A stretch of DNA of 64,000 nucleotides from Mycobacteriales bacterium. Its GTDB lineage: Bacteria > Actinomycetota > Actinomycetes > JAFAQI01. The stretch covers positions 73,543 to 137,542 of the forward strand of contig DASSEX010000051.1 in the NCBI GenBank assembly GCA_035695045.1, given 5' to 3'. The translations under genes and the position numbers were made by a program. The notes under the pieces are model-generated. The model was not told the DNA's origin. It saw only the letters and a list, made by a program, of their open reading frames with translations, and searched no databases. The first letter of the stretch is position 1. The number at the start of each line of letters is the position of its first letter. Positions 1 through 64,000 of the stretch are shown here, one piece after another.

Positions 1-1006
1 GATCGCCACGCGCGCCTACTTCATGGAGAAGGGCGAGGTGCGCTTCTCCGGTCCGACCGAGCAGCTGCTGGAGCGCGACGACGTGCTGCGGTCGGTCTTC
101 CTCGACCGTGCGACGAAGTCGCTGGGCGACGCGAAGGCGAGGACCAAGCGGGTCGCCGACGCCGCGGAGACCGTCACCCGGCCGACCGCGCTCAGCGTGC
201 GCAACCTGAGCCATCACTTCGGCGGCATCTCCGCCGTCAACGATGTCTCGTTCACCGTGCACGAGGGCGAGATCCTCGGCCTGATCGGTCCGAACGGCGC
301 CGGCAAGACGACGATCTTCGACATCATCTCCGGGCACCTGCCGGTGCAGCGCGGTCACATCTTCGTCGGCCAGGCCGACGTCACCGACTGGCCCGCCGAA
401 CGCCGCGCGACCGTCGGGCTGGGGCGCTCGTTCCAGGACGCCAAGATCTTCCCGTCGCTGACGGTGGCCGAGAACATCGCGCTCGGGCTCGAGCGGCACA
501 TCGAGGTCCGGGACCACGTCTCGGCGCTGTTCGGCACGCCCGCGATCCGTGAGTCCGAGGCCGACGTCGCCTACACGGTCGACGACCTCATCGAGCTGAT
601 GGGGCTGGGCGCCTTCCGCGACAAGTTCGTCGCCGAGCTGTCGACGGGTTCCCGCCGCATCGTCGACCTCGCGATGTCCATCGCGCACGACCCGACGGTG
701 CTCCTTCTCGACGAACCGTCGAGCGGTATCGCACAACGCGAGACCGAGGCCTTGGGCCCGCTGCTCAAGCGCATCCAGCAGGAGACCAACTGCGCGATGC
801 TCGTCATCGAGCACGACATGCCGCTCATCACGTCTCTGTCCGACTCGATCGTCGCGCTGGACCTCGGCGCCGTGCTGACACAAGGGCCGCCCGCCGCCGT
901 CCTCGCCGACGAACGCGTGGTGACTGCATACCTGGGCGGCGATCCCGCTGCCATCAAGCGAACCGGAACGACCAGCAAGGCCCGGGGCCAGAAGGTGGGC
1001 GCATGA
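1..1006 (+). CDS. ABC transporter ATP-binding protein, branched-chain amino acid (LivF/LivG)-type, two fused ATPase domains; 5' truncated by the window edge
   Basis: The N-terminal stretch (MEKGEVRFSG...LRSVFL) looks like a LivF-type C-terminus. It is followed by a complete LivG-like domain: Walker A GPNGAGKT, signature LSTG, Walker B LLLDE, H-loop IEHD. Confidence 0.85.
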   Translation, partial: IATRAYFMEKGEVRFSGPTEQLLERDDVLRSVFLDRATKSLGDAKARTKRVADAAETVTRPTALSVRNLSHHFGGISAVNDVSFTVHEGEILGLIGPNGAGKTTIFDIISGHLPVQRGHIFVGQADVTDWPAERRATVGLGRSFQDAKIFPSLTVAENIALGLERHIEVRDHVSALFGTPAIRESEADVAYTVDDLIELMGLGAFRDKFVAELSTGSRRIVDLAMSIAHDPTVLLLDEPSSGIAQRETEALGPLLKRIQQETNCAMLVIEHDMPLITSLSDSIVALDLGAVLTQGPPAAVLADERVVTAYLGGDPAAIKRTGTTSKARGQKVGA

Positions 1007-2100
1007 TGAACGGTCGGACGTGGCGACGGGTGGCCGGCGCAGGACTTCTGACGACGGCCGGTGCGCTGGTCATCGCGACCTGGCCGACCGCCGCGCAGGC
1101 GGACTCACCCGTGCGCACCGGCTGGTGGAACACCGCCTCGGGTGGTGGCCAGTCGGCTCCTGCGCCGACGACGGCCGACGGCGGGCTGCACATCGCGGTC
1201 GCGCCCAGCCAGATCCTGGCCTACGGCGCCGTCCTGTACGACATGCCGCAGGACGCCACGGCGACCCTCGAGCTGAAGGTCAGCGGCCAGGGCACCCCGG
1301 TGCTCGTCGCCTGCCCGACCAAGGACTCGTCCTGGAAGGAAGGCGGCGACCAGCCGGCGAGCGACGCCCCCGCCTTCGACTGCTCGACGCACAGCTACAC
1401 CGGTTCCGTGTCGTCGGACGGCGCGACGGTCACCTTCCTGCTGGACGGCAGCGCGGAGACGACGCCCGGTGAGCTGAGCCTGGCGATCGTGCCGTACATG
1501 ACCCACGACGCCCCTGGCGGTGTGGGCACAGAGCTGCCGGTCGACTCGACGCCGCCGTTCTCCGTCGACATCCCCAAGCCCGACGCGTCGTCGCTCGTCA
1601 TCACGAGCAGCACCTTGCCGACGTCCGGCAGCAGCGGGTCGGTCAGCTCGACCGGCCAGACGCAGCCGCCTGCGACCAGCGGCGCCGGCGCCGGGTCGTC
1701 GTCGGGCAGCACGGCCGGAGGCTCCGTGCCGCCGACGCTGACCGCCGGCCCCCCGCCGTCCACGTCCACGGCGGCCGTCGACAACGCCGCGCCACAGGTG
1801 GCGCCCGCAGGCACCACTCAGCAGCCAGGTGCGCTGACCAACACAGCCGCCGGCATGCCGAAGGTCGACAACACCGCCCACAACGCGGCACTCGCACTCC
1901 TGATCCTCGTCGCGATGGCCGTCATCGCGAGCGGCACGACGTCGATGCAGCGGGCACCACGGCTGCTCGGTGGCGGCAGCCGGCACGCGGCGGCCGCAGC
2001 CGCAGCTGCTCCGGTCGCGGTGGCGACGATGCCGGCGATGACCCGCGGCCTCGGACGGTTCGCCCGCGAGCGGGTAGCGCCTCCGCGACCGCTGGTCTGA
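1003..2100 (+). CDS. Secreted/membrane-anchored hypothetical protein with a Ser/Thr/Gly-rich linker and C-terminal TM helix
   Basis: N-terminal signal peptide (RRVAGAGLLTTAGALVIA...AQA), two Cys, low-complexity linker, hydrophobic helix near the C-terminus; ATGA overlap with the ABC gene. Confidence 0.7.
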   Translation: MMNGRTWRRVAGAGLLTTAGALVIATWPTAAQADSPVRTGWWNTASGGGQSAPAPTTADGGLHIAVAPSQILAYGAVLYDMPQDATATLELKVSGQGTPVLVACPTKDSSWKEGGDQPASDAPAFDCSTHSYTGSVSSDGATVTFLLDGSAETTPGELSLAIVPYMTHDAPGGVGTELPVDSTPPFSVDIPKPDASSLVITSSTLPTSGSSGSVSSTGQTQPPATSGAGAGSSSGSTAGGSVPPTLTAGPPPSTSTAAVDNAAPQVAPAGTTQQPGALTNTAAGMPKVDNTAHNAALALLILVAMAVIASGTTSMQRAPRLLGGGSRHAAAAAAAAPVAVATMPAMTRGLGRFARERVAPPRPLV

Positions 2101-2111
2101 CCGGAGGGGGG

Positions 2112-3284
2112 TCAGACCCGAGGGCCCTCGGGCGGGCCGAGCAGATAGCCCTGGCCCAGAGAGACACCGAGCTCGCAGAGCGAGAGCGTCTGACTCCAGC
2201 GTTCGATGCCTTCGGCGACGAGCGCGATCCCGAGCTCGTCGGCGAATCCCGCGAGCGCGCGGGTCAGGGCCCGACGGGACGGGTCGGTCTCGATCGTGCC
2301 GACGACCCCGCGGTCGAGCTTGATGATGTCCGGGCGGAGTGTGAGCAGGCGCTGGAGACCGGCGAAGCCGGCGCCCACGTCGTCGATCGCGATGCGGATG
2401 CCCGCCGACCGGATGCGGGCCAGCGCGGACAGATGGTGGCTGTCGGTGATGAGCTCGTGCTCGGTCAGCTCGACGACGACGCGGTCCGCCGGCAGCTGAC
2501 CGAGCAGATGAAGAGCGTCGGGGCGGCCCAGGGTGCTCGGCGAGACGTTGATGGCGAGGTAGGCATCGCCGCGGCCCGCGATCAACGGCCAGGCCTGCTC
2601 GACAGCGGCGCGCAGGGCGGCGATCTCGAGCTCCGGGCCGAGGCCGCAGCTGTGCGCCTCGTCGAACCACTCCGCCGTGGTCAGGCGGTCGCCGCCGAAC
2701 CGGCTGAGCGCCTCGAAGCCGACGACCTCGCTGGAGACGAGCCGGCGGATCGGCTGTACGACGACCTCGGGACCTCCGGCGTTGATCAGTTCGAGCACGG
2801 CTCCGCGCTTGCGGTCCCGCAGGCGGTCGCGACCGAGTCGCGACTGCAACTCCCCGTTGATCTCCGCCACGACCGAGTGCTTGACCCCATCACCGACGGG
2901 AGCGGCATGCGCGGCGAACTGCCGCATCGACCGCAGCAGCTCGTGGGCACCCGTGTGGCGCGGCAGGTGTGCTCGCGCTCCGGCACTCAGCATCGACCGG
3001 ACGGACTCGTGGTCTTCACCGGCACCGAGCGCGATGACCCGCGTCCGCGGCGAGACCGCCCGGATGCCACGGGTGGCGTGCACGCCTCCCCCGCCAGGGA
3101 CGTCGACGTGCAGGAGGGCGACCTGCGGGTTGTGGCGGGCGGCGAGGTCGATCGCGTTCTCGGCGTCAGACGCGATGCCGACGACCTGGAAGTCGTCGAA
3201 CCCGGACAGGACGTCCGCCAGCATGGCGCGGCCCTCGCCCGTGTCGGCGATGAGTACGGTGACCGCACCGAGGCTGGGCGCCAT
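2112..3284 (-). CDS. Receiver-like domain + EAL c-di-GMP phosphodiesterase
   Basis: EAL-domain motifs GFEALSRF, NVS, VELTE, DDVGAG, IKLD, VAEGIE, GQGY; N-terminal REC-like fold. Start moved from 3431 to ATG 3284. Confidence 0.85.
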   Translation of the reverse strand: MAPSLGAVTVLIADTGEGRAMLADVLSGFDDFQVVGIASDAENAIDLAARHNPQVALLHVDVPGGGGVHATRGIRAVSPRTRVIALGAGEDHESVRSMLSAGARAHLPRHTGAHELLRSMRQFAAHAAPVGDGVKHSVVAEINGELQSRLGRDRLRDRKRGAVLELINAGGPEVVVQPIRRLVSSEVVGFEALSRFGGDRLTTAEWFDEAHSCGLGPELEIAALRAAVEQAWPLIAGRGDAYLAINVSPSTLGRPDALHLLGQLPADRVVVELTEHELITDSHHLSALARIRSAGIRIAIDDVGAGFAGLQRLLTLRPDIIKLDRGVVGTIETDPSRRALTRALAGFADELGIALVAEGIERWSQTLSLCELGVSLGQGYLLGPPEGPRV

Positions 3285-3340
3285 CGCACCTCGTCTCCGC
3301 TCCGGCGCCCCCTGCGCCGGACTTCGAAGTGTCCCGGAGC

Positions 3341-3383
3341 GTTTCCACAGCGACACTCGGCTGTGTGGACAAACTGTGGATAG
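3341..3383. promoter_or_regulatory. Cluster of three DnaA-box-like 9-mers
   Basis: GTTTCCACA (3341-3349), TGTGGACAA (3364-3372; reverse complement TTGTCCACA, the actinobacterial consensus box), TGTGGATAG (3375-3383). Confidence 0.45.
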
Positions 3384-3436
3384 CCGTTCGGCCGATACCC
3401 ATCCCGCGGCGAGACCGACCAATGCGCACAATCCGC

Positions 3437-4990
3437 TCAGAGGTAGGTGCGCAGCTTCTTCCGGTCGAGCTTGAAGACGCTCGTCAGCGGGAGCTGCTCG
3501 ACGATGCGCACGTCACGGGGGTACTTCGCCGCGGAGAGATGCTGCTTCGCGAACGAGACGATGTCGTCCGGCGTGAGCCCCGCACCCGGCCGCAGCTGCA
3601 CGAAGGCGACAACCTCCTCGCCCATCTTCGGGTCGGGCCTTCCGACGACGCCGGCGCCCACGATGTCCGGATGCTCGAGCAACGCCTCCTCGACATCGCG
3701 CGGGTAGACGTTGATGCCGCCCCGGATGATGAGGTCCTTGATCCGGTCGACGACGTACAGGAAACCGTCGGCGTCGAAGTGACCGATGTCGCCCGTGTGC
3801 AGCCATCCGTCGCGGAGGGCGTGCTGCGTCTCTTCCGGCGCGTTCCAGTACCCGGCCATCAGGTTCGGTCCGCGGACGCAGATCTCGCCGTCCTCGCCCA
3901 CCCCGCCATCGGTGCCGTCGGCCTTCTCGATGCGGACGTCCATCAGCGGCGGCGGCTTGCCGACGCTGCCGGGGCGCACCTTTCCGGGCGGCGACGTCGA
4001 GATGATGGCCCCGGACTCGGTGCACCCGTACCCCTCGGTGATCTCCACGCCCGGCAACCGCTTCTGGAACTCCTCGGCCACCTCGCGAGGCAGCGACGCA
4101 CCACCGCTGGCGACCCGCCGGAGCGCGGACAGGTCGTAGTCCTCGATCGGCTGGGTCAGCAGCATCTGGAACATCGACGGCACCAGTGCACTGATCTCGG
4201 TGCGGTGCTTCTCCGCGAGCTGCAGCCAGCCGGCGGGATCGAACCATCGCATGAGCACCGACGTCCCCGGCTCCGTCGCGTGCAGCCCCATGATCGTGAC
4301 GGTCAGCCCGTAGACATGTGACAACGGCAACGGCAACAGTGACGACCGCGTCGTCTCGTCCCGGTCGTCGCCATTGGCGATCGCCGCCCACGCCGCTGAC
4401 GACAGCGCGTCGTGGCTGAGCATGACGCCCTTGGCGCGCCCGGTCGTGCCGCCGGTGTAGAGAAGCGCCGCGAGCTCCGTGGGGTCGCGGTCGACGAGCT
4501 CGCCCTCCGGGGACTGCTCGAGCTCGGCGAAGTCGAGGAACGGGATGGTCGACTCGACACCGCCGGGATCGCCCACGACGACGATGCCGCGCACCGTGCT
4601 CACACCGGTCGCGGAGGCGACGACCTTCGGAAGGAAGTCCGGCGTGGTGACGACGTACGCCGCCCCGGAGTCGGTCAGCACGTGACGCAGCTCGTCCTCG
4701 CTGAGCAGGAAGAGCACCGGCGTGGTGGCTGCACCCGCGCGCCACACCGCGCTGTAGGTGAGCCCGACCTCCGGGCAGTTGGCCATGCACACGACGACGC
4801 GGTCGCCGACACCCAGTCCGGCGTCACGAAGCCCGCGGGAGAGCCGCCGGGTCCGGGCTGCCAGCTGAGCACCCGTCCATGACTCGCCCTCGAAGTGCAG
4901 CGTCGACTCGTCGCCGAACCGCTCCCACGCCTGCTCGCTGAGCCGTTGCAGGCTGTTGCCCGTCGGCGTGGTGACGAGGTCGGTTCTCAT
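3437..4990 (-). CDS. Long-chain acyl-CoA synthetase (AMP-binding, ANL superfamily)
   Basis: YTGGTTGRAKG P-loop, EGYGCTE, WLHTGD, RIKDLIIRGG, C-terminal KLDRK; start uncertain (ATG 4990 chosen). Confidence 0.88.
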   Translation of the reverse strand: MRTDLVTTPTGNSLQRLSEQAWERFGDESTLHFEGESWTGAQLAARTRRLSRGLRDAGLGVGDRVVVCMANCPEVGLTYSAVWRAGAATTPVLFLLSEDELRHVLTDSGAAYVVTTPDFLPKVVASATGVSTVRGIVVVGDPGGVESTIPFLDFAELEQSPEGELVDRDPTELAALLYTGGTTGRAKGVMLSHDALSSAAWAAIANGDDRDETTRSSLLPLPLSHVYGLTVTIMGLHATEPGTSVLMRWFDPAGWLQLAEKHRTEISALVPSMFQMLLTQPIEDYDLSALRRVASGGASLPREVAEEFQKRLPGVEITEGYGCTESGAIISTSPPGKVRPGSVGKPPPLMDVRIEKADGTDGGVGEDGEICVRGPNLMAGYWNAPEETQHALRDGWLHTGDIGHFDADGFLYVVDRIKDLIIRGGINVYPRDVEEALLEHPDIVGAGVVGRPDPKMGEEVVAFVQLRPGAGLTPDDIVSFAKQHLSAAKYPRDVRIVEQLPLTSVFKLDRKKLRTYL

Positions 4991-5072
4991 CCGGGCAGCC
5001 TCCCAGACCATGATGTGTTTCGACGCGCGGAGCCGAACGCCGTCCCACAGTAGGACTCCCTGGGGGTTGCTC

Positions 5073-6026
5073 ATGTCGTGGCCCGACCCACACCGCCTGC
5101 GGTGGACGCCGACGCTTCGGGTCCCGTCCGACGACGGGACGGAGATCGCCGTCGAGATCCTCGGTGACAACCATCCGGGTCCGACGCTGGTGTTCATCCA
5201 CGGCTGGACGTTCTCGAGCCGGTCCTGGCACTACCAGCGGATGCTCGCCGAGCGGTACCGCCTGGTTCTGATGGACCACCGCGACCACGGCGAGTCCGGC
5301 ACCGGGCCCCGCGAGAACCGCACGATCGAGCAGGTCGGACGCGACCTGTACGCCGTCCTCGAGGCCACGTGTGCCGACAGAGACGTCGTGCTCGTCGGGC
5401 ACTCCATGGGTGGCATGACGATCATGGCACTCGCCGCCGAGCACGCGGACCTGTTCGGCAGCAAGGTCAAGGCCGTTGCGCTGCTCGACACCAGCGCCAA
5501 GCGACCTGACGACCACACGTTCGGCTTGCGGGGTCCGTTCGCGACGTTGTTCCTCAAGCAGTGGTCCTCGTCGCTGGCACTGATGGTGGCCGATCCGGAG
5601 AAGGCCGAGCGCGCACGTCGGTCGGGCTCCGCTCTCTCCGTACGGATCAGCGCGTTCCTCAACCTGCACCGCAAGTCCGACAAGCGGCTCGCGCGGTTCA
5701 CCGAGGCGATGACGGCCGCGACGAAGGCGCAGGTCGTCGGCGACTTCTGGGCCGACCTCGACGCGCACGACAAGGTCAAGGCGCTCGAGGCGCTGGCAGA
5801 GGTGCCGACCCTCGTGATCGTCGGCGTCGCCGACCGGCTGACGCCGGTGACCGATGCCCGGGTGATCGCGGCCGGCGTACCGCGGTCGCGGTTGCTGGAG
5901 CTCGATCGCGCCGGACACTGCGCGATGCTCGAGCGGCCGGAGGCGGTCAACGCGGCCCTGCTCGACCTGGTCGCGCAGGTCGAGACGCCGGCGAAACCGC
6001 GACGGCGAGCGAAGGCCGCGCGATGA
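5073..6026 (+). CDS. Alpha/beta hydrolase (esterase/lipase-like)
   Basis: FIHGW oxyanion motif, GHSMGG nucleophile elbow, catalytic D (GVADRL) and H (AGHC). Confidence 0.85.
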   Translation: MSWPDPHRLRWTPTLRVPSDDGTEIAVEILGDNHPGPTLVFIHGWTFSSRSWHYQRMLAERYRLVLMDHRDHGESGTGPRENRTIEQVGRDLYAVLEATCADRDVVLVGHSMGGMTIMALAAEHADLFGSKVKAVALLDTSAKRPDDHTFGLRGPFATLFLKQWSSSLALMVADPEKAERARRSGSALSVRISAFLNLHRKSDKRLARFTEAMTAATKAQVVGDFWADLDAHDKVKALEALAEVPTLVIVGVADRLTPVTDARVIAAGVPRSRLLELDRAGHCAMLERPEAVNAALLDLVAQVETPAKPRRRAKAAR

Positions 6027-7519
6027 ACGAGTCGCACCGCGTCGTCATCATCGGCGCCGGCTTCGGCGGCATCGGTGCGTCGATCAAGCTCGCCGAGCAG
6101 GGCATCGAGCACGTCATCCTCGAGAAGGCCGACGACGTCGGCGGCACCTGGTGGGCGAACAAGTACCCCGGATGCCGGTGCGACGTCCCGTCGCACCTCT
6201 ACTCCTTCTCTTTCGCGCCCAACCCCGACTGGTCGGACAGCTACTCGCTGCAGCCGGAGATCTGGCGCTACCTGCGACGGGTCGCGGAGGACCACGGCGT
6301 CATCGAGCGGGTGCGGTTCGGCTGCAAGGTCGAGTCCGCCCGCTGGGACGACATCGCCAAGCAGTGGGTGCTGGAGACCTCGACGGGCACCATCACCTGT
6401 GACGTCCTGATCGCCGCGCACGGCTTCCTGTCCGAACCGCGCATCCCGCACTTCGACGGCATCGAGACCTTCGCGGGTCAAGTGATGCACTCCGCCGAGT
6501 GGGATCCGTCGTACGACGTCACCGGTAAGCGCGTCGCGGTGATCGGCACCGGCGCCTCGGCCGTGCAGATCGTGCCGGAAGTTCACCGCGACGCCGAGCA
6601 TCTGTTCGTGTTCCAGCGCACCGCGGCGTGGATCCTGCCGCACCGCGGCCGGACGATCCCGGAGAAGGAGAAGGCGCTCTACCGTCGCCTCCCCGCTCTG
6701 CAGCGACTGGTGCGCGCCTATCACTACTGGTCCGCGGAGTTCGTCGTCCTGCCGGCGCTCGCGAAGAACCCAGGCCGGACGAAGCTGATCCGCAACATGG
6801 CGATGAAGCACCTCGAGGAGCAGGTGCCGGATCCGGAGCTGCGCGCGAAGCTGACGCCTTCCTTCGTCCCGGGATGCAAACGACTGACGCCGTCCAACGA
6901 CTACCTTCCGGCGATCGCCTCCCCGTCGACGACGTTGGTCACGGACGGCATCGAGCGGATCGAACCGTCCGGCATCCGCACCGTCGACGGCACACTCCAC
7001 GAGGTCGACGTCATCATCCTCGCGACCGGTTTCCGCGTGACCGACAACACGTTCTCTGCACTGGTGACGGGGCGAGACGGGCGCACGTTGCAGGAGACGT
7101 GGGAAGAGACCGGCATGAGTGCCTACAACGGCACCACGATCGCAGGCTTCCCCAACCTGTTCATGCTCGTCGGGCCCAACACCGGCATCGGCCACACGTC
7201 GGTCATCTACATGATCGAAGCGCAGTTGGCGTACATCCTCGACGCGTTGCGCCTCATGAAGGACCGCGGCATCCGCACCTTGGACGTGCGCACAGACGCG
7301 CAGACGTCGTACAACGAAGAGCTGCAACGCAAGCTCGCGCCGTCGGTGTGGAACACCGGCGGCTGCGTCAGCTGGTATCTCGACAAGAACGGCCGCAACC
7401 CGACGATCTGGCCGGACTACACGTTCAGGTTCGCGCAGCGGCTGAAGCACTTCGACATCGACTCCTACTACCAGGAGCTGCGGTCGGCTGACGAGCAACA
7501 CTTGGCCGTGGCGCGTTGA
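6023..7519 (+). CDS. Flavin-containing monooxygenase, Baeyer-Villiger type
   Basis: Two Rossmann motifs (GAGFGG, GTGASA), GGTWWANKYPG, BVMO fingerprint FAGQVMHSAEWD, ATG motif (ILATGF); ATGA overlap with the hydrolase. Confidence 0.9.
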   Translation: MNESHRVVIIGAGFGGIGASIKLAEQGIEHVILEKADDVGGTWWANKYPGCRCDVPSHLYSFSFAPNPDWSDSYSLQPEIWRYLRRVAEDHGVIERVRFGCKVESARWDDIAKQWVLETSTGTITCDVLIAAHGFLSEPRIPHFDGIETFAGQVMHSAEWDPSYDVTGKRVAVIGTGASAVQIVPEVHRDAEHLFVFQRTAAWILPHRGRTIPEKEKALYRRLPALQRLVRAYHYWSAEFVVLPALAKNPGRTKLIRNMAMKHLEEQVPDPELRAKLTPSFVPGCKRLTPSNDYLPAIASPSTTLVTDGIERIEPSGIRTVDGTLHEVDVIILATGFRVTDNTFSALVTGRDGRTLQETWEETGMSAYNGTTIAGFPNLFMLVGPNTGIGHTSVIYMIEAQLAYILDALRLMKDRGIRTLDVRTDAQTSYNEELQRKLAPSVWNTGGCVSWYLDKNGRNPTIWPDYTFRFAQRLKHFDIDSYYQELRSADEQHLAVAR

Positions 7520-8562
7520 GCCCGACGACCATGCGCGCCGCGCGCTTCGACCAGTCCGCCCGGCAGCTGACCCTCACCGAGGTGCCGGTTCCGGACCTGT
7601 TGCCGCACGAGGTGCTGGTTCGCGTGCAGGCGTGCGGCGTCTGCCTCTCCGACATCCACCTGATCGACGGGAGCCTGCCGAGCAACCTGCCGGTCGTGAC
7701 GCCCGGACATGAGCCCGCCGGGGTGATCGAGGCGATCGGTGACGCCGTGCCGTACTGGAAGCCCGGGCAGCGCGTCGTGATGGCGGCCGGCCGCCCGTGC
7801 CTGGCCTGCTCGAGCTGCGCCGGAGGTCATCCGGACGCGTGCCGCGCGGTGCAGATCATGGGCTTCAGCTTCGACGGCGCCTGGGCGGAGTTCGTCGTCG
7901 TGCCCTTCGCGGCACTCACGCTCGTCCCGGACGGCGTACCGATCGAGCAGGCCGCGATCCTTGCCGACGCGGTCTCGACGCCGTACGCCGCCCTGCTCGA
8001 ACGCGCGCAGGTGCGTCCGGCCGAGGCCGTGGGCATCTGGGGTGTCGGCGGACTGGGCATCCACGCCGTGAAGCTCGCGCGCATGCTCGGCGCCGCGCCG
8101 ATCGTCGTCCTCGACCCCCTCGACGCTGCTCGCGAGCGCGGCCTGCGTGCAGGCGCGGACATCGCGATCGACCCGACCGCCGCCAATGCGGTGCAGCAGG
8201 TGCGCGCGGTCACCGGAGGCGACGGTCTCGACATCGCTCTCGATGTCGTCGGGTCACCACTCGTGCTGCAACAGGCCGAGCAGTGCCTCGCCCACACAGG
8301 CCGCCTCGTCATGGTGGGCATGTCTCTCGAGCCGACGACGCTCGGACCCGGCGCGTTGTTCTCGCTGCAGTCCCAGTCGCTGCTCGGACATCTGGGTTAT
8401 CGCAAGCAGCACCTCGACCAGCTGGTGCGACTCGTCGACCTCGGCCGACTCGACGTGAGTGACTCCGTCAGCGACGTCCTGCCGCTGGACGACATCGCCG
8501 ATGCGGTCGACCGGCTGGCGACGAAGCGCGGCGACCCGGTGCGACTCGTCATCCGCCCCTGA
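7516..8562 (+). CDS. Zinc-dependent alcohol dehydrogenase (MDR family)
   Basis: CGVCLSD, GHE, structural Zn motif CLACSSC...C, GVGGLG; TTGA overlap (alternative ATG at 7531). Confidence 0.88.
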   Translation: MSPTTMRAARFDQSARQLTLTEVPVPDLLPHEVLVRVQACGVCLSDIHLIDGSLPSNLPVVTPGHEPAGVIEAIGDAVPYWKPGQRVVMAAGRPCLACSSCAGGHPDACRAVQIMGFSFDGAWAEFVVVPFAALTLVPDGVPIEQAAILADAVSTPYAALLERAQVRPAEAVGIWGVGGLGIHAVKLARMLGAAPIVVLDPLDAARERGLRAGADIAIDPTAANAVQQVRAVTGGDGLDIALDVVGSPLVLQQAEQCLAHTGRLVMVGMSLEPTTLGPGALFSLQSQSLLGHLGYRKQHLDQLVRLVDLGRLDVSDSVSDVLPLDDIADAVDRLATKRGDPVRLVIRP

Positions 8563-8605
8563 CCGACCTGGACCAGCCGGGCCGGTGGCGTGGCCGACAC
8601 GCGCG

Positions 8606-8648
8606 GCGACGGGGCCGTGGCAGTTGATGCCCACCACGGCCCCGTCGC
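8606..8648. terminator. Bidirectional terminator-like hairpin between convergent genes
   Basis: Perfect 15-bp stem GCGACGGGGCCGTGG / CCACGGCCCCGTCGC with a 13-nt loop. Confidence 0.7.
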
Positions 8649-8653
8649 GTGTG

Positions 8654-9343
8654 TCAGCTGGTGCTGCCGAGGCCGACGGCCCCGCTGATGCCCGCGGAGG
8701 TGACGCCCGTCTGGCATTGCGTCGGGTCGCTGACCGAGAACACGAGCGAACCGGCGACGCCGTCGCCTGCCGGGTAGAACGTGTTCGTCGTGCTCACCGT
8801 GTAGGTGCTAGGTGTGCCGGCGGGAACGGTCCCGGTTGACGAGACCTCGTTCATCGTCGCCGACGGCACGACTGTGCCCTGCAGCGCGACGCTCGCGAGC
8901 GCACCTGTCGTCGTGTAGGTGGCGACGGTTCTCGTGCCGTCCGGCCAGGTGGTGACACTGGTGCCCTGGGTCGACGACTGCGCGCAGCCTCCGGAACCGG
9001 TGGCCTGCGGCAGCGCATACGTGACGCTCCACGCGCCGGTCGTCGGGTCGGTGCCACTGACCGTGACCGTGTAGGCCTTGCCCGCAGCGATCGCGCCCTG
9101 CGCCGGTGCGCCGCTGAAGCTGGAGTTGCAGCCGGTCAGCGCCCCGGTGAAGCTGTAGCTGAAGTTGCCGCCTGCCGCCGTCAGGCCGGGCGGGTCGAAG
9201 TTCGCAGTGCCGTTGAGCTGGCACTCCCCGCCGCCCTGCGCTGCGGCTGCGGATGTCGCGGTGAAGGTCAAACCTCCGGCCAACGCCGCGGCACCCACGG
9301 CCGCCGCGCCCCATCTGCGCCCCCGCCGTGTCAACACCCGCAT
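8654..9343 (-). CDS. Secreted hypothetical protein, Gly/Ser/Thr-rich with four Cys
   Basis: RBS GGAGAGGAG, signal peptide (RRGRRWGAAAVGAAALAGG...AAA), beta-rich mature region, strong GC3 bias. Confidence 0.75.
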   Translation of the reverse strand: MRVLTRRGRRWGAAAVGAAALAGGLTFTATSAAAAQGGGECQLNGTANFDPPGLTAAGGNFSYSFTGALTGCNSSFSGAPAQGAIAAGKAYTVTVSGTDPTTGAWSVTYALPQATGSGGCAQSSTQGTSVTTWPDGTRTVATYTTTGALASVALQGTVVPSATMNEVSSTGTVPAGTPSTYTVSTTNTFYPAGDGVAGSLVFSVSDPTQCQTGVTSAGISGAVGLGSTS

Positions 9344-9557
9344 ACCTACTCCTCTCCGCCCCGTGACCGGGGTCGGTCGTGTCGGGCCGACGCAAGGCCG
9401 CCTGAGCAGCGGTCACGCGCCGGATGAATCGGGATAAGTGGGATGAAACCCCACGGAGACGGGGCCAACAAGGGGGGTGGACACCTTTTTCGAACTTTTT
9501 GGTAAGTACGCGGCGCGCGACGCCGGACTGCCCTGGCGGGGACCTCCCTGACGGCGG

Positions 9558-9587
9558 CCTAGTCGCGTCCTAGTCGGCTACTAGAAC
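9558..9587. promoter_or_regulatory. Three direct repeats in 11-bp phase, SARP-type operator candidate
   Basis: CCTAGTCG (9558), CCTAGTCG (9569), ACTAGAAC (9580); upstream of the operon that contains the SARP gene. Confidence 0.55.
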
Positions 9588-9664
9588 GGCCATCGAAGGT
9601 GGGTCCCACGCCCGAGCGGGCGGACCCGGCGACAAGCGCCGGTCTCGAAAGAGGGGGAACACCC

Positions 9665-10078
9665 ATGCGGATGCCAGTCAAGCTCGCCGCCGTCGCCGTC
9701 ACCACGGTCACGGCACTCGGTGCGACCGCCGGCGCGGCCAACGCCTACGACTGCTTCAACGCCAGTCGCTCCGCCCAGGGCGACGTCAGCGCCGCGGCCA
9801 ACTCCGGCAACTGGTGGAGCGTCCCGGAGATCCTCTCCGCGTTGGCCGGGCTCAGTCCGGACCAGGTCGACCAGGTGATGGCGGTGGTCAACCAGGACCC
9901 CCGCGTCCCGGCGAACTTCACCGTCTTCCTCAACCCCGCGCACGTCGGCGAGCTCGCGACGAACATGCGCGCCGATCTCGCCACCAACGGCAAGGGGATC
10001 GACCACTCCGACGACTACCCGACGCCGGTGTTCGACGCGCTGATCGAGGACGTGTTCATCGGCCTCGGCGGGTCGTGA
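9665..10078 (+). CDS. Small secreted hypothetical protein
   Basis: RBS GAGGGGG, signal peptide ending ANA, motifs YDCFNASRSAQG and GKGIDH. Confidence 0.75.
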   Translation: MRMPVKLAAVAVTTVTALGATAGAANAYDCFNASRSAQGDVSAAANSGNWWSVPEILSALAGLSPDQVDQVMAVVNQDPRVPANFTVFLNPAHVGELATNMRADLATNGKGIDHSDDYPTPVFDALIEDVFIGLGGS

Positions 10079-10470
10079 GCATCGACCACGGCGCCACCCT
10101 GATCCTGCGGGCCGGCTGCCCGGGCGACATCGCCCGGGCAGCCGCGCTCCTGGGTCGATGGCCGGTCATCCCCGCTGCCGGACGGCTGATGGTGCTGGCC
10201 GACGTCGCGGCGGACGACGCGGCGATGGTCCGCGCGACGGCGGTCGTCCGCCCCACGGACGCCATCTGGGTGGTCGACCTCGCAGCGATCGACGACCGGT
10301 GGCCCCCGGTGGCGGCTGCACTCGTGAGCCAGCTGTGCGCTGCGGCGGCAGCGACGGGCGCCGTACGCGTCAGCTTCGCTCCCGCAGCGGCCGGGCCGCT
10401 CGCGGACACGTTGCTCGCCAGCTCGTCAGCGACACTGTGCGCCGGCGGCTGGGTCCTGGTCGATGTCTGA
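10075..10470 (+). CDS. Hypothetical protein, possibly a degenerate GNAT fold
   Basis: GTGA overlap with the upstream gene; the segment AAALVSQLCAAAAATGAVRV resembles GNAT motif A/B spacing but lacks the R/Q-x-x-G-x-G loop. Confidence 0.5.
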   Translation: MSIDHGATLILRAGCPGDIARAAALLGRWPVIPAAGRLMVLADVAADDAAMVRATAVVRPTDAIWVVDLAAIDDRWPPVAAALVSQLCAAAAATGAVRVSFAPAAAGPLADTLLASSSATLCAGGWVLVDV

Positions 10471-10516
10471 CCCGAAGCGTCGGACACCGCACATCCGTTC
10501 CGGAACAATCGGGCGG

Positions 10517-13500
10517 GTGCGCATCGACGTCCTCGGCCCGCTCCGAGTGAGCGACGACGCGCACACCATCGAGATCTCGCGGCCGAAGGAGCGAGCACTG
10601 CTCGCGGCGCTCGCCACGGAAGCCGGCTCGGTCGTGTCGATCGACCGGCTCGTGACACACCTGTGGGGCGAGGAGCCGCCGCCCGCGGCAATCGGGTCGT
10701 TGCACGCGTATGTGTCGAACCTCCGGCGGCTGCTCGAACCGGATCGTCCCCCGCGCGCACCGAGCACTCTCCTGGTCAGCCGCGCACCGGGCTACCTGCT
10801 CGCCGTGGAACCGGCCGACATCGACGCCGTCCGCTTCGAGCGGATGACGGCGGACGCACGGGAGATGTTCGCCGGTGGCGACGCCGCCGCCGCAGCAGCG
10901 ATGCTCGACGATGCTCTCGCCCTGTGGCGCGGCCCCGCCTTCGCCGACTTCCCGTACGACGACTTCGCGCAGCCGGCCATCCGGCGACTCGACGAGCTGC
11001 GGGCCGCCGCGACCGAAGACCGCGCCGACGCTCTGCTCGCCCTCCGTCGCCACGACGAGGTCATCGCCGACTGTGAGGCGGCGCTGGCCATCGACCCGCT
11101 CCGCGAGCGGGTCTGGTCGCAGCTCGTCGTCGCCCTGTACCGCGCAGGCCGACAGGGCGACGCGCTGACGGCATACCGGCGAGCCAAGGCGGCTCTGGAC
11201 GAGATCGGCCTGGAGCCGGGAGCGACGCTTCGGCGGCTCGAGCAGGCTGTGCTCGAACAGTCCGCGGAGCTCGACGCGCCTCCGTCGCCATCCCGCCCGG
11301 TCGCCCTCACCTCGGGTCCGACGACCCCGACCCGGCCGGCCATCGTCGGCCGGGCGGACGCGCTCGCGGCCTGCCACGACGTCGTCGCAGACGTCGCGCT
11401 CGGCGCGGCCCGCGTTCTCGTGGTGTCGGGCGAACCCGGCATCGGTAAGACCGCGCTGGCCGACGCGCTGCTCCACCAGGCTCGCGACACGGGCATGCGG
11501 ACCGCTGTCGCGCGATGCCCGGAAGGCGGAGGCGCGCCTGCGCTGTGGCCGTGGATGCAGCTGCTCCGGCAGCTCGACGTCGACGCGTCCGACGACCGGA
11601 TCGCGCCGCTGCTGACCGATGCGGACGAGCCGGCCGTGGCCGGCAGCCGGCGGCTGTTCGCCGGCGTGCTCGACGTCGTGCGCTCCGTCACCCGGTTCGG
11701 TCCGCTTGCGCTGCTCGTGGACGACGTGCAGTGGGCGGACGAAGTCAGCCAAGCCCTCCTGCAGCTCGCCGTGGTCGACCTCGTCGACGCACCGGTGCTG
11801 CTGGTCGTGACGCTGCGCGACCCGAGCGACGAGCGAAGCCGTTCCTTCGACGACACGCGATCCGCGCTGGCGCGGGCATCGCACGCCCGGCACATCGCAC
11901 TTGGCGGGCTGGACGTCGCGGAGCTCGCTGAGCTCGTCGACACGCTGGACGTCTCCGCGGATGCCGACGCGGTCCGGGCGTTGCACGGCCGCACCGCCGG
12001 CAACCCGTTCTTCGCGACGCAGCTCGTCGGCCTGCTGTCCGCAACCGGTCCGCTCGACGAGCAGCACGTTCGCGCCGCCGCGCTTCCGACAGGAGTCCGG
12101 GACGTCGTACGGCGCCGACTCGCTCGGTTCCCCGACGACGCCAACGCAGTGCTCGCGGTTGCTGCCGTCGCCGGACCGGAGGTGTCGCTCGGCGTGCTCG
12201 AGCGAGTCGCCGGTGTCAGCGAGGAGCAGCTGCTCCAGATCCTCGACCTGCTCACCGCTGCCGGCCTGCTGGTCGAGTCGGCGGAGCTTCCGGGCGTCTA
12301 CCGGTTCGGTCACGACCTGATGCGCGACGCGATCGCGGACGCGTTGCCCGGCATCCGCCGTGCGCGGCTGCACCACCGGATCGCCGAGGCGATTGTCGAC
12401 GTGCACGGCGAACACGACCGTCGGGTGGCGCACGAGCTCGCGCGGCACAGCGTCGCGGCCGTCGCCGTCGGCGGCGCGTCGGTCGCCATCCGGAGGCTGA
12501 TCTGGAGCTCACGGATCGCGTTGATCGACCTCGCCCTCGAGCTCTCCGAACGCCAGCTGACGACCGCCCTCACCTTGCTCGACGAGGTCACGGACCCCGT
12601 CGAGCGCGACGCACTCGAGGTCCAGGCCCAGTCGAGACTCGGACAGGTGCTGTTCCACAAGCCGGAGCGGCGCGGCGAGGCCAACGTCCGCAACCAGCAG
12701 GCGCTGCGGCTGTGCCGGCCCGACGACCCGGAGCAGCTCGGCGGAGTGCTGCTCGGGATCGGGTGCTACGCGCCCCTCGCCGGTGAGTTCGCCGAGGCGC
12801 TGCGCGCCGGCCGACAGCTGCTCGACCACGCGCTCGCGACGGGGCACGAGCAGCTCGAAGCGGCCGCGCACTACGTGCTGTCGATGCAGTTGTTCACTGG
12901 CGACGTACCGGCCGCTCGCCGCCACATCGACCGTGCGTTGGCGTTGTGCGAGGACATCGGCGAGTCGCAGGCGCCGGCGATGTGGGTGTCCATCCCGGTG
13001 CCCACGCAGCTCGGCGTCCGCTCGCTCGTGCTGGCGCTCGACGACGATGCCGACTGGGTCGCGTCCGCGATGTCAGCGGTGGCGGACGCGCGGCGTCGGC
13101 GCAACAGCTGGGCCATGTCGTGGGCGGCCGCGTTCGGCGCGCTGGCTGCCGTGACCCGACACGATGTCGACACCCTGCCGCGGATCCTCGAGGTTGCTCG
13201 CGAGAGCGGCGCAGGCGTGGAGCACACCGATGCGCTCCTCGACGCGTGCACGGCCTGGCATGCGGTGGTGAGCGGCGCGACGCCGCTTGCCGCCGGGCTT
13301 CGCATCATCGACGAGTGCGTCGAGCGACTTCGCGCCTCGGGAGACGGCATGTTCCAGGTCCCGGTCGCAGCCCTGGCTGTCGAGCTGCTGGCGAATGCCG
13401 GGCTTCACGACGTGGCCGAGGTGCGGCGCGGTCGCGTCGAGAGCGACGCCCGCGCGCTCGGTCACGAGACGTGGCTCGGACTGCTCCGCCGCATCGAGGA

Positions 13501-13522
13501 TCAGGTGACGGGCGCGCCCTGA
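10517..13522 (+). CDS. AfsR/SARP-family transcriptional regulator (wHTH-BTAD-AAA ATPase-helical repeats)
   Basis: VLGPL start motif, LHAYVSNLRR wHTH, BTAD (DPLRER...LYRAGRQGDAL), Walker A GEPGIGKT, Walker B LLVDDVQWAD, GNPFF. Confidence 0.88.
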   Translation: MRIDVLGPLRVSDDAHTIEISRPKERALLAALATEAGSVVSIDRLVTHLWGEEPPPAAIGSLHAYVSNLRRLLEPDRPPRAPSTLLVSRAPGYLLAVEPADIDAVRFERMTADAREMFAGGDAAAAAAMLDDALALWRGPAFADFPYDDFAQPAIRRLDELRAAATEDRADALLALRRHDEVIADCEAALAIDPLRERVWSQLVVALYRAGRQGDALTAYRRAKAALDEIGLEPGATLRRLEQAVLEQSAELDAPPSPSRPVALTSGPTTPTRPAIVGRADALAACHDVVADVALGAARVLVVSGEPGIGKTALADALLHQARDTGMRTAVARCPEGGGAPALWPWMQLLRQLDVDASDDRIAPLLTDADEPAVAGSRRLFAGVLDVVRSVTRFGPLALLVDDVQWADEVSQALLQLAVVDLVDAPVLLVVTLRDPSDERSRSFDDTRSALARASHARHIALGGLDVAELAELVDTLDVSADADAVRALHGRTAGNPFFATQLVGLLSATGPLDEQHVRAAALPTGVRDVVRRRLARFPDDANAVLAVAAVAGPEVSLGVLERVAGVSEEQLLQILDLLTAAGLLVESAELPGVYRFGHDLMRDAIADALPGIRRARLHHRIAEAIVDVHGEHDRRVAHELARHSVAAVAVGGASVAIRRLIWSSRIALIDLALELSERQLTTALTLLDEVTDPVERDALEVQAQSRLGQVLFHKPERRGEANVRNQQALRLCRPDDPEQLGGVLLGIGCYAPLAGEFAEALRAGRQLLDHALATGHEQLEAAAHYVLSMQLFTGDVPAARRHIDRALALCEDIGESQAPAMWVSIPVPTQLGVRSLVLALDDDADWVASAMSAVADARRRRNSWAMSWAAAFGALAAVTRHDVDTLPRILEVARESGAGVEHTDALLDACTAWHAVVSGATPLAAGLRIIDECVERLRASGDGMFQVPVAALAVELLANAGLHDVAEVRRGRVESDARALGHETWLGLLRRIEDQVTGAP

Positions 13523-13932
13523 GCGGACGCCTCGCGCAGCCGGCGCGCAAGCCCGGCGAGCAGCTTGCGGGAGAGGCCGGGGACGTCATCGACGGCGGCG
13601 TAGAACTCGCGGCTCGACAACAGGACGGCCTGGGTGTCACGCAGCGCCGTCACGGTTGCGGTGCGAGGGCCGGGGTCGAGCAGGGCCGTCTCGCCGACGT
13701 AGGCGCCCGGCCCGAGCTTGGCCACCGTCTCTCCCCCGCTGGTCACCCCGACCTCTCCATCGACGAGAGCGAAGAACTCGTGCCCGGCCTCGCCCTCGGT
13801 CATCAGCACGTCGCCGGCTGAGAAGTCGACCACCTCGGCGTGCCGAGCCAGCCGGTCCAGCTCGCGATCGGTGCAGGCGGAGAACAGCGCGATCTCGGAC
13901 AGCAGCTTCTGCCGGTCGTTCTTCGCGAACAT
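13501..13932 (-). CDS. Stand-alone cyclic nucleotide-binding domain protein
   Basis: Phosphate-binding cassette GAYVGETALLDPGPRTATVTA; ATG 13932 with RBS GGGGG; no HTH domain. Confidence 0.85.
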   Translation of the reverse strand: MFAKNDRQKLLSEIALFSACTDRELDRLARHAEVVDFSAGDVLMTEGEAGHEFFALVDGEVGVTSGGETVAKLGPGAYVGETALLDPGPRTATVTALRDTQAVLLSSREFYAAVDDVPGLSRKLLAGLARRLREASAQGAPVT

Positions 13933-14034
13933 GTGGTCCCCCTGGGTCGGCCGAGCGGGTGCGAGCGTTCCCAGTCTCGGCAGGTGAGCAGCCCGTGTCG
14001 ACGGAGGTTCATCCCCGCCCACGGCGGGCACGAG

Positions 14035-14078
14035 TGTGACATCTGTCATGTTCCTATGTGACACCGATAAGCGTTACA
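14035..14078. promoter_or_regulatory. Palindromic operator-like sites (CRP/GlxR-like) in a divergent promoter
   Basis: TGTGA-catctg-TCATG (14035-14050, containing the perfect inverted repeat TGACA-tc-TGTCA); a second TGTGAC...GTTACA imperfect inverted repeat starts at 14057. Confidence 0.4.
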
Positions 14079-14116
14079 TTGACGAAAGCCGTCGACCACG
14101 ACCGGACGGAGACGTC

Positions 14117-16012
14117 ATGGCCCTGCCCACGCAGCTGCTCAGCGCCGGCATCGCCCCAGCCCGCGGGTTCCCGCCGGCCCAGGTCATCCCCGCGACGATC
14201 GTCGCCGTCCTCCTGACGGCCGCCGTGGCGTACGGCGCCTGGCGCTACCGCCAGGGCCGGCTGCCGGTGCTCGACCGGGTGGCGAACGCCGCCGGGGCGC
14301 GGAGCGGCCTGCCGGGCTGGGCCGCGCTGCCCTCCCTCATGACCGGCGTGAGCCTTCTCATCGCCGTCTTCGGCTTCTACTGGGACGTCGCCTGGCACAT
14401 CGACAAGGGCCGCGACAACGGCCCGTTCGGCACGCCGGCGCACTACTTCATCATCGTCGGCTTGTTGGGCATCGCCCTCGCGGGCGTGACCTCGGTCGTC
14501 CTCGACAAGGACAACCATGCGCAGGGCGTGCGGCTGCGGCCGGGCTGGCGCGTCAGCATCGGCGGCGCGCTCCTGCTGCTGTGCGGCATGATCGCCCTCG
14601 CCGGCTTCCCGCTCGACGACCTCTGGCACACGATGTTCGGCCAGGACGTGACGCTCTGGGGGCCGACGCACATCCAGATGATCGGCGGCGCCTCGCTCGC
14701 GACGCTCGGCACCTGGATCCTCGAGGAGGAGGGTCGCCGGCGTAACCCCGACCGGCGTCGCGCGGTCGCCCGGCGCGGTGGCCTTCTCGGCTTCGTCGTC
14801 GGCCGCTCCGACATCATCGCGGCGGGAGCGTTCCTCGTCGGCCTGTCCACGTTGCAGGGTGAGTTCGACTTCGGTGTGCCACAGTTCCGCGCCGTCTACC
14901 AACCGATTCTCATCATGCTGGCGGCCGGCATCGGGCTCGTCACCGCGCGCATCCGCGCCGGACGCGGCGGCGCACTCGGCGCCGTACTCGTCTTCCTCGT
15001 CATCCGCGGTGGACTGACGCTGATCATCGCTCCTGGCCTGGGCCGCAGCACGCTGCACTTTCCGCTCTACATCGTCGAGGCGTTGCTCGTCGAGGCGGTC
15101 GCGTTCGCCGTCAGCCCCCAGCGGCAGGTGACGTTCGGCGCGGTCAGCGGTCTGCTGATCGGCACCGTCGGACTTGCGGCGGAGTGGGGTTGGAGCCACA
15201 TCTGGATGCCGCTGCCGTGGACGGCGGCGATGTGGCCGCTCGCAGCCGTCCTCGGCTTCGTGGCGGCGGTCGCCGCCGGTGTGCTCGGCGGCCTCGCCGG
15301 GCGTGCTCTTCTGCCCGAGGACGCACCCCGCCAGCGCTCCCCTCGCCTGGTCGTGCCGGTCGCCTGGGCGGTGGCCTTCGCGACGCTCGCGCTCGCGCTG
15401 CCGATGAGCGCGCACTCCGACTACAAGGCGACCGTGACGTTGCAGAGCGTCAGCAACTCGCCGCAGCGCAGCGTGCTGGCAACCGTCAAGCTCGACCCGC
15501 CGCAGGCCGCCGACAACGCCACCTGGTTCGACATCACGTCGTGGCAGGGCGGAACGGGCACCTACAACAGCTCGGTGACCGGACAGTGGGTGGTCCCGCT
15601 GCGGCCGGTCGCCGGGCAACCCGGGACCTACCGCACGACCACCCCCGTGCCCGTCTACGGCAAGTGGAAGACGCTGCTGCGGTTGGCGACGGTCAGCAGC
15701 CTGCAGGCGATGCCGATCTACCTGCCCGCCGACCCGGCGATCCCGGCGCAGGGTGTGGCCGCGCCGGCGAAGTTCACGCGCGCCTTCGAGCCGGACAAGA
15801 AGATCCTGCAGCGTGAAGCCGTCGGCGGATCGGTCGCGCTGCAGCGGGCGGCGTACATCGCGCTCGGTGTCATCGGGCTCATCTGGATCGGCGCGGTCGC
15901 GTTCGGTCTCCGCCGCCTCGACCGGGTCGAGCGACGTCCGACCGACCGGTTCACCCGCGGGCTGCTCGGTACGGCGTCCAAGCGACGAAGCGGGCGTCCC
16001 GTTCAGGCGTGA
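14117..16012 (+). CDS. Multi-pass membrane protein with duplicated D-x-x-W-H...H motifs and an extracytoplasmic C-terminal domain
   Basis: More than ten hydrophobic segments; motifs WDVAWHIDKGRD...PAHY and LDDLWHTMFGQD...PTHI; RBS GGAG before ATG 14117. Confidence 0.75.
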   Translation: MALPTQLLSAGIAPARGFPPAQVIPATIVAVLLTAAVAYGAWRYRQGRLPVLDRVANAAGARSGLPGWAALPSLMTGVSLLIAVFGFYWDVAWHIDKGRDNGPFGTPAHYFIIVGLLGIALAGVTSVVLDKDNHAQGVRLRPGWRVSIGGALLLLCGMIALAGFPLDDLWHTMFGQDVTLWGPTHIQMIGGASLATLGTWILEEEGRRRNPDRRRAVARRGGLLGFVVGRSDIIAAGAFLVGLSTLQGEFDFGVPQFRAVYQPILIMLAAGIGLVTARIRAGRGGALGAVLVFLVIRGGLTLIIAPGLGRSTLHFPLYIVEALLVEAVAFAVSPQRQVTFGAVSGLLIGTVGLAAEWGWSHIWMPLPWTAAMWPLAAVLGFVAAVAAGVLGGLAGRALLPEDAPRQRSPRLVVPVAWAVAFATLALALPMSAHSDYKATVTLQSVSNSPQRSVLATVKLDPPQAADNATWFDITSWQGGTGTYNSSVTGQWVVPLRPVAGQPGTYRTTTPVPVYGKWKTLLRLATVSSLQAMPIYLPADPAIPAQGVAAPAKFTRAFEPDKKILQREAVGGSVALQRAAYIALGVIGLIWIGAVAFGLRRLDRVERRPTDRFTRGLLGTASKRRSGRPVQA

Positions 16013-16054
16013 CCAGTCCGGACAGGCAGCGGCCCGCCAGACACCGGCGGACCC

Positions 16055-16131
16055 GAGCGAACGTGATCAACTTCTCCGGCTGTTGAGCCTCCAGACTGGG
16101 AACAGCAGCCCCAAGATGATCACGTTCGCTC
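16055..16131. repeat. Long palindromic element between convergent genes
   Basis: Perfect 15-bp arms GAGCGAACGTGATCA / TGATCACGTTCGCTC enclosing inner stems (GCTGTT/AACAGC, CCAG/CTGG). Confidence 0.7.
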
Positions 16132-16151
16132 AGGAGGGCCGTCGCTGAGGT

Positions 16152-17525
16152 TCAGGCGACGGCTTTCTCCAGGTCTGCGAGCGCGTCCTCGAGATGAGTC
16201 AGCAGCCGTTGCAGGTGCGGGACGCTACGACGACAACCGATGAGGCCGAACTCCATGTTGCCGGCGTACGACGTCACCGTGAGGTTGAGCGCCTGGTACA
16301 TCGTCGGGATCGACAACGGATAGACACCCTGGAGCTTCGCGCCGTTCCAGTACAGCGGTTGCGTCGGACCGGGCACGTTGCTGATGACGAGGTTGTAGGG
16401 CGGCGGCGTCAGCCCACCGAGGCCACCCGGCGCGAACGTCAGCAGCAGCGGAAGCATCATCGCCGCGCTGACTGCCGTCGCCTGCAGCTGGTCCAGACCC
16501 GCGAACAGGTCCTTGCCCTGCTGCATCGACGCGTGGATGCGCTCCAGTCTCCTGCCGGGGTCGGACTCCGTCGTCGCGAGGTTGCAGAGGATGGTGCCGA
16601 CCGCGTTGCCCGTCGACTCCTCGTCGTCGTCACGTCGCAACGACACGGGAGTCATCGCGACGAGGTCGCGGTCGGGCAGCTGTCCCTGCTCCAGAAGGTA
16701 GGCGCGCAAGGCGCCGGCCGACATCGCCAGCAGGACGTCGTTGACGGTGGCGTCGCTCGACTTCGCGATCGACTTGATTCGTTCGAGCGACCACGACTGA
16801 GCAGCGAAACGACGCGCGCCCGTGATCGGGACGTTGAGCATGCTGCGAGGTGCCTGCAGCGGCAGCATCGTCTGCTGCTCGCGAATGCCGCGCTCGAGGA
16901 TGCGCAACGTCTTCGGCGCCAGCTTGAGCATGTCGGCGGCAGCGTGCACCGCCGCTGACGGCAGCGCAGTGAGGCCACCCCCGTCGCCGCTCGACCTGCG
17001 GCGCTTGTGCAGTGCGGGCTCCCAGAAGGTCGGCTGCGACCGGTTGTCGGGATCCGGGCTCAGCGTGCGCTGCAACAGGCGCAGGCCCGAGATGCCGTCC
17101 ATCAGCGAGTGGTGAAGCTTGGTGTAGACGGCGAAGCGGTTCTCGGTCAGCCCTTCGATGACGTGCATCTCCCACAGCGGCCGCTGCCGGTCGAGCAGCG
17201 TGCCGTGCAGCCGCGACACCAGTGCGAGCAGCTCGCGAACCCGACCCGGCTCGGGGAGCCCCGAGTGACGCACGTGGTGCTCGAGGTCGACGTCGTCGTC
17301 GTCGACCCAGGCCCACTGACCCGCTGTCGACCACGAGCGATGCGGACGACGGCGGAAGAGGGGCGCGATGTCCGTGGTGCCGAGAAGCTCTTCGTAGGTC
17401 TCCCGGATCAGCGAACGGTCGGCACCCTCCGGCAGCTCGAACAGCTGGAGTGAACCCACGTGCATCGGCTGCTCGCGGGACTCGGGGATCAGGAACATCG
17501 AGTCCTGCGGCGGCATCAACGCCAT
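16152..17525 (-). CDS. Wax ester synthase / diacylglycerol acyltransferase (WS/DGAT)
   Basis: DSMFL...PMHVG N-terminus, catalytic HHSLMDG, TVNDV, NLVISNVPGP. Confidence 0.93.
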   Translation of the reverse strand: MALMPPQDSMFLIPESREQPMHVGSLQLFELPEGADRSLIRETYEELLGTTDIAPLFRRRPHRSWSTAGQWAWVDDDDVDLEHHVRHSGLPEPGRVRELLALVSRLHGTLLDRQRPLWEMHVIEGLTENRFAVYTKLHHSLMDGISGLRLLQRTLSPDPDNRSQPTFWEPALHKRRRSSGDGGGLTALPSAAVHAAADMLKLAPKTLRILERGIREQQTMLPLQAPRSMLNVPITGARRFAAQSWSLERIKSIAKSSDATVNDVLLAMSAGALRAYLLEQGQLPDRDLVAMTPVSLRRDDDEESTGNAVGTILCNLATTESDPGRRLERIHASMQQGKDLFAGLDQLQATAVSAAMMLPLLLTFAPGGLGGLTPPPYNLVISNVPGPTQPLYWNGAKLQGVYPLSIPTMYQALNLTVTSYAGNMEFGLIGCRRSVPHLQRLLTHLEDALADLEKAVA

Positions 17526-17610
17526 GGCAAGGCTCCTCCTTCGGAAGTCCGCTGTCCGGAATGCGCGGGTTCCTCTTGTTGTCACCCGGCCCGGGCCCGG
17601 CGACACCCCA

Positions 17611-17660
17611 TTCTCCCGCCCAACCGACCGTCGAGGTTCTCCCGCCCAACCGACCGTCGA
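17611..17660 (+). repeat. Tandem 24-bp direct repeat
   Basis: TTCTCCCGCCCAACCGACCGTCGA at 17611-17634 and 17637-17660. Confidence 0.85.
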
Positions 17661-17664
17661 TCAG

Positions 17665-17685
17665 GAATGGAAACCGTTTCCATTC
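17665..17685. promoter_or_regulatory. Zur/Fur-box operator
   Basis: Perfect 10-1-10 palindrome GAATGGAAAC-C-GTTTCCATTC, resembling the actinobacterial Zur box; immediately upstream of the -10 TACGGT of the ZIP-zur operon. Confidence 0.75.
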
Positions 17686-17702
17686 TGGGCTACGGTCGGG
17701 AC

Positions 17703-18428
17703 GTGCCCGTTCTCGTCGCTCTGGCCGCCGTGGCCTCGACCGCTCTCGGCGGGATGTTCGCGCTGCGGCATCGCGACCAGCTGCATCTGATCCTCGGCTT
17801 CACCGCGGGCGTCATCGTCGGCGTGGTGCTCTTCGACGTCCTACCGGAGATCAACGCGCTCAGCCAGCGCACCGGACTCGGGTTCCGCACGGTCATGATC
17901 GCGCTTGCGGTCAGCTTCCTCTTCTTCCACGGCATGGAGAAGTGGCTCCTCGTGCACAACGCTCACGAGCACGAGTACGCCGGCCATCACCATCCGCAGG
18001 TCGGGGTGGCCTCCGCGCTCGCGCTGGCCGGCCACAGCCTGACCGACGGCATCGCGATCGGGCTGGCCTTCCAGGTCGGCGGCGCTGTCGGTGTCGCCGT
18101 CGCGATCGCGGTCATCGGGCACGACTTCGCCGACGGGCTCAACACCGTCTCGCTCATGCTGACGCATGGAAACACCCGGCGGCGAGCAGCGATGCTGCTC
18201 GCACTCGACGCCGTGACGCCGGTCGTCGGCGCGGCGCTGACATTGCTGTTCACCGTCCCCGACAAGGGACTGCTCATCTACCTCGGGGTCTTCGCCGGCT
18301 TCCTGCTCTACATCGGCGCGAGCGACATCCTGCCGGAAGCACACGCAGACCATCCGTCGCTTGCCACGCTGTCACTGACGGTCGCGGGCGCGGCGATGAT
18401 GTACGCCGTCACGGAGGTGCTCCCGTGA
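17703..18428 (+). CDS. ZIP-family (ZupT-like) divalent metal transporter
   Basis: His-rich loop HNAHEHEYAGHHHP, GHSLTDG and IGHDFADG metal-binding helices, LPEAH; leaderless-type GTG start. Confidence 0.88.
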   Translation: MPVLVALAAVASTALGGMFALRHRDQLHLILGFTAGVIVGVVLFDVLPEINALSQRTGLGFRTVMIALAVSFLFFHGMEKWLLVHNAHEHEYAGHHHPQVGVASALALAGHSLTDGIAIGLAFQVGGAVGVAVAIAVIGHDFADGLNTVSLMLTHGNTRRRAAMLLALDAVTPVVGAALTLLFTVPDKGLLIYLGVFAGFLLYIGASDILPEAHADHPSLATLSLTVAGAAMMYAVTEVLP

Positions 18429-18826
18429 CGACGAAGGCTCAGCGCGCGGTGCTCGAGGTGCTGGACACGGCAGGTCGCTTCCTGTCCGCGCAGGACATCC
18501 ACGCGAGACTGCGCCACGACGGCAGCACGGTCGGCCTGACGAGTGTGTACCGGGCGCTGCAGTCATTGACCGACGAGGGTTCCGTCGACGTCCTTCGCAC
18601 GGGCAACGGAGAGACGACGTTCCGTCGTTGCGACAGCGACGCGCATCACCACCACCTGGTCTGCCGACGTTGTGGCGCCACGGTCGAGGTCGAAGCGCCG
18701 GGACTCGAACGATGGTTGTCCGGTCTCGGTCGCGCGCATTCTTTCGTCGTCGAAGGGCACACGCTCGAAGTCGTCGGCCTCTGCGCTCGGTGCACCTCCG
18801 CCGACGCCGGAACGCCTGCAAAGTAA
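18425..18826 (+). CDS. zur: Fur-family regulator, Zur-like
   Basis: Not given as an ORF in the track; GTG start overlaps the ZIP stop. VGLTSVYRAL wHTH, HHHHLVCRRCG, C-terminal CARC. Confidence 0.85.
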   Translation: MTTKAQRAVLEVLDTAGRFLSAQDIHARLRHDGSTVGLTSVYRALQSLTDEGSVDVLRTGNGETTFRRCDSDAHHHHLVCRRCGATVEVEAPGLERWLSGLGRAHSFVVEGHTLEVVGLCARCTSADAGTPAK

Positions 18827-18835
18827 GGTCCGCGC

Positions 18836-19681
18836 ATGACGACCGAAACCGTCGACCGCGCGCACCTGGCGCGATCAGCGCATCGCTACCTCGAGCCGGT
18901 GCACACCCTGGTCTACTTCGTGCCGGAGAACGGCGAGCGCTACCAGGCGCTGGGCATCAAGGGCGGAATGCGCGGCTACTTCGCGAGCCGTGGCGCGCCG
19001 CTCGGAGTGGTCCCGGCCGAGGTCGTCATCTCGACCTTCTACAACTTCTCTCCGACCGCCGTGCGCAAGGCGATCCCCTCCGTCTGGGAGGTCACGACGC
19101 CGGAAGCGGTCCTCGAGGCGCGGCTCGACGGCGCGGACGCCGCACTGCGCCGCCTCCTCGGCGATGCGGTCGACTCGCCGGACATGGCACGCGCCGCCGA
19201 GCTCGCCCGAGAGGCGACGGCCGTTCTGGACGTCGCCGGCCGGCCGCTGTTCGCCGGACATGCGGCCCTGCCGTGGCCGGAGCCCGCGCACCTGCAGCTC
19301 TGGCACGCGGCGACCCTGTTGCGCGAGCATCGCGGCGACGGGCACATCGCGGCGCTCGTCCTGGCCGGACTCTCCGGCCTGGACGCATCACTCACCTATG
19401 TGGCGACCGGCAAGAGCATGCCGGAGGACCTGCAGCGGCAGACCCGCGGCTACAGCGAGGATGAGTGGAACGCCGCCAAGCAACGACTGGTCGATGACGG
19501 GTTGCTCGACCCGGCGGGCGGTCTGACCGATCGCGGGCAGGCAGTGCGCGCCGGCATCGAGGCCCAGACCGATGCCGCGGCGGCCGCGCCCTACGACCAT
19601 CTCGGTCCCGAGCGCACGCAGGAGCTCATCGACCTGGTCCGGCCCTGGGCCCGCGCGATCAGCAAGCAGATCTTCGGCTGA
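18836..19681 (+). CDS. SCO6745-family conserved actinobacterial protein
   Basis: LEPVHTLVYF, YFASRGAPLG, TFYNFSP, LREHRGDGH motifs. Confidence 0.75.
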   Translation: MTTETVDRAHLARSAHRYLEPVHTLVYFVPENGERYQALGIKGGMRGYFASRGAPLGVVPAEVVISTFYNFSPTAVRKAIPSVWEVTTPEAVLEARLDGADAALRRLLGDAVDSPDMARAAELAREATAVLDVAGRPLFAGHAALPWPEPAHLQLWHAATLLREHRGDGHIAALVLAGLSGLDASLTYVATGKSMPEDLQRQTRGYSEDEWNAAKQRLVDDGLLDPAGGLTDRGQAVRAGIEAQTDAAAAAPYDHLGPERTQELIDLVRPWARAISKQIFG

Positions 19682-19694
19682 GACAGGAGCAGCA

Positions 19695-20513
19695 GTGACC
19701 GCGCAGCGCTTCGACGGAAAGGTCGCCTGGATCACGGGCGGCGCCAACGGCTTCGGTGCAGGGGTCGGACGCCGACTGTCCTCCCTCGGCGCGACGGTCG
19801 TGCTGTCCGACGTCGACGTCGACAACGGCGAGAAGGTCGCGGCAGAGATCGGCGGCTCGTTCGTCGCCTGCGACGTCTCGTCGTACGACGCCAACGCGAC
19901 GGCGGTGCGTTCCGTCCTCGACCAGCACGGCCGGCTCGACATCGCGTTCCTCAACGCCGGTGTCGCGACGGGCATCGGCATCGGCGACGACTTCGATCTC
20001 GACCGCTACAAGCGCGCCATGAGCATCAATCTCGACGGCGTCGCGTTCGGTCTCCACCACGTCCTCGGCGCGATGTCCGAGAGAGGCGGGGACATCGTCG
20101 CGACCGCGAGCCTTGCCGGACTGGTCGCGACCCCCTTCGACCCGATCTACGGCGCCAACAAGCACGCCGTCGTCGGTCTCGTGCGCGCCGCAGGGGCGGC
20201 GTACGGCCCGCAGGGCATCAGGGTCAACGCACTGTGCCCGGGCTTCGCCGACACCAACATCGTCAGCCCGGAGGCACGCGAGGGCCTCGCGAGCATCGGC
20301 ATCCCGTTGCTCGACCCCGAGCGGGTCGTCGATGCGTTCATCGCGGCCGTCACCAGCGAGGAGTCCGGCCAGTGCTGGTACATCCAGCCCGGCCGGCCGA
20401 GCGAGCCGTTCCGTTTCCGCAACGTCCCGGGACCGCGGGACGAGAGCGGAGAGCCGGTGTCGAACCGTGCCGGTGACGTCCAGGCCACCCTGACCGAACG
20501 CGGCGCACACTGA
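19695..20513 (+). CDS. Short-chain dehydrogenase/reductase
   Basis: TGGANGFG, NAG, S...YGANK catalytic motif, NALCPG. Confidence 0.88.
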   Translation: MTAQRFDGKVAWITGGANGFGAGVGRRLSSLGATVVLSDVDVDNGEKVAAEIGGSFVACDVSSYDANATAVRSVLDQHGRLDIAFLNAGVATGIGIGDDFDLDRYKRAMSINLDGVAFGLHHVLGAMSERGGDIVATASLAGLVATPFDPIYGANKHAVVGLVRAAGAAYGPQGIRVNALCPGFADTNIVSPEAREGLASIGIPLLDPERVVDAFIAAVTSEESGQCWYIQPGRPSEPFRFRNVPGPRDESGEPVSNRAGDVQATLTERGAH

Positions 20514-20581
20514 CCCTGCTTGACGGTGTCCGCACAAATCGTCAGGATCTCGACGAATCGGATTCGACCACGGGGGTCTTC

Positions 20582-21421
20582 ATGCGCCGTCCTGCCGTCC
20601 TCGCCGCCGTCGTAGCGATTGCGTTCGCCGCTGTCGCAGGTCCCGCCGCGTTCGCCGCGACGACCACCACGGTGGCTCTGCCGAACAGCATCGCGTCGAC
20701 GGGCGACTCGATCACGCGTGCCTATGACTCGACCTCCAACGGGTGCTTCCTGTCCGACTGCCCGCAGTACTCCTGGTCGACCGGGACCGCCAGCGCCTCA
20801 ACGGTCAACAGCCAGTACAACCGCATCCTCGCGGCCAACAACGGCGTCCGCGGCAACGTCTACAACGACGCGAAGACCGGCGCGAAGATGATCGACCTCG
20901 ACGGTCAGGTGAAGACCGCGGCGTCACAGGCCGTGCAGTACCTCACCGTGCTGATGGGTGCGAACGACGTCTGCACCTCGAGCATCTCGACGATGACGCC
21001 GACCGCGACCTTCCAGAGCCAGTTCCAGACGGCCCTGACGGACTTCTTCGCCGCCGACCCGAACGCCCATGTCTTCGTCAGCTCGATCCCGAACATCTAC
21101 CAGCTCTGGAGCCTCGAGCACACCAACTCCACGGCGGAGTTCGAGTGGAAGAACTTCGGCATCTGCCAGTCGATGTTGTCGCAGAACAACACCGAGGCCG
21201 ACCGGCAGACGGTCGTGACGCAGGAACAGGCCGACAACAACGCGCTCGCCACCGTGTGCGCGCAGTTCGCGAACTGCAAGTGGGACAACCTGGCGACCTA
21301 CAACTACGCGTTCAAGACCTCGGACATCTCGACGATCGACTACTTCCACCCGTCGATCAGCGGCCAGAACACCCTCGCCGGCATCACCTGGGGCGCCAGC
21401 TACTGGCCCACAACGAAGTAA
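20582..21421 (+). CDS. Secreted SGNH/GDSL-family hydrolase
   Basis: Signal peptide; block I GDSIT, block III GAND, block V DYFHP. Confidence 0.85.
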   Translation: MRRPAVLAAVVAIAFAAVAGPAAFAATTTTVALPNSIASTGDSITRAYDSTSNGCFLSDCPQYSWSTGTASASTVNSQYNRILAANNGVRGNVYNDAKTGAKMIDLDGQVKTAASQAVQYLTVLMGANDVCTSSISTMTPTATFQSQFQTALTDFFAADPNAHVFVSSIPNIYQLWSLEHTNSTAEFEWKNFGICQSMLSQNNTEADRQTVVTQEQADNNALATVCAQFANCKWDNLATYNYAFKTSDISTIDYFHPSISGQNTLAGITWGASYWPTTK

Positions 21422-21469
21422 GGAATACTTGCGGGCTCAATGACCTTGCACCTGCCGGAGGTCAATCTG

Positions 21470-22474
21470 ATGCCTGCAGTCACCGTCGACGACGTCACCG
21501 TCCTTCCGCGGCTCCGGGAGCCCGCGTTCGCTGCCGTGCGGCCGGTCCGGTCCGTGACCTCGGCTCCGAGCGGGTTCGAGGGCGAGGGCTTCCCCGTCCG
21601 CCGGGCCTTCGCGGGCGTGGACATGTCGCTGCTCGACCCGTTCATCCACATGGACCAGATGGGCGAGGTCGACTACGCGCCGGGCGAGCCCAAAGGCACC
21701 CCGTGGCATCCGCACCGCGGGTTCGAGACGGTGACCTACCTGCTCGACGGCACCTTCGAGCACCAGGACTCGAACGGCGGCGGCGGGCTCATCACCAACG
21801 GCGACACGCAATGGATGACCGCAGGCAAGGGACTCCTGCACATCGAGAAGCCGCCGGAGGAGCTCGTTGTCAGTGGCGGGCTGTTCCACGGCGTCCAGCT
21901 CTGGGTCAACCTCCCGCGTGAGCAGAAGTGGGTCGACCCGCGCTACCAAGACCTGCGCGGCAGTGCCGTCGGCCTGGTCGCATCGCCAGACGCGGGCGCG
22001 CTCGTCCGCATCATCGCCGGCGACCTCGCCGAGCACGTCGGCCCGGGGACGACGTACACGCCGATGACCATGCTGCACGCGACGGTCTCCGCCGGCGCGG
22101 CGGTCGACGTTCCGTGGCGGCCGGACTTCAACGCCCTCGGCTACGTGCTGGCGGGCAACGGCCTGGTCGGCGCCGAGCGACGCCCGGTCAGCACCGGCCA
22201 GCTCGTGGTTTTCGGCTCAGCAGCGCGCGCGGAGGGCGAGGACGTCGTCCGCGTCGAGGCAGCGCAGTCCCAGGACGGCCGCCACCCGGCGCTCGAGATC
22301 CTGCTGCTCGGCGGGCGACCGATCCGTGAGCCACTCGCGTGGGGCGGCCCGTTCGTCATGAACACCAAGAGCGAGGTGCTCCAGGCTTTCGAGGACTTCC
22401 AGGCGGGACGGCTCGGCAGCATCCCGGCGACCCGTTCGCCCGAGGTGACCGAGCAGGTCGACCGAACTCGCTGA
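21470..22474 (+). CDS. Pirin family protein
   Basis: DPFIHMD, WHPHRGFETVTY, QWMTAG, LHIE, QLWVNLP, GPFVMN; RBS GGAGG. Confidence 0.92.
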   Translation: MPAVTVDDVTVLPRLREPAFAAVRPVRSVTSAPSGFEGEGFPVRRAFAGVDMSLLDPFIHMDQMGEVDYAPGEPKGTPWHPHRGFETVTYLLDGTFEHQDSNGGGGLITNGDTQWMTAGKGLLHIEKPPEELVVSGGLFHGVQLWVNLPREQKWVDPRYQDLRGSAVGLVASPDAGALVRIIAGDLAEHVGPGTTYTPMTMLHATVSAGAAVDVPWRPDFNALGYVLAGNGLVGAERRPVSTGQLVVFGSAARAEGEDVVRVEAAQSQDGRHPALEILLLGGRPIREPLAWGGPFVMNTKSEVLQAFEDFQAGRLGSIPATRSPEVTEQVDRTR

Positions 22475-22567
22475 ATCGGTGGTTGGCGGCCCGGCTTTGC
22501 GATAGGAACGGCGGCAGGGCTCCGCATCTGGGTCGGCGCGCGGGGCACGACACGATGTGAGGCCGCC

Positions 22568-23245
22568 ATGGTCGCGACGCCTACCGCAATGCCCATCCTC
22601 GCCACGGGACGTCATCGCAGCCCTCGCCGCGGCGCGTGCCTCATGGAGTACACGTCCGTGCTGGCGGGTGAACGGTTCAGCGACTCGCCGCGCTGCACCG
22701 ACCCGGTGCTCGCCGCCGTGGCTCGGGCGGTCAACGACTACTCGAGCGATGCCTCGCGACAGCGCATCGCGCCGTTCGCCGGTGACCTGACGACAGCGCA
22801 CGGAGCAGGCGACGACGTCCGCCGCGGCATCGTCAGACGTTGCCTGCTCACCGCTCTGCGCTATGCCGACGGCACTCGCCGCCAGGTGCTGCTCGTCGCC
22901 CTGCTGGGGCTGGAGCGGGCAGCGGCCGGCGAGTCACGTGGGTGGGACGGGTCGATGCTGTCGCTCGACGCCGAGCTCGCTCTTCTCGGCCGTGATCGTG
23001 AGCTCGCGCCGGCAGCGGCGTACGTCGCCGCGCTGCCCGTCGAGGTCGGTGAGCATGCCCGCCGAGCGCCCGGCATCGCCATCGAGATGGCGGTCGCGAC
23101 GATCGCCGAGTCGGCCGGTGAAGCACAGCCGGCCGACGACGCCTTGTTCGAGCTGTTCCAGGAGTGCCTCCGCGACTACGAGCGCGGCAAGTTCATCGCG
23201 GCTCAGGGCAGCAGGCTTCCCTGGACGGCTGACTCGACGTCGTAA
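22568..23245 (+). CDS. Conserved hypothetical protein with a His/Cys motif
   Basis: GRH...GACLMEYTSVLAGERFSDSPRCTDP...VND; RBS GAGG. Confidence 0.65.
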   Translation: MVATPTAMPILATGRHRSPRRGACLMEYTSVLAGERFSDSPRCTDPVLAAVARAVNDYSSDASRQRIAPFAGDLTTAHGAGDDVRRGIVRRCLLTALRYADGTRRQVLLVALLGLERAAAGESRGWDGSMLSLDAELALLGRDRELAPAAAYVAALPVEVGEHARRAPGIAIEMAVATIAESAGEAQPADDALFELFQECLRDYERGKFIAAQGSRLPWTADSTS

Positions 23246-25626
23246 TAGGGCAGACCCGAGCCGGTCAGGTCGACCAGCGCGAGACCCGTGCGGTCGGTGT
23301 GCAGGACGCTCTTCGTCTCCGCCGGAAGGCTGCTGCCGGCGGCGTAGAGGAGCGGTCCACGCCCCCGCAGCCGGACCGCCTCGACCAGGCCCGAGGTGGC
23401 GTTGCCGGCGGCCACCACACCCGCGCGGCCGGGCTTGCCGAAGGTCGCCGTCGCAACGGCAGCGGCTGTCTGTGCGGCGGTGCCACCGAAGTACGCCGTC
23501 GCCGAGGTGTCCGCCTGGTGCGCGGCCGCCCCGACCGCAAAGCGGGTCAGGCCCGGATGGTTCGCAAGCCACGTCCTCGTCTCCGGCGCGAGAGCGCCGG
23601 CGTGGGTGAGCAGGATCGCCGCGTGCTTGCGCACCGCCAGTGGTGTCGCCGCCCAGGCGTCCGTGAAGCCGCCGTCATCGACCTCGACGACCGCCTTGAT
23701 GGTCGTGGTCGACGCCAACTTGTTCGCGACGGCTCGCGCCGTGGCCGCCGGGGTCGCCCCACCCAGCCGCACCGGACGGAAACCCTTCGCCGCGACCGCC
23801 GCTTTGACGTCATCGCTGATGACGCCGGTGTTGCCCAGCAGGTAGACCCTGCCGCCTGCCGGAAGCACGCGCTGGATCTCGGCCATCGTGACGGACGGGA
23901 CGGAGCCGGCGTCCGTCAGCAGCACCGGCCCGTGCAGGGCAACCGCGAGCGGGCCGGCCGCGAGTCCGTTCGCCCAGGCCGTGGTCGAGGTCAGCACTAC
24001 CGCGCCGGCGGAACCGGCGGTGAAGTCGGCCGCCGACACGCGCGCGGCGCTGACCGCCGCGGATGACGTGCCGAGCCGGTCCACCTTCGTCGTGACGGTG
24101 GCATAGCGGCCGCGACCCACGTCGCTGCGCGCCGCCACCTCCGCGACATAGTCGGTGCCGCTCGCCAGACCGGAAAACGATGCGCTGCGCGTGGACGCGG
24201 ACACCGTCTTCGTCAGCGAACCCGGCTGCAGCACGACCTGGTAGCCGGACACCGGAGCACCGCCGTTCGGCTTCGGTGGCCGCCAGGTCACGGTGGCCGA
24301 CCCACCGCTGCGAGAGGCACGGACGTAGGTGGGGACGTTCGGTGGGAGCACGACGCGGAACCACTCGCTGCGCAGCCCGAACGTCGAGCGGAACGACGTC
24401 CCGCTGACGGTGACGCTGCCGCTGCTTCCATGCACGGTCAGCGACGTCACCCGGCCACCCCAGTCACCGTTGCCGTCGCGGCCGGTGATGACGATCGACG
24501 TCACGGCGCCCAGGGAGGAGTAGACGGAACGGATCGTCGAAGCGGACAGGGTGGTCCGCCAGGAGTGCGGGCTCCAGCTCACGCTCGGAACACCGTCATA
24601 CGGGTCCTGCTGCGCGATCAAGTACGGCTGCCCCCCGGCCACGGTCCAACCGCCGGACGACGACGAGAACTGCGTGAAGGCGGCATGTCCCTGGCTGTCC
24701 AAGAGCACGTTGCCGGCGGTCGCGGCGACGGCGTCGTTCGTCGACGTCACCTCTGAGCTCATGCCGGTGTACATCTGGTCGCTGGTCGTGTCGTAGAGGT
24801 CGAAGTACGCGCCGACTCCGGGGTGCGGGTGCTCGTGCACGTAGGCGGCGTAGGTCCGCGCCGCGACCGCCTGCGCCTCGAGCGCCGCGGCCGACCATGA
24901 GGAAGGCATCTCACTGGGCACGACCGACCGCAGGTAGGACTCGATCGGTACGACGTCAACCGGGTAGATCGACGTTCCGGTGAACGCCGCGCGCATGGCG
25001 CCGCGGTAGCGGCGGACGCTGCTCCCGACGACCAGTCGGACGTAGCCGCCGGTCGTGAACGTGATGCTGCCGTTCATCACGGCAGACCAGGCCTTGTCGC
25101 AGTTGGGTGGGTTGCCCACGGTCCACGTCGAGCCGTCGACCGTCTTCTGCAGCCGCAGCCGCGGGCCGTTCGTGGTCGACACGACCTTGGCGCGCCACCG
25201 CTGGACGGTCGTCTTCCCGCCGTCGTACGACGTCGGGAGCGTGCAGGCGGCCACGCCTGCGACCGACGAGCTCACCGACGTGTCCACCCCGGCGCGCGGC
25301 TCGATCGTCAGCGGCGCGCCCTGAGCGGCGGAGACGAGCACCCGCACCGTGCTGTTCGGCTGCTGCGTCAGCGTGGTGTGGGGGTAGTAGAAGCCGACGA
25401 TCTGCTGGTAGGTGAGCCCTTTCAGCGCGGCGCCGTACGCCCCGAACTGGCTCATGCCGTGACCGTGGCCGTAGCCGTGCCCGTCGAGCGTGAACACGCC
25501 GTTCGGCGGGACGGGATAGACCTCGTTGACGGAGATCGGGGCGGCGCTCGCCCCGGGGATGACGGCGACCGCGAGAGCGGTAACGGTCGCGAGGACGGCG
25601 CCGAGCGCGCGTCGGGCCGTGCTCAT
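23203..25626 (-). CDS. SpoIID/LytB-domain peptidoglycan lytic enzyme + fibronectin type III + cell-wall-binding-2 repeats
   Basis: GHGYGHGHGMSQFGA, ESYLRSVVPSEMP...ALEAQAVAARTY, LRSEWF; FN3 (TWRPP...Y..EVAA); CWB2-like ANGLAAGPLA...PVLLT and VYLLG. Confidence 0.85.
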   Translation of the reverse strand: MSTARRALGAVLATVTALAVAVIPGASAAPISVNEVYPVPPNGVFTLDGHGYGHGHGMSQFGAYGAALKGLTYQQIVGFYYPHTTLTQQPNSTVRVLVSAAQGAPLTIEPRAGVDTSVSSSVAGVAACTLPTSYDGGKTTVQRWRAKVVSTTNGPRLRLQKTVDGSTWTVGNPPNCDKAWSAVMNGSITFTTGGYVRLVVGSSVRRYRGAMRAAFTGTSIYPVDVVPIESYLRSVVPSEMPSSWSAAALEAQAVAARTYAAYVHEHPHPGVGAYFDLYDTTSDQMYTGMSSEVTSTNDAVAATAGNVLLDSQGHAAFTQFSSSSGGWTVAGGQPYLIAQQDPYDGVPSVSWSPHSWRTTLSASTIRSVYSSLGAVTSIVITGRDGNGDWGGRVTSLTVHGSSGSVTVSGTSFRSTFGLRSEWFRVVLPPNVPTYVRASRSGGSATVTWRPPKPNGGAPVSGYQVVLQPGSLTKTVSASTRSASFSGLASGTDYVAEVAARSDVGRGRYATVTTKVDRLGTSSAAVSAARVSAADFTAGSAGAVVLTSTTAWANGLAAGPLAVALHGPVLLTDAGSVPSVTMAEIQRVLPAGGRVYLLGNTGVISDDVKAAVAAKGFRPVRLGGATPAATARAVANKLASTTTIKAVVEVDDGGFTDAWAATPLAVRKHAAILLTHAGALAPETRTWLANHPGLTRFAVGAAAHQADTSATAYFGGTAAQTAAAVATATFGKPGRAGVVAAGNATSGLVEAVRLRGRGPLLYAAGSSLPAETKSVLHTDRTGLALVDLTGSGLPYYDVESAVQGSLLP

Positions 25627-25749
25627 GAGCGGCATCTCCCGGATTCGTGACAAACGGACACAGGTCCCTCTGAGAACACTCGTCACAACAGTAGGCCGAG
25701 TTGACCCCCAGAACCGGGATCTGTCCGGGCACCTACGCGCAAGGGGATT

Positions 25750-25773
25750 CTTCAGGTGGCCGGCCCTAGCATG
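25750..25773 (+). promoter_or_regulatory. LCP promoter motif CTTCAGGT-N7-CCTAGCATG
   Basis: The same two blocks recur upstream of the second LCP gene (28366-28388); TAGCAT fits a -10 hexamer. Confidence 0.5.
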
Positions 25774-25814
25774 TTCCGGGCGCGGCATCGGGCCGCCCGG
25801 AAGGAAGCTCCCGA

Positions 25815-27302
25815 GTGACGAGGCCGCAACACGCTGCGCCCCGACCGCAGCGGCGGTGGGGGCGGCTTGCCTCATGGATCGCCCTGGGGCTCGGCATCGT
25901 GCTCGTGCTGGCGACGGCCGGCGCGTACCTGGAGTACCGCAAGCTCAACGGCAACATCACGCATCTGCGGACCGACATCGTCGGCGCGCGGCCTGCCGAC
26001 GGCCCCGGCAAGTCGGAGAACGTGCTGCTCATCGGCTCGGACTCGCGCGCGTTCGCCGGAGGCGCCCGGTTCGGCGCGGAGGTCACCGGCGCACGGTCGG
26101 ACACGACGATCCTCGTGCACATCTCGGCCGACGGGAAGAAGGCCGTCCTCGTCAGCATCCCGCGCGACACCTACACGCTGATCCCCCGCTGTCACGAGCC
26201 GGGCGGCCACATCTCCGCGCCGCAGTGGAACAAGTTCAACGCGGCGTACTCCATCGGCGGTCCGTCGTGCACGATCGCGACCGTCGAACACCTCACCCAC
26301 CTGCGCATCGATCACTTCGTCGAGGTCAACTTCCTCGGCTTCCAGCGCATGGTCGACGCACTCGGTGGAGTGCGCGTCTGTCTGACGCATCCCATCGACG
26401 ACCCCGTGCGCAAGAACCCGGTGACCGGCGGGACGATCGGCAGCGGGCTCGTCGTCTCCGCCGGCGTCCACACGTTCCACGGCAAGCAGGCGCTCGGCTT
26501 CGTGCGAGCGCGCTACGCCGTCGGCGACGGCAGCGACCTCGGACGGATCAAGAACCAGCAGGTGTTCATCTCCGCGGTCATCCGCAAGGCGACGAGCACC
26601 GGCCTGATCCTGAAGCCCTGGCGACTGCTCGACTTCCTCAACGCGGCGACCAAGTCGATCCGCACCGATCCCGGGTTCGGCCTCAGCCAGCTGAAGACGC
26701 TCGCCGGCCAGCTGCACGGGCTCAAGGCCGGCAAGGTCGCCCTGCTCACCGTGCCGCTGTCGAACCCCGACGCCTACGTGAAGATCGGCGGCGTCAACGC
26801 CTCGGTCGTGTTCTGGGACAGGACTCGGGCAGACGCGCTGTGGCACGCACTGCGCATCGACGGACCACTTCCCGGTACGGCGCCGAAACCACGGCCGTCC
26901 TCGTCCGCGTCGCCCGCTCCTTCGCTGGTCGTCCCGCCCAGCGCAGTGCACGTCCGTGTCCTGAACGGCACCGGCCAGAAGGGCCTCGCGCAGAAGGTCG
27001 CGCAGGACCTCGCGGCCCGTGGCTTCATCATCGACGGAATCGGCGACGCCGACTCGACGGGCTACACGCACACCGTCGTCCGCTACGGGCCGGACCGCAA
27101 CGAGTCGTCACAGACCCTCGAAGCCAGCGTCACCGGATCGACCCGCCAGCTCGACGGCGCGTTGTCCGGGACCCTCGAGCTGGTCGTCGGCAGCGACTAC
27201 TCCGGCTCCCAGGCAGTGAAGATGTCGACACCCACGGCAACTCCGACGCCGACGGCATCGCTCGATGTGGTCACCGCCGACCGCGCTGTCTGTACGTCAT
27301 GA
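25815..27302 (+). CDS. LCP (LytR-CpsA-Psr) family glycopolymer ligase with LytR C-terminal domain
   Basis: N-terminal TM, NVLLIGSDSR, RSDT, SIPRD, KFNAAY, RARY...DLGR; C-terminal VRVLNGT. Confidence 0.92.
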   Translation: MTRPQHAAPRPQRRWGRLASWIALGLGIVLVLATAGAYLEYRKLNGNITHLRTDIVGARPADGPGKSENVLLIGSDSRAFAGGARFGAEVTGARSDTTILVHISADGKKAVLVSIPRDTYTLIPRCHEPGGHISAPQWNKFNAAYSIGGPSCTIATVEHLTHLRIDHFVEVNFLGFQRMVDALGGVRVCLTHPIDDPVRKNPVTGGTIGSGLVVSAGVHTFHGKQALGFVRARYAVGDGSDLGRIKNQQVFISAVIRKATSTGLILKPWRLLDFLNAATKSIRTDPGFGLSQLKTLAGQLHGLKAGKVALLTVPLSNPDAYVKIGGVNASVVFWDRTRADALWHALRIDGPLPGTAPKPRPSSSASPAPSLVVPPSAVHVRVLNGTGQKGLAQKVAQDLAARGFIIDGIGDADSTGYTHTVVRYGPDRNESSQTLEASVTGSTRQLDGALSGTLELVVGSDYSGSQAVKMSTPTATPTPTASLDVVTADRAVCTS

Positions 27303-28317
27303 CGGACGACAGGAAGCCGCTGCCCCAGCAGATGTGCATCGTCGGGTAGACGAGGACGAGCAGCGCACGCGACTTCGGCGGCAGGCCTCGTGAGGTCACG
27401 ACGGAGGCGAGCAGCACGGCGGCGACGTACGTCGCGGGAGCCGCGAAGCCGAGCAACAACCACGGCCAGGTGAACGCGCCCGCGATGCCCGCGGCAACCC
27501 CCGCACCGAGTCCGAGGAGCGCGGTCGGCGGCGCGAGGTAGCGGAGATTGACGGAGCTCGGATGCCGCCGCATCACTTCGTAGCGCCAGCGGCCGTAGTG
27601 GTGGTACTGCGACGCCAGCGAACGAACGTCTGCACGCGGGCGGTAAGCGACGCGCAGCTTGGGTGTGAACCACACCAGTCCGCCATTGCTGCGCAGCCGG
27701 TAGTTCATCTCCCAGTCCTGCGCGCGAGTGAAGCGTTCGTCGTATCCGCCGACGCCTTCTATCGCCTCACGGCGGAACACACCGAGGTAGACGGTGTCGG
27801 CCGGACCTTCCTGGCCGCCGACGTGGAAGGGTGCGTTGCCGACGCCGAAACGGCTCGTCATCGCGCGGGCAACCGCGCGCTCGAACGGGGTCCGTCCCTC
27901 GGCCCACATCAAGCCGCCGACGTTGTCCGCACCGGTGCGCCGCATGGTCTCCACAGCGATCCGCAGATAGTCGAGCGGCAGCTCGGAATGACCGTCGACC
28001 CGGGCGATGACCGGGTAGCGCGCCTCCTCGATGGCGCGGTTGAGCCCTTCGGGGGTGCGCCCTGACGGGTTCGCGACCGTCCTCACCCGGGGGTCCTCCG
28101 CGGCGATGGCTGCGGCGACCTCGTTGGTGCGGTCGCGGGACGGGCCGAGCGCGATGACGACCTCGATCGCCGCGGGATAGTCCTGGCCCAGCACGGCCGC
28201 CATGGCCGCACGCAGGTAGAGCTCCTCGTTGAGCACCGTCAGCACGACGGACACCGCCGGCCAGTCAGCGCTCTGACCGGCCCCGCCGGTCGTCGGGGTC
28301 GTCGGGCGGGAAGGCAT
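27271..28317 (-). CDS. Glycosyltransferase family 2
   Basis: LTVLNEE, RVDGH (DxD-equivalent), QDWEMNYRLR, QYHHYG; C-terminal TM helices. Confidence 0.88.
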   Translation of the reverse strand: MPSRPTTPTTGGAGQSADWPAVSVVLTVLNEELYLRAAMAAVLGQDYPAAIEVVIALGPSRDRTNEVAAAIAAEDPRVRTVANPSGRTPEGLNRAIEEARYPVIARVDGHSELPLDYLRIAVETMRRTGADNVGGLMWAEGRTPFERAVARAMTSRFGVGNAPFHVGGQEGPADTVYLGVFRREAIEGVGGYDERFTRAQDWEMNYRLRSNGGLVWFTPKLRVAYRPRADVRSLASQYHHYGRWRYEVMRRHPSSVNLRYLAPPTALLGLGAGVAAGIAGAFTWPWLLLGFAAPATYVAAVLLASVVTSRGLPPKSRALLVLVYPTMHICWGSGFLSSVMTYRQRGRR

Positions 28318-28365
28318 GGCGTCGGCACGTTACTGCACCGCCACCCGCGTGCCGGTACAGGGAAG

Positions 28366-28388
28366 CTTCAGGTTGCTCGCCTAGCATG
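28366..28388 (+). promoter_or_regulatory. LCP promoter motif CTTCAGGT-N6-CCTAGCATG
   Basis: Matches the motif upstream of the first LCP gene. Confidence 0.5.
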
Positions 28389-28440
28389 GCCCGAAAGCCC
28401 GGCACCAGCCGGTTCTGCGCGTTCGCCGGAGGTACTGCAC

Positions 28441-30006
28441 ATGACCGGGCCGACGGACGGCCCCTCGGCGGACCAGCCCCGTCAGCCGCTCCCCCCTCAC
28501 CTCGACCCGCGCCGCGGCCGGGCCGGCGGTGCCGCGCGGCCCGGTGGCGACCAGCCGGCGGGACCCAGGCCTCCACGCCGCCGACGCTCACGCAAGCGCA
28601 TCGCGGCCTGGGTCGCCGGCAGCCTTGCCGCCGTACTTCTCCTCGGCACCATCACCGGCGTGGTCACCCTCGACCACATCATCAGCGGCATCAAGAAGAT
28701 CAACCCGTTCTGCACGGACCCGTGCGGCCGCCCCGGGGGCGGCGTGAAGGGTGACCTCAACATCCTGATCGTCGGCTCGGACAGCCGATCCGGGCTCACC
28801 GATGCGCAGAAGCGACAGCTCCACGTCGGCTACGACGTCGGCCGACGGTCCGACACGATGATCCTGCTGCACATCCCCCGCGGCGGGGGCAAGGCGATCC
28901 TCGTCAGCCTGCCGCGCGACTCCTACGTGCTGATCCCCAAGCACAGGGACGCGACCGGGCACATCGTCCCGGCCAGCCACAACAAGCTCAACACGGCCTA
29001 CGCCTTCGGCGGCCCACGGCTGACGGTCGCGACCGTCGAGCGCAACACCGGCGTACGCATCGACCACTACGTCGAGGTGAACTTCCTCGGCTTCGTGAAG
29101 ATGGTGGACGCCCTCGGCGGGGTGACCGTCTGCACGCCGACGCCCATCCACGACCCCATCCACCGGCTGCCGACGGGCGGTTACGGCGGCAGTGGCCTCG
29201 AGCTGCCCAAGGGAAAGTCGACGCTCAACGGCGTGCGCGCTCTCGAGTACGTGCGCGCACGCGAGTTCGACCCGAGCGCCGACCTCGGCCGGATCCAGCG
29301 GCAGCAGAAGTTCATGGCGGCGATGGTGCAGAAGGCCAAGAGCACCGGCGTGCTGCTCAACCCGGTGCGGTTGCTGAACTTCATCAGCGCCGTCGCGGAC
29401 TCGCTCACCACTGACAAGGACTTCGGCACCGCGCAGATCAAGGACCTGGCGCTCAACCTGCGGTCGATGTCGCCCGCGCACGTCGAGATGATCCGGGTGC
29501 CGCTCAAGCCGGGCAGCTTCAACATGGGCGCGGTCGGCAACGTCGTCGAGTGGGACCCCGTGCTGTCCCGGCAGCTGTTCCGCGATCTCACCCTCGACCG
29601 CCCGGTGGGGCCCGCCGAGCAGGGCAAGAGCCGCAAGGTGACCGTCCCGCCGAGCAGCATCACGGTGCCGGTGCTCAACGCGACCAGCCAGAACGGCTTC
29701 GCCGCGAAGGTCGCGGGCGACCTGAGCGCGCTGGGGTTCCACGCGAGCGCCTCGTTCGGCAAGACGTCCGGCGCCGACCCCAAGACGACGGTGATCCGCT
29801 ACGGGCCCAGCCGCGCCGACTCCGCGAAGACGCTGGCCGCGGCGATCCTCGGGGCGAAGCTCCAGGAGGTCGCCGGCCTCGGCAGCGGACTAGAGGTCGT
29901 CGTCGGGTCCAACTACCACGGTGTGCAGCGCGTCGTGGTCGCTGCGCAAGGCCAGACCGGCACGGTGACCCAACCACGCACCGCAGCGGACGACATCTGT
30001 TCGTGA
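28441..30006 (+). CDS. LCP (LytR-CpsA-Psr) family protein with LytR C-terminal domain
   Basis: NILIVGSDSR, RSDT, SLPRD, KLNTAY, VRAR...DLGRIQRQQ, VLNATS. Confidence 0.92.
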   Translation: MTGPTDGPSADQPRQPLPPHLDPRRGRAGGAARPGGDQPAGPRPPRRRRSRKRIAAWVAGSLAAVLLLGTITGVVTLDHIISGIKKINPFCTDPCGRPGGGVKGDLNILIVGSDSRSGLTDAQKRQLHVGYDVGRRSDTMILLHIPRGGGKAILVSLPRDSYVLIPKHRDATGHIVPASHNKLNTAYAFGGPRLTVATVERNTGVRIDHYVEVNFLGFVKMVDALGGVTVCTPTPIHDPIHRLPTGGYGGSGLELPKGKSTLNGVRALEYVRAREFDPSADLGRIQRQQKFMAAMVQKAKSTGVLLNPVRLLNFISAVADSLTTDKDFGTAQIKDLALNLRSMSPAHVEMIRVPLKPGSFNMGAVGNVVEWDPVLSRQLFRDLTLDRPVGPAEQGKSRKVTVPPSSITVPVLNATSQNGFAAKVAGDLSALGFHASASFGKTSGADPKTTVIRYGPSRADSAKTLAAAILGAKLQEVAGLGSGLEVVVGSNYHGVQRVVVAAQGQTGTVTQPRTAADDICS

Positions 30007-30082
30007 GCGGGCTGTGACGCTCCGCAGGCGCCACGGCGGGTCATTGGACAAGAAACCACATAGTCGACATACGGTCGGAGAC

Positions 30083-31138
30083 ATGTCACGTACCGCCTCG
30101 CGCCCCGTCATCGCCGCGCTCGCAACTGCCTCGCTCCTCGCCCTTGCGGCCTGCGGCGGTCACGACAAGAAGCCTGCCGCGGCGCCCTCGCCGAGCGCGA
30201 CGTCTGCCTCGCCGACCGCCAGTGCGCAGGCTGCGCCGGCGACCTGTCCGCTGCTGGGGAGGCCGCCGACGAAGGGTGAGAACCGCACGCGGCCCGCCGT
30301 CGCCATCAAGATCGACAACGTTGACATCGCCCGTCCTCAGACCGGCATCAACCACGCAGATGTCATCTTCGAGGAGACCGTCGAGGGTGGACTCACCCGG
30401 CTCTTCGCCGTCTTCCAGTGCGAGAGTGCACCGGTCGTCGGGCCGATTCGTTCCGCGCGTACCAGCGACTCCGACCTCATCCAGCTGCTCAAGACAGCCG
30501 TCTTCGCGTACTCCGGGGCGAACGGACACGTCAACGCGAGGATCCTCTCCACCCCGGGGGCCGTCGCCCTGTCGTACGACACGAACGGTGGGCTGTACTA
30601 CCGATCCGGCAGCCGGCCCGCCCCACACAACGTCTATTCGTCGACCTCCGCCCTCCTGAAGGCCGGCCTCGCGCACAGCCACAAGCTGAAGCCGCCGCCG
30701 CCGCTGTTCACGTACTCGAACGCGAGCCCGGGCGGGAAGGTCGTGAGGTCGATCGCTCTGCGCTGGTCCGGCTTCGCTTCCGCTGGCTGGACCTGGACGG
30801 GCAGCGGTTGGAACCGCACGCAGAACGGATCTCCGGATGTTCTCGTCGGCGGCACCCGGGTTGCCGTTCGGAACGTGATCGTCATGCGGATCCAGACCCG
30901 GTACCTCGGGCTTCGCGATGTCCTCGGCAACGCCTCCCCCGATGACGTCGTCACAGGCCAGGGCCCAGTGTGGGTGTTCCGCAACGGTCATGTGATCCGT
31001 GGGCACTGGACGCGAAAGCACGCCAACTCGGCGCTCCGGCTACGCACGGCCCGCGGTCGGCTGATTCCACTCATGCCGGGCCGCACGTGGGTGGAGCTGC
31101 TTCCTTACTCCGGCTCGATCAGCGTCAGCCGGCACTGA
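30083..31138 (+). CDS. DUF3048-family lipoprotein
   Basis: Lipobox LAAC, VAIKIDN...ARPQTG, EETVEGGLTR, GPIRSAR, APHNVY, GRTWVEL. Confidence 0.85.
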   Translation: MSRTASRPVIAALATASLLALAACGGHDKKPAAAPSPSATSASPTASAQAAPATCPLLGRPPTKGENRTRPAVAIKIDNVDIARPQTGINHADVIFEETVEGGLTRLFAVFQCESAPVVGPIRSARTSDSDLIQLLKTAVFAYSGANGHVNARILSTPGAVALSYDTNGGLYYRSGSRPAPHNVYSSTSALLKAGLAHSHKLKPPPPLFTYSNASPGGKVVRSIALRWSGFASAGWTWTGSGWNRTQNGSPDVLVGGTRVAVRNVIVMRIQTRYLGLRDVLGNASPDDVVTGQGPVWVFRNGHVIRGHWTRKHANSALRLRTARGRLIPLMPGRTWVELLPYSGSISVSRH

Positions 31139-31277
31139 CGAGGCCCGGCTGCCGGCGGGAATGTCCGGCTTGCCAGGTTCGTCATCGGCGCCGTACGGCG
31201 GGCGGCAGAACCCGCGTCACCAGCGGCGAGGACGGTCGTTGCAGTGAGTGACCGCCCCTCACCGCCAAGGAGCCGAA

Positions 31278-31700
31278 ATGCTGCACCTGCCCCGGACGAT
31301 CACGACGCCGCTGACGCTGACCGTGTCCACCGGCACCGGCGAGGCAGACCTCGACGCGGAGCTGCGCTACGACCCGGCCGACCCGTTCGCCGTCTCGCTG
31401 GCCATCGGCGTCGACTGCGGTGAGCCGGTCGTCTGGACCTTCGCCCGCGACCTGCTCGCGGCCGGTGTGAACGCCCCCTCCGGTGAGGGCGACATCACGA
31501 TCGAGCCGGACATGAGCGAGGGCTTCGGCGCCGAAGAGCGGCAGCTGCGCATCACGCTCGCCACCGACTGCATGGCGACGATGCTGGCGTCGACCGACCG
31601 GGTGATCGAGTTCCTCGTCGAGACCTACGCCGTCGTCGCGACCGGCGCCGAACTCGACCGGGTCGACTTCGACGCGGAGATCGCCGCACTGCTCAGCTGA
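31278..31700 (+). CDS. SsgA-family sporulation/cell division protein (SALP)
   Basis: ELRYDPADPFAV, WTFARDLL, GEGDI; RBS AAGGAG. Confidence 0.88.
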   Translation: MLHLPRTITTPLTLTVSTGTGEADLDAELRYDPADPFAVSLAIGVDCGEPVVWTFARDLLAAGVNAPSGEGDITIEPDMSEGFGAEERQLRITLATDCMATMLASTDRVIEFLVETYAVVATGAELDRVDFDAEIAALLS

Positions 31701-31713
31701 GCCACCTGAACCG

Positions 31714-31755
31714 AGAACGCCGTCCGGCCCTGAGGGGGGGACCGGGCGGCGTTCT
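31714..31755 (+). terminator. Intrinsic terminator after the SsgA-family gene
   Basis: 14-bp stem AGAACGCCGTCCGG / CCGGGCGGCGTTCT followed by a T-rich tract. Confidence 0.7.
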
Positions 31756-31840
31756 TCATTTCCGCCGCGGTGCACCCGCTTCGCTGCTGATGCCTCGGTG
31801 AGCTTCGGGCGCGCGGGCCGCTTCTCCCTACCAGCGAATG

Positions 31841-32296
31841 TCAGTAGCGCTCGGCCTGGTGCCGTTCGGCGAGCTGACGGACGTTGCGTGGGAGCTTGCC
31901 GGCAGCGAGATCGCCGACACTGACGTTCTCGAGGACCTCACGAAGGCTGCCGCGGACGGCCATCCAGACGTCTCTCAGCGCCTCCGCCGACCCCGTGTAG
32001 GACAGCTGGGCGAGGCTCAGGTCGCGGACGTTGGCCAGCGGCCCGTCGACGGCGCGGATGACATCGGCGAGAGCGATGTCCTCTGCCGGGCGACTCAGCA
32101 GGTAGCCGCCGTCGCGGCCGCGGACACTGCGCACGAGGTGCGCGTTGCGCAGCTCGCGCAGGATCCCGAGCAGGAAGTTGAGCGGGATGTCCTGTGCCTG
32201 TGCGATGTCCTCGGCGCGGACGGCACCATCGGCGCCGGCCGCGGCCAGGACGGACATGGCCCTGATCGCGTAGTCGGACTTAGCGGAGATTCGCAC
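31841..32296 (-). CDS. Rrf2-family transcriptional regulator, without Fe-S cysteines
   Basis: RISAKSDYAIRA, SVRGRDGGYLL, DVIRAVDGP; no Cys in the C-terminal region. Confidence 0.9.
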   Translation of the reverse strand: MRISAKSDYAIRAMSVLAAAGADGAVRAEDIAQAQDIPLNFLLGILRELRNAHLVRSVRGRDGGYLLSRPAEDIALADVIRAVDGPLANVRDLSLAQLSYTGSAEALRDVWMAVRGSLREVLENVSVGDLAAGKLPRNVRQLAERHQAERY

Positions 32297-33242
32297 CGGC
32301 AGCAGTCTCCCGCGCAGAGGCGCCGGACGTCGGGAGCGACGGCGGGAGCGTGAGCGTGTCGGCCGTCTGCTGCTCCGGGAGGGAAGGGCCGCGGAAGCGC
32401 CGCAGCACGACCGGCGTAGCGAGAAGTACGACGGCGACGGCCACTGCGACGCAGCCAGTGACCACTGATGGCGCGTCGAGCAGCTTCATCGCGGAGGCGA
32501 GCAGCACCGCAGCAAGGACCGGACGCAGCCACGGAGCGGTCGTCCGCGACGAGATCTGCGCGCCGATGAACACGCCGGGGAGGCTGCCGATGAGCAGTGA
32601 TGTCGTGACCGACAGCTGCACGTCGCCGAAGAACACGTGACCGAGCGCCGCCGCGCCGACCAGCGGGACGGCTTGGACGAGGTCGGTGCCGACCAGCGAG
32701 CGGTTGGACAGCCGCGGGTAGAGCCACATCAGGGCGACGATGATCATGGAGCCGGACCCGACGGAGGTCATGCCGACGACGAGGCCGCCGATGACACCGA
32801 TGGCCAACGTCGGCAACACCCGAACAGGAGTGTCGAGTCCGTCAGCAGCATCGCTCGGGCGGTGCCGGAAGGAGCGCGTGACCATGGCCGCGAAGGCCAG
32901 CAGCAGCGCCGCGCCGAGACCCAGCTTGATGCGGTCCTGGAGGACCTGCCCGTCACCGAGCGAGTTGAGCACGAAGACGCCGGCGAACGCGGCCGGAACG
33001 GCGCCGGTCAGCAGCCACCTGACGATGCCCTTGTGCACCGTCGCGCGGCGCCAATGGATCGCACCGCCGACGGGCTTCATGAACAACGACGTGACGAGGT
33101 CACTCGAAACGGCTGCCGACGGGGCGGTGTTGAAGAAGAGCACGAGCACAGGAGTCATCAGCGCGCCGCCGCCCATACCGGTCAGCCCGACGACGACGCC
33201 GACGATGAGGCCGGCCACCGACATCGCGAGATCGATGTGCAC
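32280..33242 (-). CDS. TauE/SafE sulfite exporter family membrane protein
   Basis: GLTGMGGGALMTP, GMTSVGSG, VGTDL, GSLPG; multiple TM helices. Confidence 0.88.
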   Translation of the reverse strand: MHIDLAMSVAGLIVGVVVGLTGMGGGALMTPVLVLFFNTAPSAAVSSDLVTSLFMKPVGGAIHWRRATVHKGIVRWLLTGAVPAAFAGVFVLNSLGDGQVLQDRIKLGLGAALLLAFAAMVTRSFRHRPSDAADGLDTPVRVLPTLAIGVIGGLVVGMTSVGSGSMIIVALMWLYPRLSNRSLVGTDLVQAVPLVGAAALGHVFFGDVQLSVTTSLLIGSLPGVFIGAQISSRTTAPWLRPVLAAVLLASAMKLLDAPSVVTGCVAVAVAVVLLATPVVLRRFRGPSLPEQQTADTLTLPPSLPTSGASARETAAGANLR

Positions 33243-33260
33243 GGTGCCTCCAGATGGCTC

Positions 33261-33300
33261 TGTGAGTTAACTTAACTAGTTCACTAGAGAATTACCCACA
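33261..33300. promoter_or_regulatory. AT-rich imperfect palindrome, probable Rrf2 operator/promoter
   Basis: TGTGAGTTAACTTAACTAGTTCACTAGAGAATTACCCACA with an inner CTAGT-TC-ACTAG inverted repeat; directly upstream of the tauE-rrf2 operon. Confidence 0.5.
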
Positions 33301-33345
33301 GCGTAGCGACCCCAATCCCCCGCGGCAAGCCCCCGCGCAGCCCGC

Positions 33346-33768
33346 TCAGCGGCGGCGCGACCGCCACAGCACGACGGCGCCTGCGAGGGCAGCGGCGGCG
33401 CCGACGACGAGGAGCACCCGCTCGGCGCGCAGCCGGCGCTCGACAGTGAACTCGCTGGTCCCCGTGTAGGCCGCGCCGCCGCCCTCGCGCGCGATCGCCT
33501 GGACGGCACGGCGGCGGGCCGCCGTGTCGACCTCGCCGGACTGGGCGGCGCCCGCATCGAGCACGCTGGCCGGCGCGTGGCCGTTGCCGTTGCTCCCGAA
33601 CAGCCCGGAGACCGAGGACTTGACGGCGTTGGCCCCCCGGCTCGCCGCGCGCTTGGGGCTGATCCGCTCGGCTATCGCGTCGATGGTGTCCGCGAGCTCG
33701 GCCCGGGTCTGCTCGATCTCCTTCTGGATCGTGTCCGGGTCACGCTGCGTGTCGTTCTGCTGGGCCAC
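33346..33768 (-). CDS. DUF3618-domain protein
   Basis: RDPDTIQKEIEQTRAELADTIDAIAERISPK; C-terminal TM; divergent from bcp. Confidence 0.82.
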   Translation of the reverse strand: MAQQNDTQRDPDTIQKEIEQTRAELADTIDAIAERISPKRAASRGANAVKSSVSGLFGSNGNGHAPASVLDAGAAQSGEVDTAARRRAVQAIAREGGGAAYTGTSEFTVERRLRAERVLLVVGAAAALAGAVVLWRSRRR

Positions 33769-33890
33769 GTCGCCTCCATCGATGCCGCGGTGACTGCCGA
33801 CCGGCGCCGGCATCCTCCCACCCGGCGCTGCCCGGGTCATGTCCCCTGCCTACCCGGGATGTCGCGGCTTACGTCGGCTAGCGTCCGGTT

Positions 33891-34358
33891 ATGCGACTGT
33901 CCGAGAACGACGTGGCCCCCGACTTCGAGCTCCCGGACGCCGATGAGCGCCCCTTCTCGTCGATGATGCTGCGCGGCGGGCGTGCGATCCTCTACTTCTA
34001 CCCGGCGGCGCTCACCCCCGGCTGCACCAAGCAGGCGTGCGACTTCCGGGACAACCTCAGCGCCTTCAAGGACGCCACACTGACCGTCGTCGGCATCTCC
34101 CCCGACGCGCCGGCGAAGCTGCGGAAGTTCCGCGAGACCCATGACCTGCCCTTCCCGCTGCTCTCCGACCCGGAGCACAGAGTCCTCGAGGCCTACGGGG
34201 CGTGGGGCGAGAAGAAGCTCTACGGCAAGACGGTCACCGGCGTCATCCGCTCGACGGTCGTTCTCGACGCGCAGGGCCGGGTGGAGCATGCCTTCTACAA
34301 CGTGAAGGCGACGGGCCATGTGGCCAAGCTGTTGCGCGACCTCAAACTCGCTGCCTGA
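33891..34358 (+). CDS. bcp: Peroxiredoxin Bcp/PrxQ
   Basis: YFYPAALTPGCTKQACDFRD, VGISPD, IRSTVV. Confidence 0.93.
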   Translation: MRLSENDVAPDFELPDADERPFSSMMLRGGRAILYFYPAALTPGCTKQACDFRDNLSAFKDATLTVVGISPDAPAKLRKFRETHDLPFPLLSDPEHRVLEAYGAWGEKKLYGKTVTGVIRSTVVLDAQGRVEHAFYNVKATGHVAKLLRDLKLAA

Positions 34359-35550
34359 GCGCCCGGCCGACCGACCGCAGCAGCGAGGGATGGGTGACCA
34401 GCACCCCCATCGCCCAGCTGACCGAGAAGTCGCTCGCGAACAACCGCGCGGCCTGCTTCGCGGTCAGCTGCTCCATCCGCCGCACCGCGCGGTCCCAGTC
34501 CTCGTCACGGAAGTTGCAGATGCGCGTGTTGACGGCGTACGAGATCGCCATGTCGCGCTTCATCCGCCGGTGCCAGCTGCGGGAGTACGCCGCCAGCCCG
34601 CTCGCCGTGTAGTCGCCACCCGCTGCGACCAGCGCCTCGCCGGCCATCCGCCCGGCCGTGATGGCGTAGCGAATGCCTTCGCCGAGCAGCGTCGAACCCT
34701 GACCGCCTGCGTCGCCGACGACCAGCATGCGATCGGCGACGAGCTGCGTCGCGGTCGGAGCGAGGACGGGCATCAGGCCGCTGTGCATCTCGAGAGCGCC
34801 GGCGGGTGCTCCTGGACCGCCCGCGTGCGCCTGGAACACGGTGAGGAGCCGGTCGAGCAGCTCTCGCGGTTCGGCGTCGCTCTCCGGGCGCACGACACCG
34901 ACGCCCAACCGGACGCGTCCCTCCCCGGTCGGGAACGCCCAGCCGTAGCCGCCCGGGGCGACGGCGTCGCCGAGCCAGAAGACCGCCTGGTCCTGGTCGT
35001 AGCCGGGAGCCCGTAGCTCGATCTCCATCCCGACCGCGCTGCGCTCGTTGCCCGGCCGGAGGCCCGCATCGCGGGCGAGGAATCCGGTGTGGCCACTGGC
35101 GTCGACGACAACGGCGGCATCGACGTCGTACCGGCCGCGGAAGGGGTCACGCGCGCGCAGTCCGACGACACGACCGGTCTCGTCCCGGCGCAGTCCGTCG
35201 ACGTGGGACTTCAGCCGGATCTCGGCTCCCGCGTCGACCGCGCGGGCACCGAGCCACTGGTAGGTCCGGCGGACGTCGAGGACGCAGCCGACCGGCGTGC
35301 GGTAGTGCTTCGCGACGTCGGTCGTGGGCCCGATGACGCGGATCGTGTGGACCGGATGCCAGCAGTCGTCCGGCACGCCGAGCCGCCGCAGCGGCTCGAC
35401 GAAGCTGCCACCGCTCGTCCGCACCGGCTCGCCGATCGCGCCGTTGCGCTCGTGGACGACGACGCGGAGCCCGCCCGTGGCGGCGGCTGCCGCGGCCGCG
35501 AGTCCGGCCGGGCCACCGCCCACGATCGCTACGTCAACGTCCTGCGCCAC
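34342..35550 (-). CDS. Geranylgeranyl-reductase-family FAD-dependent oxidoreductase
   Basis: GGGPAG, DASG, PGGYGWAFP, VGDAGG...GEGI. Confidence 0.82.
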   Translation of the reverse strand: MAQDVDVAIVGGGPAGLAAAAAAATGGLRVVVHERNGAIGEPVRTSGGSFVEPLRRLGVPDDCWHPVHTIRVIGPTTDVAKHYRTPVGCVLDVRRTYQWLGARAVDAGAEIRLKSHVDGLRRDETGRVVGLRARDPFRGRYDVDAAVVVDASGHTGFLARDAGLRPGNERSAVGMEIELRAPGYDQDQAVFWLGDAVAPGGYGWAFPTGEGRVRLGVGVVRPESDAEPRELLDRLLTVFQAHAGGPGAPAGALEMHSGLMPVLAPTATQLVADRMLVVGDAGGQGSTLLGEGIRYAITAGRMAGEALVAAGGDYTASGLAAYSRSWHRRMKRDMAISYAVNTRICNFRDEDWDRAVRRMEQLTAKQAARLFASDFSVSWAMGVLVTHPSLLRSVGRALRQRV

Positions 35551-35578
35551 GCCACCGACGCTAGCCCGACGCCGTGAA

Positions 35579-38500
35579 CTACCCGACGGTCGCGACCGCC
35601 AGCGGCTTCTTGGCGAGCGTCTTCACGCCGGCGGCGAGCAGGAGCAGCAGCAGGCCGGCGGCAACGAGCGTCGGGTCGACACCCGGACCGCTGCTGCCAC
35701 CCGGGCCGCCGAGCGGCGTCGTACCGGCGATCGGGGGCATAGGGGCGGGCGGACGCTGGCGGTACGGCGCCTCGGCCTTGCTGCCGAACGAGAACGTCCA
35801 GACGCCGCGTCCGTGCAGCGCCGCGACCAGCTGCGAGCCCTGCGGGTTGAGTCGCAGGTCCATCACGCTGGAGTTCGGCAGGCTGTGCCCGAGCCGGGTC
35901 CACCGGGTCGATCCCTGCCTGGCCTCGTAGACACCGAGGTCGGTGCCGACGAACACGACGCCGTTACGCAGAACCAGCGCGTTGGCCGGAGTGCGCGGCA
36001 GGTTGCCGGTGATGTTCGTGAAGTGCTGCCCGGCGTCGTGCGAGACGTAGACCGAACCACCGGCGTTGGGGTTGGGGAACCAGCGGCGCAGGTAACCGGA
36101 CAGCGCCACGTAGACCGTCTTGTGGTCACGCGGGTCGATGGCGACGCCCTGCACGTAGCGGTTCGGGAGGCCGATCGCCGCCGCCTTGTGCCAGCACGCA
36201 CTGCTTCCGACCTTCGCCGTGCAGCCCGGCTTCACGTTGGTCGCGATGCCGTTGTGGAAGTAGGACAGGTTGCCGGAGCCCTGGCTGATCGGGTCGCACA
36301 GGCCGCAGAACGGCACGTACATGCTGGCGCCGTCGATCGTCAGCGCGGTGGCGATGTTGTTGCCACCGGATGCGTTGACGCCGGTCTTGCCGTTGACCCT
36401 GCTCGCGCCGAGGTCGTAGCTGACCTTCCATGAACCGGGGTCGAGGCACTGCCCCTCTTCCGAGCTGCCGCCGGTGGTGTTGACACCGTTGACGCTCTCG
36501 TCGACGTAGCGACCGACCGCGACGAGGTGGTTGGCGTTGCGCGGGTCGAGACCGAACGGCGTCGAGAACTGGTTGGTGGCAGAGGCACCGGACTCGCAGG
36601 AGGAGATGTCGGTCCAGCTGCGGCCACCGCTCGTGCTGACGGAGATGTCGCCGTAGGTGTACTCCTCGTAGACCTGCAGGTCGTTGCCGGGAACGACGGC
36701 GGTGTCGAAGCCGTCGCCGCCGTACATCTCGTCACCCCGCGTGCTGCCCGGGTCGATCTTCACCTCACCGTTGTCCTGCAGGCCGGCGTAGATCGTGCCG
36801 CCCGAGCCCTCGACGGCGTAGTAGGGCTGCGTGGTGGCAAGGCCGAGGTTGAGCCACCGCCAGCTGGAGTTGTCGTAGCCGACGTAGCCGAGGTCGGTGG
36901 TGTGGCTCAGCTGGCTGAAGATGCCGCCGTCGGAGCCGGTGTAGAGCCGGCTCACGCCGTTCTGCAGCGGGACGAACGCGACCGCGTGCTGGTCGGGGTG
37001 GGTCGCCTTCCCGGCGTACGCCGGCCCGGGCACGCTCGAGCAGTCGATGCCGTTCAGCGCTGCGCAGCCGTTCCAGTAACGGGAGACGGTGCGCCACTGA
37101 GCGAGACCGGGGCCCGTCTGGTTGCTGATCGCCTCGTAGACCTCCTCGAGACCGACGAGCACGCGGTTGTCGTCCCTCGGGTCGACCGAGATCCACTGGT
37201 CGTACCAGGCCTGCACGCCGGGCGCGTAGAGCAACGCCTGCTCGACGAGCAGTCCCGTGCCGGGAGCCGCGCTGAACGACTGCGAGTTGCCCTTCGGTGT
37301 CCAGTTGCCCGGGTCCGCGTTGGGCGACAGGTAGACACCGTTGAGCACGCTGTTCTTCGCCTCGAGCGGGATGCCGGCGTAGGTCTCGTTGCGGAAGTTG
37401 CCGGCGTCCTGGACGACGGCCCAGAGGTACTTGCCGTCGGCGGAGTAGGCCAGCGAGGTGCGGCCGATGGCCTGCGACGTGCCGATCGGGTTGGCGTCGT
37501 TGCCCGCCTCGCCGAGACCGGTGCCCGGCTGCTGCGGCACGAAGGAGAACGTGCCACGCGCGCCCGACCTGGTCGAGCGGTAGAAGCCGTTGCCCTCGGA
37601 CTGCGGCTTGCCGTTAGGGAGCTTCTGCGCCCCGCCGCGCCAGCCGATGACCGCGACGACCTCGTTCGGGTGGTGCGGACGGACCCGGACGTCGCTGACG
37701 AAGTTGCCGAACGGCGAAGCGGTGTAGACACCGTTGTGCGCAGCGTTGCTCGGCAGCTTGACGTTGACGTAGTGCTTGCCGTGGTCGGTGGACAACCAGA
37801 GGCCGTTGTTGGTCGCGGCGAACACGCGGCCGTCCGGGTAGCCCTTGCTCGGCTTCGCCGCCTCGACGTGGAACACGGTGAGCACACCGGGCAGGTGGAC
37901 GTGCGTCCAGTGGTTGCCGCCGTCGCTGGTGACGTACATGCCGTCGCCGTAGTAGGCGTCTGCGTTGGTGTTGGCCTCACCGGTGCCGACGTACACGCGG
38001 TTGGCGTCGGCCGGGTCGACGGCGATGCCACCGATGGCGAGAGTCCCCTGGTGGTCGAACTTCGGCGCCCACGTCTTGCCGGCGTCGGCGCTCTTCCATA
38101 CGCCACCGTCGGCGGCGCCCACCCAGACCTGGTCCGGGCGCTGCGGGGTCGTCGCGATGGACGTCACGCGACCGCCGAGGTTCTGGAAACCGAGCCCGGT
38201 GATGTCGCTGGGCGAGCGGCTCGGGTCGTTGGCGAAGTAGCTCTTCGGACCGCGGATCTTCCAGTCGCCACCGAAGGTGGTGCTCTGCGGGACGAGCGCG
38301 GCCTGGGCGACGCTCTGCGAGATCGCGCGGGACGTGGCGTAGGGGCTGGACAGGCCGGCGGCGCCGAAGTGCTTCGCCGCGAACGACTGCTGGGCGGTCA
38401 TCTCCTCGGCCGGGTCGGCGTGCGACTCGGCGCCGGACGGGTTGAGAAGCGAACGGAGGCTGCCGTGGCCGGCGGCCGCGACCGGCGCGACCGACGGAGC

Positions 38501-38617
38501 GCCCGGCGCGAGCGCGCCCGCCAGCGTCAGTGACAGTCCGGCGGCGGCCGATGTGCGGGCGATGACGGTGCCGCGTCGGCGGCAGAGGTCGATCAAGCGT
38601 GCGGTCGAGCCGATCAT
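35579..38617 (-). CDS. Large secreted BNR/Asp-box beta-propeller protein with a C-terminal membrane anchor
   Basis: Signal peptide, repeated S-x-D-x-G-x-x-W boxes (KSADAGKTW, TSDGGNHW, STDHGK, SHDAGQHF), HPDQHA, GLQDNG, ALHGRGVW; C-terminal hydrophobic helix plus Lys. Confidence 0.8.
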   Translation of the reverse strand: MIGSTARLIDLCRRRGTVIARTSAAAGLSLTLAGALAPGAPSVAPVAAAGHGSLRSLLNPSGAESHADPAEEMTAQQSFAAKHFGAAGLSSPYATSRAISQSVAQAALVPQSTTFGGDWKIRGPKSYFANDPSRSPSDITGLGFQNLGGRVTSIATTPQRPDQVWVGAADGGVWKSADAGKTWAPKFDHQGTLAIGGIAVDPADANRVYVGTGEANTNADAYYGDGMYVTSDGGNHWTHVHLPGVLTVFHVEAAKPSKGYPDGRVFAATNNGLWLSTDHGKHYVNVKLPSNAAHNGVYTASPFGNFVSDVRVRPHHPNEVVAVIGWRGGAQKLPNGKPQSEGNGFYRSTRSGARGTFSFVPQQPGTGLGEAGNDANPIGTSQAIGRTSLAYSADGKYLWAVVQDAGNFRNETYAGIPLEAKNSVLNGVYLSPNADPGNWTPKGNSQSFSAAPGTGLLVEQALLYAPGVQAWYDQWISVDPRDDNRVLVGLEEVYEAISNQTGPGLAQWRTVSRYWNGCAALNGIDCSSVPGPAYAGKATHPDQHAVAFVPLQNGVSRLYTGSDGGIFSQLSHTTDLGYVGYDNSSWRWLNLGLATTQPYYAVEGSGGTIYAGLQDNGEVKIDPGSTRGDEMYGGDGFDTAVVPGNDLQVYEEYTYGDISVSTSGGRSWTDISSCESGASATNQFSTPFGLDPRNANHLVAVGRYVDESVNGVNTTGGSSEEGQCLDPGSWKVSYDLGASRVNGKTGVNASGGNNIATALTIDGASMYVPFCGLCDPISQGSGNLSYFHNGIATNVKPGCTAKVGSSACWHKAAAIGLPNRYVQGVAIDPRDHKTVYVALSGYLRRWFPNPNAGGSVYVSHDAGQHFTNITGNLPRTPANALVLRNGVVFVGTDLGVYEARQGSTRWTRLGHSLPNSSVMDLRLNPQGSQLVAALHGRGVWTFSFGSKAEAPYRQRPPAPMPPIAGTTPLGGPGGSSGPGVDPTLVAAGLLLLLLAAGVKTLAKKPLAVATVG

Positions 38618-38741
38618 GCGCAGGAGCCCCTCGTGAGCAGACGTCGTTGTCCTGCGCACAGGCTTCTGCGCGCAGGATGGCGTTTCCTGCTCTCCACAAC
38701 GAACGAACCGGACACAGGTCACGCTCGCGGAGAGTCTGCGA

Positions 38742-38829
38742 TGGTGCGCGCCGGGGGATTCGAACCCCCACGTCCTTTCGGACACGGCGACCTAAGCGCC
38801 GCGCGTATACCCGATTTCGCCAGGCGCGC
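38742..38829 (-). tRNA. tRNA-Leu(TAG)
   Basis: Acceptor stem GCGCGCC/GGCGCGC, anticodon arm CGGCG-CTTAGGT-CGCCG, long variable arm GTCC-GAAA-GGAC, T-arm GGGGG-TTCGAAT-CCCCC, encoded CCA; 88 nt. Confidence 0.97.
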
Positions 38830-38877
38830 CTGGTGAGTCGAGCCTAGCGATCGGCGGGATCCGCCGCCCTCGAACGG

Positions 38878-39330
38878 TCAGCGATAAAGGCCGATTGCCC
38901 AGTCGTGGCGTTGTGGGTGGTTGACGGTCACCTGCAGAGCGGCACCGCCCTTGGCCAGCGTCAACCGCACCAGACCAACCGGTCGTCCGGAGCACGCTTG
39001 CGCACTGGTGAGCCCGCCGAGTCGCACCGTCGCCGTGCCGGTGTCGCAGCGGACGACGACGTACACGACGCTGCCGGACGACTTGCCGGTGTGCAGGCGA
39101 TGCATGCGCACACGACCCGGCACGGTGGTCTGTTGCCGCAGATGCAACGTGCCGTCAGCGAAGCCGGGCTCGCGGAACGTCGCCGGCATCAACGACGGCT
39201 GCGCGCGCGACGACGCCTCGTGGCTCAGCTCGATGCCAAGCGTCACCCCGGCCGCGGCGAGAGCCGCAGCAAGGGCAAGCAGGAAGATGCGCCGAACGCC
39301 GCGCACCTCGTCGTCAGTGGTGAGCGTCAT
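38878..39330 (-). CDS. Membrane-anchored hypothetical protein
   Basis: ATG overlapping the rdgB stop, one N-terminal TM helix, two Cys in the soluble domain. Confidence 0.6.
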   Translation of the reverse strand: MTLTTDDEVRGVRRIFLLALAAALAAAGVTLGIELSHEASSRAQPSLMPATFREPGFADGTLHLRQQTTVPGRVRMHRLHTGKSSGSVVYVVVRCDTGTATVRLGGLTSAQACSGRPVGLVRLTLAKGGAALQVTVNHPQRHDWAIGLYR

Positions 39331-39920
39331 CACAGGAGCTCGGCGAGGCGTGGTGCAAGCATCCGGAAGGCCTTGCCGCGATGGCTGATCGCGTCCTTCT
39401 CCTCGGCCGACATCTCGGCGGTCGTGCGCTTCTCCCCCGTCGGCACGAAGATCGGGTCGTAGCCGAACCCGTTCGTTCCGCGCGGCGACCGGATCACGAT
39501 GCCCTCGACCCGACCCTCGACGACGAGTCGCTCCCCTGCCGGTGTCACCGCCGCCGCAGCGCACACGAACGCCGCGCCCCGTCGCTCGTCCGGCACATCG
39601 ACGATCTGGTCGAGGACCAGCTGCAGATTGGCCAGGTCGTCGCCATGGCGGCCGGCCCACCGCGCGGAGAGCACACCCGGCATGCCGTTGAGTGCCGCGA
39701 CGGCGAGCCCGCTGTCATCCGCGAGTGCGGTCAGCCCCGTCTCGCGTGCAACGGCCTCGGCCTTCAGCAACGCATTGTCCGCGAACGTCGCCCCTGTCTC
39801 CGCAACATCGCCGACGTCGGGGAACTCCGTGAGCGACACGAGCTCGACGTCGTACGGCGCCAGGATGCGCTGGACCTCCTCGACCTTGTGCGCGTTGCGC
39901 GTGGCGAGGACGACCCTCAC
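39330..39920 (-). CDS. rdgB: Non-canonical purine NTP pyrophosphatase (RdgB/HAM1)
   Basis: [47 protein letters not shown]. Confidence 0.95.
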
Positions 39921-40672
39921 AATCCCTCCGGCTGCACGCCTCGCTTCCGCCGCGGAGCGGCGAGTGCCTGCTGCTGCAGGTCGGTCAGATCCGCACATCC
40001 ACGGACCGCGAGGTCGAGCAGGCCGTCGAGCAGGCTGCGGTCGAACGGCTCGCCCTCCGCCGTCCCCTGCACCTCCACGAAGCGACCGTCACCGGTACAG
40101 ACAACGTTCATGTCCGTCTCGGCAGCGACGTCCTCGGTGTAGCAGAGGTCCAGCCTCGGCTCGCCTTCGAGCAGGCCGACCGACACCGCCGCGACCGACG
40201 TGCGCAGCGGGTCGCCTGCGACAGCTCCGCGTTCGCGCAACCACTCGACGGCGTCGACGAGGGCGACGTACGCACCGGTGATCGCCGCCGTGCGCGTGCC
40301 GCCGTCCGCCTGCAGAACGTCGCAGTCCAGAACGATGGTGTTCTCACCGAGCCCGGCATAGTCGATGCACGCGCGCAGCGATCGCCCGACCAGGCGGGAG
40401 ATCTCGTGCGTGCGCCCGCCCAGGCGGCCCTTCACCGACTCGCGGTCGCCGCGGGTATGCGTCGCGCGCGGCAGCATGGCGTACTCCGCTGTGACCCAGC
40501 CGAGACCGCTGCCCTTGCGCCAGCGCGGCACACCTTCGGTGACCGAGGCAGCACACAGCACCTTCGTGTGGCCGAACTCCACCAGCACCGACCCCTCGGC
40601 GTGGTCGAGCCAGTCACGGGTGATGGTGACGGCACGCAGCTCGTCGTTGGCACGGCCGTCCGGTCGCGGCAT
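39917..40672 (-). CDS. rph: Ribonuclease PH
   Basis: [53 protein letters not shown]. Confidence 0.97.
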
Positions 40673-40702
40673 CGTTCTCCGGCCTCTCTGTGACGCTGGG
40701 GT

Positions 40703-41452
40703 TCAGATCTCGAAGGTGTCGAGGCTGCTGGCGACGTCGATCCTGCCGTCGTACGCCGACTTCGCCTCCTCGAGGGTGCGGTAGCGGTCGCCCCACGGCA
40801 CGAGGTGCGTCAACACCAGCCGCCCGACCTCCGCGCGCGCGGCGTGTTCCGCGGCCTCGCGTCCGGTCAGATGTACGTCCGGCGGGTTGTCGTCGCCGTC
40901 CAGGTAGGACGCCTCGCAGAGGAAGAAGTCGACGCCGCGAGCCAGCTCGACGAGCTCGTCGCTCACGCCCGTGTCCGCACTGAAGGCGAGCGTCGACGTG
41001 CCGTCGCTGATGCGCATGCCGTAGGTCTCCACCGGATGGTTGACCCGGTCGAGCTGCAGACGGAACGGACCGATCTCCAGATCCCCGGGTCCGGGCACCG
41101 GCCGGAAGTCGTAGACCTCGCGCAGCAGTTGGTCGACCGGTCGACCGAATGCGCTTGCGACGTGCCCCTTGATGTCGCTCGGCCCGTAAACCGGCAGGCA
41201 CTCCGGCCGCCCGGTCGGGTGGTAACGACGTGCGTAGGTGTAGGTGACGAGGTCGAGGTAGTGGTCACCGTGCAGATGGCTGATCAGGACGGCGTCGATG
41301 CTCAGCAACCCGCAGGCTCGCTGCAAGGTGCCGGTCGAGCCGTTGCCCGCGTCGATCAGCAGGCGGAAACCGTCGTGTTCCAACAGGTACGACGAGCAGG
41401 CGGAGTCAGGCCCGGGAAAGGTGCCTGCGCACCCGATGACGGTGAGCTTCAC
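40703..41452 (-). CDS. MBL-fold metallo-hydrolase, Rv1339-like cyclic nucleotide phosphodiesterase
   Basis: SHLHGDH, NHPVE, FSADT, VLTHL; located between murI and rph. Confidence 0.88.
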
Positions 41453-42282
41453 GCACTCGTCCTCGCGTCGGAAACAAGCTGCGGCGAGCGTTCGGCGCGA
41501 GCGACATCGCCGACCTCAGGACCCAGGAATCTGCGCCCGAGCCGCCCGAACGGCTCAGGATCGCCGGTCGCGAGGAACCGGTGCTGCGGTGCGGGCAGCT
41601 CTTCCGCGCGGAAGAGGTCACGCTGGGCGAGCAGGCGGTAGACGTCCTTCGCTGTCTCCTCCGCGCTGGACACGAGGCTGACCTCGTCGCCGACGACGTA
41701 GGAGATGACGCCCGTCAGCAGCGGATAGTGAGTGCACCCGAGCACGAGCGTGTCGCAACCCGCGTCGACGACCGGGCGAAGATAGTCCTCCGCCACCTCG
41801 AGCAGCTCGCCGCCCCAGGTGTCGCCACGCTCGACGAACTCGACGAAACGCGGGCACGCGACAGTCGTGAGCTCGACATGGGGTGCAGCCGCGAAGGCGT
41901 CGTCGTAGGCCATGCTGCCGATCGTCGCGCTGGTGCCGATGACTCCGACCTTGCCGTTGCGGGTGGCGGCGACGGCACGTCGTACGGCGGGCTGGATCAC
42001 CTCGACGACCGGGATGTCGTAGCGCTCGCGGGCGTCCCGCAGGCAGGCCGCGCTCGCCGAGTTGCACGCGATGACGAGCAACTTGACCCGCTCCTCCTCG
42101 ACGAGGTGGTCGAGGGCGTCCAGGGCGAGCGCCCGGACGTCGGCGATCGGCCGCGGGCCATAGGGACCGTGAGCGGTGTCGCCGACGTAGACGACCGGCT
42201 CATGCGGCAGCTGGTCGAGCACGGCGCGCGCGACGGTCAGTCCTCCGACCCCGCTGTCGAAGATGCCGATCGGCGCGTCCAC
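41449..42282 (-). CDS. murI: Glutamate racemase
   Basis: [27 protein letters not shown]. Confidence 0.96.
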
Positions 42283-42307
42283 TCCCGCAATCTATCTGCC
42301 CGGAATG

Positions 42308-42345
42308 CCGGAGGGGCGAGACGCTCGCGCGCCCCGCCCCTCCGG
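42308..42345 (-). terminator. Hairpin after the second BNR gene
   Basis: 11-bp stem CCGGAGGGGCG / CGCCCCTCCGG. Confidence 0.55.
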
Positions 42346-42362
42346 TGTGTTCGCACCCCGGC

Positions 42363-45300
42363 TCAGCTGCCGAAGAAGGTGTTCACCTTCTCGACGAGAG
42401 TCTGCCTGTCGGTCGCCGACCCGAACTCCTCGAACGGGAAGGACAGGAAGACCACCTTGTAGGTGTTGCCGGTGCCCGACTGGGCGGCCACTGCGAGCCC
42501 GTCCGGGTGCGGCTGGCCGTCAGCGGAGTGGCTGCCGTCGTCCATGAACTGCGGCGTGGCCGGGTCGATCGGCGTGATCTCGTCCTCGTACGCCGCCTCT
42601 CCGGTGACCGCTGTCTTGTCGACGCTCCCGAACCCGTCACCGATGACCGATCCGGTGACACCCGTGAACGTCGAGGTCGCCCGGTCGTTCATGGTGTCGG
42701 TGCCGTCCCAGTTGATGTGCAGGTAGTTGTGCACGAAGGACGTCGTGCCCGCCGACTGGTCGAGCGCGTCCATGCCTGACGCGAAGAGCCGGCCACCGTT
42801 GTCCAGGTAGTTGGTCAGCTGCTTCTCGTAGGGCATGAGCGGACCGGGGTAGGACGTGCCGGTGAACCAGTACACCGAGCTGTAGCCGCTGAGGTAGCCG
42901 TCGGGCAGCTGGGTCGTGCTCAGGTCGAACACGTCGTACTGGATGCCGGCAGCGGTGAGCGCGTCCGTGTAGTACGACTGCACGTCCGGGTTGTTGCCGT
43001 CCTCGTCGACCAGCAGCACCGGGTGCGTGACGGCAACCGTGGTGCCGTCAACGGTCTCCGCGCCGGACGTGTCGGTCGTAGCGTCCGGCTGCACGGTCAG
43101 GTGGAACACATCCGTGTCCTGGCTGTTCGCCGTGCCAGGCACCGTGACCTGAACGCACACCTGCTGCGTGTCACCCGGCTGGAGAACGGCTGTCGCCGTC
43201 CCGGCCGTCTGGCAGTCCGGCTCGATGACGGTGCTCCACGTGTCGCCGCTCTTGCTGAGGTCGAACGACTCAGCCGTGTAACCCGCGTTGCGCACCGTGT
43301 AGCTGAACGTCGCCGTTGTCGTCAGCTGTGCCGTGCGGACCTCGCTCGTCGGCGTGACGTCAGCGGCGTACTGCGGCGCGATCGGCGTGACGTGCGGGCT
43401 GCCGCTGGTCGAGGCGCCCTGGTCACTCGTCACGTGCAGCCCGTCGTTGACGATCTCCGTCACCGAGGAGTCGAGGTTCGGGTCGATCGTGGCGGTCACG
43501 TGCAGGACCTGCGATCCGCCCGCCGGAATGGTCAACCCGCTCCAGGTGATCGTCGTGCCGTCGGTGCTCCCGCCGTCGCCGACCTGGTCGGCCCCGACCG
43601 TGGTGTGGCCAGGCACCGGGTCGGTGACCGTCACACCCGTCGCGTCGGCGTTTCCGATGTTCTTGACGGTGATGGTGTACGGAAGGTCACTGCCAGGTCC
43701 GACCGGCGTGCCCGGGTCGGTGATCGACGCGACCAGCGCCGGGGCCTGAGCGCCGGTGGACAGTGTCCACGCACCGCGACCGTGCGTGCCGGCCACCAGC
43801 AGGGCGCGCGAGGGGTCGTACGCCAGCTGGTAGACCTGCACCCGCGGGAGCCCGGAACCGATCGGTGCCCAGTGAGCACCGCCGTCGTGGGTGACGAAGG
43901 CACCCACGTCGCTGCCGGCGTACAACGTGTTCGCGTCGCTCGGGTCGAGCAGGATCGAGTTCACCGGGTTGTCGGGCAGGTTGCCGGTGACGTCGGTCCA
44001 CGCCTGGCCGCCGTCGGTCGTCTTGAAGACGTGGCCGTTGTGGCCCGGCGTCGCTGCGTTGTAGCCGGCGAAGGACACGTAGGCGACCCGCCAGTTGGAG
44101 CGGTCGACGGCGAAGCCACCGACCGGTCGGCCCGGAAGCACGCTGCCGCTCGGGTCAGATCGCACCCAGTCGGCGTTGCCCGTGCTCGTCGTCGCGTCAC
44201 TTGCGTGCCAGACCCAGCCTTCCTCGGTGCCCGCGTAGCCACCGGTGCCACCGTCGGAGATGCCGAGCGCGCTGATGACACATGCGCGACCGCCATTGCT
44301 CGCGCTGCCGGTGCAGCCACTGGTCAGGTCGTCGCTGATCGGCTGCCACTGGACATCGGAGGCGACCGGGGTCTCCGCGTTGTCGCTGCGGTAGACCCGG
44401 GAGGTGCCTGTGAACAGCTGGTTGGAGTTGCCCTGGTTCTGGATCAGCGGAATGTAGAACTCCGACCGGTCCCTCGTGTCGATGCCGTTCATGATGTTCG
44501 CGTTCGAGAACGTCGGCAGGCCATGGAAGGTGTTGAGGGTGTCCTGCGCCGAGTCGAACCGGTAGAGGCCGGTCAGGTTGTAGTAGGTGCCGAACACGAA
44601 GTTCGGGTTGTTGTGGTCGACGACCACCTGGCCGCCGTCACCCGAGGTCTGGTCCATCCACCTCGTCGCGTATCCGGGCCAGCCCACGGCGGGAAGCGTG
44701 GACTGCGTCCCGTTGTCCTGCGTGCCCTCCCAGAACGTGTCCGGGTTGTCGGCGTTGGCGTAGTCGACGCTGTCCGACTGCGCGATGCCCAGGCCCTTGT
44801 TGCGGTCCACCCAGTCCGTGCATGGTGGCGGGGTGGTGCCGTCACCGGAGAAGTACGCGGTCAGGCAGTCTGCGATCGGGCCCGGCTGGCGTCCGCCGCG
44901 GTCCGGCGAGTCCCACACGCCGCCGTCGTTGCCGACCACGATGTGGGCCGGGTCGTTGGGCTGCACGGCCAGCGCATGGAAGTCCGGGTGCAGGTCGACG
45001 CCGAGCGTCACCCAGTGAGCACCTGCGTCTCTCGACATGTAGACGCCGCCGAGCTGCGGGGAGTTGTTGTAGTTGTACTCACCGGCTGCGTAGACGGTGT
45101 CCGGGTCGCTGGGGTCGACCTCCACCACGTTGTCGTAGGTGCACTGGATGTCGCAGTAGTTGAGCACAGCGTCCGGGTCGCCCGGCGTGCCGAACCCCGG
45201 CATGGTCCAGGTCGCTCCGCCGTTGTCCGAACGGAACAGGCGCGAGGGGCGGTGAGTGCCGTTCCCCGCGTTGTACCAGTCAAAGCCGGCGTAGATGCGG

Positions 45301-46400
45301 GTGTGGCCACCGCCGAGGTTGGCCGTCGCGATCGACATGCGTGACGCGGCGAAGGTCGGTGTCGGAGAGATGGCACCGGCAAGGTTGCTATTCAGGTTCT
45401 TCCAGAAGCGCTCACTCGGGTCGCTCTTGTACAGACCGTCGTTCCAGAAGGTCGCATAGAGCACGCCCGCGTGGTTCGGGTCGAACTCGAGGTCAGTCGC
45501 ACCGTGGCTGGCGTTTTTGGTCCCCTTCAGGAGGGTCCAGTACCTGCCGCCGGTCGTCGAGCGGTAGATGCCCCAGGTCTGGTTGGTCGGCGGGCTCACT
45601 CGACGTGCACCGCCGCGCCCACGGATCGTGGCGACGTACAGCTTGTTCGGGTTCTTCGGGTCGACCAGCAGACGGCTGATCGTCGCGGCGTTGAACTTGG
45701 ATCCGCTGACGTGCGTCCACGTGTTGCCCGCGTCTGTCGACTTCCAGATGCCGTCGCCGTAGTAGCTGTCACCGGAGAGGTCGGCCTCGCCCGTCGCGAG
45801 GTAGACGATGTTCTGGTTGCTCGGAGCGATCGCGACAGCGCCGACAGACAGCGTCGGCAGGTTGTCGGTGAGCGCGGTCCACTGCTGGGCGACCGGGTCG
45901 TAGCGCCACAGTCCGCCCTGAGCCCCGCCCGCGTAGATCTCGCCCTGGTTGTTGACCGCCAGCGCGCTGACCCGTCCGGACACCTTCTGGAACGAGTACG
46001 TCGTCCTGCCGACCTGGTAGACGCTGCTCGGGCCGATCGACGACCAGGCGGGCGTGACGGTGCTGGCTGTCAGGTAGCGCTGCGGCGCAGCGGCCGCGTG
46101 CGGTGTGCGGCCGTACTTGGACGCGGCGGCGGCGCGGTAGTGCGCAGCCTGCTCCGGAGACAGCGGGCTGGTCCCCGCCAGGTAGCGCGCCTCGAGGTAG
46201 CGCTCCCGGGAGTTGAAGTAGGCCTTCCCCTCGGACTCGCCGTGCGACCGCGACAACTGCTTGAACGACAGTTGCGGGGGCGGGGGCACCTTGGCGGCGA
46301 TGGCCGGCGCCGAGGCTCCGGTGACCATCGCGAGCGGGACCCCGAGGCCGACGGCGGCCGTCAGCGCGAGCACTCGGGTCTGGCGAGAACGAAGACGCAT
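42363..46400 (-). CDS. Very large secreted BNR/Asp-box beta-propeller protein with a DUF11-like Ig domain and a C-terminal alpha/beta domain
   Basis: Signal peptide; KSTDAGNTW, RSDNGGATW, SRDAGAHW, KTTDGGQAW; HPDFHA, GNDGG, GTQDNG, GTHGRGAW; DUF11-like YTITVKNIG...VTDPVP; C-terminal VLLVDEDG...YLDNGGRLF. Confidence 0.82.
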   Translation of the reverse strand: MRLRSRQTRVLALTAAVGLGVPLAMVTGASAPAIAAKVPPPPQLSFKQLSRSHGESEGKAYFNSRERYLEARYLAGTSPLSPEQAAHYRAAAASKYGRTPHAAAAPQRYLTASTVTPAWSSIGPSSVYQVGRTTYSFQKVSGRVSALAVNNQGEIYAGGAQGGLWRYDPVAQQWTALTDNLPTLSVGAVAIAPSNQNIVYLATGEADLSGDSYYGDGIWKSTDAGNTWTHVSGSKFNAATISRLLVDPKNPNKLYVATIRGRGGARRVSPPTNQTWGIYRSTTGGRYWTLLKGTKNASHGATDLEFDPNHAGVLYATFWNDGLYKSDPSERFWKNLNSNLAGAISPTPTFAASRMSIATANLGGGHTRIYAGFDWYNAGNGTHRPSRLFRSDNGGATWTMPGFGTPGDPDAVLNYCDIQCTYDNVVEVDPSDPDTVYAAGEYNYNNSPQLGGVYMSRDAGAHWVTLGVDLHPDFHALAVQPNDPAHIVVGNDGGVWDSPDRGGRQPGPIADCLTAYFSGDGTTPPPCTDWVDRNKGLGIAQSDSVDYANADNPDTFWEGTQDNGTQSTLPAVGWPGYATRWMDQTSGDGGQVVVDHNNPNFVFGTYYNLTGLYRFDSAQDTLNTFHGLPTFSNANIMNGIDTRDRSEFYIPLIQNQGNSNQLFTGTSRVYRSDNAETPVASDVQWQPISDDLTSGCTGSASNGGRACVISALGISDGGTGGYAGTEEGWVWHASDATTSTGNADWVRSDPSGSVLPGRPVGGFAVDRSNWRVAYVSFAGYNAATPGHNGHVFKTTDGGQAWTDVTGNLPDNPVNSILLDPSDANTLYAGSDVGAFVTHDGGAHWAPIGSGLPRVQVYQLAYDPSRALLVAGTHGRGAWTLSTGAQAPALVASITDPGTPVGPGSDLPYTITVKNIGNADATGVTVTDPVPGHTTVGADQVGDGGSTDGTTITWSGLTIPAGGSQVLHVTATIDPNLDSSVTEIVNDGLHVTSDQGASTSGSPHVTPIAPQYAADVTPTSEVRTAQLTTTATFSYTVRNAGYTAESFDLSKSGDTWSTVIEPDCQTAGTATAVLQPGDTQQVCVQVTVPGTANSQDTDVFHLTVQPDATTDTSGAETVDGTTVAVTHPVLLVDEDGNNPDVQSYYTDALTAAGIQYDVFDLSTTQLPDGYLSGYSSVYWFTGTSYPGPLMPYEKQLTNYLDNGGRLFASGMDALDQSAGTTSFVHNYLHINWDGTDTMNDRATSTFTGVTGSVIGDGFGSVDKTAVTGEAAYEDEITPIDPATPQFMDDGSHSADGQPHPDGLAVAAQSGTGNTYKVVFLSFPFEEFGSATDRQTLVEKVNTFFGS

Positions 46401-46548
46401 CTGGAGCCCTCCGTGGCGCGTTCGTCGCGGCGACGTCGCGGACTACGAACGCGTGCGCGGGGAGCCTCGCATCACACCCGGCAGCAGGTCCGGCGTTTCG
46501 GTGAATTACCTGAAGACCTTTAACAATTGCTACCTGGGCGCTACTTCG

Positions 46549-47529
<981 letters not shown>

Positions 47530-47808
47530 CTAGCGCGCTCCCCCGGCGACCGCCGGAAGGATCGTCACCACGTCGCCGTCGGCGACGGGGGTCTCGATGC
47601 CGCCGAGGAACCGGACGTCCTCGTCGTTGAGGTACACGTTGACGAAGCGGTTGAGAGCGCCGTCGCCCACCAGCCGCTCGCGCAGCCCGGCGTGACGCGT
47701 GTCGAGATCGGCGAAAAGGTCACCGAGTGTCTCGCCCTTGCCCTCGACGGCCTTCTCGCCGTCGGTGTAGCTGCGGAGAATCGTCGGGATCCGGACTTCG
47801 ATGGCCAT
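47530..47808 (-). CDS. cysO: Sulfur carrier protein CysO (MoaD/ThiS family)
   Basis: RIPTILR, FVNVYLNDEDVR, C-terminal PAVAGG followed by AR; located between mec and cysM. Confidence 0.9.
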   Translation of the reverse strand: MAIEVRIPTILRSYTDGEKAVEGKGETLGDLFADLDTRHAGLRERLVGDGALNRFVNVYLNDEDVRFLGGIETPVADGDVVTILPAVAGGAR

Positions 47809-47875
47809 GGTCACATTGTCGCAACCCGCGATGCGGGCGCGACATTCCGGACCGCCGCGGCCGTTCGGTCGCCGC

Positions 47876-48178
47876 TCAGGGCCCGAAGATCAGCAAACAG
47901 GCGCGCTGCTCCGCATCGTTCAGCTGCTGCTGCGGCAGCCGCGCGCACATCAGCCGGGTCGACCGCGGCGCCTGTGCCCGCGTCCCGATAGGACCGATCT
48001 CGCTGACGTCCACGCACTGCGGCACCCAGGTGAAGGCATAGACGCACTCGCCGCCCTTGCCGTCCGAGCCGACGCCGACCGGCACGGGGACCGGGACCGA
48101 AGGCTTGGCGAGCGCCGGCACTGCGGTAGCCGCTGCGACGCCGACGGCGACGCCGGCCAGAACGAGACGAGGGCGCAT
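47876..48178 (-). CDS. Small secreted four-Cys hypothetical protein (100 aa)
   Basis: RBS GGAG, signal peptide MRPRLVLAGVAVGVAAATAVPALA, two Cys pairs. Confidence 0.6.
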   Translation of the reverse strand: MRPRLVLAGVAVGVAAATAVPALAKPSVPVPVPVGVGSDGKGGECVYAFTWVPQCVDVSEIGPIGTRAQAPRSTRLMCARLPQQQLNDAEQRACLLIFGP

Positions 48179-48269
48179 GAGATCTCCACGGCGAAGGTGA
48201 CATACCGGACGTCCCGCGATCTTGGTCAGGGAACCAGCACCCCGCAAGGGAGGTTCCTCTCCGCAAGGC

Positions 48270-48356
48270 TCAGCTGATCGCCGCGCTCAACACGCAGTAC
48301 GACGTCAACCGCGCCCTGGGCGCCCGCGCGATGCGCAAGCGGACCGCCGGGTTCAT
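48270..48356 (-). CDS. Putative 28-aa leader peptide MNPAVRLRIARAPRARLTSYCVLSAAIS
   Basis: Not in the ORF track; lies between mec and cysO. ARL...C.L..AI resembles actinobacterial Cys-containing putative leader peptides at this locus; a hairpin-forming tract follows. Confidence 0.4.
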   Translation of the reverse strand: MNPAVRLRIARAPRARLTSYCVLSAAIS

Positions 48357-48434
48357 CGAGACCGTCGCCGTGCGCCGCGGCCCGGCCCTTCGTTCCTTCG
48401 TCGCGGAGGAGTCACGCCGGTCCGCAGCCTGAGG

Positions 48435-48842
48435 TCAGCCGGCGACGCGCACATCCTCCTCCGTCACCTCGCCGTCGACGATGCGGAAGGACCGCAGCTC
48501 GACGGTCTCCGGGTCGCGCGTCGAGACCAGCACGTAGTGCGCGGCCGGCTCACTGGCCAGCGAGATGTCGGTGCGCGACGGGTACGCCTCGGTCGCGGTG
48601 TGCGAGTGGTAGATGACGACCGGCTCCTCGTCCCGCTCGTCCATCTCCTTCCAGACGCGGAACTGCTCCATCGCGTCGAACCGGTAGAACGTCGGCGACC
48701 GCTCGGCGTTGTCCATCGCGATGAACCGATCCGGCCGGTCACTGCCCGCCGGACCGGCGATCACACCGCATGCCTCGTCAGGGTGGTCGCGCCGCGCGTG
48801 GGCGACGATGGCGTCGTACAGGTCCTGGCGCAGTTCGAGCAC
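48435..48842 (-). CDS. mec: Mec, JAMM/M67 CysO-cysteine peptidase
   Basis: HPDEACG, JAMM motif YHSH...PSRTD. Confidence 0.92.
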   Translation of the reverse strand: MLELRQDLYDAIVAHARRDHPDEACGVIAGPAGSDRPDRFIAMDNAERSPTFYRFDAMEQFRVWKEMDERDEEPVVIYHSHTATEAYPSRTDISLASEPAAHYVLVSTRDPETVELRSFRIVDGEVTEEDVRVAG

Positions 48843-48870
48843 GGCAGCGAGGGTACGGCGCCGACGTTGC

Positions 48871-49416
48871 TCAGTCGTCCATCGCGGCGACGACCAGGCG
48901 ATCCTGCAGCGCGCTGAGCCAGCCGTAGAAGTCGTACAACGCGGCGCGGGGGTCATCCGGCGGAAGGTCGTCGAGCGTCTCCGGCCAGTCCTCGGTCACG
49001 TCGAGCCGCGTGCCGAGCACCAGCCGGACGTCGTTGATCGCCTGGACCCACATGCCGATGCCCTCGTCGAGGTCGAGATCGAGCCGCTCCGATCCGGCCA
49101 CGTCGTCGAGGACCCGGTCGATCGCCTCCGTCTTGCGCGCCCGAAGGTCGGAGTCGGTCAGCCTTCGGAACTCCGCCGACTGCTCGGCATCGGCATAGGC
49201 GTCGGGAAGCAACCGCAGCAGGATCGGGTCCTCAGGGGTCTCGACCGGACCGTCGGACATGCCCACGAAGGCCGCCAGCGGATCCGTCTCGCCCGAGGCG
49301 TCGTCCTCATCGGCAAGGAGCGCCCGGACCGCACCCAGCAGACTGGCCAGCACGCTCCGCTCGGCAGCGTCGAGCCGGACGACGACCTTCTCGCCGCGGC
49401 GTTTGACCGAGGCCAC
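48871..49416 (-). CDS. DUF2017-family protein
   Basis: RLLPDAY, EFRRLT...LR, INDVRLVLGTRL; downstream of clpS. Confidence 0.85.
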   Translation of the reverse strand: MASVKRRGEKVVVRLDAAERSVLASLLGAVRALLADEDDASGETDPLAAFVGMSDGPVETPEDPILLRLLPDAYADAEQSAEFRRLTDSDLRARKTEAIDRVLDDVAGSERLDLDLDEGIGMWVQAINDVRLVLGTRLDVTEDWPETLDDLPPDDPRAALYDFYGWLSALQDRLVVAAMDD

Positions 49417-49418
49417 GG

Positions 49419-49712
49419 TCAGTCGTCCTGCTGGAGCGTTGCCCAGAGCCCCGCCGCATGCAGGCGCGCGACGTCGATCTCCATCTGCTCACGTGTGCCC
49501 GAGGAGACGACGGCCTTCCCCTTCTCGTGTACGTCGAGCATCAGCTTGTGCGCCTTCTCACGGCTGTAACCGAAGAGCTTCTGGAAGACGTAGGTCACGT
49601 AGCTCATCAGGTTGATCGGGTCGTTCCACACGATCGTGATCCACGGTCGGTCCGGCTCGACGACGTCCTCATCGGCAGGCGCCTCGAGCTCCTCGACCGC
49701 GGGAGCTGCCAC
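49419..49712 (-). CDS. clpS: ATP-dependent Clp protease adaptor ClpS
   Basis: [30 protein letters not shown]. Confidence 0.93.
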
Positions 49713-49787
49713 CCCGCCATCGTGGCGCATGACCGTCGCGACGGAAAACCGCGAGGGTTGCCGACGCCACTCACCTAGGGTGGCGGT

Positions 49788-50924
49788 GTGGCCGGGGACA
49801 GCATCATCGTGACCTCCCGGCGCGGCGTGGACGCCAAGGTCTGGCTGGCGCTGTGGGTCGTCTATCTCGTCTGGGGCTCGACCTATCTCGCGATCCGGCT
49901 GGGCGTCAGGCCGGACCACGGCGCCCCCTTTCCCCCGCTGATCTACGCCGGCATCCGCTTCACCATCGCCGGGCTGCTGATGCTCGCGTTCACCGTCCGG
50001 CGGCCCGCCGCCGACCGCCGGCCTGACCCACTGGGGGCGCGGCAGTGGTTCGCCGCGTCGGTCATCGGTGTCGCACTGCTGCTCGGCGGCAACGGGCTCG
50101 TCTCGCTTGCCGAGAAGCGCATCCCCTCCGGTATCGCGGCCCTCGTCGTGGCCACCGTGCCGATCTGGGCAGCGCTGCTCGGTGCGGTCGGCGGCCTGGA
50201 ACGGATCTCTGCCCGTCACGCGACCGGTCTCGTCCTGGGGTTCGCCGGTGTCGCCGCGCTGGTCGCCGGCACCGGCAGCGGCAAGGTGCAGTTCACAGGA
50301 GTGCTGATCGTCCTCGCGGCGTCGCTGTCCTGGGCGGCCGGCTCGGTCTGGTCGCGCACGGCCCCGACCGTCCGCCGGCCCCTGGTCATGACCGGCATGG
50401 AGATGCTCACCGGCGGCCTTGCCTGCCTCGCCGTCGGCTTCGCCATCGGCGAGGGCCGCCACCTCCACCTCACCCAGACCTCGACCAGCGTCTGGCTGGC
50501 CCTCGGCTACCTCATCGTCTTCGGATCGCTGTTCGCCTACACCGCCTACGTCTGGCTGCTCCACAGCGCGCCGCTGTCGCTGGTCACGACCTACGCCTTC
50601 GTGAACCCCCTCGTCGCCATCCTTCTCGGCATCCTGTTCGTCCATGAACCCTTCACCAGCCGAACCCTGGTTGCCACCGCCCTGATCGTCGCCGGCGTCA
50701 TGCTCATCGTGACGAGAAGCCACAAGGCGGCCGGAGAAGTGACCCGCGGCGGCCGCGCTCGGTCCGGAGAGGACAAGAACGCTGAATACACGGGGCAGGA
50801 GCGGAGCGTGCCGGCCCTGAAAGACCGAGTGTCCAAGGCCGAAGGCCTTGCGACACCAGGTCCGAAGGGCCGAGCAGACGCCGCGACCGATGGCGAGCTG
50901 CAGCCGGAGGTCGGCTGCCGGTGA
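49788..50924 (+). CDS. EamA/DMT-family transporter with an unusual hydrophilic C-terminal tail
   Basis: [38 protein letters not shown]; ten TM helices followed by a roughly 67-residue non-membrane tail. Confidence 0.88.
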
Positions 50925-52216
50925 CGAGTACGGCTCTGCTCACTGACCACTACGAGCTCACGATGGTCCAAGCTGCGCTGCACAGCGGCGCGGCCGACCG
51001 CCGTTGCGTCTTCGAGGTCTTCGCGCGGTCGCTCCCGGGCCGCCGTCGTTACGGAGTGGTCGCCGGACTCGGCCGGTTGGTCGACGACCTGCCGCGGTTC
51101 CGGTACGACGCCGACACGCTGGACTTCCTCGCGGCGACAGGAGTCATCGACCGGGCGACCTGCGAGTGGCTGTCGTCGTACCGGTTCTCCGGCTCCATCG
51201 ACGGCTACGCCGAGGGCGAGGCCTACTTCCCGGGCTCACCGGTGCTCGTCGTGGAGGGCACGTTCGCGGAGTGCGTCGTGCTGGAGACGTTGATCCTGTC
51301 CGTGCTCAATCACGACAGCGCGATCGCGACGGCGGCGGCCCGGATGATCTGCGCGGCCGGAGACCGGCCGTGCATCGAGATGGGCTCGCGGCGCACGCAC
51401 GAGTGGGCCGCCGTGGCGAGCGCGCGGGCGGCATACATCGCAGGGTTCGCGGCGAGCTCGAACCTCGCCGCCGGCGAGCGGTGGGGCGTGCCGACGACCG
51501 GCACCGCAGCGCATGCGTTCACGTTGGTGCACGACGACGAGGAAGCCGCGTTCGCGGCGCAGGTCGACGCGTTGGGCGTGGGCACCACGTTGCTCGTCGA
51601 CACGTACGACGTCGAGCAGGGCATCCGGCGAGCGATTGCGGCAGCCGGGCCGGAGCTGGGAGCGATCCGGCTCGACTCGGGCGATCTCCTGTCGCAGGCA
51701 TACCGCGCCCGTGAGCTCCTGGACGAGCTGGGGGCGGCCAAGACCCGCATCGTCGTGACGAGCGACCTCGACGAGAACTCGATCGCGCGCCTGGCGGCGG
51801 CTCCGGTGGACGGGTACGGCGTGGGGACGTCGCTCGTGACCGGCAGCGGCGTGCCGACGGCCGGGTTCGTCTACAAGCTCGTCTCGCGCGAGACCGCCGA
51901 GGGCTGGCAACCGGTGCAGAAGAAGTCGACCGGGAAGGGCTCGACAGGTGGCCGCAAGTGGGCAGCGCGCCGCCACGATCGCGCAGGTCGCGCCGTCGAA
52001 GAACACATCTACGTGGGCGGACATGGTCAGATCCGCGACGACGAACGGCCGCTTCTCGTGCCGGTCGTCCGTGATGGTGAGTCCGTGCACGCAACGAGCC
52101 TCGCCGAGGCACGCCAGCACTGCCGCCGTTCCGTCGGTGCGTTGCCGGCGGTCGCGATGAAGCTGTCCCCCGGCGATCCCGCGCTCGACACTCGCTACGA
52201 GGAGGTGTCGCCGTGA
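50921..52216 (+). CDS. pncB: Nicotinate phosphoribosyltransferase
   Basis: [45 protein letters not shown]. Confidence 0.94.
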
Positions 52217-52788
52217 GCCGCGCGCTCGTGGTCGTCGACGTGCAGAACGACTTCTGCGAGGGCGGTTCGCTCGCTGTCGCCGGCGGCGCAGCAGTCGCGG
52301 CGGCGGTGAGCGCGCTCCTTGCGAACAGTGACTATGACCACGTCGTCGCGACCCGTGACGCGCATCACGATCCCGGCGCGCACTTCGCGGTGCAGCCGGA
52401 TTACGTCGACACGTGGCCGACCCACTGCGTCGTCGGGACGCCGGGCGTCGAGTTCCATCCTGCCTTCGACACGCAGCGCGTCGAGGCCGTGTTCGACAAG
52501 GGCGCGTACTCGGCGGCGTACAGCGGTTTCGAGGGAGTCGACCCGACAGGGCAGCCGCTCGCCGAATGGTTGCGGGACAAGAAGGTCAGCGACGTCGACG
52601 TGGTCGGGATCGCCACCGATCACTGCGTCCGCGCGACAGCCGTCGACGCAGCACGCGAAGGTTTCAGCACCCGCGTGCTGCTCGACCTGACCGCCGGCGT
52701 CGCGGCAGCGACCACCGAGAGCGCTCTCAGCGAGATGCGCGACGCCGGCATCGCGCTGGTCGGCGCGCCGCACGTCGCCACGCGATAG
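52213..52788 (+). CDS. pncA: Nicotinamidase/pyrazinamidase
   Basis: VDVQNDFCEGG, DAH..PG.HF, WPTHC, KG...YSGF, GIATDHCV. Confidence 0.93.
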   Translation: MSRALVVVDVQNDFCEGGSLAVAGGAAVAAAVSALLANSDYDHVVATRDAHHDPGAHFAVQPDYVDTWPTHCVVGTPGVEFHPAFDTQRVEAVFDKGAYSAAYSGFEGVDPTGQPLAEWLRDKKVSDVDVVGIATDHCVRATAVDAAREGFSTRVLLDLTAGVAAATTESALSEMRDAGIALVGAPHVATR

Positions 52789-52793
52789 CCCGA

Positions 52794-53429
52794 CTAGTCG
52801 GCCGCGGCCGCCTGCCGTTCGCGCCGGTGCTGCTGGAACTCCTCCGTCGAGTTGACGTGCGGGAAGTCCTCGTCGGGGAGCGGCACACCCAGCGCCTCGC
52901 AGAGTGGGCCCCACCCGTCGCCGGGCTGCCACTCGACGAGCCGACCGACCGGGACCTCGCGGCGGACAGCGGCGTTGTGCCGGTCGTAAGCCGCCATTGC
53001 CGCGTCGTCGTCCCGCCAGTCGGGTTCGAAACGCGCGAACATGTCGCGAGCCATCGGCACGAATCCGGGCAGTGAGGGGTCGTCCTCCATCTTGTTCTCC
53101 GGCGAGTTGCCGAGGATCGTCGCGCGCGCACTCTTGAGCCAGGTCGCAGCGTCCTTGCGCGTCGACAGCAGCACCGGCGCGTCGGGATAGGCAGTGGCGA
53201 GCTCGCGCCAGACAGCCGCCCCGGGCCAGTCGACGATCGCCTCGTAGCTGCCGAGCACGGGCTTCCAGTCGACCGCCTCGCCGCGGATGGCGGCATGCCA
53301 TGTGGGGATGTGGTCGAGATGCTCGAAGACCTCGGACATGTGGTAGCAGGGCGCATCGAGCAGCCGCTCCAACGCGAGCTTCAGCGAGTGCGTGCCTGTG
53401 CGTCCCAGACCTGCGCCGACGATCCGCAC
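52794..53429 (-). CDS. Sulfotransferase-family protein (P-loop type)
   Basis: GAGLGRTGTHSLK, YHM, DWPG, GWGPLCEALG, FPHVN. Confidence 0.85.
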   Translation of the reverse strand: MRIVGAGLGRTGTHSLKLALERLLDAPCYHMSEVFEHLDHIPTWHAAIRGEAVDWKPVLGSYEAIVDWPGAAVWRELATAYPDAPVLLSTRKDAATWLKSARATILGNSPENKMEDDPSLPGFVPMARDMFARFEPDWRDDDAAMAAYDRHNAAVRREVPVGRLVEWQPGDGWGPLCEALGVPLPDEDFPHVNSTEEFQQHRRERQAAAAD

Positions 53430-53670
53430 CGCGCTCCCCCTCCGGTTGCCGCGCCCTCTGACCGGATTCTGTCAGGCGCGGAGGCGGCTTTTCCGGTCAT
53501 CAGTTCACGCATCGGGCGCACACGGTGACTGTCGTCGTGGTTCTCGACGACGTTCGCCCCTGGCCGGTGGGCCGGCGTCACGGACACGGTGGCAAGACGG
53601 GCGCGCAGCGGGCGTGAGGGCGTCTGCGCACACGGCGCGCGATTTCCCCGACTGTCAGGAGGCGCAAGCG

Positions 53671-54831
53671 ATGCATACCAGGACGACGAGGCGGCGGGGA
53701 CTCGCCCTGCTGACGGTGCCGGTCATCTGCGCGGTGTCTGCGGCTCTGACGTCGCCACCGGCATGGGCCGCCACGACATGGACCCAGCAGGCGGAGCTCA
53801 CTGCCTCCGACCACGCGGGGTACCAGTTCTACGGCACGGATGTCGACTACGACGGCACCACGGCCATCATCGGCAGCGACGCCAACGCCGCGCCCGGGGA
53901 GGCCTGGATCTACACCGTGTCCGGGTCGACGTGGACGGAGGACGCCATTCTGACGGAGTCGGCGGCCTCTCGGTGCTTCGGCAACGCGGTCGCGGTGTCC
54001 GGCGCCACCGCCATCGTCACCGACCCGTGCTACGGCAGCGATGCGGCGGCCTACGTCTTCACGAAGTCCGGCGGCACGTGGTCCAAGACGGCGACGCTCA
54101 CCGTTCCCGACGGCAACTACTTCGGCAGTTCAGTTGCCCTCGAAGGAGGAACCGCAGTGATCGCGAACAACGCGACCAACCCAGAGGCGTATGTCTTCAC
54201 CATGTCGCGCAAGGGCGTGTGGTCGCAGTCGGCGACGCTGACCCCGACGGTCAGTTCCAACGTGACGCTCGGGTCCTTCGGCGGGTATGCGCCGACGATT
54301 GCGCTGTCCGGCTCGACCGTCGTCATCGGCGCCCCCGACAGCAATGTCGGAAGTGACTACAACAACGGGGCGGCGTACGTCTTCCGCGCGAAGGGAAAGC
54401 GCTGGAGCCAGGTCGCTGAGCTGACCGGCTCGGCCAGCGCGGATGCGTTCGGTTCTGCAGTTGCGACCGACGGCTCGACCGTCGTCATCGGCGCCTCCGG
54501 CGCGAGCAAGGCGTACATCTACTCGGTCGGCCGGCGAGGTCTGTCACTCGCCACCACGCTCACGGGGACGAGTGGCGACACCTTCGGCTTCGCGGTCGGG
54601 GTTGACGGGCCGAACGTGATCGTGGGTGCGCGCGACGGCAACACGGCATACGCATACACGTCCGCAGACAGCTGGGCCAATGCTCAAACCTTGACGCCGG
54701 ACAGCACGTACTCGCCGTACGAGTTCGGATCCGCCGTCGCCATCCATGGGGCGACGGCCTTCATCGGAGCTGACGACACGACGATCGCCGACTCCGCTGA
54801 GGGCAGCGCGTACGTCTTCACGCTCGCGTAA
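53671..54831 (+). CDS. Secreted FG-GAP repeat beta-propeller protein
   Basis: RBS AGGAGG, signal peptide, about seven repeats of (F/Y)G-x-x-V-A...G-A...A-Y-V-F. Confidence 0.82.
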   Translation: MHTRTTRRRGLALLTVPVICAVSAALTSPPAWAATTWTQQAELTASDHAGYQFYGTDVDYDGTTAIIGSDANAAPGEAWIYTVSGSTWTEDAILTESAASRCFGNAVAVSGATAIVTDPCYGSDAAAYVFTKSGGTWSKTATLTVPDGNYFGSSVALEGGTAVIANNATNPEAYVFTMSRKGVWSQSATLTPTVSSNVTLGSFGGYAPTIALSGSTVVIGAPDSNVGSDYNNGAAYVFRAKGKRWSQVAELTGSASADAFGSAVATDGSTVVIGASGASKAYIYSVGRRGLSLATTLTGTSGDTFGFAVGVDGPNVIVGARDGNTAYAYTSADSWANAQTLTPDSTYSPYEFGSAVAIHGATAFIGADDTTIADSAEGSAYVFTLA

Positions 54832-54837
54832 CGCCGC

Positions 54838-55608
54838 TCAGAAGGGGACGGGCTGCGCCAACAGTCCGTCCCCTTTGCCACGGCCGCAGAGGATGCGGCA
54901 GAACTCGATCGCGTCGAGCGTGTACGACGGGCCGCCGCTGCCGAACATGTAATCCCGCTCGAGCGCGCCGGTGAGACGCAGCGAGCACGGCTGACCGTGC
55001 CGACCGGCCCACTCGCGAACCGCGTCGTCGACGATGAGGCCATCGTGGTCGGCACTGAGCTGCTGTGGCCTGCCGGTCGCGAGCGCGATGTCGCTGCGGT
55101 GCATCCAGGGGTCGCGGGTCAGGATGACGTCGACGAGGTACGCGAACGTCCACGCCTCGAAGATGTCCGGTCCCTCGATCGGCTGCTTCTCGGGCATCGT
55201 GCGGCCGCGCAGCAGCCCGGGCATCCGGGTGCGACCCTTGACGGCCTTCGGCGCGAGTCGCGCGTACTCGTCGACGATCTGGCGAGGCGACCAGCCCTCG
55301 TACTTCTCCACCTGCAGCGCAGTCAACGCGTCGATGAAGATGCCGCCGCGCTTGCGCGCGCCGCGCATCTGCCGCAGCTGCTCCGGGACCGACGCCGCCA
55401 TCGCGACCATGCCGAGCATGTGAGCTGCGAGCGCCCGCACGTCCCACCCGGTGTTGCAGGTGGGTGCCCGCCACTCCTCGTCGTCGAGCGTGCGCAGCTG
55501 GTCGACGACGCGCTGGTACTCCGTCGTCATCAGCCGCTTGGCCGTCTCCCGGTCGATGGCCGGGCGGCGCGGCGTCGTACCGGTCGGAGCCGCCATTGCC
55601 GTCGTCAC
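54838..55608 (-). CDS. Mycothiol-dependent maleylpyruvate-isomerase-family (DinB-like) metalloprotein
   Basis: PTCNTGWDVRALAAH, RDPWMHRSDI. Confidence 0.8.
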   Translation of the reverse strand: MTTAMAAPTGTTPRRPAIDRETAKRLMTTEYQRVVDQLRTLDDEEWRAPTCNTGWDVRALAAHMLGMVAMAASVPEQLRQMRGARKRGGIFIDALTALQVEKYEGWSPRQIVDEYARLAPKAVKGRTRMPGLLRGRTMPEKQPIEGPDIFEAWTFAYLVDVILTRDPWMHRSDIALATGRPQQLSADHDGLIVDDAVREWAGRHGQPCSLRLTGALERDYMFGSGGPSYTLDAIEFCRILCGRGKGDGLLAQPVPF

Positions 55609-56396
55609 ACCTGTGCTCCGACGGGAGCTGCGTGCCCGGGCAGCGGCTGCGCCGGAAGCTCAACGGTCCCGCAGCCGTAGCGCTCCTCGAACACGTCGGC
55701 CATCCGGCGAAGCATCGTCGCGGCGTCACCCTCGTACGACGACCCGTGCATGATCGCGAGTCGCTGCGGTTCGAGGTCGGCGAGGCGGCGCAGCGTCGCC
55801 GGAACCAGCGGGCCGAGCGAGGTCTGGTGGAACACGTCCTCGGCGAGGATCGCGGCGTCGATGATGTCGTCTCCGACGAGTGCCGGACCGTTGCCGAGCT
55901 GGGTGAGCAGGTCGCCGCAGAACAGCGTGCGCGTCTCCTGCTCGAAGAAGACGTGGGACTCCCAGTTGTGCGGCACGTGCGGGGTCGGCACCTCGACGAC
56001 GCGCCTGGTGAAGCCGGCGCCGCCGAGGTCGATGACCTCACCGTCCTCGAGCGGGCGGGGCGCCCGCGCGGCCTGGTCGTTGAGCGACAACATGCAGCCG
56101 AGAGCGCCGTGCGCGACCTGTGCGTTCGGAGCGGCGGCGAGGAACTCGTTCATCGCGCCGCACTCGTCGGCCTCGACGTGCGAGAACGCAATCCAGCGGA
56201 GCGACTCGACCGGCAGCACCCGCGCCACGGCTTCGCTCACGATCGGGAAGAGCCCGCGCATGCCCGTGTGGTAGAGCAAGGGCTCCTCGGCGTCGACGAG
56301 GAACTGGTTGAACGTGAAGCCGGTTGGCCCGATCTCGGGCACGAACGTCGAGATGCGGTAGATGCGCTCCGCGATCTGGTCAACGTTTGCCTGCAT
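55605..56396 (-). CDS. MBL-fold di-iron protein (FprA N-terminal / ODP-like)
   Basis: FNQFLV, SHVEADECG, PHVPHNWE, FCGDL. Confidence 0.78.
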   Translation of the reverse strand: MQANVDQIAERIYRISTFVPEIGPTGFTFNQFLVDAEEPLLYHTGMRGLFPIVSEAVARVLPVESLRWIAFSHVEADECGAMNEFLAAAPNAQVAHGALGCMLSLNDQAARAPRPLEDGEVIDLGGAGFTRRVVEVPTPHVPHNWESHVFFEQETRTLFCGDLLTQLGNGPALVGDDIIDAAILAEDVFHQTSLGPLVPATLRRLADLEPQRLAIMHGSSYEGDAATMLRRMADVFEERYGCGTVELPAQPLPGHAAPVGAQV

Positions 56397-57081
56397 GTCC
56401 CCTCCTGGGTGTGGTTCGCGGCGTTGCCGCGTTCGACGGCTGGGCGCCGTAATAGGTGACGAACATGTCGACCAGACCGGGTAGCGCCGTCGTGAAGCGG
56501 CCGCTGTCGAATGGCTGGTCGGGTGCGTTGGAGAGCTGTTGGCTGACGACCCCCGAGATGACGACCGTCCAGTCCCGCTGCACGTCGTCGATGGGCACGT
56601 CCGGCCGGATCAGCCCGCGCTGCTGGAGCCGCGCGAGCCTCGCCAGCCCTTCCTCGTAGAGCTCGACGGCCGGCGCGTATGCCTCGTCGCTCGGCTGGAA
56701 GCCGGGCACCGGACGCCAGAACAGCAGCTGCGCATAGGCGGAGTTCTCGACCGCCCACCGGCTCATGAGCCGGCCGGACCGCAGCATCAGGTCCGCGAGG
56801 TCGTCCGACCGCTCGACGTCGTCGCTGTCGTAGATCTCACGCATCGTGGCGAGCAGCTCTCGCCACCCGCGGGCGAACAGGGCGTCGTACAGGGCGTGCT
56901 TCGACGGGAAGTAGACGTAGAGCGACGGGGTCCGGATCCCCATCCGTCGGGCGATCTCACCGAGCGACAGGCCGGCGACGCCCTCCTCGGCCATGATCGC
57001 GACCGCGTGGTCGAGGACCTCCTCGATCGTCTCGAGCCGGCGGCGGTGCCGCCGGTCGAGCGGCGCGGTCTCGGTTGTCAT
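56380..57081 (-). CDS. TetR-family transcriptional regulator
   Basis: HTH LSLGEIARRMG...SLYVYFPSK. Confidence 0.92.
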   Translation of the reverse strand: MTTETAPLDRRHRRRLETIEEVLDHAVAIMAEEGVAGLSLGEIARRMGIRTPSLYVYFPSKHALYDALFARGWRELLATMREIYDSDDVERSDDLADLMLRSGRLMSRWAVENSAYAQLLFWRPVPGFQPSDEAYAPAVELYEEGLARLARLQQRGLIRPDVPIDDVQRDWTVVISGVVSQQLSNAPDQPFDSGRFTTALPGLVDMFVTYYGAQPSNAATPRTTPRRGHAGKR

Positions 57082-57093
57082 GGCCGAGAGCAT

Positions 57094-57112
57094 GTCCTAA
57101 CAGTGTTAGGAC
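57094..57112. promoter_or_regulatory. TetR operator between the -35 and -10 of the tetR operon
   Basis: Perfect 8-3-8 palindrome GTCCTAAC-AGT-GTTAGGAC; on the minus strand it lies between TTGACG and CATGCT, with ATG 7 nt downstream. Confidence 0.8.
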
Positions 57113-57167
57113 GTCAAGATGTTTTGAGGAAGTTCTCTTCCCCGGCTGAACCGTTGCGCCGGGGTTC

Positions 57168-57221
57168 AGTGCGACGTAATCCCCCTAACTGGTGGCTCTG
57201 TTAGGGGGATTACGTCGCACT
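57168..57221. repeat. Perfect 22-bp inverted repeat (terminator or palindromic element)
   Basis: AGTGCGACGTAATCCCCCTAAC-N10-GTTAGGGGGATTACGTCGCACT; outer arms AACCGTTG/CAACGGTT extend it. Confidence 0.8.
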
Positions 57222-57231
57222 CAACGGTTGG

Positions 57232-60200
57232 TCAGCCGGGGATCGCGAAGACCGGCTTTCCGTTGGCGCACCAGGGGTTGTCCGGCACGCCCCGGCACGG
57301 GTTGGGCATCGTCTGCTTCGCTCCCGGCCGCGGGCCCGCGCCCTTGTAGTCCTTCGGCTCGGTGATGCCAACCGCGTTGAGCGCCGTCATGATGCTGACG
57401 ATCGGGTCGCCCGGTTGGTAGATGCCGCGGCCGTTCTGGCGCAACGGGTTCTCGTCGCCGCAGGTGTCGAGGTTGGCCAGGCCAGGCGGGTCGACGGTGG
57501 CCGGTTTGGTGTGGCCGCCGGTCTTGTCGACGTTGCCGTCGATGCAGTTCTGGATGCTCGTTCCGTCAAGGCCGATGTCGGCGTCGCCGGGGCCGCCCGC
57601 GTAGCCGACGTGGATGAACGTGTTCTTGAGCACCTGGTTGTTCATCGGCGGAGCGAACAGCCAGTGCAGGATCACACCGTCGTGCATCTCGTTCTTGATG
57701 AGGTTGTCGCGGATGATGTTGTCCGAGCCGCCGGCGATCTCGATGCCGTCACCGACGGGCGCGATGGCGGTGATGCCGGCGCCGGGCACGTCGTGGTCGT
57801 TGTTGTCGTGCACGTAGTTGCCGACGATGTTGACGCCCTGCTGCGGCGGGTCCGGCTCGCTGGTGAGCGTGTTGGGCACGATGCCACTCGCGTTGTGGTC
57901 CCACTCGCTGTCGAGCAGGTAGAGCTCGCCGCCGGCGTTGGTGCCGGAGTAGCCGATGGCGTTCTTCTCCGCCTTCGAGTCGACGATGACGGCGTGGCAG
58001 TCGCGGCAGCCGCCGATGTAGATGCCGCTGTCGGCGTTCCAGGACGCATAGTCGTGCGCGAACGTGCCCGGGAGCTTGCCGCTGTTGGTCGAGTCGTAGG
58101 CGTAGAGGCCGTAGTCACCGTTGTTGTAAGCGGTGAGGTAGTTGCCCCACCAACCGTCCACGCCGGTCCAGTAGAACGCGTTGGCCGAGCCGGTGAGGTA
58201 GTTCTCACCGGTCATGTTCTCGACCCACGTGTTGTTGACGCCCTGCACGTGCACTGCGGAGCCGCCGGTCTTCTTGCCGTCGAAGACGACGGTGTTGCGG
58301 TTCATGCCACGGATGTGCAGGCCGCTCGTCAGGCCATGACCCGGCTGCACGGTGACCGACTCCTTGTAGGTGCCGGGCCAGACCAGGATCCAGTCGCCGT
58401 TGCTCGCGTGCGACACGGCCAGCGACAGCGACCGGTAGTAGCTCGCACCGTGCGGACAACCGCGTGAGCCGTTGCACACGAGCAGCACGTGCGGCTTCGC
58501 CGCCTGGGACGGGACAGCAGCCACGCCCGCTCCGATCATGCCCATGGCGGCAACGAGAGCGACGACCCAGCGAGGCCTGCTCATGTGAACTCCTTTCCAG
58601 GTGCGCACGCGGATGCGTGGCAGACGTACGACGGCAAGCCGCGTGCGCGCGGCGAGCAGGACGAGCGCGGTCTCGACCGCAACTGAAGCGGTGCCCCACG
58701 AGTCGGCCCAGTGGCCTACGTGGTCAGGGATCTGCGGCAGGCCGACGGTGCGGCTGAGGACGTAGCCGATGACGGTGGCGACGGAGGCCGCCGCAACGGT
58801 GCGGTCGAGGACTCTGCTCGGGCCGCGAGCGGCGACGCTGAGTGCTGCCACGCCGGCGCCGACGATGAGCAGGCCGAAGCCTGCTGCGAGGTACGGCGCC
58901 TCGTGCAGCTTGTCGAGCAGGTCGGACGCGTGCGTCACCGCGACTCCGGCGAGGAGCAGGACGAATGCTCCGCGGATCGCGAGGTCACGAACGGACGTCG
59001 TACGGCGGCGGCGCCACAGCAGCACGAGAGCCAGGAGCGGCAGCTCGACCGACAGCACCCAGCCGAGCCGGACGAGCGTGCGGGCCCAGCTCGGGGCAGC
59101 GGCAAGGGGGCGCATCGACGCCATCTGCGTCATCGGGTGCCGAGCCGCGCCGCTCATGTCCATCGACACGGGCGACGACTTCGACGGACCGAGGTGGTAG
59201 CCGGTCGGCAGTGGCAGTCCGGCCTTCTTCACCACGGCGAACTGCGCCATCATGCCGTGGTCCTCGTGGTCGAGCATGTGGCAATGGATCATGAAGACGC
59301 CGGTGTAGTCGGTGAACTTCGCCGCGACCTCGACGCTGTCGCCCGGATCCAGCCGCCAGGTGTCCTCGACCGCCTCGTAGGGCGGAGGTGGCTGCCCGTT
59401 GTAGGCGATCGTCCGCCACTGCTCTTCGTGCAGGTGGATGTAGTGGGTGATCGGTGACAGGTTCTGCAGCAGCCACGTCTGCGTGGATCCGAGTGGCACC
59501 TCGAGGTCGACCCGGCTCGGGTCGTAGCGATGCCCGTTGACCGTCCAGTAGGTGCCGGACGTCGCATCCCCACCGAGACCGAAGGTCCAGACGGCGCTCG
59601 GCGTCGACGGCGGTGAGAGCTTCGGCAGCGGCTCGAGGTGCGCCGGCACCCGCGTCGTGTCCTTGACCCGCCTGGTCACGCGGAACTGCATGATCTGCGC
59701 ATCCGGCGTGCCGATGCCACCCGGGTCGTTGTCGGTGCGCGGAACACTGACCAGCTGGATCTTCTTGCCGAAGTCACGGCCGAAGTCGACGACGACGTCA
59801 GCCCGCTGCGCCGGGCCGAGCAGGATGTCGGTACGTGACACCGGTTTCGGGAGCAGGCCCGCGCCGGTGCCGACCTGCATGAACGGCTGTCCGTTGGACA
59901 GCTTGAAGTCGTAGGACTGGAACCCCGAGCCGTTGAGCAGGCGCAGGCGGTAGCGGTGGGTGCCGACGTCGAAGTGCGGCGCCCAGACACCGTCGACCAG
60001 GATGTGGTCGCCGACCGTGGCGTCACCCGGGGCGGCGTAGGGCCCGGTGAACTTGCTCTGCGTGTTGTCGTAGCCGTCGCCGGTGTGATGGAACGGTTCG
60101 GTGAGCTGGTTGTTCTGGTCGAACGACCGGTCGCTGATCAGCAGCGGGACGTCGTACTGGCCCTTGGGAAGCGGCAGCCGGCGCTCGACGGCGTCCGACG

Positions 60201-61080
60201 TGATGAACATCCCCTGCAGGCCGTTCCAGACGTTGCGGCCGGTCACGTCCATGCGGTGGTCGTGGTAGAAGTCGAACGCCGCCCGCTCGGGCTTGCCGCC
60301 GTCGGTGAGCGGATAGGTGTAGGTCTTCCTCTGACCGGGCCGAATGAGCTGCGAGTCCGGAAGTCCGTCATCCGCCGACGAGTGATGGTCGCCGTGCAGA
60401 TGCACCGTGATCGAGCCGACGGCACTGCCGAGCTGGTTGACGAACGTGACGGTGGTCCGCTGGCCGGTCGGGCGGCGGATCGTGGGGCCGGGATAGCTGC
60501 CGCCGTAGGTCCACATCAGCGTCTTCGGGCCGTGCGGGAGGACACGGATGTCCTGCTCCCGGACCGGGATCGTGATGTGCGAGCCGGTCAGCGTGGGCGG
60601 GAGGCGCAGCGGCGAGTCGAAGGTCGGCTGTGCCGGTTTGCGCCCTCCACCACTGCCCTCGACGATGAGCGTCCCCTGCATGTTGGGGTGGAAGCTGCAG
60701 TAGAAGGAGTAGGTGCCGGGCGCCAGCTTGTCGGCGCCGGCGATCGTCGACGTCGTACCAGGCAGCGCGTTGCCGTTGAACAGCGGCGAGCCGTTGGCGT
60801 CCTTGGCGACCGACGTGACGGTGTGCGCCAGCTCGTCGAGGTTGACGAACGTCAGGGGCATGCCCTGCGTGATGACGACGACCTTCGAGTAGTAGCCGGT
60901 GACCGCACCACCCGGACCGGCGACGACCGCGCCGGTCAGCGGAGTGGGGCCGGTCGGCACGTTGCCCAGGACCATGCCGGGCCGCTGCGGACCCGCGGTC
61001 GCGAGCGGGGCCACGGCGTACGCAGCGGCCGCCAGCACGGAAATGGCAGCCGCCACCACACGTCGCCGGGTCAGGAGCAC
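57232..61080 (-). CDS. Cupredoxin + three-domain multicopper oxidase + membrane domain + right-handed beta-helix (single ORF with an internal in-frame start at 58584)
   Basis: Tat-like TRRR leader; cupredoxin H...YCSFHPNM; MCO motifs HLHG, YHDH, HYIHLH, HCHMLDHEDHGM; TM domain with YVLSRTVGLP; C-terminal parallel beta-helix repeats. Confidence 0.8.
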   Translation of the reverse strand: MLLTRRRVVAAAISVLAAAAYAVAPLATAGPQRPGMVLGNVPTGPTPLTGAVVAGPGGAVTGYYSKVVVITQGMPLTFVNLDELAHTVTSVAKDANGSPLFNGNALPGTTSTIAGADKLAPGTYSFYCSFHPNMQGTLIVEGSGGGRKPAQPTFDSPLRLPPTLTGSHITIPVREQDIRVLPHGPKTLMWTYGGSYPGPTIRRPTGQRTTVTFVNQLGSAVGSITVHLHGDHHSSADDGLPDSQLIRPGQRKTYTYPLTDGGKPERAAFDFYHDHRMDVTGRNVWNGLQGMFITSDAVERRLPLPKGQYDVPLLISDRSFDQNNQLTEPFHHTGDGYDNTQSKFTGPYAAPGDATVGDHILVDGVWAPHFDVGTHRYRLRLLNGSGFQSYDFKLSNGQPFMQVGTGAGLLPKPVSRTDILLGPAQRADVVVDFGRDFGKKIQLVSVPRTDNDPGGIGTPDAQIMQFRVTRRVKDTTRVPAHLEPLPKLSPPSTPSAVWTFGLGGDATSGTYWTVNGHRYDPSRVDLEVPLGSTQTWLLQNLSPITHYIHLHEEQWRTIAYNGQPPPPYEAVEDTWRLDPGDSVEVAAKFTDYTGVFMIHCHMLDHEDHGMMAQFAVVKKAGLPLPTGYHLGPSKSSPVSMDMSGAARHPMTQMASMRPLAAAPSWARTLVRLGWVLSVELPLLALVLLWRRRRTTSVRDLAIRGAFVLLLAGVAVTHASDLLDKLHEAPYLAAGFGLLIVGAGVAALSVAARGPSRVLDRTVAAASVATVIGYVLSRTVGLPQIPDHVGHWADSWGTASVAVETALVLLAARTRLAVVRLPRIRVRTWKGVHMSRPRWVVALVAAMGMIGAGVAAVPSQAAKPHVLLVCNGSRGCPHGASYYRSLSLAVSHASNGDWILVWPGTYKESVTVQPGHGLTSGLHIRGMNRNTVVFDGKKTGGSAVHVQGVNNTWVENMTGENYLTGSANAFYWTGVDGWWGNYLTAYNNGDYGLYAYDSTNSGKLPGTFAHDYASWNADSGIYIGGCRDCHAVIVDSKAEKNAIGYSGTNAGGELYLLDSEWDHNASGIVPNTLTSEPDPPQQGVNIVGNYVHDNNDHDVPGAGITAIAPVGDGIEIAGGSDNIIRDNLIKNEMHDGVILHWLFAPPMNNQVLKNTFIHVGYAGGPGDADIGLDGTSIQNCIDGNVDKTGGHTKPATVDPPGLANLDTCGDENPLRQNGRGIYQPGDPIVSIMTALNAVGITEPKDYKGAGPRPGAKQTMPNPCRGVPDNPWCANGKPVFAIPG

Positions 61081-61173
61081 CCTTCTGGGTTCGACGGCAA
61101 CCGGCGATGATCCTTCCGGAGCAGGCGCTTGACCGGCTCGACCCGCCTACGGCCGGCTCGACCGCCCATCGAG

Positions 61174-61222
61174 TGGTACGAAAATGGCCTTTTGCGAGCG
61201 GGAAAAGCCCACGTTCGTACCA
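61174..61222. terminator. Hairpin between the acyl-CoA synthetase and MCO genes
   Basis: TGGTACGAA / TTCGTACCA outer stem, CTTTT/AAAAG inner stem. Confidence 0.45.
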
Positions 61223-61268
61223 GTCGGTGAGACGACCTGGACCATCAACCGTCGCGGAGCCGGCTCGG

Positions 61269-62903
61269 TCAGGACTTCTTCTCGTCCTCGTCGTCCTTGA
61301 GCTTGCGCTTCAGGACCTTGCCCGTCTCGTTGCGCGGCAGCTCGTCGTGGATGACGACCTCGCGCGGGACCTTGTAGTTGGCCAGCGACTTCTTGACGTG
61401 CGCACGAAGGTCGTCTGGGTCGGCCGAGGCGCCGTCGCGCAACGCGACGTGCGCCACGAGCGCTTGCCCGAACCGCTCGTCAGGTACGCCGACCACGGCC
61501 GCGTCGGCGACGTCCGGATGCTGGTGCAGGAGATCCTCGACCTCGGCCGGAAAGACGTTCTCGCCACCCGAGACGATCATGTCGTCGTCGCGACCCTCCA
61601 CGAAGAGTCGACCGTCCTTGATCCGACCCACGTCGCCGGTCGACGTGAGCCCGCCGAGCCGCGCCTTGTCGTCTCCGTTGGTGTAGCCCTCGAACGCCGC
61701 CGAGGAGCCGGCGAAGATGCGACCCGTCTCACCGGGTGGGACGTCGTTGTCGTTGTCGTCGACGAGTCGCACGGTCACCCCACGCACCACCCGGCCCGCG
61801 GTCGCCGGGTCGGCGCGGAAGTCCGACGGCCCGGCGATGCTCACGTAGGCGACCTCGGTCGACCCGTAGAGGCTGTAGAGGACCTCACCGAACTCGTCCA
61901 TGAACTTCGTCGCCAGCGACGGTGGCAGCGCCGAGCCGGACAGCGAAACGACGCGCAGCGACGACGTGTCGCGCTTGCGCCGCTCCTCCTCCGGCAGGTC
62001 GAGGATTCGCTGGATCATGACGGGGACGGCCGCGAGCGTGTCGGCGTCGTACTTCTCCACCAGCTCCAACGTCGCCGCTGGATCAAACCGTCGGCGCATG
62101 ACGAGCGTCGACTGCAACAGCATGCCGAGAGTCAGGTTCGCGAGCCCCCATGCGTGGAACGCCGGCGCGGCGAGAACGGTCACGCCGCGCGCGCGGTAGG
62201 GGATCGCCTCGAGCACCGAGACCAGCTGCACGATGCCGGCCAGGACGCCGGGAGTCGCTCGAGCGGCGCCCTTCGGCTTGCCGGTGGTGCCCGACGTCAG
62301 GATGACGTGACGGCCCTCCCGCCCGGGCGCCGGCAGCGACGGCGCGTCCTCGGCGCCGAGCACGGCGATGCTGTCGGGTCGCTTCTCGTCGTCGGTCCAC
62401 GCGACGAGCAACGGCAGCTCCGAACCGACCTCCTCGAGGAGAGGCACGAACTCCTCGTCGGCGATGACCACGACGGCGTTCTCGGATGCCAGGACGTCAC
62501 CGAGCTGCGGACCGGCGAAGCCGGTGTTGAGGTAGAGGACGTCCGCGCCGAGCTTGCTGATCGCGACCTGCGCGACGACGAACGCCGCCGAGTTGCGTGC
62601 AAGCAGAGCGACCGCATCGCCGACGCTGACGCCGCGCTCCTTCAGCGCGTGCGCGACGGCCGTGCTTCGTCGGTCGATCTCCGCGTAGGTGACCGACTCG
62701 CGTTCGTCGATGACGGCGAGCCGGTCGGGGTTGCGGAGCGCACCGATCTCGTAGGCGGCCGCCGGCGAGCTACCCCACCTGAGGGCGGACAGGCCCATCC
62801 CGACGAGCTTGTCGGGACGCACCGGCGCCAGCAGCCCTGTGCGGGCCAGCACCTTGACGGCGGCGGCGCCGTCCCCCGCGAGACGCGTCAACGGCGACAG
62901 CAT
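61269..62903 (-). CDS. Acyl-CoA synthetase (FadD-like)
   Basis: LTSGTTGKPKG, LYGSTE, STGD, GRDDDMIVSGGENV, TGKVLKR. Confidence 0.9.
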   Translation of the reverse strand: MLSPLTRLAGDGAAAVKVLARTGLLAPVRPDKLVGMGLSALRWGSSPAAAYEIGALRNPDRLAVIDERESVTYAEIDRRSTAVAHALKERGVSVGDAVALLARNSAAFVVAQVAISKLGADVLYLNTGFAGPQLGDVLASENAVVVIADEEFVPLLEEVGSELPLLVAWTDDEKRPDSIAVLGAEDAPSLPAPGREGRHVILTSGTTGKPKGAARATPGVLAGIVQLVSVLEAIPYRARGVTVLAAPAFHAWGLANLTLGMLLQSTLVMRRRFDPAATLELVEKYDADTLAAVPVMIQRILDLPEEERRKRDTSSLRVVSLSGSALPPSLATKFMDEFGEVLYSLYGSTEVAYVSIAGPSDFRADPATAGRVVRGVTVRLVDDNDNDVPPGETGRIFAGSSAAFEGYTNGDDKARLGGLTSTGDVGRIKDGRLFVEGRDDDMIVSGGENVFPAEVEDLLHQHPDVADAAVVGVPDERFGQALVAHVALRDGASADPDDLRAHVKKSLANYKVPREVVIHDELPRNETGKVLKRKLKDDEDEKKS

Positions 62904-62925
62904 CAAGCCAGCCTCCCACGACCGT

Positions 62926-63852
62926 TCACTGCGGACTGATTCCCCACTGCCCTACCCAGGTCTGCCCCGGATCAAGAACACAGAGCGACTCCCCGCTCGC
63001 CAGGGCGTTGGGCGGCGCGGACATCGGCTCGACACCGAGCCCACGACGGCGGCGCGACTCGTCCGGGAGCGCGTCGCCCGTGAAGACCTCGAGGAACGGG
63101 TAGGCCTCGTCGACCCAGAACGCGACCGTCACGCCTGCAGGTGACGAGAGCTTGAGCCGGCAGCGACCGTCGTCGTCGCGGCGCAGGTCGGTGAAGGCGT
63201 AGTCGATCTCGGTGTCGCCGATCGGCCGGGCTGTCCGGAAGTCGTACGGCGTCCCGTCGACCGGCTGCCTGCCGACAGGGATCTGCTGCTCGCCGGTCGG
63301 AAGCCAGCTGTCCGCCGGAACCTCGAGGACGGCGTCGTCGACCTTCGGGGTTCCGACAGTGAGATAAGGATGCGCACCGTTGGCGACAGGGGCCGGACTG
63401 CTGCCGAGGTTGGTGATGCGAGTCGTGACGGTGAGGCCGTCCGTCTCGGCGAGCGTGTAGGTGTTGCGAACCCGAACCGGCCACTGGTAGCCCTGCTGCG
63501 GAAAGCTCGTGACCTCGAGCGTCACCTCGCTGTCGGACCGCTCGACGAGCGACCACCCGAGCCAGCGCACGAGGCCATGGATCGCGTTGTGCTGTGCCGG
63601 CTCGGTCAGGGCCAGTTGCTGCTTCTCGCCCTGCCAGGTCCAGGTCCCGTCCTTGACCCGGTTGGGCCAGGGCGCGAGCGTCTGGCCACGGGCGCCGTCC
63701 GCCATCGCATCGACGGCGTAGCCGTCCATGACAGCGCGGCCGTCGACGTCGTACGTGCGAAGTCCCCCTCCGACGGCCACGACGACCGCATGATGCGGCC
63801 CGGCGGAGATCTCGTGCTGCTCGCCGCTCGGCGGGATCGACGTATCGGTCAC
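62926..63852 (-). CDS. Aldose 1-epimerase family protein
   Basis: PWPNRV, HNAIHGL, HPYL, VEPM; start uncertain. Confidence 0.85.
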   Translation of the reverse strand: MTDTSIPPSGEQHEISAGPHHAVVVAVGGGLRTYDVDGRAVMDGYAVDAMADGARGQTLAPWPNRVKDGTWTWQGEKQQLALTEPAQHNAIHGLVRWLGWSLVERSDSEVTLEVTSFPQQGYQWPVRVRNTYTLAETDGLTVTTRITNLGSSPAPVANGAHPYLTVGTPKVDDAVLEVPADSWLPTGEQQIPVGRQPVDGTPYDFRTARPIGDTEIDYAFTDLRRDDDGRCRLKLSSPAGVTVAFWVDEAYPFLEVFTGDALPDESRRRRGLGVEPMSAPPNALASGESLCVLDPGQTWVGQWGISPQ

Positions 63853-63880
63853 GACCTCATCGTGCCCACTGCACACGCGT

Positions 63881-64000
63881 TCAGTTCATCGTGGGGTCAC
63901 GGGGACAGACCGCGACGGCGGCGAGGGGCCAGCCTTGACGGCGCAGCACCGCGCGCCACAGCGTCCCGGGATCGGTGAGGAACGGGTCGTCCGGCAGTGC
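63881..64000 (-). CDS. 3' end of a YqgE/AlgH (DUF179)-family gene, truncated by the window edge
   Basis: Frame translates ALPDDPFLTDPGTLWRAVLRRQGWPLAAVAVCPRDPTMN*, matching the actinobacterial YqgE/AlgH C-terminal pattern LWR.VLRRQ...P.DP..N. Confidence 0.7.
   Translation of the reverse strand, partial: ALPDDPFLTDPGTLWRAVLRRQGWPLAAVAVCPRDPTMN

Follow-up and report, generated by a model that had tools for sequence, protein, structure and literature searches.

Two adjacent genes for a cupredoxin-multicopper oxidase and a beta-helix protein fused into one open reading frame in uncultured actinobacteria, with the start site of the second gene retained

The open reading frame described here raises the question of whether two genes for exported proteins have truly become one, and, if they have, whether one protein or two is made from it. 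It lies in a window of 64,000 nucleotides, which is the whole stretch of DNA that was analysed and comes from an uncultured soil actinobacterium. An earlier note on this DNA had read a single open frame of 1282 codons, and the frame is present, on the minus strand (Table 1). It encodes, in order, a signal peptide, a cupredoxin, a CotA-type multicopper oxidase (MCO), a Met-rich linker, five transmembrane (TM) helices, a loop with a Shine-Dalgarno sequence (SD) and an ATG, a second signal peptide and a beta-helix. Its neighbours in the window are a TetR regulator (56380-57093) and an acyl-CoA synthetase, and no conserved neighbour genes were found around the loci of its relatives, where the flanking genes are unrelated. 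The SD at the N-terminal start of the whole gene is poor, so the expression signals in the host may depart from the textbook.

Table 1. Features of the fused gene, in the order of the protein.
Feature	Residues	Position	Strand	Basis
Whole fused ORF, GTG start	1282 codons + stop TGA (57232-57234)	57232..61080	minus	
N-terminal export signal (VLLTRRRVV...APLATA)	1-29	60994..61080	minus	read from sequence
Extra N-terminal cupredoxin	63-141	60658..60894	minus	PF13473
Three-domain MCO core, CotA/bilirubin-oxidase type	159-620	59221..60606	minus	Pfam, PDB matches, ligands
Met/His-rich linker	621-663	59092..59220	minus	read from sequence, homologue alignment
TM1, then cytoplasmic RRRR	~664-690	59011..59091	minus	hydropathy, positive-inside count, AF2
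Four-helix module TM2-5	~697-816	58633..58992	minus	invariants, AF2
Cytoplasmic junction loop	817-832	58585..58632	minus	alignment, charge count, AF2
Retained Shine-Dalgarno GAAAGGAG, in frame (W)KGV = AAA-GGA-GTT		58590..58597	minus	junction DNA comparison
Retained start ATG of former beta-helix gene	Met833	58582..58584	minus	fused + two-gene comparison
Signal peptide of former beta-helix gene (...VPSQA↓A)	833-860	58501..58584	minus	alignment, hydropathy
Mature right-handed beta-helix	861-1282	57235..58500	minus	PF13229, AF2, Foldseek

The N-terminal half reads as an exported copper oxidase. The RRR run, the h-region and the A-x-A of the export signal are conserved among the homologues. This leader had been called Tat-like, for which the arginine run is the sole basis; the run (T-R-R-R-V-V) is there, but the NCBIfam matches at E<=1 included no twin-arginine signal model, and the leader may be of the Sec or of the Tat type. 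Behind it, Cupredoxin_1 (PF13473) matched residues 68-140 with 28.6-30.3 bits against a cutoff of 27, and the proposed extra type-1 site, H86...C128-x2-H131-x2-M134, was found again, with ligands at least 90% conserved in 23 homologues. The domain falls below the NCBIfam equivalogs for amicyanin (19 vs 110) and plastocyanin (13.6 vs 87.9). In the oxidase the three Pfam domains were all recognised, Cu-oxidase_3 at residues 183-296 (55.6-59.7 bits, cutoff 21), Cu-oxidase at 375-433 (22.9-24.2 bits, cutoff 21) and Cu-oxidase_2 at 507-618 (75.4-76.8 bits, cutoff 20.4), and the core matched the PDB entries 7z5p, 8z59 and 1gsk at E values of 1e-57 to 1e-60. The four copper motifs reported before (H227-x-H229, H273-x-H275, H546-x2-H549-x-H551 and H599-C-H601-x3-H605-x4-M610) are invariant in 23 sequences. 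The oxidase is far under the NCBIfam equivalog cutoffs, with 184-186 bits as compared to 525 for CueO and 950 for PhsA, and 106 against 581 for FtsP. The Met/His-rich linker that follows does contain the stretch SMDMSGAARHPMTQMASM; such a linker is present only in relatives that have a TM anchor (L027, P0026-29), and the two-gene forms with no TM helix are without it.

The membrane part had been described as roughly five helices, and hydropathy and the AlphaFold model agree on this number at residues ~664-816, a sixth helix being the "signal peptide". TM1-5 are confidently modelled (pLDDT 88-97); neither the junction loop (pLDDT <55) nor the signal helix packs onto the TM bundle (pLDDT 40-58 for the two). 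Loops rich in K/R follow TM1 (5) and TM5 (7), and acidic/His loops follow TM2 and TM4. Two relatives, L027 and G022, have TM1 as their sole helix. TM2-5 are a module of their own, with the family-invariant residues H717, S776-R777, G780-L781-P782, G789, W791 and E803, and this module is homologous to free-standing actinobacterial membrane proteins of ~137 aa, whose gene contexts were uninformative. No Pfam or NCBIfam family matched it, and it belongs to no described family. An identity as DoxX or DoxX_3 was considered and rejected; the module in the window has no Pfam match, and the best DoxX match among 10 stand-alone homologues was DoxX_3 with E 0.17 and 12.9 bits as compared to 25. A possibly Tat-exported N-terminal domain and downstream Sec-type helices in one protein make a topologically demanding combination.

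How the two halves came together can be seen from the relatives. In sister lineages the cupredoxin-MCO and the secreted beta-helix are two translationally coupled genes, and the start of the second overlaps the stop of the first (GTGA/ATGA), with the SD inside the last MCO codons (L024, L025, L026, L028, L030, L031, L032, L035 and L037). The MCO of the two-gene lineages has 0, 1 or 5 C-terminal TM helices; five are found together with a separate beta-helix gene in L141, L143 and L069, and one in L027 and G022. Such two-gene operons of Frankiales MAGs were not found in the literature searched. The separate, coupled beta-helix gene begins at the codon homologous to Met833, ATG or GTG, which bears out the suggestion that the internal SD, ATG and signal peptide are the start of a second gene. 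Not all homologues are separate genes: at least 17 fused full-length proteins (P0003-P0019) of 1266-1316 aa and 70-85% identity were found. The genomes G001, G005, G009 and G015 have open frames of 1227-1335 aa. The frame also stays open in 12 independent DNAs that cover the junction; they come from different projects and belong to MAGs of Frankiales/Mycobacteriales or to soil metagenomes. These comparisons show that the fusion of the two genes is genuine and has been stable in the evolution of these uncultured actinobacteria of the Frankiales/Mycobacteriales.

The fusion amounts to a change of phase. The frame of the MCO with five TM helices is in phase with the old start, and therefore the overlapping TGA is not read and a single ORF of 1282 aa results. 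Stop loss at the TGG codon upstream of the SD, which had been proposed, does not explain it; two fused relatives have ATC (Ile) there, and the stop of the two-gene forms is the TGA that overlaps the start, at another place than the TGG. In the tree the GTGA two-gene clade (support 100/100) is apart from the fused group, and the two-gene L024 is inside the fused group (93/90), which implies that the old start, still in place, could be put back to use when the two frames came apart.

The junction itself has the sequence reported earlier: TGG at 58599-58597, GAAAGGAG at 58597-58590, five bases, and then the in-frame ATG at 58584-58582, which opens MSRPRWVVALVAAMGMIGAGVAAVPSQA. All 13 junction DNAs of fused genes have ATG at the start, and all 17 fused proteins have M there. 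The SD (A[AG][AG]GGAG) and its spacing of 5-6 nt to the ATG are conserved at the nucleotide level in the fused clade, while the synonymous sites beside SD and ATG vary freely. The codons that make up the SD are rare ones, AAA, AAG or AGA, then GGA, and mostly GTT (9/12). The junction Gly is GGA in 12/12, which are not twelve independent events because sequences in one clade share ancestry, and where the listed junctions have Arg it is always AGA (7/7). In the genome GGA makes up 8-9% of the Gly codons, AGA 1.5-2% of those for Arg, AAA 5-11% for Lys and GTT 5-6% for Val. Across nine fused genes Gly is invariant in 49 columns; these use a mean of 2.45 codons per column, and G830 is the only one of them with GGA throughout. 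Furthermore, in L067 the Gly codon of the junction is gone and the DNA still reads TGGAGAG. The AxA cleavage site is conserved in the fused clade, and the P-S-x-A-A region is kept in both fused and two-gene forms. The pattern RRGGAG-N5-ATG is rare and occurs only three times in the 64-kb window, as compared to 1.07 expected from shuffles, and the other two occurrences are ORF starts. Taken as a pattern in the DNA, this conservation indicates that both the internal SD, which has a functional spacing, and the start codon are under selection in the fused clade.

As the ribosome-binding site, start and signal peptide of the second gene are kept, both proteins are probably still made. It is thus likely, as far as can be judged from the sequences, that the fused gene gives a polytopic fusion, with the oxidase and the beta-helix on the outside, and in addition, by way of the internal start, a beta-helix that is free. 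The earlier note had offered a fusion plus a free secreted beta-helix as one of its alternatives, and this agrees with the fact that SD and ATG are conserved at the nucleotide level throughout the fused clade. The full-length product would be a membrane protein with six spans and with the N-terminal oxidase and the C-terminal beta-helix both extracellular. The old signal peptide may act as TM6 or as a cleavable internal signal; signal peptidase probably cleaves after SQA, before the next A, and would release the beta-helix. Ribosomes probably also initiate at the internal SD-ATG, giving a free beta-helix pre-protein. A single ORF would in this manner still yield what the former operon did, and at the same time tether the partners to each other at the membrane.

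An unlikely alternative is that nothing but the long polytopic protein is made, with no internal initiation, and that W/I-K/R-G-V-x-M is kept for reasons of the protein, for example the orientation of TM6. The junction motif is indeed conserved as amino acids too. At the junctions the local dip in GC and the weakness of the mRNA structure are only modest, and both are missing from the copy in the window, which also speaks for a single product. A constraint on the protein, however, leaves the exclusive use of rare codons unexplained, and synonymous sites elsewhere are saturated. It does not account for L067, which has lost the Gly residue and keeps GGAG in its DNA, nor for L024, which starts a separate gene at the same site from within the fused group. 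The rest of the junction loop, save its last five codons, varies in both sequence and length.

In the beta-helix part PF13229 (Beta_helix) matched residues 973-1155 with 39-40 bits as compared to 25.9, and the AF2 model (pLDDT 91.2, pTM 0.89) shows stacked coils of three strands. A CxxC (GGCRDC) and a C-terminal Cys pair are conserved. It is doubtful that the domain loads the oxidase as a copper-maturation factor of the NosD type, although a copper enzyme is its obligatory partner and the two are translationally coupled, the CxxC is kept, and the mature N-termini of relatives are His-rich (HRPVTHHHKAHHRHR in G003, for example). The description as "NosD-like" found no support. The family model TIGR04247, whose cutoff is 300 bits, gave 12.5-14.1. 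The top 50 Foldseek matches in the PDB do not include NosD; they are polysaccharide lyases, epimerases and tailspikes, with a probability of 1.0 to beta-helix enzymes and TM-scores all <0.5. No nosZ, nosF or nosY genes were found near the locus or the loci of relatives, and the wider beta-helix family, 1215 cluster representatives, is mostly without an adjacent CotA-type MCO.

As a unit the fused parts would be a copper oxidase that acts outside the cytoplasm and has the beta-helix as its obligatory partner. We slightly favour copper handling or cuprous oxidation as the role of the oxidase, because of the Met-rich linker, the His-rich beta-helix N-termini of relatives and the conserved His/Asp/Glu that the membrane module has on its outer face, a guess based only on composition and a small number of conserved residues. 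The proposal of an uncharacterised surface copper system is plausible on this reading of the sequence. A more far-reaching version is rather improbable, namely that the frame is an operon in one ORF, a pre-protein with two differently exported enzymes that are cleaved apart, combined with a new membrane relay for copper or electrons. The copper oxidase would be exported Tat-like and the beta-helix via Sec, signal peptidase would split the pre-protein at the retained signal, and initiation at the conserved internal start would add to the supply of free partner. The relay of copper or electrons to the outward-facing oxidase would be made up of the cupredoxin, the Met-rich linker and the four-TM module. 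The locus is a tidy gene fusion and no new kind of biology.

Two further explanations concern the DNA of the junction. It is very unlikely that the SD-like sequence is an intragenic element for pausing or for the timing of membrane insertion after TM5, and no start site. Such an element would slow the ribosome so that the membrane module is inserted before the following signal comes out. Its conservation at the nucleotide level would suit this, and so would its place, which is precisely after TM5 and before the hydrophobic helix that follows, but pausing needs no ATG at a fixed spacing of 5-6 nt, and the same SD and start drive separate genes in relatives. SD-mediated pausing within coding regions is itself disputed. 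An assembly or sequencing artefact that joined two genes because a base or a stop around 58590-58600 was missed, as the earlier note had allowed, is extremely unlikely: close relatives do have two genes and the nanopore MAG L036/G008 has frameshifts in the same gene, but the in-phase junction recurs in the 12 independently assembled DNAs and in 17 proteins that differ by 15-30%, the frame stays open across a variable loop with lineage-specific indels, and no two-gene relative has a stop at the TGG position.

Compared with the CotA, bilirubin oxidase and CueO type of MCO (1gsk, 7z5p, 8z59, 1kv7), the oxidase has the three cupredoxin-fold domains, the four copper motifs and the axial Met of the T1 site in common, and it resembles CueO in having a Met-rich segment. 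It differs from them by the additional type-1 cupredoxin at its N-terminus, by the Met-rich linker with a five-TM module that follows C-terminally, and by the fused beta-helix. The two-gene Frankiales operons (L025-L037, L141, L143) encode orthologous proteins and are alike in SD, start, signal peptide and order; they give two polypeptides from an overlapping start and stop, whereas the fused gene is in phase and one ORF. As in other "Rosetta-stone" fusions, the orthologous parts are adjacent but separate genes in related genomes, with a homologous junction. NosD, a periplasmic protein of N2O-reductase maturation, is likewise an exported right-handed beta-helix tied genetically to a copper enzyme, but here there is no ABC partner (NosFY) and no NosZ, and the beta-helix falls short of the family model.

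IF2 alpha/beta, ClpB and the long and short CheA are in-frame proteoforms from internal starts. They too have an SD and a start inside the ORF that give a shorter C-terminal protein beside the full-length one, but the internal start described here was inherited from a formerly separate gene, and its use is inferred. Since this start opens a signal peptide, its product and the full-length one would not be tethered to the membrane in the same way. Bacterial proteoforms of this kind have been reviewed (PMC13515050). Joining of a cofactor-bearing exported domain to membrane helices is, on the other hand, shared with two other proteins. The Streptomyces Rieske protein Sco2149 is polytopic and needs both Sec and Tat, and hephaestin is a membrane-anchored MCO. 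The fused protein differs from both in its reversed order, an exported domain, then 5-6 helices and then a second exported domain, and in its dependence on Tat, which is putative.

The minus strand of the window holds a single open frame (57232..61080) of 1282 codons with a GTG start. The open frame, domains, copper motifs and junction features described in the earlier note were all borne out by Pfam and by direct reading of the sequence, and the copper ligands of the type-1 site and of the multicopper oxidase (MCO) are invariant or near-invariant across 23 homologues. At the frame's own start (window 61081-61116, minus) there is no well-spaced Shine-Dalgarno (SD) sequence; an AGAAGG abuts the GTG, and a GGAAGGA is found 30 nt upstream of it. 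The gene caller of the database record placed the start 8 codons further in, by which the RRR n-region would be lost, and the N-terminus given here for the long ORF is a putative one.

Features of the fused open frame, its internal start, and the related two-gene loci
Feature	Position or members	Strand	Basis or remark
Cupredoxin_1	residues 68-140		Pfam
Three multicopper-oxidase domains	residues 183-296, 375-433, 507-618		Pfam
Beta_helix, right-handed	residues 973-1155		Pfam
Extra type-1 copper site	H86...C128-x2-H131-x2-M134		ligands read from sequence
Four MCO copper motifs	H227xH229, H273xH275, H546xxH549xH551, H599-C-H601xxxH605xxxxM610		read from sequence
SD GAAAGGAG	58597-58590	minus	followed by five bases, then in-frame ATG
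Internal ATG	58584-58582	minus	opens MSRPRWVVALVAAMGMIGAGVAAVPSQA
Two-gene loci, cupredoxin-MCO without 5-TM module	L024, L025, L026, L028, L030, L031, L032, L035, L037		nine loci

The earlier note had raised a sequencing error as a cause of the fusion, and the relatives speak against this. A search of a large protein collection gave at least 17 full-length homologues (1266-1316 aa, 70-85% identity, same Pfam set), whose sources are metagenomes and MAGs from JGI, ENA and NCBI with the labels Mycobacteriales, Frankiales or Frankiaceae, and searches of whole genomes turned up four related ones with an open frame of 1227-1335 aa. The frame is open in 12 independent junction DNAs, through a loop that varies in both sequence and length, so an error of sequencing or assembly in the window can for practical purposes be regarded as excluded. 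One orthologue (L036, G008:C10, from the nanopore MAG MFD01721.bin.2.61; protein P0025) is frameshifted in both its MCO and beta-helix parts, which may reflect long-read error or a pseudogene.

Other Frankiales MAGs encode both proteins in two separate genes. At the nine loci where the MCO lacks the five-helix (5-TM) module, it stops no more than about 40-70 codons past the HCH motif, with an end like ...AAGGAGAnCnnGTGA, the SD lies inside the last MCO codons, and the TGA stop shares bases with the beta-helix gene's GTG or ATG. At locus L027 and in genome G022 the MCO carries a Met-rich linker and one TM helix, followed by a stop, a short gap and the beta-helix gene. The full 5-TM module is found on the MCO of L141, L143 (genome G003) and L069, where stop and beta-helix start overlap in a GTGA. 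The form in the window differs from this last type in phase only, and the TGA of its 'ATGA' goes unread because the MCO-5TM frame enters the old start codon in frame. The TGG codon before the SD had been proposed as the former stop, an idea that finds no support: two of the fused relatives read ATC here, and none of the two-gene relatives has a stop at that position. Taken together, comparison of the genes shows a fusion that is real, conserved and descended from a translationally coupled pair.

In the maximum-likelihood tree of the beta-helix, the GTGA two-gene sequences form one clade (100/100) and the fused sequences the other group, with the two-gene locus L024 sitting among the latter (93/90). 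From this tree, the sole basis of the claim, L024 looks like a secondary separation from the fused state. The pairwise DNA alignment is fragmented and showed no one clean deletion that would derive L024 from a fused ancestor.

Several loci have peculiarities of their own. On the metagenome contig Ga0153915_10054064 (L074:275-3053) the MCO gene is followed by a tandem pair of beta-helix genes, 460 and 458 aa long, and both have an SD, a GTG start and a signal peptide of their own. At L143 (G003:C140) and L141:8550-9947 the mature beta-helix opens with a His-rich tail before the conserved VLLVCNG (SPVRHRPVTHHHKAHHRHR; SPTRHHRSGHR), which suggests a metal-binding N-terminus. Only at L141 does a DUF6351 gene follow the beta-helix gene, and near this cluster of MCO-5TM, beta-helix and DUF6351 genes lies a gene for a DnaB helicase that carries intein and LAGLIDADG domains (L141:12403-14553). 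In the called 1414-aa gene at L140:1-4093, CTP synthase (CTP_synth_N, GATase) shares one product with a Phage_integrase domain, an odd combination that is possibly a mis-called or frameshift-joined gene.

The junction DNA reads ACC TGG AAA GGA GTT CAC ATG AGC AGG, and the frame across it encodes ...RTWKGVHMSRPR... Over both strands of the 64-kb window, RRGGAG-N5-ATG has just three occurrences, and the two besides the junction lie at ORF starts. Among the fused sequences the loop from TM5 to the signal helix is variable apart from its final five codons and the Met, with the DNA consensus (TGG or ATC) A[AG][AG] GGA G[TC][TC] NNN ATG. These codons are rare in this genome: GGA makes up 8-9% of Gly, AGA 1.5-2% of Arg, AAA 5-11% of Lys and GTT 5-6% of Val codons. 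The junction Gly is GGA in 12/12, and the Arg is AGA in all seven listed junctions that have Arg there. When nine fused genes were aligned across their last ~680 codons, the 49 invariant Gly columns used a mean of 2.45 different codons each, and GGA was used throughout only at G830, at the junction. In L067 the Gly codon is gone and the DNA before the ATG still reads TGGAGAG. The Pro, Arg and Ala codons immediately downstream vary synonymously; retention of rare codons beside such sites implies that the constraint acts on the nucleotides of the SD and start codon and not on the amino acids. The P-S-x-A-A cleavage region of the signal peptide is conserved in fused and two-gene forms alike. The former SD and ATG, and the signal peptide with them, are thus shown to be retained under constraint. 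Local GC and predicted mRNA folding gave a modest start-site signature in four relatives and none in the window's copy; this support is weak and inconsistent, and we do not use it. Two fused sequences have extra residues directly behind the internal Met, which is itself conserved: P0017 has 18, rich in Arg/Ser, and L070:107-1483 has 4 together with a second ATG. These insertions extend the putative signal peptide's n-region and leave SD and ATG intact.

By hydropathy and charge counts the fused product has six spans, with cytoplasmic loops after TM1 (5 K/R) and TM5 (7 K/R) and outward loops after TM2 (DLLDKLHE) and TM4 (PDHVGHWADSW). As the N-terminal oxidase is exported, six spans place the beta-helix outside too. 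A structure prediction, as proposed in the earlier note, gives five confident helices. In the AlphaFold2 model, which covers residues 631-1282, TM1-5 have a pLDDT of 88-97 and the junction loop and signal helix only 40-58, which implies that the latter are not packed into the bundle. This fits a signal helix that could serve as signal or anchor and be cleaved.

The TM2-5 part is homologous to free-standing membrane proteins of ~137 aa in Streptomyces, Mycobacterium and others, with which it shares invariant H717, S776-R777, G780-L781-P782, G789, W791 and E803. Neither the module nor 10 stand-alone homologues gave anything above noise against Pfam and NCBIfam, and the genomic contexts of three of the homologues were uninformative; we flag this as a four-helix (4-TM) membrane family without annotation. 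Stand-alone relatives, in open frames of about 140-245 aa, also occur in the genome that holds the window and in most related genomes (e.g. G000:C28:48823-49089 and small ORFs in G001, G004 and G010-G013); the alignment of the G000 copy runs through two TGA codons.

Most likely, ribosomes that begin at the first start make a six-span protein whose cupredoxin-MCO and beta-helix both lie outside. Signal peptidase would then probably cut after SQA (SQA/A), and ribosomes would probably initiate additionally at the internal SD-ATG. Either route would yield a free beta-helix, by which the products of the operon are kept while their synthesis and location become linked. As to function, we lean slightly towards copper handling or cuprous oxidation and away from the oxidation of phenolics or polymers, because the Met-rich linker occurs only alongside the membrane anchor, the mature beta-helix N-termini are His-rich in relatives (G003), and the membrane module has conserved His/Asp/Glu on its outward side. 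No conserved neighbours of the MCO/beta-helix unit that hint at a substrate were found; those seen (UvrA-like, BipA, GH3, NicO, P450) vary between loci, and the downstream TetR gene (56380-57093) recurs in the same genus only.

Each element, be it MCO, cupredoxin, beta-helix, gene fusion or internal start, is of a known kind, and a full-text literature search turned up no account of the architecture, nor of an MCO/beta-helix partnership. Four stages live on among related genomes, from coupled genes through one anchor helix and the 5-TM module to in-frame fusion, and with one apparent reversal they make a clean natural series on the fusion of translationally coupled genes and the fate of inner starts. 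Retention of the SD, the ATG and a cleavable signal peptide at the nucleotide level predicts dual output from one ORF, and the value of the locus lies in this testable prediction together with the graded series. In annotation the gene should be left as one and not 'corrected' to a pair, and the homologues' labels 'spore coat protein A / manganese oxidase' are uninformative. The pairing of a cupredoxin-bearing CotA-type oxidase with a beta-helix is conserved and unstudied in abundant uncultured soil Actinomycetota.

The beta-helix belongs to a large secreted family, with 1215 cluster representatives at E<=1e-3. HMM searches of the flanks of about 90 distant paralogue loci detected no CotA-type MCO, which rules out a general MCO linkage of the family and makes the MCO-linked proteins one subclade. 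In three Solirubrobacterales MAGs (L051, L052, L054) distant paralogues of about 30% identity form tandem pairs, and no CotA-type MCO lies close to them. The NosD-like character first suggested for the beta-helix was not upheld, as it scores 12-14 bits on the NosD model against a cutoff of 300; NosD is not among its 50 best structural hits. The model of the beta-helix is confident (pLDDT 91.2, pTM 0.89) and has no more than a generic likeness to polysaccharide lyases and epimerases (RbmB, AlgE, PL6/PL9; TM-scores <0.5), and its sequence likeness to pectin methylesterases is confined to the N-terminal cap. The MCO core is of the CotA/bilirubin-oxidase type (PDB 7z5p, 8z59 and 1gsk, E 1e-57 to 1e-60), and its scores stay far under the cutoffs of the NCBIfam equivalogs PhsA, CueO and FtsP.
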